A stretch of 37,855 bases of DNA from the NCBI GenBank assembly GCA_964016885.1, contig CAXHJY010001568.1:1-37855 (forward strand). Direction: 5' to 3'. Numbering within the stretch: position 1 is the stretch's first letter; each line of letters opens with the position of its first letter. The translations under genes were made by a program, and so were the position numbers. Of the stretch, positions 1 to 37,855 are shown piece by piece. The stretch is from Eledone cirrhosa (taxonomy: Eukaryota). The notes under the pieces were generated by a model. That model was not told the DNA's origin. It did no database searches and saw nothing but the letters and a program-made list of their open reading frames with translations.

Positions 1-974
<974 letters not shown>

Positions 975-1293
975 GAAATACTGTTGGCTTCTTGCTCACA
1001 TTAATTTCTCTATTTTCATTTAGATATATATATATATATATGTAGAATACGAGAATACAGAATATATATATATATATACATATACATGTATATATATACA
1101 TATACATATATGTATACATATACATATATGTATACATATACATATATGTATACATACATATATATATTTATATATGTATATCCGTATATGTATATATATA
1201 TATATATATGTGTGTGTGTTTGTGAGTATATATATATGAATATACACGCATCTGTATGTATGTATATACGTATATGTATGTATATATGTATGC

Positions 1294-1359
<66 letters not shown>

Positions 1360-1636
1360 TTAGTAGAGAAATATTTATGAGTACTAAGCTAAATATATTC
1401 TCTCTCTCTCCCTATATATATATATATGCCCTCTGCCGCTCATTTCGAATATTGTTTATCGTGAACTCGTGCGCCGATTTTTCGATACTCGATCTTTCTA
1501 ATATATATATATGTATATATAGGGAATATATATATATATATATACATGCATACGTACATAGACCTACACTACATGTATATATTTATAGATGCATGTATAT
1601 TATATATATATATACATATATATACCTTTCGCTCTT

Positions 1637-1756
<120 letters not shown>

Positions 1757-1879
1757 CCTGATCCAATGTATTTTGTAGTAGTTGTTATTTCTATCACAGT
1801 ATTCTGCTTATGTTCTTGTTAAGTCCTATGTTTGAATGTTTGCAATGTCTGATCAAGAAGATAGAGTTTAAGCGGGAAA

Positions 1880-3020
1880 GTGTTTGTATATATGTGTATG
1901 TGTGTACATATGTGTGTGTGTGTGTGTGGGTATATGTGGGTTTGTATGTGTGTGTATATATGTGTGTGTCTGTGTCTATATATGTGTGTATGTGTTTGTG
2001 TGGTTATATCTGTGTGTGTCTGTGTATATTTGTGCCTGTGTGTGTGAGTATGTCTGAGTGTCTGTGTATATATATGTGTGTATGTTTTTGTGTGTGAATG
2101 TATGTGTTTTTATATATGTGTGTGTCTCTGTGTGTATTTGTGCCTGTGTGTGTGTTTGTTTGTGTGTGTGTGTGTGAGTATGTCTGTGTCTTTGCCATAT
2201 ATGTGTGTGTGTATGTGTGTATATATGTATGTACGTATGTGTGTGTGTGTGAATGTATGTTTGTTTATATATTTGTGTGTCTCCGTGAGTATTTGTGCCT
2301 GTGTGTCTATGTATGTGTGTGTCTCTGTGTGCGTATGTCTGTCTGTGTGTGTGTGTCACTGTGTCTGTATGTCTGTGTGTGTCTGTGCTTGTAGTTGTGT
2401 CAGTGTTTCTCTCCCTCGGTCTGTGTGTGTGTGTGTGTGTGTCTATATGTGTCTCTGTGTGTATGTGTGTATGTGTGTGTATGTGTGTGTGTGTGTTTGT
2501 GAGTGTGTGTGTGTCTTTGTTTGTCTCTGTTTATGTGTGTGTTGTTGTGTGTGTGTCTCTCAATCTGTATGTGGGTCTCTGAATGTCTCTGCCTCGGTCT
2601 GTATGTGTGAGTGTGTGTGTATGTGTATGAGTGTGTGTGCGTTTGTGTATATGTGTGTGTGTGTACCTCTGCCTCTGTCTCTACAGTGTGTGTATGTGTG
2701 TGTGTGCGTGTCTGTGTGTATATATGTGTGTGTATGTGTATATATGTGTGTGTGTGTGGACATATATGTGTGTGTGTACATATGCCTCTGACTCTACACT
2801 GTGTGTATGTGTATATGTGTGTGTGTGTATGTGTATGTGTATATGTGTGTGTGTATATGTGTATGTGTGTACCTTTCCTCTGTCTCTACAGTGTGTGGGT
2901 GTGTAAGTGTATATATATATGTGTGTGTGTGTGAGTGTATGTGTCTATCTATCTCTGTCTGTGTCTCTGCTGTGTGTGTGTGTATGTGTGTCTGTCTCTG
3001 CTGTGTATGTGTCTGTGTAT
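1880..3020. repeat. Degenerate (TG)n/(TGTA)n low-complexity tract
   Basis: Direct reading of the sequence. Confidence 0.9.
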
Positions 3021-3022
3021 AA

Positions 3023-5431
3023 ATACCCCAACATAACCTACCCCAACATAACCTACCCCAACATAACCTACCCCATCTAACCTACCACATCTAACCTACC
3101 CCAACCAACCTACCACCACATAACCTACCCCAACATAACCTACCCCAACATAACCTACCCCAACATAACCTACCCCATCTAACCTACCCCAACATAACCT
3201 ACCCCAACATAACCTACCTCAACATAACCTACCCCATCTAACCTACCCCAACATAACCTACCCCATCTAACCTACCCCAACATAACCTACCCCAACATAA
3301 CCTACCTCATCTAACCTACCTCATCTAACGATCCCCCACCTTAACCAACCCGAACATAACCTACCCCATCTAACCTACCCCAACATAACCTACCCTACCA
3401 TAACCTACCCCATCTAACCTACCCCAACTCACCTACCCATCTAACCTACCCCAACTCACCTACTCATCTAACCTACCTCATCTAACCTACCCCAACATAA
3501 CCTACCCCATCTAACCTACCCCATCTAACCTACCCCATATAACCTACCTCCATCTAACCTACCCCACCATAACCTACCCCATCTAACCTACCCCATCTTA
3601 CCTACCCCCATCTAACCTACCCCACCATAACCTACCCCATCTAACCTACCCCATCTTACCTACCCCCATCTAACCTACCCCACCATAACCTACCCCATCT
3701 AACCTACCCCCACCTTAACCTACCGCCTTCTAACCTACCCCTATTTAACCTACCCCAACATAACCTACCCCATCTAACCTACCCCACCATAACCTACACC
3801 ACCATAACCTACCCCACCATAACCTACCCCACCATAACCTACCCCATCTAACCTACCCCAACATACCTACCCCAACATAACCTACCCCAATATAACCTAC
3901 CCCAGTTAACCTACGCCATCTAACCTACCCCAATTTAACCTACCCCACCATAACCTACCCCCACCTTAACCTACCGCCATCTAACCTACCCCATATAACC
4001 TACCCCACCATAACCTACGCCATCTAACCTACCCCAACATAACCTACACCAACATAACCTACCCCATCTAACCTACCCCACCCTAACCTACCTCCATCTA
4101 ACCTACCCCAACATAACCTACCCCATCTAACCTACGCCATCTAACCTACCCCAATTTAACCTACACTAACATAACCTACCCCAACATAACCTACCCCATT
4201 TATACCTACGCCATCTAACCTACCCCCAATTTAACCTACCCCAACATAACCTACCCCATCTAACCTACCCCACCTTAACCTACCTCGATCTAACCTACCC
4301 CACCATAACCTACCCCATCTAACCTACCCCAACATAACCTACCCCATCTAACCTACCCCATCTAACCTACCCCACCTTAACCTACCCCCACCTTAACCTA
4401 CCCCAACTCACCTACCCCATCTAACCTACCCCAACATAACCTACCCCATCTAACCTACCCCAACATAACCTACCCTATCTAACCTACCTCAACATAACCT
4501 ACCTCCATCTAACCTACCCCACTTTAACCTACCCCTACCTTAACCTACCCCAACATAACCTACCCCATAATAACCTACGCCATCTAACCTACCCCAATTT
4601 AACCTACCCCAACATAACCTACCCCATCTAACCTACCCCACCATAACCTACCCCATCTAACCTACCCCAACATAACCTACCCCATCTAACCTACCCCATC
4701 TAACCTACCCCACCTTAACCTACCCCCACCTTAACCTACCCCAACTCACCTACCCCATCTAACCTACCCCAACATAACCTACCCCATCTAACCTACCCCA
4801 ACATAACCTACCCTATCTAACCTACCTCAACATAACCTACCTCCATCTAACCTACCCCACTTTAACCTACCCCTACCTTAACCTACCCCAACATAACCTA
4901 CCCCATAATAACCTACGCCATCTAACCTACCCCAATTTAACCTACCCCAACATAACCTACCCCATCTAACCTACCCCACCTTAACCTACCTGCATCTAAC
5001 CTACCCCACCATAACCTACCCCCAGCATAACCTACCCCAACATAACCTACCCCCATCTAACCTACCCCATCTAACCTACCCCAACATAACCTACCTCCAT
5101 CTAACCTACCCCAACATAACCTACCCCCATCTAACCTACCACCACCAACACCTACCCCATCTAACCTACCCCCACCTTAACCTACCCCCACCTTAACCTA
5201 CCCCAATTTAACCTACCCCAACATAACCTACCCCATCTAACCTACCCCAACATAACCTACCCCCATCTAACCTACCCCAACATAACCTACCCCACCAACA
5301 CCTACCCCACCTTAACCTACCCCCATCTAACCTACCCCAACATAACCTACACCACCAACACCTACCCCATTTAACCTACCCCCACCAACACCTACCCCAT
5401 CTAACCTACCCCACCGTAACCTACCCCACCT
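3023..5431. repeat. C-rich minisatellite, 14-16 bp unit: AACCTACCCC core plus variable 4-5 nt (AACAT/ATCT/ACCAT/ACCTT/AATTT); contains a 338-bp higher-order duplication (4288-4980)
   Basis: Continuous tandem units. Rare variants recur 338 bp apart: CCCCAACTCA at 4401/4739 and TACCCTATCT at 4471/4809. Confidence 0.95.
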
Positions 5432-5639
5432 AGACATTACAGGCCTCTCTCAGCATGTAATGTGTGATATATCTGGTAGGGGACTAGCGACTGCTATATT
5501 TACAGCTTTCCCTGTAGTACAACACATAACAACACATTTACTGCCTTTAGACATTACGCTGCTATTTTTCCGCTGTCATGCCGTAGTCTATGTCGATGTA
5601 ATATGTGTGTATAGACAGTGGGTATATATATATATATTT

Positions 5640-5716
5640 ATAGGAAAAGGTATGACCCCGACGGCAGAGCTCAAGCCGTTTCGACGGCTATTTCTAGACT
5701 AAATTAGAATTTTTAG

Positions 5717-5718
<2 letters not shown>
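5640..5718 (-). mobile_element. Family A hammerhead element, short-end fragment (stem II to stem I 3' strand)
   Basis: Homologous to 13685-13741. Minus strand reads GGCTA..TTCTA..TAGAA..TAGCC-GTC-GAA-ACGGC-loop-GCCGT-C-GGGGTC; flanked by (TA)n. Confidence 0.75.
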
Positions 5719-5747
<29 letters not shown>

Positions 5748-5752
<5 letters not shown>

Positions 5753-5894
5753 TTTCTGATTTAGGCACAAGGCCAACAATTTTGTTGGAAGAGGGGAAAG
5801 TCGATTAAATCGACCCCAGTGCGTGACTGGTACTTTATTTTATCGACCCCGTAAGGATGAAAGGCAAAGTTAACCTCGGCGGGATTTGAACTCA
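5748..5894 (-). mobile_element. tRNA-derived SINE, 5'-truncated, with Meta-domain-like body
   Basis: Reverse complement of the copies at 9643-9831 and 11535-11716 (GCCTTTCATCCTTACGGGGTCGATAAAATAAAGTACCAGT); B box GTTCAAATC. Confidence 0.85.
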
Positions 5895-5916
5895 AATAAT
5901 AATAATAGTAATAATA

Positions 5917-5965
5917 GGGGTGAAAGCAGCGATTCTTTGCTTAATTTTTAATCTGTTGTTTTAAT
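5917..5965 (+). repeat. Dispersed repeat family C, terminal fragment
   Basis: GGGTGAAAGCAGCGATTCTTTGCTTAA...TAATCTGTT.TTTTAAT then (AT)n; also at 24284-24335 (+) and 11392-11440 (-). Confidence 0.8.
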
Positions 5966-5992
5966 ATATATATATATATATATGTATGTGTA

Positions 5993-6067
<75 letters not shown>

Positions 6068-6121
6068 GAATGGATGGAGAGATGGGTATATATATATATA
6101 CACACACATACCTATCCATCC

Positions 6122-6223
<102 letters not shown>

Positions 6224-6328
6224 TGTGAATCCCGGGTTCAATCAGGGATAACCACAGTAGGGTACTCAATACATATATGATTTCCTTGGAATGAAACAGT
6301 TCTATTCCTGTAGAAGCCATTTCTATAT
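6224..6328. mobile_element. Family B hammerhead element, head-to-head arrangement (long 3' end on minus strand 6224-6273; partial ribozyme arm on plus strand 6277-6328)
   Basis: Both parts are homologous to 36875-37076 and 6574-6691. Confidence 0.75.
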
Positions 6329-6364
6329 CATATATATATATATATATATATATGGTTGGATGGA

Positions 6365-6400
<36 letters not shown>

Positions 6401-6573
6401 ATGGTATGCTTGTATGGGTAGATGTATAGTATATGTGTATGCATATATATATGACTAGTATGTATAAACATCTACGAATGTATGTATGTCTAGATTAACC
6501 GATGACTGGTATATATAGATGGTATATATATATATACGATGATGATGATGATTAAAATGTTATATATATATAT

Positions 6574-6688
6574 CTGATGATTTCTCCCGAATGAAACAGT
6601 TCTAGTCCTTTTTATATTAAAAATGTATACTCTGCTATGTATTGAGTACCTTACTTACTGTGGTTACCCCCCAATTGAACCTGGGATA

Positions 6689-6691
<3 letters not shown>
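6574..6691 (+). mobile_element. Family B hammerhead element, cleavage site deleted
   Basis: CTGATGA-T-TTC-TCCC-GAA-T-GAAACAG-TTCTAGTC-CT, then GTATTGAGTACCTTACTTACTGTGGTTACC; (TA)n on both sides. Confidence 0.8.
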
Positions 6692-6728
<37 letters not shown>

Positions 6729-6766
6729 TATTTCACAAAAAAATTCACTGAGACAGATAGTTAGAT

Positions 6767-6824
<58 letters not shown>

Positions 6825-6845
6825 GTCTATCTATCTATTTATATT

Positions 6846-6886
<41 letters not shown>

Positions 6887-7186
6887 TGATATATATATAT
6901 ATATATATATATAGCGAGAGAGAGAGAGAGAGAGAGAGATAGAGAGATCTAAAGATGTGCCGAGACCCTTTCATTCCAATTTACACATCTACTATGTAAC
7001 TGTGTGTGTGCAGGTTTACATGACTCTGCATGTGTAACGCTTTATATTATGAATTTCATGTGTACATTATACGCATGTTTGTATAAACATGCGTATGTAT
7101 ATATGCAGTTATTACATGCTAAATTTCTGGAACGTTTTAAATATTTTTTGCAACTTCATTAATGGACTGTATGTTATATAGCTATT

Positions 7187-7228
<42 letters not shown>

Positions 7229-7360
7229 CATATGTGTGTGTCTGTCTGTCTGTGTGTGTAAATATGGTGTATATATATATATATATATATATCTGTGTGT
7301 GTGTGTGTAAATATGTTTGTTTGTGTATCCACGTAAATAAATATATATGCATAGTTGTAT

Positions 7361-7472
<112 letters not shown>

Positions 7473-7825
7473 TATGTGTATATGTTGTGTGTGTCTAAAT
7501 GTATATGTATGCACGTATCGATATATAAATGCATATAAATGTGTGTGTGTCTCTATGTACATGTATGTACATATATATGAGTGTATATGTGTATGTATGT
7601 ATCAGTGTATTTATGTACATATATATGAGTGTATATATGTATGTATGTGTATGAGTGTATGTATGTATATGTGTGTATGGTATTTTCACACGTCACTAAT
7701 GCACTAGGGAGAGGCTTCTGCATTAGAAATATCAAATTTGCTATCACCAATAAATTCTTTATGACTTTGTAAACAATGATGCATTTCATACATACATATA
7801 TACACATATACATACACATAAATAT

Positions 7826-7906
<81 letters not shown>

Positions 7907-7994
7907 TACATACATAGGTACATACATATATACATACAAAGCTTCATGCATGTACACATACATAGATATATGTATATATGTATAAATACATGCT

Positions 7995-8025
<31 letters not shown>

Positions 8026-8036
8026 GATATGCAAAC

Positions 8037-8067
<31 letters not shown>

Positions 8068-8179
8068 ACGGCCACCATCACCATATCTATATATATATAC
8101 ATGCATACATATATACTCACATGCAAATGTATATGCACGCATAACTGCATATTAACACACATACATGCATATATACATA

Positions 8180-8252
<73 letters not shown>

Positions 8253-8599
8253 CTGTGTGTGTGTGTGAGTGTGTCCCCCACATTTATGCAGGAAACTATT
8301 TCTCCCTCACACATATTCGTGGTGTGTGTGTATGTGCAGTTCTGTATATTGAATCATATGCATATATATATATATGTGTGTTACCTTATAAAAACATATT
8401 CCTACACATACATGTGTGGATGGATAATTATTCCATACACACGTGTATCCTGACACCGCGTATTACAGGTACAGTTCAACCATTAAGACTGGGTCAATAC
8501 GAATTTGTAGAATATGACCCTTGGTCCAAATCCAAAGGATTGATGTTGAACCCATAATTGTTTAGCAAATATGGTTTCTGCTTTAGACATAATTATATA

Positions 8600-8650
<51 letters not shown>

Positions 8651-8670
8651 GTATATATGTATGTATGTTT

Positions 8671-8684
8671 ATATGAATCCAGTT

Positions 8685-8733
<49 letters not shown>

Positions 8734-8771
8734 GTATATATGTATGTATGTTTATATGAATCCAGTTTATG

Positions 8772-8802
<31 letters not shown>

Positions 8803-8860
8803 ATATGAATCCAGTTCATGTATATATATGTATGTATATATATATATGTGTATATATGTG

Positions 8861-8891
<31 letters not shown>

Positions 8892-9029
8892 ATATGAATC
8901 CAGTTTATGTATATATATATATATATATATGTATGTATATATGAATCCAGTTCATGTATATATATATATATATGTATGTATATATGAATCCAGTTTATGT
9001 ATATATGTATGTATATATATATATATGTT

Positions 9030-9063
<34 letters not shown>

Positions 9064-9154
9064 TGTATATATTAATCCAGTTTATGTATATATGTATATA
9101 TGAATCCAGTTTATGTATATATATATGTATGTATATATGAATCCAGTTTATGTG

Positions 9155-9210
<56 letters not shown>

Positions 9211-9300
9211 CATATATATATATATGTATATATGTATGTATGTATATATGAATCCAGTTTATGTATGTATATATGTATGTATATATGAATCCAGTTCATG
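8671..9300. repeat. Compound minisatellite: 11 copies of ATGAATCCAGTT(T/C)ATGT separated by variable (TA)/(TATG) runs
   Basis: Counted by eye; one copy has ATTAATCCAG. Confidence 0.9.
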
Positions 9301-9465
9301 TATATATATATATGTATGTATGTATATATGTATGTATGTATGGTAAGTATGTATATATCAATCGAATTTATCTATGTATATATATTATTTATGCTTTGGT
9401 ATTATGTGGCTAGGCTCGCCTGCCGCAGTTTTCAATTTGTCAAGCTGTCTAACGTATGTTATTAC

Positions 9466-9640
9466 TGGATTGGCAGTATCGGACGCCATGCTTTGACGCA
9501 TAGAGTTACGGCCCTTGCCGTTCTGAGTTCAAATCTCGCCGAGGTTAACTTTGTCTTTCATCCTTACGGGGTCGATAAAATAAAGTACCAGTAATGTACT
9601 GGGTTATTTCTGGTCTTGTGCTAATAGTAGAAACAGTTAT
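9466..9640 (+). mobile_element. tRNA-derived SINE (Meta-domain-like), first copy of a tandem pair
   Basis: A-box-like TGGCAGTATCGG, B box GTTCAAATC, conserved body. Confidence 0.85.
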
Positions 9641-9642
9641 TA

Positions 9643-9831
9643 CTGGATTGGCAGTATCGGTAGAGGGTCGGACACCATGCTTTCCACTATAGTTACGTCC
9701 CTTTACGATCTGAGTCCAAATCCCGCCGAGGTTGACTTTGCCTTTCATCCTTACGGGGTCGAAATAATAAAGAACCAGTAATGTACTGGGTAATTGCTGG
9801 CCTTGTGCCTCAAGTAGAAACGGTTATTACT
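9643..9831 (+). mobile_element. tRNA-derived SINE (Meta-domain-like), second copy of the tandem pair
   Basis: Same head and body, ends in TTATTA. Confidence 0.85.
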
Positions 9832-9931
9832 GTAAGATGATACAACCTTTTCGAGTGCTTTACTGCATATTCCTGATTGTATACCGTTAGCTTGACCACA
9901 GCCAAAACTTCGATTTCACTAAACTTCCATT

Positions 9932-9983
<52 letters not shown>

Positions 9984-9984
<1 letters not shown>

Positions 9985-10565
9985 TACTGGTGACATGTGT
10001 CCCAGTACAACCTGTCTCATGGTCGGGTCGTTGGCGACTAAACTGGCAACCCCACCAAGGTTTCTTGGTGAGGAGGCTGACTCTGGACATCCAGCAGGAT
10101 TAAAAACAAAACCTGTCAAAGGGCAAAGGAGCTCTTAAGAGTCAATGGCCATCCAAATTCACCGGGAGAGATGACCCCTTAGCCTTTGTCAAGGCAGAAT
10201 TCTAGGAGAAGGAAAACTCTGATATAACATCTGCAACCCTGATGGTATCCAACGATGTTGACTTGTTCATCTTTTTGGTAAATATCATCTTGGTTAAGAG
10301 AGTGGGACTTGCTTTGTGCAGTGCCTTTGCTCACTATAAAAGCTTCACAGCACAGGCATTGCTTTGTATCTGGAGATCTCTCTGCACTTGTCATCACATG
10401 GTACCATGGGCCCAGCACTATGTGTCGATAATTGTCACATGTGTAGTGTTTGTACCAGAGTTTTCAAGTCGCTGGCTGGACTAAAAAGTCACACTTGTTC
10501 AGCGAATCGGTAGGGGTTCTCCTACATGGATATAAAGTAGTGGCCGTACTCGAAAACGCCACCAT
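9984..10565 (+). mobile_element. Possible RTE-type 5' UTR-derived non-autonomous fragment
   Basis: GC-richer island between (TA)n tracts. Contains TCTAGGAGAAGGAAAACTCTGA, which I recall from RTE-clade 5' regions (not searched). No credible ORF. Confidence 0.4.
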
Positions 10566-10725
10566 ATATATATATATAAATATAACTTTAATGACCTCAA
10601 CTAAAGCTAATAGCAGTCGCCAAGTCTCTGACTGACTGGTGTGTCTCCATATGAGGGAATGAATTCTGTGAGAGAACATCGTTATTTTTTCTCCCTCATA
10701 TCAAGAATTTGAAGACAATTCATTT

Positions 10726-10799
10726 TCACCTGATGAGATTAGTGATAATCGATCATGGCTTCACAATCGATCTATCTCTTATTGAAACATGTGTCGTGA
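10726..10799 (+). ncRNA. Type I hammerhead ribozyme candidate (long imperfect stem II)
   Basis: TCAC-CTGATGA-[47-nt imperfect hairpin]-GAA-ACA-TG-TGT-C^GTGA; GUC cleavage after 10795. Confidence 0.7.
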
Positions 10800-10854
10800 T
10801 TAAATGATTGGAATTTTACCTTGCCTTCGGATTTTCATTTTGATATATATATAT

Positions 10855-11010
10855 GGAAGTACGTGGCCTAGAAGTAAGGGTGTTGGTGTTATGACATTAC
10901 TTTGTCGGTTCAATTCCTGAAGTGTGTTGTGGGTTGTGTGTTGTGTTCTTGAGTTAAACACTTCATTTCACATTGCTCCAGTATATTCAACTGAAAATCA
11001 GTACCAGCAA
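10855..11010 (+). mobile_element. Degenerate tRNA-derived SINE, CORE-like
   Basis: A-box-like TGGCCTAGAAG, B box GGTTCAATTCC, body TGTGTTCTTGAGTTAAACACTT similar to 23841-24088. Confidence 0.65.
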
Positions 11011-11185
11011 TAATGGTAGTTACCGGGATTAAATTACCATAATTGTTTAATTCATTATATACATTTCTGTTACATGACTTCGCCAGATGCTTATGCAAAG
11101 ACACATGAATAACCATGTAACAGAAATATATATAATGCAATTAACAATTATTGTGATTTAATCCCGTCTTAACTGTTATTGATGG

Positions 11186-11370
11186 TTTGGCAGCATCGGT
11201 AGAGGGTCGGACGCCATTCTACAACGCATAGAGTTACGTCCCTTTCCATTCTGAGTTCAAATCCCGCCGAGGTTAACTTTGCCTTTCATTTTTACGGGTT
11301 TGATAAAATAAACTACCAGTAATACACTGGGATAATTGCTGAACTTGTGCCAAAAGTAGAAACAATTATT
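11186..11370 (+). mobile_element. tRNA-derived SINE (Meta-domain-like)
   Basis: Collinear with 9643-9831. Confidence 0.85.
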
Positions 11371-11391
11371 TGATATATATATATATATATA

Positions 11392-11530
11392 TTAAAATAA
11401 CAGATTAAAGGTTAGGCAAATAATCGCCGCTTTCGCCCTTAACAGGTTCTTATATATTTGATATATATTTGATATATATCTATCCTGATCGAGCCCTCTT
11501 TGGATTTTAGTGTTCCCATTTCTTATTATT
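11392..11530 (-). repeat. Dispersed repeat family C
   Basis: Reverse complement matches 24170-24335 (AAGAGGGCTCGAT...TCAAATATATAAGAACC...GTTAAGGG.GAAAGC.GCGATT). Confidence 0.8.
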
Positions 11531-11534
11531 ACTA

Positions 11535-11716
11535 TAGTATCGGTAGAGATTCGGACACCATGCTTTGAAGCATAGAGTTAAGTCCCTTTATGATCTGAGT
11601 TCAAATCCCGCCGAGCTTAACTTTGCCTTTCATCTTTACGGGGTCGATAAAATAAAGTACCAGTAATGTACTGGGTAGTTGCTGGCTTTGTGCCTAATAT
11701 AGAAACAATTATTATT
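11535..11716 (+). mobile_element. tRNA-derived SINE (Meta-domain-like)
   Basis: Collinear with 9643-9831. Confidence 0.85.
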
Positions 11717-11781
11717 ATATATATGTGTGTGTTTATATGTATCTGTATGGACATATATATATATACGTGTGTATGTATCTG

Positions 11782-11812
<31 letters not shown>

Positions 11813-11813
11813 T

Positions 11814-11891
<78 letters not shown>

Positions 11892-12237
11892 TGTGTGTGT
11901 GTGTGTATGTGTGTGTGTGTGTGTTTATAGATAGATACCAACACATGTAAGACATCATCTCAGAGGTTCATCTCTAAGGAATTGGCAGTCTCCAGACATA
12001 TCTACCCCGTCCCCCTATCACTCACCCTCTCCACCTATCACTCACCCCTCCACCTATCACTCACCCCCTCCACCTCTCACTCACTCTCTGCACCTCCTCC
12101 TCCCACAGACATCTCTAGGAATTGTTTTTGTTTTGTTTTAAACATGTCATCTTTATACTTTTGTTTCATTGTGTTTATAATGGTTGTGTGTGTGTGTCTG
12201 TGTTTGTGTGTGTGTATGTGAGAGAGAGAGGGAAAGA

Positions 12238-12770
12238 GGAGGTGGTGTTAGTGGTGATGGTGGCAGTAATGGTAATGTTGTTGTTGATGATGATGCTGGT
12301 GGTGGTGCTGATAGTGATGATTGTGTTGGTAGTGATGATGGTGGTGGTGGTGATGGTAATAGTATTGTTGATGGTGGTGCTGCTGGTGGTGGTGGAGGTG
12401 GTGTAGTGGTGGAGATAGTGGTGATGACGGTGATGGTGTAGGCAATGATGATGGTGGCGATGGTGATGGTGGCGATAATGAAGTTAAGAGACAGAAGGGA
12501 TGTAGTGGTGGTGTGGTAGTGATGATGGTGGTGGTGGATGGGGTGTATAGCTGGGGTGGTGGTGGTAGTAGTGGTGGTGGTGTGGTAGTGTGGTGGTGAT
12601 GGTGGTGATGGTGGTGGAAGTGGTGTATAGGTAGTGTTGATGGTGGTAGTGGTGGTGTGGTGGTGTGGTGGTGATTGTGGTGATGGTGGTGGGGTTGGTA
12701 TATAGGTGGTGTGGTGTTAGTAGTGGTGGGGGTGGTGATGGTGTGGTGGGGTCGGTGCTATGGCGGGGCG
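12238..12770. repeat. Degenerate (GGT)/(GAT)n trinucleotide tract
   Basis: Direct reading of the sequence. Confidence 0.9.
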
Positions 12771-12898
12771 GAATGTGTTTGTTTATTTGTATATATCTCA
12801 GTTATGTCTGTGAGATATGAGATGTTCCGTTGTTGTAACTTACTCCCGTCTACACCTGTTTCTCTGTAATTCCATAGCTTTTTGCAACATTAAATGTT

Positions 12899-12952
<54 letters not shown>

Positions 12953-13041
12953 CGTGTGTGTCATCATGAATGGACCTGTTATTTTTATCTAAAGACATTT
13001 TTTCCAATTCGTACCTTCAATCTATCTTATTTCTCATTCTT

Positions 13042-13077
13042 TCTTCCGATGAAGGACTAGCGTCCGAAACGTTAAGA
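13042..13077 (+). ncRNA. Minimal type I hammerhead ribozyme candidate, Penelope-like
   Basis: TCTT-CCGATGA-A-GGAC-TAGC-GTCC-GAA-AC-GT-T^AAGA; palindromic ACGT stem III; U4C core variant. Confidence 0.7.
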
Positions 13078-13182
13078 CCCTCTTCCTGCTATTTAAAGCG
13101 TTAACCTAATATATTCCTTACATTTACTGTACCGATTGTGTTGTTATTTCTGTTTAGCTTTTACACACACACACACACAAAC

Positions 13183-13214
<32 letters not shown>

Positions 13215-13358
13215 AGAATGTAAAAACGCGACACACGAGTTGATATATATAAACAAATCGTAAAAAGGAAAAAAAAATACAGTAGAAAATGCTGGAGGGA
13301 ATTTTTTCAGTATAATATCAAAACATTTATTTATAAAGTGGGTATTTCCACATTTAAT

Positions 13359-13398
13359 CGTGGTACCGGTTTCAGCATTATCAGCTTTTTCAACGGCG
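13359..13398 (-). ncRNA. Degenerate minimal hammerhead-like motif
   Basis: Minus strand: TTGAAAA-AGC-TGATAAT-GCT-GAA-ACCGGT-A; two core substitutions and poor stem I. Confidence 0.35.
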
Positions 13399-13610
13399 GA
13401 AGTACAAAGTGCAGTTAAATTGCATATCTATACGAATAATAATAAAATGGAGAAGAAAAATGATTAGTTTTTACATACATACATATTTAGAGAGGAAAGT
13501 TCATGTTTCTGTTCGGGTCTCTCTTTCATTATCTGCTAGTTGACCAACAAAGGTGGTAGTAGTTCAAAAAGTATGTAAAAACTAATATATATATATATAT
13601 ATATATATAT

Positions 13611-15263
<1,653 letters not shown>

Positions 15264-15896
15264 TGAATGGTTTTAAAGCGCGAAATAGCCATTCGATTTA
15301 CTTTGAACTATATTAGCAAGACATTCTAATACAGCTAATTTTGACAATTATCTCTTCACTCCGTTACTCAGCTTCCCCACAAGTTTTCTGAGGCATCATA
15401 TATCTGGTGATAGCAAGCAGTGAGAGGCACTTACTTACCATTTAGGTTCTCCTTAAACTCTCTACGTTTAACTGTTTAAGGTTTGCTCTGACCAACTCAC
15501 TGCAATTAAAGACAGATGCTGTGTTCGGTAACTGCAGCCAATCCATCTATTGTCGGATCTTTGAAAAGGATCTTTTATTGGAAATTTTTCCCCTTATGTC
15601 CTTCGCTTTTCGCTGGCTGCCATAAAGAGAGGAATGTGACGTCATCGTCGACTTCAACAGACTACAAAGAAGTGCGTGTGCATGTGAGTGTATGTGGGTG
15701 TGTGTGGGTGGGCGGGTGGGTGTGCACGCGTGTGGCTCTGCATGGCTTGAGTTTATAATATTTGGCGTTTAAGCGTGTCATGCAAAACATATGTCGATGT
15801 ATATCAAAATTGGAATGTTGGTTTATTTATACTGCTCACGTACACACACGCACACGCACACACACACACACACACGCACACACACACACGCACACA

Positions 15897-15960
<64 letters not shown>

Positions 15961-16421
15961 CACAACACTTAATACTGTAAATATACAAGCACTCACGTAC
16001 GTGCATGTACATACACAACCACGCAAAAATATGCACATACTGAAATATGGCCAGATGTGTGTGTGTTTATATGCATGTATGTATACAAATATATACATAC
16101 ATATACACAAACATATACGTATATGTGTACTTGTCTATGTTTGTATCTATCTATGTATCTCTCTCTCTATCTATGTCTATATCTATTAATCTAGCTGTCG
16201 TCTGTTCTACAGTGTGGATGTCATTCACTTCGCACAGAAGTTTTGTTCAAATTTATTGAGGAAATTTTGTGAGTTCAAACTTAATTTTGATACAATTGTG
16301 TAGCTTGACCCTCCGTCTGAACTGTCAGGCGGTGGGTCAGCTCATCTTTACCCCTCCTAGAGGTGAAAAACCTGTTTTAAAAAAAAAATTTTGTGTAAAA
16401 AATTTCAATCGTCTAACAGAA

Positions 16422-18299
16422 ATGTTAAACGCAGCGAACGAAAATAGTGGTGGGGGGACAGCGGTAAGAGTTGTAAGCTCGCACGCTTTAGTCCTCCCTT
16501 CCTTCCCAACTAACGTCATAGAGAAGGAAGGAAAAATGAAAATAAAAACGGACGAATCTGCGGAGAAAAAATTAAATGTCGAAAACAACGAAGAAAAAAA
16601 TTTTGAAAAATTCCATGACAATACTAATAACACAAACAAAGACACAACAAACAAAAAAATAACAGTTGAAAATAACATAACATCAGAAAACAAAGCAGAC
16701 GACAAGATTTCATTTGCACAGAAAACAAAGAAATCTTTGACTTATATAGCGGAAAACATTTCAGATGTGGTACGAAGGATCACGGACGCAAAACAATACA
16801 TAAGTGAAGGTGAGAATGGTATTTTATTGGTAAAAATGCCTCAAGAATTCACGAAAGACATTGAAAGCCGAACGGTCAAGTTTCGGACCATCAACAACAG
16901 TACAAAAAAACCTGAACAGCCTTCTCAAGCAGATATCAAAACAGTACTCGCAGAAGTACTGAATGAAACAACTTTCATAAGAAAAGACAGACTGTATGGA
17001 AGCCTAGCAATTATCATGAAGAACGAATCGGCGGCAAAAAAATGTGCTTTGTCACCGATTCGTTCGAAAAATTTCACCTTTTATCCATCTTATATGGGAA
17101 AAAAAACTGAACGCATATGGCTGGATGCAATGATGCCAGATGTGGACTACTGCTGGCTCATAGCTGGCTTCATCGATCCAGTGAATGACAACGTGATTTC
17201 CATTGGGAAAACCACAGGCAATGCGTTCAGTGGAACAGGTATAGAGCTGGTAGTACAAATGAAGCCTGAACGCATCGCCCAAATACCCGACAGAATCCTA
17301 TTAGAGGACCACGGGTATATAAACATTAGCGTGGAGGGGAGAAGGCCATCCTGCCATATCTGTGCAGGCAGAGGGCACCTGAAGGCCGCTTGTCCACAAC
17401 TCAACAAAAAGAAAACTCTGCTACCAACACCAGCTCCACCACCACCACCACAACAGATAAACAAACAACAAAACTCAGTCCCACCCAACCCGTCCCTCAG
17501 TAACACCACAACACCACCACAACACAAACAGTCACAACACATTACCCCAAAACAAAATACAGGCCCACCCAACCTCTCACTCAATAAAACAACACAACCA
17601 CCGCAGACACAACACACAACACAGTCTAACATAGTGACATCCATCTCCCCCACAAAGAAAACCAACACGGAAACATTACCAGCAAACATACCTCTTCCCT
17701 CCAACACTGAAGATAACCCAACGAATTCGGAGGAAGAAACGGAGTCCTTCAGACAGATTAAAAGGAAAAAAAGAAAACATGTGCAAAACACACAAGGACA
17801 AACAACCCCCACCCAAATCGCAACACAATCTAACAAAACAGAAAACACCCCTCCAGCAACAAACAAAACCAAACCTGCCCCTCCCCTCTTCGAAACACTC
17901 ACACCATCGGAAAAAAAGACATTACACTATACTTACATCAACAGAAACAATAATAAATTAAATGAACTCATATACAATAATCCTTCGGTACAAACCGAAG
18001 GTGTAAACTTTGTTTCGTCAGAAAACCACCCACATTTAAAACTAATAAAAATCCCAATGAACCTCTACCAAAAACTAAAAAAGGATTTTAAGGAGGACGT
18101 AGGACCACCCTCTGTCAAACCCATAAACCGCGTCCTACTAAAAAGCTTTCCCCCTCCCCTTCCCCTCCCCAACACAACTCCAAACACCCCAACCCCACCA
18201 CACACCGACGACCCCACACCACCACAAGACACCCCTTCACCCAACACCCCCGACCCCATGGAAGTCGTGCAACCCGAACCCCGGGAAGCGGAAAGGTAG
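16422..18299 (+). CDS. Retrotransposon ORF1 (gag-like nucleic-acid-binding protein, 625 aa from the first ATG)
   Basis: CHICAGRGHLKAAC zinc knuckle (CX2CX4HX4C), Pro/Thr-rich C-terminal half, KRKKRK basic patch, position upstream of EN-RT; the frame is open from 16269. Confidence 0.88.
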   Translation: MLNAANENSGGGTAVRVVSSHALVLPSFPTNVIEKEGKMKIKTDESAEKKLNVENNEEKNFEKFHDNTNNTNKDTTNKKITVENNITSENKADDKISFAQKTKKSLTYIAENISDVVRRITDAKQYISEGENGILLVKMPQEFTKDIESRTVKFRTINNSTKKPEQPSQADIKTVLAEVLNETTFIRKDRLYGSLAIIMKNESAAKKCALSPIRSKNFTFYPSYMGKKTERIWLDAMMPDVDYCWLIAGFIDPVNDNVISIGKTTGNAFSGTGIELVVQMKPERIAQIPDRILLEDHGYINISVEGRRPSCHICAGRGHLKAACPQLNKKKTLLPTPAPPPPPQQINKQQNSVPPNPSLSNTTTPPQHKQSQHITPKQNTGPPNLSLNKTTQPPQTQHTTQSNIVTSISPTKKTNTETLPANIPLPSNTEDNPTNSEEETESFRQIKRKKRKHVQNTQGQTTPTQIATQSNKTENTPPATNKTKPAPPLFETLTPSEKKTLHYTYINRNNNKLNELIYNNPSVQTEGVNFVSSENHPHLKLIKIPMNLYQKLKKDFKEDVGPPSVKPINRVLLKSFPPPLPLPNTTPNTPTPPHTDDPTPPQDTPSPNTPDPMEVVQPEPREAER

Positions 18300-18332
18300 G
18301 TCTCTACACTCTCCTTTGGCTCTGCCGCCCAC

Positions 18333-21300
18333 ATGGATGTGTTAAGAGTAGGATGTTTGAATGCACGTGGCCTGGGCTCAACTTGGAAGCAAGCAAAGCT
18401 TCTAAATGACCTCAGGTCATGTAGTATAAATGTAATGGTTATCTGTGAGACTCGAATCAGCGTCATGCGGCAGCTGGCCCCCACCTTCGATGACTTTGAG
18501 GTGCATGCATCTCTCTGTCAACCTGGAGGTGGGGGTGGGGTTGTCGTGCTGCTGCAAAAACACCTGGGTCTTGCCGTACAGGTTGTGCACTCGGACCCGG
18601 AGGGTCGTTTGTTGGTGCTAGACGTTGGCAGTAGTGAAAGTGCGGCCTTGAGACTGGTCGCCGTCTACTCCCCTTTCGGAGCTGAACGGCCCGACTTCTT
18701 CCAGCGTTTGGAGACTTTTCTGGGAACGTCGCGTTCCCTGCTTCTAGCGGGGGATTGGAATGACATCCTGGATGCACGTTGGGACTATGCAGGAGCATGT
18801 CCTAATAGAGGGGGGTGTAACAGCCTCAAGGGGTTACTCGACCGTTTTAACTTGGTCGATAGATATCGACTAGATTTTCCAACTGTGCCTACCTGGACTT
18901 GGAGAAACCACAGTGGTCAATCTAGATCGTACTTAGATAGATAGATAGATTCTTAGTTAGAAGTAAGGATAGGGACATATTAAGCTGTCCAGAAATGCGC
19001 ACGGTTGGCTACACGGATCACAAATTAGTGACCTGCGTGGTCAATCTCGAGAAAACACATAGACAGGGTCCCGGTTACTGGAAACTTAATTTGTCTTTAC
19101 CGGCAAAAGAGACTTACAGAAACCGGATTAGCAGATTAGTTAAGGAGAGGTTGACGGGTGCAATCGTCAACAACCGATGGTGGGCATCTCTCAAAAGAGA
19201 GATTAGAACAGAATCAATAAGTTATAGCAAGATGTTAGCTGCCAATAGGAATAGAAACGAGAAAGAATTAACAGGTAAATTAGAAGAGGCAATCAAGAGC
19301 GAAGATGTGGCCAGAGTGCTGGCATCGAGGACGGCCTTGAACCAGTTTTTCGATGCAAAGCATGAAGGCTGCGTCATTCGAAGTAAAATACGTGCTCTAG
19401 GTAATGAGGGGGCCAAAGCCGTTGGATGGGCCCGCGTGACAGAAGCTAAAAGTGGAAATCGATCCACCATCCGGTCGTTGCAAGACGAAGATGGACGAGT
19501 GATCCGGGAGCCTAAGCAGATGTGCGAGGCCTTTCAAAAGCACTTTGCCCGATTGTTCGGGGGAGGCGAGGGTCCGGGCCGGGGCGTGGATTTCGGTCCA
19601 TACCTCGACGGCCTGCCGCGTCTCTCGAACAAAGAGGCAGAGTCCTGCGAGGGACCAATCTCGGCTGATGAGATCGGAGATGCGCTGAGCCAATGCAGCA
19701 GACGCAAATCTCCAGGTCTCGATGGTATACCTTACGAACTTTATTTAGCAATGCCGGTCTTCTTCTCCGAACTCCTCGAAGCGGTCTACTGCAATTGGCA
19801 GCAGAACGGGAGAATTCCTTGTTCTGTAGCCAAGGGCGTAGTCACGCTGGTGAGGAAGGACGAGAACAAGGGGGATAGTATAAATAATTTTCGGCCCATA
19901 ACCCTGCTAAACACAGAGTTAAAGATTTTGGCCAAGGTGTTAGCAAAGAGGTTGGCGCTTGTCGTGGGTGGCCTGGTGGGAGATGCGCAGACATGTGCTA
20001 TCCCATCCAGGTCCATTCACGATAACCTCCACCTCATGCGATACATCATAGAGAGGGTTGGCAACAAACCCGGCTTCGGTGGGGCCCTGATCAACTTGGA
20101 TCAGTCTAAGGCCTTCGATAGGGTCGACCATGGTTACCTGGATGCGGTGCTAGCGGCGGCTGGGTTCGGTCCTGTTTTCAGAGGCTGGATCACTGCCCTA
20201 CATAGCAACCACATCTGTTCTAGGATCAAGGTGAACGGCTACCTTTCGAAGCCGTTCGAAATCACACGATCCATTCGACAGGGGTGCCCTCTCTCCTCCC
20301 TTCTGTACGTATTGACTCTCGAGCCTTTACTGAGGAAGTTGGAGTTGTTGCAGGGTATCCCCCTGGAACCAGGATTGAGCAAAGCGGTGTCGGCCTACGC
20401 CGATGACGTAACAGTAATGGTATCAACCGACTCGGAGATCGAGGCGATCGGTACCTTACTGGAGGAGTACGAAAGGTTGTCAGGAGCGAAACTGAACCGG
20501 GAAAAATCCATCGGGCTGCAACTCGGAACGTGGAGAGGCAAACCGATGCCTCCTGACGGTGTCGTCGGACACTGGACGGAGGGCCCGGTAAAGTTGCTTG
20601 GGGTCTGGTTTGGACCGGACCTCCAGGTGGAAAAGAACTGGAACGAGGTTACGAACAAGGTGTTTGCACTAACCCAGAAATGGGCCAAGTGTAAGCTGTC
20701 CCTAAAAGGCCGGGCGGAGGTGGCGAACATTTACATAGCGTCCGTCACTTACTACCGCCTGACTGTCGTGCCTTGCCCTAAGGAAACACTCACCACCATG
20801 GAACGCATGCTCTTCCAATTTCTTTGGAAGAAGCGTCCTCCTATGGTGAGAAGATCCATCTGCTGCCAACAACCTTCGAAAGGAGGGCTGGGGATGCCGT
20901 GGTTGATGATGCGTAGGCACGCATTAAGGCTACGGCACCTACAGGTATTCCTCACTGGTCAACCGGTGTGGGCTCCGTTCGTGAAACGAGCCTTTCCGAG
21001 ACTCGTCTCACTCACCGAGCTACAGTCCTGGGTCAAGCAAAGATCCGGAAAACTGGGAGACTGGCACACTGAGTGTGCTCAGGCGCTCAGGGCTCTCTGG
21101 CAAGCGGGCCGGGCCATCGGTGGAGAATCCACCTCATCATTCTATAGAGGGCTGGTGGCTAGCAGGGGCGATGACACCCTTGGAGAGTCGCTGGACATGG
21201 AGGAAGACGAACTGGCCAGCCTGTTCGGTAGGACTTTCGGCCCAGGACCAATGGACAACTTCCAGAAGTCACTGGCCTGGCAGTGCTACCGAGGGGCTCT

Positions 21301-21778
21301 ACCCGTTCGAGAGAGGCTCTACAGACACGGGCGCCCGGGCAGGGATCCCTCAAAAAAGATTTGCCCTAGATGCGTGCGTCACGAAGAAACCGTGGCGCAC
21401 GCATTGGTGCAATGTCCGGGCGTGGCTGATCTGTGGGGCTACGCCGAACAACTGCTGTCGCGGGTGGCGCCGATTAAATTGACCGCCGAGTCCGTGATGA
21501 CAATCAAACCGCCTCCCCTCTTCACAAAGGAAGCAAAGGCGGTTTTTCTGTGCGTAATAGCCATGTTGAAAGAGGTTGTTTGGTGGACACGATTGAAAGG
21601 TCTGAGGTCAGGCAACTTCCTCTCTGGCCATAGTCTGGTCTACTTCTTCCGATATCACTTCGGAAGAAGGATAAGAATGGAGAGAGAGGTGCTTGGCCAC
21701 AGGCAGTTTTATGAAAGGTGGGTGATAGTGGCGAGAATGGCTCGTGTAAATGGGCCTTCTCTGTATACCATCCTGTAG
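18333..21778 (+). pseudogene. ORF2: AP-endonuclease + reverse transcriptase + C-terminal zinc finger, frameshifted at 18942-18949
   Basis: EN motifs LNARGL, ET, VYSP, GDWN, YLDR, TDH; RT motifs KSPGLDG, FRPITLLN, DQSKAFDRV, RQGCPLS, YADD; CPRC..EETVAHALVQC. Removing TAGATAGA gives one 1145-aa frame. Confidence 0.92.
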
Positions 21779-22007
21779 GTAAAGAAGTAAAGGAGAGGGG
21801 AGCACCTTCTCCATGTGCTCCCCGGGCAAAGGATTGCACACTTTTTCGGGGGTGTGTGCAACCCCCATCACGTCCCCTCCCTTTTGAGGTTATTTTCGAT
21901 TATTTTCATGTTACACCCTTTTTACTCGATTATATGTAAACTCCCCCTTTGTATTTGTCCCTTCTTTTTATGCCTTTATGGTAAATAAAGAAATCTATCT
22001 ATGTCTA

Positions 22008-22050
<43 letters not shown>

Positions 22051-22051
<1 letters not shown>

Positions 22052-22937
22052 CACTTCGTCATTCTATAGAGGGTTGGTCCGCAGCAAGTGCGACGACGCG
22101 CTCGGTGAAACTCTAGGCGTGGAGGAAGATGAACTGGCCAGTCTGTTCGGTAGGACCTTCCGCCCGGGACCGATGGACAACTTCCAAAAGTCCCTGGCCT
22201 GGCAGTGCTACCGAGGAGCTCTACCAGTTCGAGACAAGCTCTACAGACATGGGCGCCCGGGCAGGGACCCTGCAAAAAAGATCTGTCCGAGGTGCGTGCG
22301 AGACGAAGAAACCGTCGCGCACGCATTCATACACTGCCCGGGCGTCACTGACCTGTGGGGCTATGTAGAACGACTATTGTCGCGGGTGGGACCAATCCAG
22401 TTGACCACCGAGTCCATTGTCATGATCAAACCGCCACCCTCCTTCAAAAACGAAGGAGAGGCGGTTTTCCTTTGTGTGATAGCTATGGCGAAAGAGGTTG
22501 TATGGTGGACAAGGTTGAAAGGGCTGAGGTCAGACACCTTTCTCTCCGGCCAACAACTGATTCTTTTTTTCAAATACCACTTTGGAAGAAGAATCAGGAT
22601 GGAGAGAGAGGTGCTGTACCCCAGCAAGTTTTATGAAAGGTGGGTGAAAGTGGCGAGAATGGCCCGAGTGAATGGGCCTTCTCTCTATATCAGCCTGTAG
22701 GTTGAGGAAAAGGAGGAGGAGAGGAAAGGAGTACAAGCTCTTCGTACTCCTGGAGATGAGGGTTGCACATTTTTTTCGGGGGTCTGTGTTACCCATATAA
22801 ACTGTCTCCCTCTATTGGGGAAAATCGACTAACTTTTAAATTCCATCTGTGATAACATTTTACACGTTTTTATTGTATGTAAACTTCCCCCTTTGTATTT
22901 GTCCCCTTCTTTTGTGCCCCTGTGGCTAATAAAGAAA
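22051..22937 (+). mobile_element. 5'-truncated, diverged copy of the Tx1-like element (ORF2 C-terminus to 22700 plus 3' UTR)
   Basis: Aligns to 21129-21993 (STSSFYRGLV...ARMARVNGPSLY); ends AATAAAGAAA; (TATC)n on both sides. Confidence 0.92.
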
Positions 22938-22973
22938 TATATCTATCTATCTATCTATGTATCTGTCTCTCTA

Positions 22974-23019
<46 letters not shown>

Positions 23020-23153
23020 CAGGGAATGCTTGTGGCATACACACACTTCTAAAGTTGTCTGTTGTGAGTTTTTATTTCTGTCTGTCTGTATGCATGTATG
23101 TATGATGTATGTATGTATATAGGTGCATATATGTATGTATGTATATATGTGCA

Positions 23154-23215
<62 letters not shown>

Positions 23216-23260
23216 TGTATACATATGTATGTATATTTGCACATATATGTATATATACAT

Positions 23261-23298
<38 letters not shown>

Positions 23299-23515
23299 GT
23301 ATATAAATGTGTATGTATATATGTATGCATATGTATGCATATGTGTGTATATATGTGTACATAAATACATACATGGCGATAAGCCAATATTATAATGTCT
23401 CTGTATTTAGCAATGGAGTTCTTTCTTCACAGCAGGATGTACATAGCAATATATCTATAGTTATATACATATGGTATAGCTTATCAAACTTAAAAACCTA
23501 TTGTCTCATTCCACA

Positions 23516-23566
<51 letters not shown>

Positions 23567-23568
<2 letters not shown>

Positions 23569-23748
23569 CGAAGGAAATGTGGTAAGGAACCAGGTGGACC
23601 ATAACGCTCCAAAGTACTCAATACTTAGGGTAGTAGAGTGGGTAATAGGAACCAGTAAGACCCCGACGGCTGAGCTCAGGCCGTTTCATTTTAGTCCAGA
23701 ATTAGCCGTCGAAACGGCCTGAGCTCAGCCGTCGGGGTCTTACTGGTT

Positions 23749-23753
<5 letters not shown>
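23567..23753. mobile_element. Family A hammerhead element with inverted arm
   Basis: Perfect 43-bp inverted repeat 23645-23687/23711-23753; (TA)n on both sides. Confidence 0.88.
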
Positions 23754-23840
<87 letters not shown>

Positions 23841-23842
<2 letters not shown>

Positions 23843-24081
23843 TGTATAGCTTAGTGGTTAGAGCGTTGGGCTTGCAATTCAGAGGTTGTGAATTTGATTT
23901 TTGAACCGGCCGATGGCTTGTGTCCTTGGGTATGACACTTGTTTCACGTTGTTCCAAATTCACTAAGCTTTTGACACGAGTTGCGATGTCAATGTTTCCA
24001 AGTTGTTTTGGCCTCACCCTTTCTCTTGGATAACATCGGTGGCATGGAGAGGGGATACTGGTGTCCCTTGTTTCTCCTGTG

Positions 24082-24088
<7 letters not shown>
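23841..24088 (+). mobile_element. tRNA-derived SINE, CORE-like
   Basis: A box TAGCTTAGTGG, degenerate B box, TGTGTCCTTGGGTATGACACTT body. Confidence 0.7.
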
Positions 24089-24149
<61 letters not shown>

Positions 24150-24169
24150 CCCTTTATAAGACTAAATAA

Positions 24170-24330
24170 TAATAATAAATTTGAAGACTAAAATTCAAAG
24201 AGGGCTCGATAATGATAAATATATATCAAATATATAAGAACCGTAGAGCATAATATTTATTAAAATAACAGAAGATCCCGTTAAGGGTGAAAGCAGCGAT
24301 TCTTTGCTTAAACTTTAATCTGTTATTTTA

Positions 24331-24335
<5 letters not shown>
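24170..24335 (+). repeat. Dispersed repeat family C with internal inverted copy of its own end
   Basis: TTTATTAAAATAACAGA (24256-24272) is the reverse complement of 24319-24335. Confidence 0.75.
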
Positions 24336-24385
<50 letters not shown>

Positions 24386-24608
24386 GGTTTGAGGTTCAAC
24401 ACTGTATAGAGCTGGTCTATTCCATATGGTCAATCGTAATGCAATAATATAGAGAGTACTCAACGTAAGGCAGTTCAACCGTCTTTGTTTTTGTAGTTGG
24501 TGGTGCTATTACCGGCTGAGGTTGAAGGAACAGAATAGCGGTCGCCCTCGGGCCCTCGATTTTCAGCCCCATCGATTTTATCTATTACATTCACGTATTA
24601 TATTTCGA

Positions 24609-24666
24609 ATACCTGATGATATCACCGGATTCATAGAGAACCCGGTCATTGAAATGATCATAGTAT
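24609..24666 (+). ncRNA. Type I hammerhead ribozyme candidate
   Basis: ATAC-CTGATGA-T-ATcACCGGaTTC-ATAGA-GAAcCCGGTcAT-T-GAA-ATGATCAT-A^GTAT; palindromic stem III; AUA cleavage after 24662. Confidence 0.75.
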
Positions 24667-24722
24667 AATAAACCTTTCAAGGATTTACACAAATCCAGCC
24701 TCCTGTCATTTCATTATATATA

Positions 24723-24790
<68 letters not shown>

Positions 24791-25086
24791 CGGAAAAGAT
24801 TGTTTTGGTAAAAACAGGAGTAAGCAGGAGAAAGCTCTCAACAATCGTTTTTAGTTACGATGGAGAATTCTATAAAAATAACAAAATAAGATGCTGAGGT
24901 TACATATATCGTTTAATCATAATAATTATTTCCACGGTTCTCCATGCAATCGAGATGTCCTTCGTGTATTTGCATATCAGCAATTGAAAAGACCAATGGA
25001 AACATTGTTTCCTTGTTTCGATTCTACTCCACACGATAAGCGAGTGAGTTCGGATCTTGTCGGTCATTTACAATATATATATATAA

Positions 25087-25287
25087 AACAGCGATGAACT
25101 GGACTCCGCCTGGCGGTAAACGGAGGCGGGGTTGCCCAAGGATCACCTGGCGACGACCGTTCCGGAAGGACGTGATGGCAGCCAACATCACCTGGCACGA
25201 TCTTGAAAAAGTTGCCGCTGATCGTGACCGTTGGCGAATACTTACAGCTCGGTGCGCCGAACGGTGCGGAAGAATCTAAGACTATCA
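25087..25287 (+). mobile_element. RTE-clade non-LTR retrotransposon 3' fragment
   Basis: WTPPGGKRRRGCPRITW...W...AADRDRWR...C matches the typical RTE ORF C-terminus; stop followed by a very short tail. Confidence 0.8.
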
Positions 25288-25596
25288 TATATATATATAT
25301 ATATATTCTTACAGAAAAATATGTTAGGCTTCTACATAAACTGGAAACATTCTCCCAACTTGTAGAAAACTTATAATGAAACAATTGTTTGGAAAGAGAG
25401 ATGTATTTTATTCTAATTATATCTCATATAAAATAATACAACTGGCTTTCCACAAAATACATATAATTAGCACCCCAAACACAAAATTGGGATTATACTA
25501 ACGTATACCCTAATGTTTGTTGAGTGAGATGGTTACCAGTCAGAGTTTAGCTTAAAGCTTTCTCTGTTGTTGTATTAAACATATATATATATATAT

Positions 25597-25786
25597 AACG
25601 AAGGAAATGTGGTAAGGAACCAGGTGGACCATAACATACCAAAGTACTCAATACTTAGGGTAGTAGAGTGGGTAATAGGAACGAGTAGGACCCCGACGGC
25701 TGAGCTCAACCCGTTTCGACGGCTAATTCTGGAATTAGCCGTCGAAACGGCTTGAGCTCAGCCGTCAGGGTCCTACTCGTTCCTAT
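25597..25786. mobile_element. Family A hammerhead element with inverted arm
   Basis: 55-bp inverted repeat 25675-25729/25732-25786, 2 mismatches, 2-bp spacer; (TA)n on both sides. Confidence 0.88.
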
Positions 25787-25932
25787 ATATATATATATAT
25801 ACATATATATACACATATCATGATCAGATCAAAGCTCTAGCAATTCGATGATTGGTTATTCCGTGTGTGGTGATTTCAAAGTTGTCAGGTAGATATCCAG
25901 TTTCGAATAGAAGGTTGACCGTTTAAGCGTGG

Positions 25933-26058
25933 AAAAATAGTTCAAGATTTGACAAGACAAAGGCATAGATACAAAAACTAAGACTAATTAGTTTCCAACT
26001 AAAACGTCTTCGTGTTTTTTGCATCTGTTTTCGTCTTGTAAATTCTTGAACTATTTTT
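25933..26058. repeat. Imperfect fold-back (MITE-like) element
   Basis: 15-bp perfect termini AAAAATAGTTCAAGA/TCTTGAACTATTTTT with further internal complementarity. Confidence 0.65.
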
Positions 26059-26064
26059 TATAAC

Positions 26065-26362
26065 ATGAGTTCAATTCCTGGTGACATTTTTATCCTAGAA
26101 AAAGACACTTTGTTATGTTGATTTTACAAGCCTTCGCAGGTGGCAAAAATATCTTATGCCGGTATTTGAAACGACCAGACGGTTCGCACATCATGTAATC
26201 GGGTTTTTACTGAATCTCCCTAACAACTACGTTAAGAGTACACGTGTTTGTGGAATGCTCTGCAATTTGACAGTTAATGTCGTGAGCAGGCTGTTCCATT
26301 GTTTGACAAATTGGAACTGGAAAACTTGGTTAAGTACCGACCTAATGAGCTTCCGGGATCTT
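26065..26362 (+). mobile_element. Probable degenerate SINE-like element
   Basis: B box GAGTTCAATTCC followed by AAGACACTT, as in the CORE-like copies; remainder unverified. Confidence 0.45.
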
Positions 26363-26384
26363 TAGACTTTAGACTTTTTGACAT

Positions 26385-26714
26385 AAGTGTATTAAATGTA
26401 AGTGTAGATGTGTAAATGTGTTATATGTAAGTGTATTATATGTAAGTGTATTATATATAAGTTTAGATGTAAGTGTATTATGTGTAAGTGTATTAAATGT
26501 AAGTGTGTTATATGTAAGTGTAGATGTGTAATGTATTATATCTAAGTGTGTTATGTGTAAGTGTATTAAATGTAATTGTGTTATATGTAAGTGTAGATGT
26601 GTAATGTATTATATCTAAGTGTATCATATGTAAGTGTAGATAAGTAATGTATTATATGTAAGTGTATTATATGTAAGTATTATGTGTAAGTGTAGATGTG
26701 TAAGTGTAAGTGTA
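26385..26714. repeat. Degenerate minisatellite, ~15-bp TGTAAGTGTATTATA
   Basis: Direct reading of the sequence. Confidence 0.85.
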
Positions 26715-26817
26715 AAGCAATTTCATGTGACAGTGTTTGCGGCGATACTTGAAAGAATCCATTCAAAATTACGGCTATTTATGGAGAATTAAAAATGTCT
26801 GATATATAAACACAGAC

Positions 26818-27485
26818 AAGATGGAGGGGAGAGGGAGGCTTGAGGAGGTGAGAGGTGAGGGGTGTGTGGTGGGAAGAGGGAAATGAAGTTAAGCGGTGAG
26901 AGGAGAGGAGGGGAAAAGAAATTGGGAGTTGGGGTGGGAGAGAATGAGAAAATAAAATGAGAGTTGAGATGGGAGAGAGAAGGGGGAAAGAAAAACGAGG
27001 AGAGGATGAGAGAAGAAACGAAATTGAGGGGTGGTGAGAGGAGAGAAAGAGAAAGGCAAATGAGGGAGGAGAGAGATGAGAAAAGAAAGGCAAATGAAGG
27101 GGAGAGATAGGGTAGAAGGGGAAGGAAAATGAGTGGGGTGAGAGGAGAAAGGTAAAGGTATGGGAGGAGAAGGACAAAGGAAAATGAGAGAGGAGAGAAG
27201 AAGAAGAGAAGAAAAATGAGTGGAGAGAAGGAGAGGAAAAAGGAAAATCAGGAATGAGAGGGGTGAGAAAGAGAAAGACAAATGAGGGACATGATGAGAG
27301 AATGAGAAACGAAGTTGCGGGGTGAGTTGGAGGAGAAAGAGAAAAGAAAATGAGAGGGATGAGAGGAAAGGAGAAAATAACTTGAGTGGGGTGAAAGAGC
27401 GGGAAAGGAGAGATATTATATAAAAACAAAGAAGAAAACAACATAAATAAATAGAGTGCTAGAGGGAAAGGAAGGAGGATAGAAA
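26818..27485. repeat. Polypurine (GA-rich) low-complexity tract
   Basis: Direct reading of the sequence. Confidence 0.85.
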
Positions 27486-27681
27486 TGTCAAAAGATGGAG
27501 ATGTTGTTTATTTATATATAAGTCTTGAGTATATATTTTTTTAATACTAATTAATATATTTATATATTTTGGTATGTATGTTTGTTCATCTATTAACGGC
27601 TTGTTTCACAATGAATTTCCCAAAACTTTTAATTACCATATTATATTGTCTCCCCTCTCTCTCTCCCTCTCTCCAACTCTC

Positions 27682-27727
<46 letters not shown>

Positions 27728-28037
27728 ATATATATGCGATAAGATTTATGTCGATTTATAGTCTTTGAAATATATTCTAGCTTATACATATATAAATATT
27801 ATATGCGTATATATATGTGTGTGTGTGTGTATGTATGTATGCATGTATATGTATATAGATATATCTATATATCTATATACTTATATACTTATATATATGC
27901 ATATATATAAGTATATAAGAGTGTATGTATCTTTATATATAGTTATATATACACATATATCTATACATGCATATATATGTATATATGTATATATATATAA
28001 GAATATTTTTAAGTATTTGTATAAATAAATATATATT

Positions 28038-28092
<55 letters not shown>

Positions 28093-28689
28093 TTATGTGA
28101 GTGTGTCGTGAGGTTAAAACGAAAATGTCTTCTCTATTTTTCATATATGATATGATATAGTTATTAACAAAAATTACATACATACATACATTTTCGATAA
28201 AAATCTGCCATTTTTTTTTTACTTTCGTTAGCAAAATGAAAATTTTCAAACCAAACTATATTCGTTTGTGTTTGGATTATAAAAGTAAGCAAAAAGTTTC
28301 TAGAGCGAGGAATTAAATAATTATGGGAAGAAGAAGATGTAAGGAAATTGCGAAAACTATAGTAGTTAAAAAAAAAATAGCTTGTAAGAGGGATAAAAAT
28401 TATGAATAAAATTAGCCATAATTATAATTCTAGTTTGGGTTGTTATAGTTAATAGTATAATATCATTGTTGTTATAGCTATTGTCATTGTGGTAATCTCA
28501 ATATTAGAATTATTATTGTTAGTAGTAGTTGTAGTGGTAGTGTTGGTAGTGGTCGTGGTGGTGGTTTGTTTGTGGTGTTTGTGTAGTAGTTAATTTCAGG
28601 GAACAACTGAGTCGCTGGCAACAACATCATCATGGACAATAGTAGCAAGTGATATAGAGAATCACCCACACATACGTGTATATATATAC

Positions 28690-28836
<147 letters not shown>

Positions 28837-29149
28837 ATCCCACATATAGTCCAAGAGTAAGTAAGACAGAGAGCAATTAGAAATGTGTATAAATATACAC
28901 ACGCGTCAGTAGAATATAATAAATATATATATATATGTGTGTGTATGGATATACGTAAATATATATATATATATATATACATACATATAATTATATACAT
29001 ATATCTATATACATATATATGTGTATATATATTTATCTACCTATCCATCGATATATATTTACATAAACATTAACAAGACCGACAATTTCGGGTGAGCGAA
29101 GGGTGAGAAAATATCACACAACTATATATATATATAAATATATATATAG

Positions 29150-29215
<66 letters not shown>

Positions 29216-29603
29216 GTGTGTGTGTGTGTACATGTGTGTGCTTGTATGTGTTTGTGTGAGATGCGTGCGGTGGTCGTGTGGGGTGCTGGAATGTATTATT
29301 TCGGAGGGGAGATGAGTACCAAATAAGATTTTTAATTAATTAAAGTTTTTGTGCAGCACCATGGTAACAAGACAATGCTTTGATTACGAGGAAGATTATT
29401 TTCACTATTGTTATTGTTATTATTGTTATTGTTGTTGTTGTTGTTGTTTCTTTTGAGGGCGGGGGGTAGTGGTTCAATTTTCTCTTTGAGATATTAATTG
29501 ATATTTTAAAATAAATATAATATACACACAGACGTGTGTATATATATGACGTGTGTATATATATGTGTATATATATATTATATATATATATATAGTATAT
29601 ATA

Positions 29604-29660
<57 letters not shown>

Positions 29661-29749
29661 GTGTGTGTGTTTGTGTGTGTGTGTGTATCTCAGCAATCTA
29701 CATATATAATGAATCCAATCATTGAAGGATAGACTTATACATACACCCC

Positions 29750-29784
<35 letters not shown>

Positions 29785-29816
29785 TAATATATATATATAA
29801 TATAATATATAATATA

Positions 29817-29856
<40 letters not shown>

Positions 29857-29948
29857 TATATATATTATATATATATAATATATATATATAATATATATAT
29901 ATAATATAATATATATATATAATATATATAATATAATATATATATATA

Positions 29949-29997
<49 letters not shown>

Positions 29998-30124
29998 ATA
30001 TATATATATAATATATATATATATAATATATATATATAATATATATATATATAATATAATATATATATATATAATATATATATATAATAGTATATATATA
30101 TATATTATAATATATATATATAAT

Positions 30125-30162
<38 letters not shown>

Positions 30163-30369
30163 ATACATATATATATATATTATATATATATATACATAAT
30201 ATATATATATATGTAATATATATATATATAAGCATATAAAATGCATATAATACGAACTTATCCAATAATACATACCCCTTCACGCATATAATGAATTGAA
30301 CACACACACATACGCATATATACATATGTACATATATACATACATACATGCATGCATATGAATATATAC

Positions 30370-30400
<31 letters not shown>

Positions 30401-30455
30401 TCAGGAGAGATATGTATATATACTATATAAATAGATAGATGCACGTATATATATA

Positions 30456-30487
<32 letters not shown>

Positions 30488-30553
30488 CTGATTACATGCA
30501 CTTGTATTCAAACAGTCACATACACAAAGGCTAGCAGATCATAACCTAAATAC

Positions 30554-30674
<121 letters not shown>

Positions 30675-30849
30675 TACACAGACATATTCAAAACCTCACT
30701 CTTTACAGAGAAACCAACAAACTGAAAAAGCAAATAGAAAAATCCACTACTAGTCTCTCTCTCTCGCTCTCTCTCTCACCTCTCTCTCTCTCTCGCTCTC
30801 TCTCGCTCTCTCTCTCTATATATATCTCTCTCTCTTTCTCACTCTCTTT

Positions 30850-31730
30850 CCCCCCACCACCAGCACATACACTCCCATCTAAATTACCTAAGACCTCCTC
30901 ACCGCCACCACCAAAAACACCACCACTACCACATCTAAATCACACTAGACATCCTCACCACCACAACCACCAACACCATCACCACCAATACCACATCCAT
31001 CACCACAAAAATCACCACCACAACCACAACAACCCCCATTATCACCACCAATACCACACACCACCACCAATACCGCCACCAACAACCACCACCACCACCC
31101 CCATCTAAATTACCCTAGCCACCACCAACATCACCAACCACCACAACCAACACCACCAGCACCAACAACACAATCACCACAACCAAAACAACCACCAACA
31201 ACAACAACACCATAACCACCACCACCACAATCACCAACACCAATACAACCACCACCAACAACCAACACCACCATCAACACAACCACCACCAACAACCAAC
31301 ATCACCATCACCACAATCACCAACAACCACCACCACCACAATCACCAACAACCACCACCACCACAACCACAACCAACAACACAACAACAACCACCCCATC
31401 AAAATTACCCAAAACCTCCTCAAGACCACCACCACCACAACTACAACCACCACCAGCACCACAACCACCACCACGAACAACCAACACCACCAACACAACC
31501 ACCACAACCACCACCACGAACAACCAACACCACCAACAACACCACAACAACCACCACCACAATCACAACAACCACCACAACCAACAACACCACAACAACC
31601 AACACCACAACCACCACAGCAACACCAACCACCACCACAACCACCACCACCACAATCACCACAACCAACACCACAACCACCACAACCACCACAGCAACAC
31701 CAACCACCACCACAACCACCACAACCACAT
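30850..31730. repeat. Degenerate (ACC)/(AAC)n tract
   Basis: Direct reading of the sequence. Confidence 0.9.
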
Positions 31731-32079
31731 TTTCCCCAAAAATTTAAAAGAAATCGTACATGGCATTATACAGGTTTTAGTGAGAATGGAATATAAATAG
31801 GCCGTAAAACTCGCGTTGACTCTTTTCAAAAAACTCTACTCCACAATTCACGTCTTCATTATATTATAATAAAGCCTCTTAAAACATCAACTTAACACTA
31901 TTCATTAAATATCTCTTGTCCGCCATTTTTCCGCCTCTTATTTTTCTTTATTTTTTGACATTTTTACGTTTATTTTATTTTATTTTATTTTCATTTATGT
32001 TCAGTGTCATGTATAATATATATATATATATGTGTGTGTGTTTATGTGTGTCTGTGTGTGTGTGTTTATGTGTGTATGT

Positions 32080-32968
<889 letters not shown>

Positions 32969-33238
32969 CCCATAAACTATTGTATAGTGGTTGTCAACGG
33001 CTCTATTGTTGAGGAAATGTTCATGCTGTTGTTGTTTATATTGTTATTCATTTCTCTTCTCCTCTTCTCCTCCTCTTCTTCTTCCTCACATCTTCATCTT
33101 CTTCTTCATCTTCTTCTTCTTCTTCATCTTCTCTTGGCTATTGTCGTTCAAGGTTCTCGTGTTATGCTTAATTCCTATTTAATTAATAATTCACAATAAA
33201 ACACATTCACAATAAAAATTATTTTAACAAAAAAAAAA

Positions 33239-33274
<36 letters not shown>

Positions 33275-33449
33275 TAATTTTCCTATCCTTACTATTAATA
33301 TTTTGTTTTATTTGTTGTAGGTATTGTATTATTTTGTTGTTGTTGTTGTTGTATTTTTTACTAATTTTTAATCTGATGTTGAAAAGTCCAATCTAAAAAC
33401 CTCGCACCTCCTGAGAATAATCACCCAAAATGAAATATTCGTTGTCCTT

Positions 33450-33480
<31 letters not shown>

Positions 33481-33569
33481 GGTTGTTGTTGTTGTTGTTG
33501 TTGTTGTTGTGTACTTGCTGAATTATATATATATATATACACATACACTCACAGATATAATGAATATAT

Positions 33570-33611
<42 letters not shown>

Positions 33612-33679
33612 ATGAATATATATGTGTGTATATATATTAATATATATATATATATACATACATACACACACAGATATAA

Positions 33680-33717
<38 letters not shown>

Positions 33718-33724
33718 ATGAATA

Positions 33725-33800
<76 letters not shown>

Positions 33801-33932
33801 CACACATATATATATATATATGTGTGTGTGTGTTTATGTTCAAATATTCAAATAATATATTTTTATCTATTATCCTGCTTATTGTCATCCTTAAAAATCT
33901 AATCGGAAAATCGAATATATACATACATATAG

Positions 33933-33980
<48 letters not shown>

Positions 33981-34319
33981 CTGTCTGTGTGGTGTGTGTG
34001 TATGTCTGTGTATGTACGTGGAAATTAAACACCCTGCTATGCTACCCCTGAGCAACCAATCTCAACATTCCGCCGGCACATCACAAACGACAGCCTCACC
34101 TCCACACGTAAATCATATTAAATAATCACAGCAACACCGCACCCGTTTTAGACACCAAGCCACTCTGCAGCACCCCTCCAAATATCACAAGCCTTCACCA
34201 CCACACCATACCACACAACCCCACGCCAGTTAATACAATGGCACGTCACATCACCCAACCACCGAAGTTAACCACCTTCAAACCACTATACCACTCATTA
34301 CCTTGAAGAATAATTATAA

Positions 34320-34330
34320 TATATGTATGC

Positions 34331-34371
<41 letters not shown>

Positions 34372-34428
34372 ACTATGTAAGTATGTATATATATATATAT
34401 ATATATAATATATATATATATATACTAT

Positions 34429-34464
<36 letters not shown>

Positions 34465-34996
34465 AATATGCATATATATATATATATACCTCTATGTAAG
34501 TATGTATATATATATATATATATATACATGAGTCTATATATGTGTATATATATATATGTTTGTATATATATATATATGTATATATATACATGTGTCTATA
34601 TATATGTATATATATGTGTGTATATATATATATGTATATGTATATATATATATGTGTGTATATATATATATATGTATATATATATGTGTGTATATTATAT
34701 ATATGTATGTATATATATATATATGTGTATATATATGTATATATATATTATGTGTATATATATGTATATATATATATGTGTATATATATGTGTATATATA
34801 TGTGTATATATATATGTATATATATATGTGGATATATATATGTATATATATATGTATATATTTAAGTATATATATGTATATATATATGTATATATTTAAG
34901 TATATATATGTATTATATATATATGTATATATATATATATGTAAATATATATGTATATATATATATTATATATATGTAAATATATATATATATGTG

Positions 34997-35029
<33 letters not shown>

Positions 35030-35032
35030 GTA

Positions 35033-35071
<39 letters not shown>

Positions 35072-35346
35072 ATATATATATATATGTATATATATATGTA
35101 TATATGTATATATATATATATATGTGTATATATATATATATGTACTATATATGTATATATATATATGTGTATATATATTTATATATAATGTGTATATACA
35201 TATGTGTATGTGTATGTGTATATATATATATATATGTGTATATATATATGTGTGTATGTGTATATATATATATATATATATGTGTATATATATATGTGTG
35301 TATGTGTATATATATATATATATATATGTGTATATATATATGTGTG

Positions 35347-35382
<36 letters not shown>

Positions 35383-35394
35383 ATATATATATGC

Positions 35395-35440
<46 letters not shown>

Positions 35441-35493
35441 ATATTTATATGTATATATATATATGTATATTTATAAGTGTATATATATATATG

Positions 35494-35584
<91 letters not shown>

Positions 35585-36134
35585 TGTGTATATATATATA
35601 TGCATAATATATATATATGTGTATATATATATATGCATATATATATGTGTATATATATATATGCATATATATATATGTGTATATATATATATGCATATAT
35701 ATATGCGTATATATATATATATATGTGTATATATAATATATATATATGTGTATATATATATATATATGTATATATATATGTATATATATATGTGTATCAT
35801 ATATATATGTGTAATATATATATATATGTATATATATATATGTGTATATATAATATATGTGTATATATATATATGTATATATATATGTGTATATATATAT
35901 ATGTATATATATATGTGTATATATATATATGTATATATATTATGTATATATATATATGTATATATATATGTGTATATATATTATATATATGTATATATAT
36001 ATGTATATATATATATGTATATATATATGTGTATATATATATATGTGTATATATATATATGTATATATATATGTGTATATATATATATGTATATATATAT
36101 GTGTATATATATATATGTATATATATATATATGC

Positions 36135-36166
<32 letters not shown>

Positions 36167-36232
36167 TTCTGAGTGTATGTATGCATATAAGTATATGTAT
36201 TTATATGTGTATATATGTAAATACATAAATAT
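34320..36232. repeat. ~1.9-kb (TA)n/(TATG)n tract
   Basis: Direct reading of the sequence. Confidence 0.95.
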
Positions 36233-36604
36233 GTAAAATGAATTAAAACAATACTTCAAAGCATTATCGTATTCGCTTCCCCTCGTCCACCATCACGAAC
36301 AATAAAATATTGAGTACTCCACCACACCCACACACGTACCACTTGTGAGAGAAACTCTAATTGCGGATAAGCCCGTTGAAAAAGGGAGATTAACCCAAAA
36401 AATATATAGGAAAATATTAAATGCATTATATAATAAAGGATATATATATATATATTATATATATATATGATTTTATGTATTCACGCATATATACATATAT
36501 AATATATATATATATTGCACTCTTATATACATATATATATATATATATATACATACAAACAAACACATATACGTACATATATATATATATATATAGCAGT
36601 AGTT

Positions 36605-36685
<81 letters not shown>

Positions 36686-36814
36686 TTTTCCCTCGTTGAA
36701 CGTCTTATAAAAATAGCTGAATTCAAATTTTGGTATATCATGACACATTGGAATTTTCGGCTCGATATATTATACAATCGAATTTTCAGCTCGATATATT
36801 ATACACACACACGT

Positions 36815-36864
<50 letters not shown>

Positions 36865-36961
36865 TATATATATAGTACGTTATTCCGGGTTGAATCGGAG
36901 GTAACCACAGTAAGTAAGGTACTCAATACATTGCAGAGTATAAAAGTTTCAATATAGATGA

Positions 36962-37010
36962 GATTCTACAGGACTAGAACTGTTTCATTCTTTAGAAATC
37001 ATCAGGAATC
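36962..37010 (-). ncRNA. Type I hammerhead ribozyme candidate (mirror copy)
   Basis: Exact reverse complement of 37017-37065. Confidence 0.8.
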
Positions 37011-37016
37011 CCTGAT

Positions 37017-37065
37017 GATTCCTGATGATTTCTAAAGAATGAAACAGTTCTAGTCCTGTAGAATC
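37017..37065 (+). ncRNA. Type I hammerhead ribozyme candidate
   Basis: GATTC-CTGATGA-T-TTC-TAAA-GAA-T-GAA-ACAG-TTCTAGTC-CTGT-A^GAATC; GUA cleavage after 37060. Confidence 0.8.
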
Positions 37066-37139
37066 TCATCTATATTAAATATATATATATATATATATTG
37101 GTTTATGGCTTCGATCTCCTCCCCCTGATGTGCGTTTTA

Positions 37140-37553
37140 CGACAGTCATATCTAAATTGGAGGGTGATTTGGTTATTATTTTTAGCAGGTTGTTTGTATA
37201 CCTAAGTTACCACTTATTCTCCATTTAGCAGTCTTATATTTATTTGAGGGCGACAGTCTTATACCCATTTGTGTGCGATTTGGTTATTATTTCTAGCAGG
37301 TTGTTTGAAGACCTAGGCTAGCCCCCCATTCTTCTTTCAGCAGTCGTATCTCAATTTGAGGGCGATGTGGTTATTATTTCTAGCAGGTTATTTGTAGACC
37401 TAAGAGTGGTCTCATTCTTCTTTCAGCAGTCTTATATCTTATCTATTTGAGGGCCACAGTCTTATATCCATTTGAGTGCTAGGTGGTTGTTACTTCTAGC
37501 AGGTTGTTTGTAGACCTAAGGGAGGCCTCATTTCTCTTTCGACAGTCTTATCT
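37140..37553. repeat. Degenerate tandem repeat, about 4 units of ~90-115 bp
   Basis: TAGCAGGTT.TTTG..GACCTA and CAGTC.TATATC..ATTTGAGGG recur four times. Confidence 0.8.
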
Positions 37554-37767
37554 CCACGGCTCAGCATTACGAGGTGTTTCTATGCTATTATCATATGGTA
37601 ATAGGTTGCCAGCCTGAAGCTAACATTGTAGAACACAGATGTTCACTGTTTATTAATTATTTAGTAGAGTGTTGCACATGTGAAACTAAATATAACCTTA
37701 GGAAAAGGAATTAGTATAACTACATAAACAGCATTTAGCCATGATTATATATATATTGTGTATATAT

Positions 37768-37855
37768 AACTCGAAGGAGTTGTGGTAAGGAACCAGATGG
37801 ACCATAATGCACCAGAGTACTCAATACTTAGGGTAGTAGAGTGGGTAATAGGAAA
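37768..37855 (-). mobile_element. Family A element 3' portion, cut by the window edge
   Basis: TGTGGTAAGGAACCAG.TGGACCATAA..CACCA.AGTACTCAATACTTAGGGTAGTAGAGTGGGTAATAGGAA. Confidence 0.85.

Follow-up and report, generated by a model that had tools for sequence, protein, structure and literature searches.

Head-to-head Penelope-like insertions in TA repeats of Eledone cirrhosa join one long and one short end, consistent with two-strand priming on one RNA

Introduction

Small palindromic insertions in TA repeats raise the question of which element leaves them, and how a single insertion can consist of two inverted arms that end at two different positions. Four such insertions occur in a contig of Eledone cirrhosa (CAXHJY010001568.1, assembly GCA_964016885.1; genome 3.0 Gb), the whole of which, 37,855 bases, is referred to here as the window. 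The original prediction assigned them to two families, A and B, and proposed that both nicked strands of a (TA)n target prime reverse transcription at two defined RNA sites. How Penelope-like elements (PLEs) make tandem and inverted insertions is presented as an open question in PMC8557442, with the published guesses untested. The insertions, their parent elements and the mechanisms that could produce them are considered below.

Insertions in the window

Positions within arms are numbered relative to the predicted hammerhead cut, with +1 immediately downstream of it. The window is rich in simple repeats, including TA, and also holds a short recurrent repeat that may be reminiscent of octopus SINEs. 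The first family A insertion, A1, lies between the (TA)n tracts of its target (23520..23566 on the left, 23754..23840 on the right). Its long arm (23567..23687, minus strand) covers +98 to -22 and contains the tail, helix III and GAAA, with the 5' half of the hammerhead missing, and its short arm (23690..23753, plus strand) covers -43 to +20. The arms are identical over the 43 nt compared and meet at a junction with 2 extra bases. The second insertion, A2, pairs a long arm at 25597..25735 (minus; +98 to -40) with a short arm at 25732..25786 (plus; -34 to +20), with a 4-nt overlap or microhomology at the junction and 2 differences in 55 nt.

Family B is represented by two insertions of the same form. 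At 36875, a long arm holding a whole type I hammerhead core (36875..37010, minus; +92 to -43) is joined through 6 inserted bases (37011-37016) to a short arm (37017..37079, plus; -43 to +19). The insertion at 6224 belongs to a diverged B subfamily; its long arm (6224..6275, minus) is tail only and does not overlap the short arm (6277..6328, plus), which spans -35 to +15. Solo copies are also present. For instance, a copy from a diverged A subfamily (5640..5712, minus) runs from a 5' end at -52 to a short end at +20 with TA on both sides, and another A copy, not named in the original prediction, carries the long end within a long TA tract (13611..13741, minus; 5' end -32). A solo B copy also has the long end (6574..6689, plus; 5' end -38), and one more A long arm is cut by the contig end (37768..37855, minus). 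The 5' half of the ribozyme core is absent from every A arm in the window, so that these arms are not whole ribozymes.

The head-to-head layout proposed for the four insertions was recovered at matching coordinates, together with long ends of 98 nt in A (reached by A1 and A2) and 92 nt in B (reached at 36875), the use of the A short end by the solo copy at 5640, and a minus arm at 6224 that falls short of the ribozyme. Inner junctions do vary as described, the arm 5' ends lying at -22 and -43 in A1, at -40 and -34 in A2, at -43 in both arms at 36875 and at -35 in the short arm at 6224. A short end of 20 nt is correct for A1 and A2, but the value of about 16 nt given for B does not fit the short arm at 36875, which ends at +19. 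B short ends cluster at +15, +19 and +22, and the B short end is therefore a range of positions, not one point.

Parent elements and their clade

Families A and B correspond to the ends of two Penelope-like retrotransposons, comprising the ribozyme-bearing pLTR and the tail. The A parent was located from locus L055; its unit forms a 3,542-bp tandem repeat (L209-L210) with a 786-codon open frame whose first Met is at codon 68, and partial tandems occur as well. The B pLTR reads through into a second, comparable ORF. A third family, C, was found in chimeric loci, likewise upstream of a comparable ORF and with tandem units present. The sequence by which the long end exceeds the short end is the PLE tail, which in these elements forms the beginning of the following tandem unit. 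Tails measure about 78 nt in A, 70-77 nt in B and 110 nt in C.

The A, B and C proteins are 41-49% identical to each other, and the best 120 homologues are mostly 38-43% identical. A motif scan found in each family a single ORF with reverse transcriptase (RT) and GIY-YIG endonuclease (EN), as in EN+ Penelope-like elements, carrying RW[KR] (RWR in A and B, RWK in C), DKT, YRDD, CxCx5C, a C-terminal GIY-YIG, CxxC and CxH. The other Penelope-like features are tandem or partial-tandem arrangements forming pLTRs (tandems and partial tandems in A, tandems in C, read-through in B) and an inverted, 5'-truncated copy whose tail is one-sided. Inspection by eye showed no CCHH cysteine pair inside the GIY-YIG core of the A, B and C proteins. 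Pfam returned a sub-threshold GIY-YIG match for a C fragment only (E 0.0012); the full-length A and C ORFs gave no informative match.

The Hydra clade, as PMC8557442 describes it, combines RWK, a change of DKG to DKT, CxCx5C, CxxC and CxH located after the GIY-YIG core, a C-terminal EN, (TA)n targets and hammerheads, and lacks an IFD and a CCHH motif within the EN. The present families show an RWK-type motif, DKT in place of DKG, the CxCx5C linker, CxxC with CxH, a C-terminal EN and insertion into (TA)n. Judged by motif definition, the A, B and C parents are Hydra-clade elements. An autonomous GIY-YIG/RT Penelope-like parent had been anticipated, and the A and B ORFs provide it, but with Hydra-clade motifs instead of the Naiad or Neptune type that was expected.

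Several other assignments were considered. Naiad, with an N-terminal GIY-YIG, DKA and no canonical hammerhead, is ruled out by the C-terminal EN, DKT and the hammerheads. Neptune, the first clade guess, has a CX2-5CxxC linker and DKG, and is ruled out by CxCx5C and DKT. A GIY-YIG domain upstream of A at two loci (L057 and L059) was rejected as the A parent, as it belongs to family C and the loci are chimeric. Non-LTR retrozymes are non-coding tandems with a complete hammerhead in each unit; A and B come from coding elements, and the A arms of the window lack half of the core.

Pair counts, which are inflated by the kinship of the aligned copies and support the register rather than activity, favour a cut after GUA in B (95.8% of cells paired and two compensated pairs in 11 diverse copies, against 58.7% in the GUC register) and a type I fold in A (90.0% paired in 11 copies, 9 of which have a U3-A8 core, with three compensated pairs along the long helix II). 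By pair counts and fold, a hammerhead motif is present in the pLTR of A and B, with cleavage activity predicted. The cut sites originally proposed fit both folds. A suspected misplacement of the B site was rejected, as the lengths of 92 and 16 already count from the GUA site. Thermodynamic folding of ribozymes and tails gave no advantage over shuffled sequences (z about 0). Of 310 Rfam matches, the 150 listed included no hammerhead family, only microsatellite-driven miRNA, and none of these reached the gathering score.

Pairing of long and short ends

Exact core words number 35,545 (A) and 32,575 (B) in the genome, with 0 for reversed controls. Loci were taken around all 100 listed A sites and most of the 100 listed B sites, giving 947 kb after merging. 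The small copies so sampled, selected by core and not by ends, lie mostly within the first 23 Mb of a single contig. Another 29 loci, chosen by whole-palindrome likeness, were excluded from A frequencies and used in the table of 85 junctions and in the B background. Kilobase A insertions were drawn from 20 regions chosen by ORF end.

End positions in the sampled loci are fixed rather than random, as had been predicted: of 168 A arms, 158 stop within either +13 to +25 or +96 to +104, with the first simple repeat taken as the limit. Each of the 50 A pairs that are arranged head to head and retain both cores consists of one long and one short arm, where about 49% would be expected from independent ends (p 4e-16). 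Scored by tail motif, 38 of 42 head-to-head B pairs do so; the four exceptions lack the tail motif on both arms and comprise one long arm with a deletion, one apparently short-plus-short pair in CA/TG repeats and two ambiguous cases. The same pairing was found in 13 of 13 kilobase inverted A insertions (p 1.2e-4 against 0.5) and in all 13 inverted C insertions whose two ends could both be seen (likewise p 1.2e-4 against 0.5). C ends fall at +49 to +60 and +156 to +168, and one further C insertion has an interrupted arm. A single long-plus-long A pair in BLAST pairing (71 of 72 mixed) proved to be an alignment spanning two adjacent insertions, and the anchor-based count was used. The sample also contains many unpaired short arms (about 40 A and 19 B), so the inverted form is common but not obligatory.

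As the end rule also governs kilobase coding insertions, it is not special to stubs. This also counts against a MITE-like origin, in which the small palindromes would be copied as entire units, or an origin by later rearrangement of solo copies. Such an origin would suit their MITE-like look in TA targets and the existence of a few recurrent junctions, but it is very improbable: 45 of 52 unselected A junctions are distinct, and the recurrent ones sit at a built-in 4-nt microhomology.

Raw-read evidence

Palindromes beside long TA tracts are hard to assemble, and inverted arms could be fold-back artefacts of assembly. Raw RAD reads of three other samples under the same species label were mapped to the A pLTR, covering family A only. 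Loose ends joined to TA occur at +100 in 8,198, 8,918 and 11,517 reads of the three samples and at +20 in 3,176, 2,772 and 2,771. Strand-switch joints with one side at -39 to -44 were found in tens of reads each, from few start points. Most A reads stop at AATT at -33, probably the library cut site, and a minority cross junctions. In contigs of another run, summed A depth drops about 13-fold beyond -45 and more than 300-fold beyond +100.

The inverted arms of family A are thus present in raw reads, with both ends and with strand-switch joints away from the AATT stop site. These reads come from other samples and represent family A as a whole. Arms that differ from each other by point changes, and ends that obey a family-specific rule, also speak against an artefact, which is hardly credible as the source of these structures.

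Origin of the arms and their inner junctions

Both arms of an insertion come from the same sequence variant. A 4-base diagnostic haplotype is shared by 41 of 50 A pairs (shuffled mean 10.4, maximum 21), and haplotype sharing in B reaches 20 of 42 pairs against 2.1 when shuffled. Such sharing need not imply one RNA: two RNAs transcribed from a single locus could give it as well, as could gene conversion between the arms.

Priming of the two strands on two RNAs from the same locus, within one asymmetric complex that forces a short and a long start, seems unlikely, although it has several attractions. It would explain kilobase arm overlaps without strand displacement, and the helix III loops are palindromic, like those of hammerheads thought, according to PMC4209133, to pair as dimers. 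Moreover, a few A pairs differ at several haplotype positions, with 2 of 50, for example, matching other common variants. However, each RNA would have both sites, and same-end pairs would be expected absent an extra rule, whereas 0 of 50 occur in A. Arms nearly always share variants even though at least 5 A variants are common, and the arms that do not overlap fit one molecule.

Inner junctions are variable, with 0-6 nt of overlap or short inserts. The 85 A junctions include 11 that are blunt, 16 with a 1-nt overlap, 6 with 2 nt, 18 with 4 nt and 23 with 1-7 inserted bases; the remaining 11 have longer gaps, partly from subfamily divergence. Either arm may reach further in: among 52 small A pairs the long arm does so in 20 and the short arm in 22, with 10 ties, and the short arm is the further one in 9 of 13 kilobase A and 6 of 13 C insertions. 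The long arm stops earlier in 22 cases against 10 in A (p 0.05) and in 8 against 7 in B, counts that are biased in that very short short-arms are invisible. Arms without overlap were found in 6 of 71 A pairs, 3 of 46 B pairs, the 6224 insertion and one C locus (L232). Since either arm may reach further and some arms do not overlap, simple fold-back is excluded.

A modified fold-back, joining ideas put forward in PMC3846280 and PMC8557442, would begin with a self-priming hairpin with equal arms, from either of which the endonuclease trims the tail. Shared variants would then be automatic, one tail per insertion would be explained, and the 18 of 85 junctions with a 4-nt overlap, which count against priming, would be accommodated; fold-back is also the reading given in those two sources. 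It is nonetheless improbable. Fold-back needs pairing and a loop, yet the blunt junctions, those with 1 nt and those with short inserts offer little or none, and it cannot yield the non-overlapping arms of A, of B and of the 6224 insertion. Without trimming, one end class would always be further in, in conflict with the split of 20:22. Fold-back of a first strand begun at the long site predicts that the long arm always reaches further, and a strand begun at the short site would lack a template for the tail. The start sites described below also bear on it.

Start sites and a model of priming

A small bulged hairpin, CTC...TWGAG, accompanies the ends. In A it occurs at +27 and +105, a spacing of 78 that equals the tail length, and lies 4-7 nt downstream of both ends. 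In C it occurs at +58 and +171, near both ends. It is absent from the 3.3-kb body of A and the 2.7-kb body of C. In B the hairpin is found at +29 in one copy only, with no matching second hairpin and a different stem at +99. The motif was defined after viewing these sequences, and shuffle values flatter it.

Of 40 C short ends, 10 carry additional (TC)k at the UCUC of the RNA, compared with 84 of 5,628 TA-run ends in the sample (p 5e-10). No (TC)k tract was found on the far flank of the four inverted C insertions with extra (TC)k. The added repeats look like stutter at initiation. Later slippage or compound targets could account for part of (TC)k.

These features tell further against fold-back, even with trimming, as extra (TC)k at short ends points to a synthesis start there and one hairpin motif recurs just beyond each of the two ends. 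RT has also been reported to start at either boundary of the tail in vitro: in the experiments described in PMC11167929, an anole PLE protein nicked and extended both strands, used two internal starts bounding the tail and copied an uncleaved RNA template. The same account gives no start-site difference between strands and priming without homology to the DNA.

The preferred reading, to which we assign a probability of roughly 0.6, is that 5'-truncated head-to-head insertions in (TA)n form when the two nicked strands use a single RNA as template, priming at two sites that each lie a short way 5' of a small hairpin. Both strands of the (TA)n target would be nicked, one priming at the short start and the other at the long start of a single RNA. 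Each hairpin may position one RT-endonuclease unit, and the last TA bases of the primer would pair with UAU or UA in the RNA at the start. The trailing RT, which began at the long start, could halt behind the leading RT, giving non-overlapping arms, or could displace the leading cDNA and recopy the same stretch, giving overlapping arms. The two cDNA ends would then be united by end joining.

The original proposal of two-strand priming at two defined RNA sites is well supported, as the most probable reading, by the strict pairing in three families, the ability of either arm to reach further, the non-overlapping arms, the stutter and the precedent of PMC11167929. Joining of the cDNAs near the structured ribozyme is not needed and was dropped, as kilobase insertions join 100 to 3000 nt upstream. 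A more specific version is tentative. It envisages programmed double priming, in which two RT-endonuclease units on the twin hairpins of one RNA would take one strand each, the trailing unit would displace the leading cDNA, and telomerase-like stutter would add repeats.

Origin of the tiny copies

The 5' ends of stub arms crowd at -34 to -44 in A and -37 to -45 in B, forming a wall near -45. Both arm 5' ends lie within -50 to -20 in 49 of 71 A pairs and 41 of 46 B pairs, and the A long arm ends at the ribozyme cut in only 1 of 71. The wall falls at the 5' edge of helix I in B and inside the helix II loop in A, and it therefore does not track a ribozyme element. Read against promoter consensus sequences, the surroundings include a TATA-like box 29-31 nt upstream of the B wall, kept across B subfamilies, and a TYAGTY motif at the A wall, kept across A subfamilies. 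TATA and Inr-like motifs in a pLTR are described in PMC3846280.

The pile-up of tiny copies at -34 to -45 is likely a better fit to an RNA 5' end than to a stall at a helix or at the cleavage site. In tiny A and B copies, start sites near the RNA 5' end would be used and both cDNAs would run off on uncleaved RNA, the run-off point being a transcription start set by the pLTR promoter some 40-45 nt 5' of the ribozyme cut. The odds are about even that such run-off produced the tiny A and B copies, which number in the tens of thousands. Against it, family C shows no pile-up at its own TATA-like site, and a TATA-like box at -67 is missing in diverged A subfamilies. No clear cap-G signal was seen at A arm 5' ends, in a test confounded by microhomology.

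Implications

With tens of thousands of young copies, the counts exclude simple fold-back and give sharp predictions for the in vitro system already available: each event should use one short and one long start, its two arms should derive from a single RNA, and a hairpin should set each start. If programmed double priming is true, a single reaction distinct from LINE target priming would account for the inverted copy and the one-sided tail, for the abundance of tiny palindromes and for some of the genome's microsatellite load. PLE RTs are the sister group of telomerase, and start-site stutter, if true, bears on the origin of repeat addition and on microsatellite-rich genomes. The stubs can pass for MITEs or miRNA hairpins, and annotation should label them Penelope debris. 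On the sequence evidence, the insertions are real and come from a known kind of element, and the mechanism is probably right.

Comparison with known systems

In L1 twin priming, reportedly described by Ostertag and Kazazian in 2001, the second strand is said to prime on the same RNA, giving a head-to-head inversion with short microhomology. The second site in L1 is a chance annealing rather than a fixed position, and the arms cover non-overlapping parts of the RNA. Here, by contrast, the two sites are fixed, and overlap between arms is the usual case and can extend to kilobases; only 6 of 71 A and 3 of 46 B pairs are non-overlapping, and L1-type twin priming was rejected. The twin-priming label originally given would hold insofar as a second strand primes on the RNA, but not in the L1 sense, as most arms overlap in template position.

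The Hydra clade, including Hydra-1_Obim and Penelope-13_HM (Craig et al. 2021, PMC8557442), has in common with the present families the single ORF, the motifs, a type I hammerhead and (TA)n targets. In that source Penelope-13_HM is recorded with a 5'-truncated inverted copy, and the clade includes one octopus family. The A, B and C hammerheads, however, do not match the motif listed there for Hydra-1_Obim. Further differences from the known clade are the tandem units of A and C (3.5 and 3.0 kb), the very many stubs of 100-200 bp, and the U3-A8 core and long helix II of A.

The general PLE layout comprises an inverted, 5'-truncated copy and a tail of 30-40 bp at one end (PMC8557442, Fig. 2 legend; PMC3846280). 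The head-to-head copy, the one-sided tail and the TATA/Inr-like motifs of the pLTR agree with what these sources describe, whereas the tails here are longer (about 78, 70-77 and 110 nt in A, B and C). These sources describe the tail as optional or frequently one-sided; the explanation favoured in PMC3846280 is antisense self-priming, and that in PMC8557442 is endonuclease resolution. In Schistosoma PLEs, opposite-strand hammerhead pairs 100-700 bp apart and a U3-A8 core are reported (PMC4209133; bioRxiv 10.64898/2026.07.22.740005). Unlike non-LTR retrozymes, A and B are ends of coding elements, and most A stubs lack half of the catalytic core.

PAc, a Poseidon element of Anolis studied by Frangieh et al. 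(2024, PMC11167929), resembles the present families in having two starts that bound the tail, and in vitro both strands are nicked and extended; a dimer is predicted for it. PAc belongs to another clade, and the account in PMC11167929, as far as it bears on the two start sites, does not link them to inverted insertions. PAc also primes without homology according to that account, whereas the A, B and C ends blend into TA, and their positions move with the flanking repeat.

The inverted copy with its one-sided tail, opposite-strand hammerhead pairs, the U3-A8 core, Hydra elements in (TA)n and two RT starts are all already published. A literature search, in which key older papers were beyond reach, found no published statement of strict long-plus-short coupling or of two-site double priming in PLEs. 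Relative to the published PLE layout, the pairing of long and short ends is here counted and near absolute, and simple fold-back fails to explain it.

Insertion ends and inversion junctions

Solo insertions of family C, one of three Hydra-clade Penelope-like families (A, B and C) followed here, end far more often at the short RNA start site (+49 to +60, counted from the predicted hammerhead cut) than at the long one (+156 to +168), with about 25 short-site ends against 5 long-site ends as counted by eye across loci L171-L258, which were fetched from elsewhere in the same genome. The C core has only 314 exact matches, and tiny C stubs are few. One minus-strand C copy (L190:6147) has its 5' end at +56, beginning 2 bases beyond the short start site and immediately after TA.

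Additional repeat units are also seen at element ends. At family C short ends, for example L195:6852 and L247:1530, extra (TC)k of up to about 18 units separates the element from the TA tract, and the same is found at some A and B ends. Long ends of a B subfamily often continue into (CA)k or (CT)k. Repeat addition at initiation is a possible source of these extra units.

One multi-unit insertion carries, directly at its inversion junction, a head-to-tail array in which a 55-bp stretch of the A ORF recurs about 65 times (L211:171-3742); the array looks as if the reverse transcriptase had repeatedly slipped backward. Another junction carries a 27-base insert (L224:142-170), a piece of tail derived from immediately downstream of the short start site.

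Chimeras and passenger copies

Two loci, L057 and L059, are chimeras that begin with a family C body and finish with an end of family A; the changeover in L057 falls at the TATA-like box of C. The B short arm also occurs with identical flanks inside a larger repeat (L061, L067-L069, L075 and L083), found at many places on contig 1. In these loci, the arm is copied as a passenger of the larger repeat.

Other repeats in the window

Reading frames and Pfam matches identified a near-intact LINE-type retrotransposon on the plus strand (16260-21775). Its first frame, of 679 codons, is without a Pfam match, and is followed by an endonuclease frame (PF03372; 214 codons) and an RT plus zf-RVT frame (945 codons), which join near 18941. 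The window also holds a C-rich satellite of 15/29/44 bp and very long TA tracts (3024-5432, 13740-15264 and 34334-36232), and a short interspersed repeat is present several times, with SINE-like words at 5856, 9736 and 11621.

The family A hammerhead

Folding and alignment place a hammerhead in the family A pLTR, the ribozyme-bearing end of the element (example copy L210:4790-4895, minus strand). Its core is of the U3-A8 type (UUGANAA, with N variable), and some copies carry core changes that probably abolish its activity. Helix II is about 60 nt long and contains the predicted start site; an RNA begun there would therefore have a 5' end without half the ribozyme.
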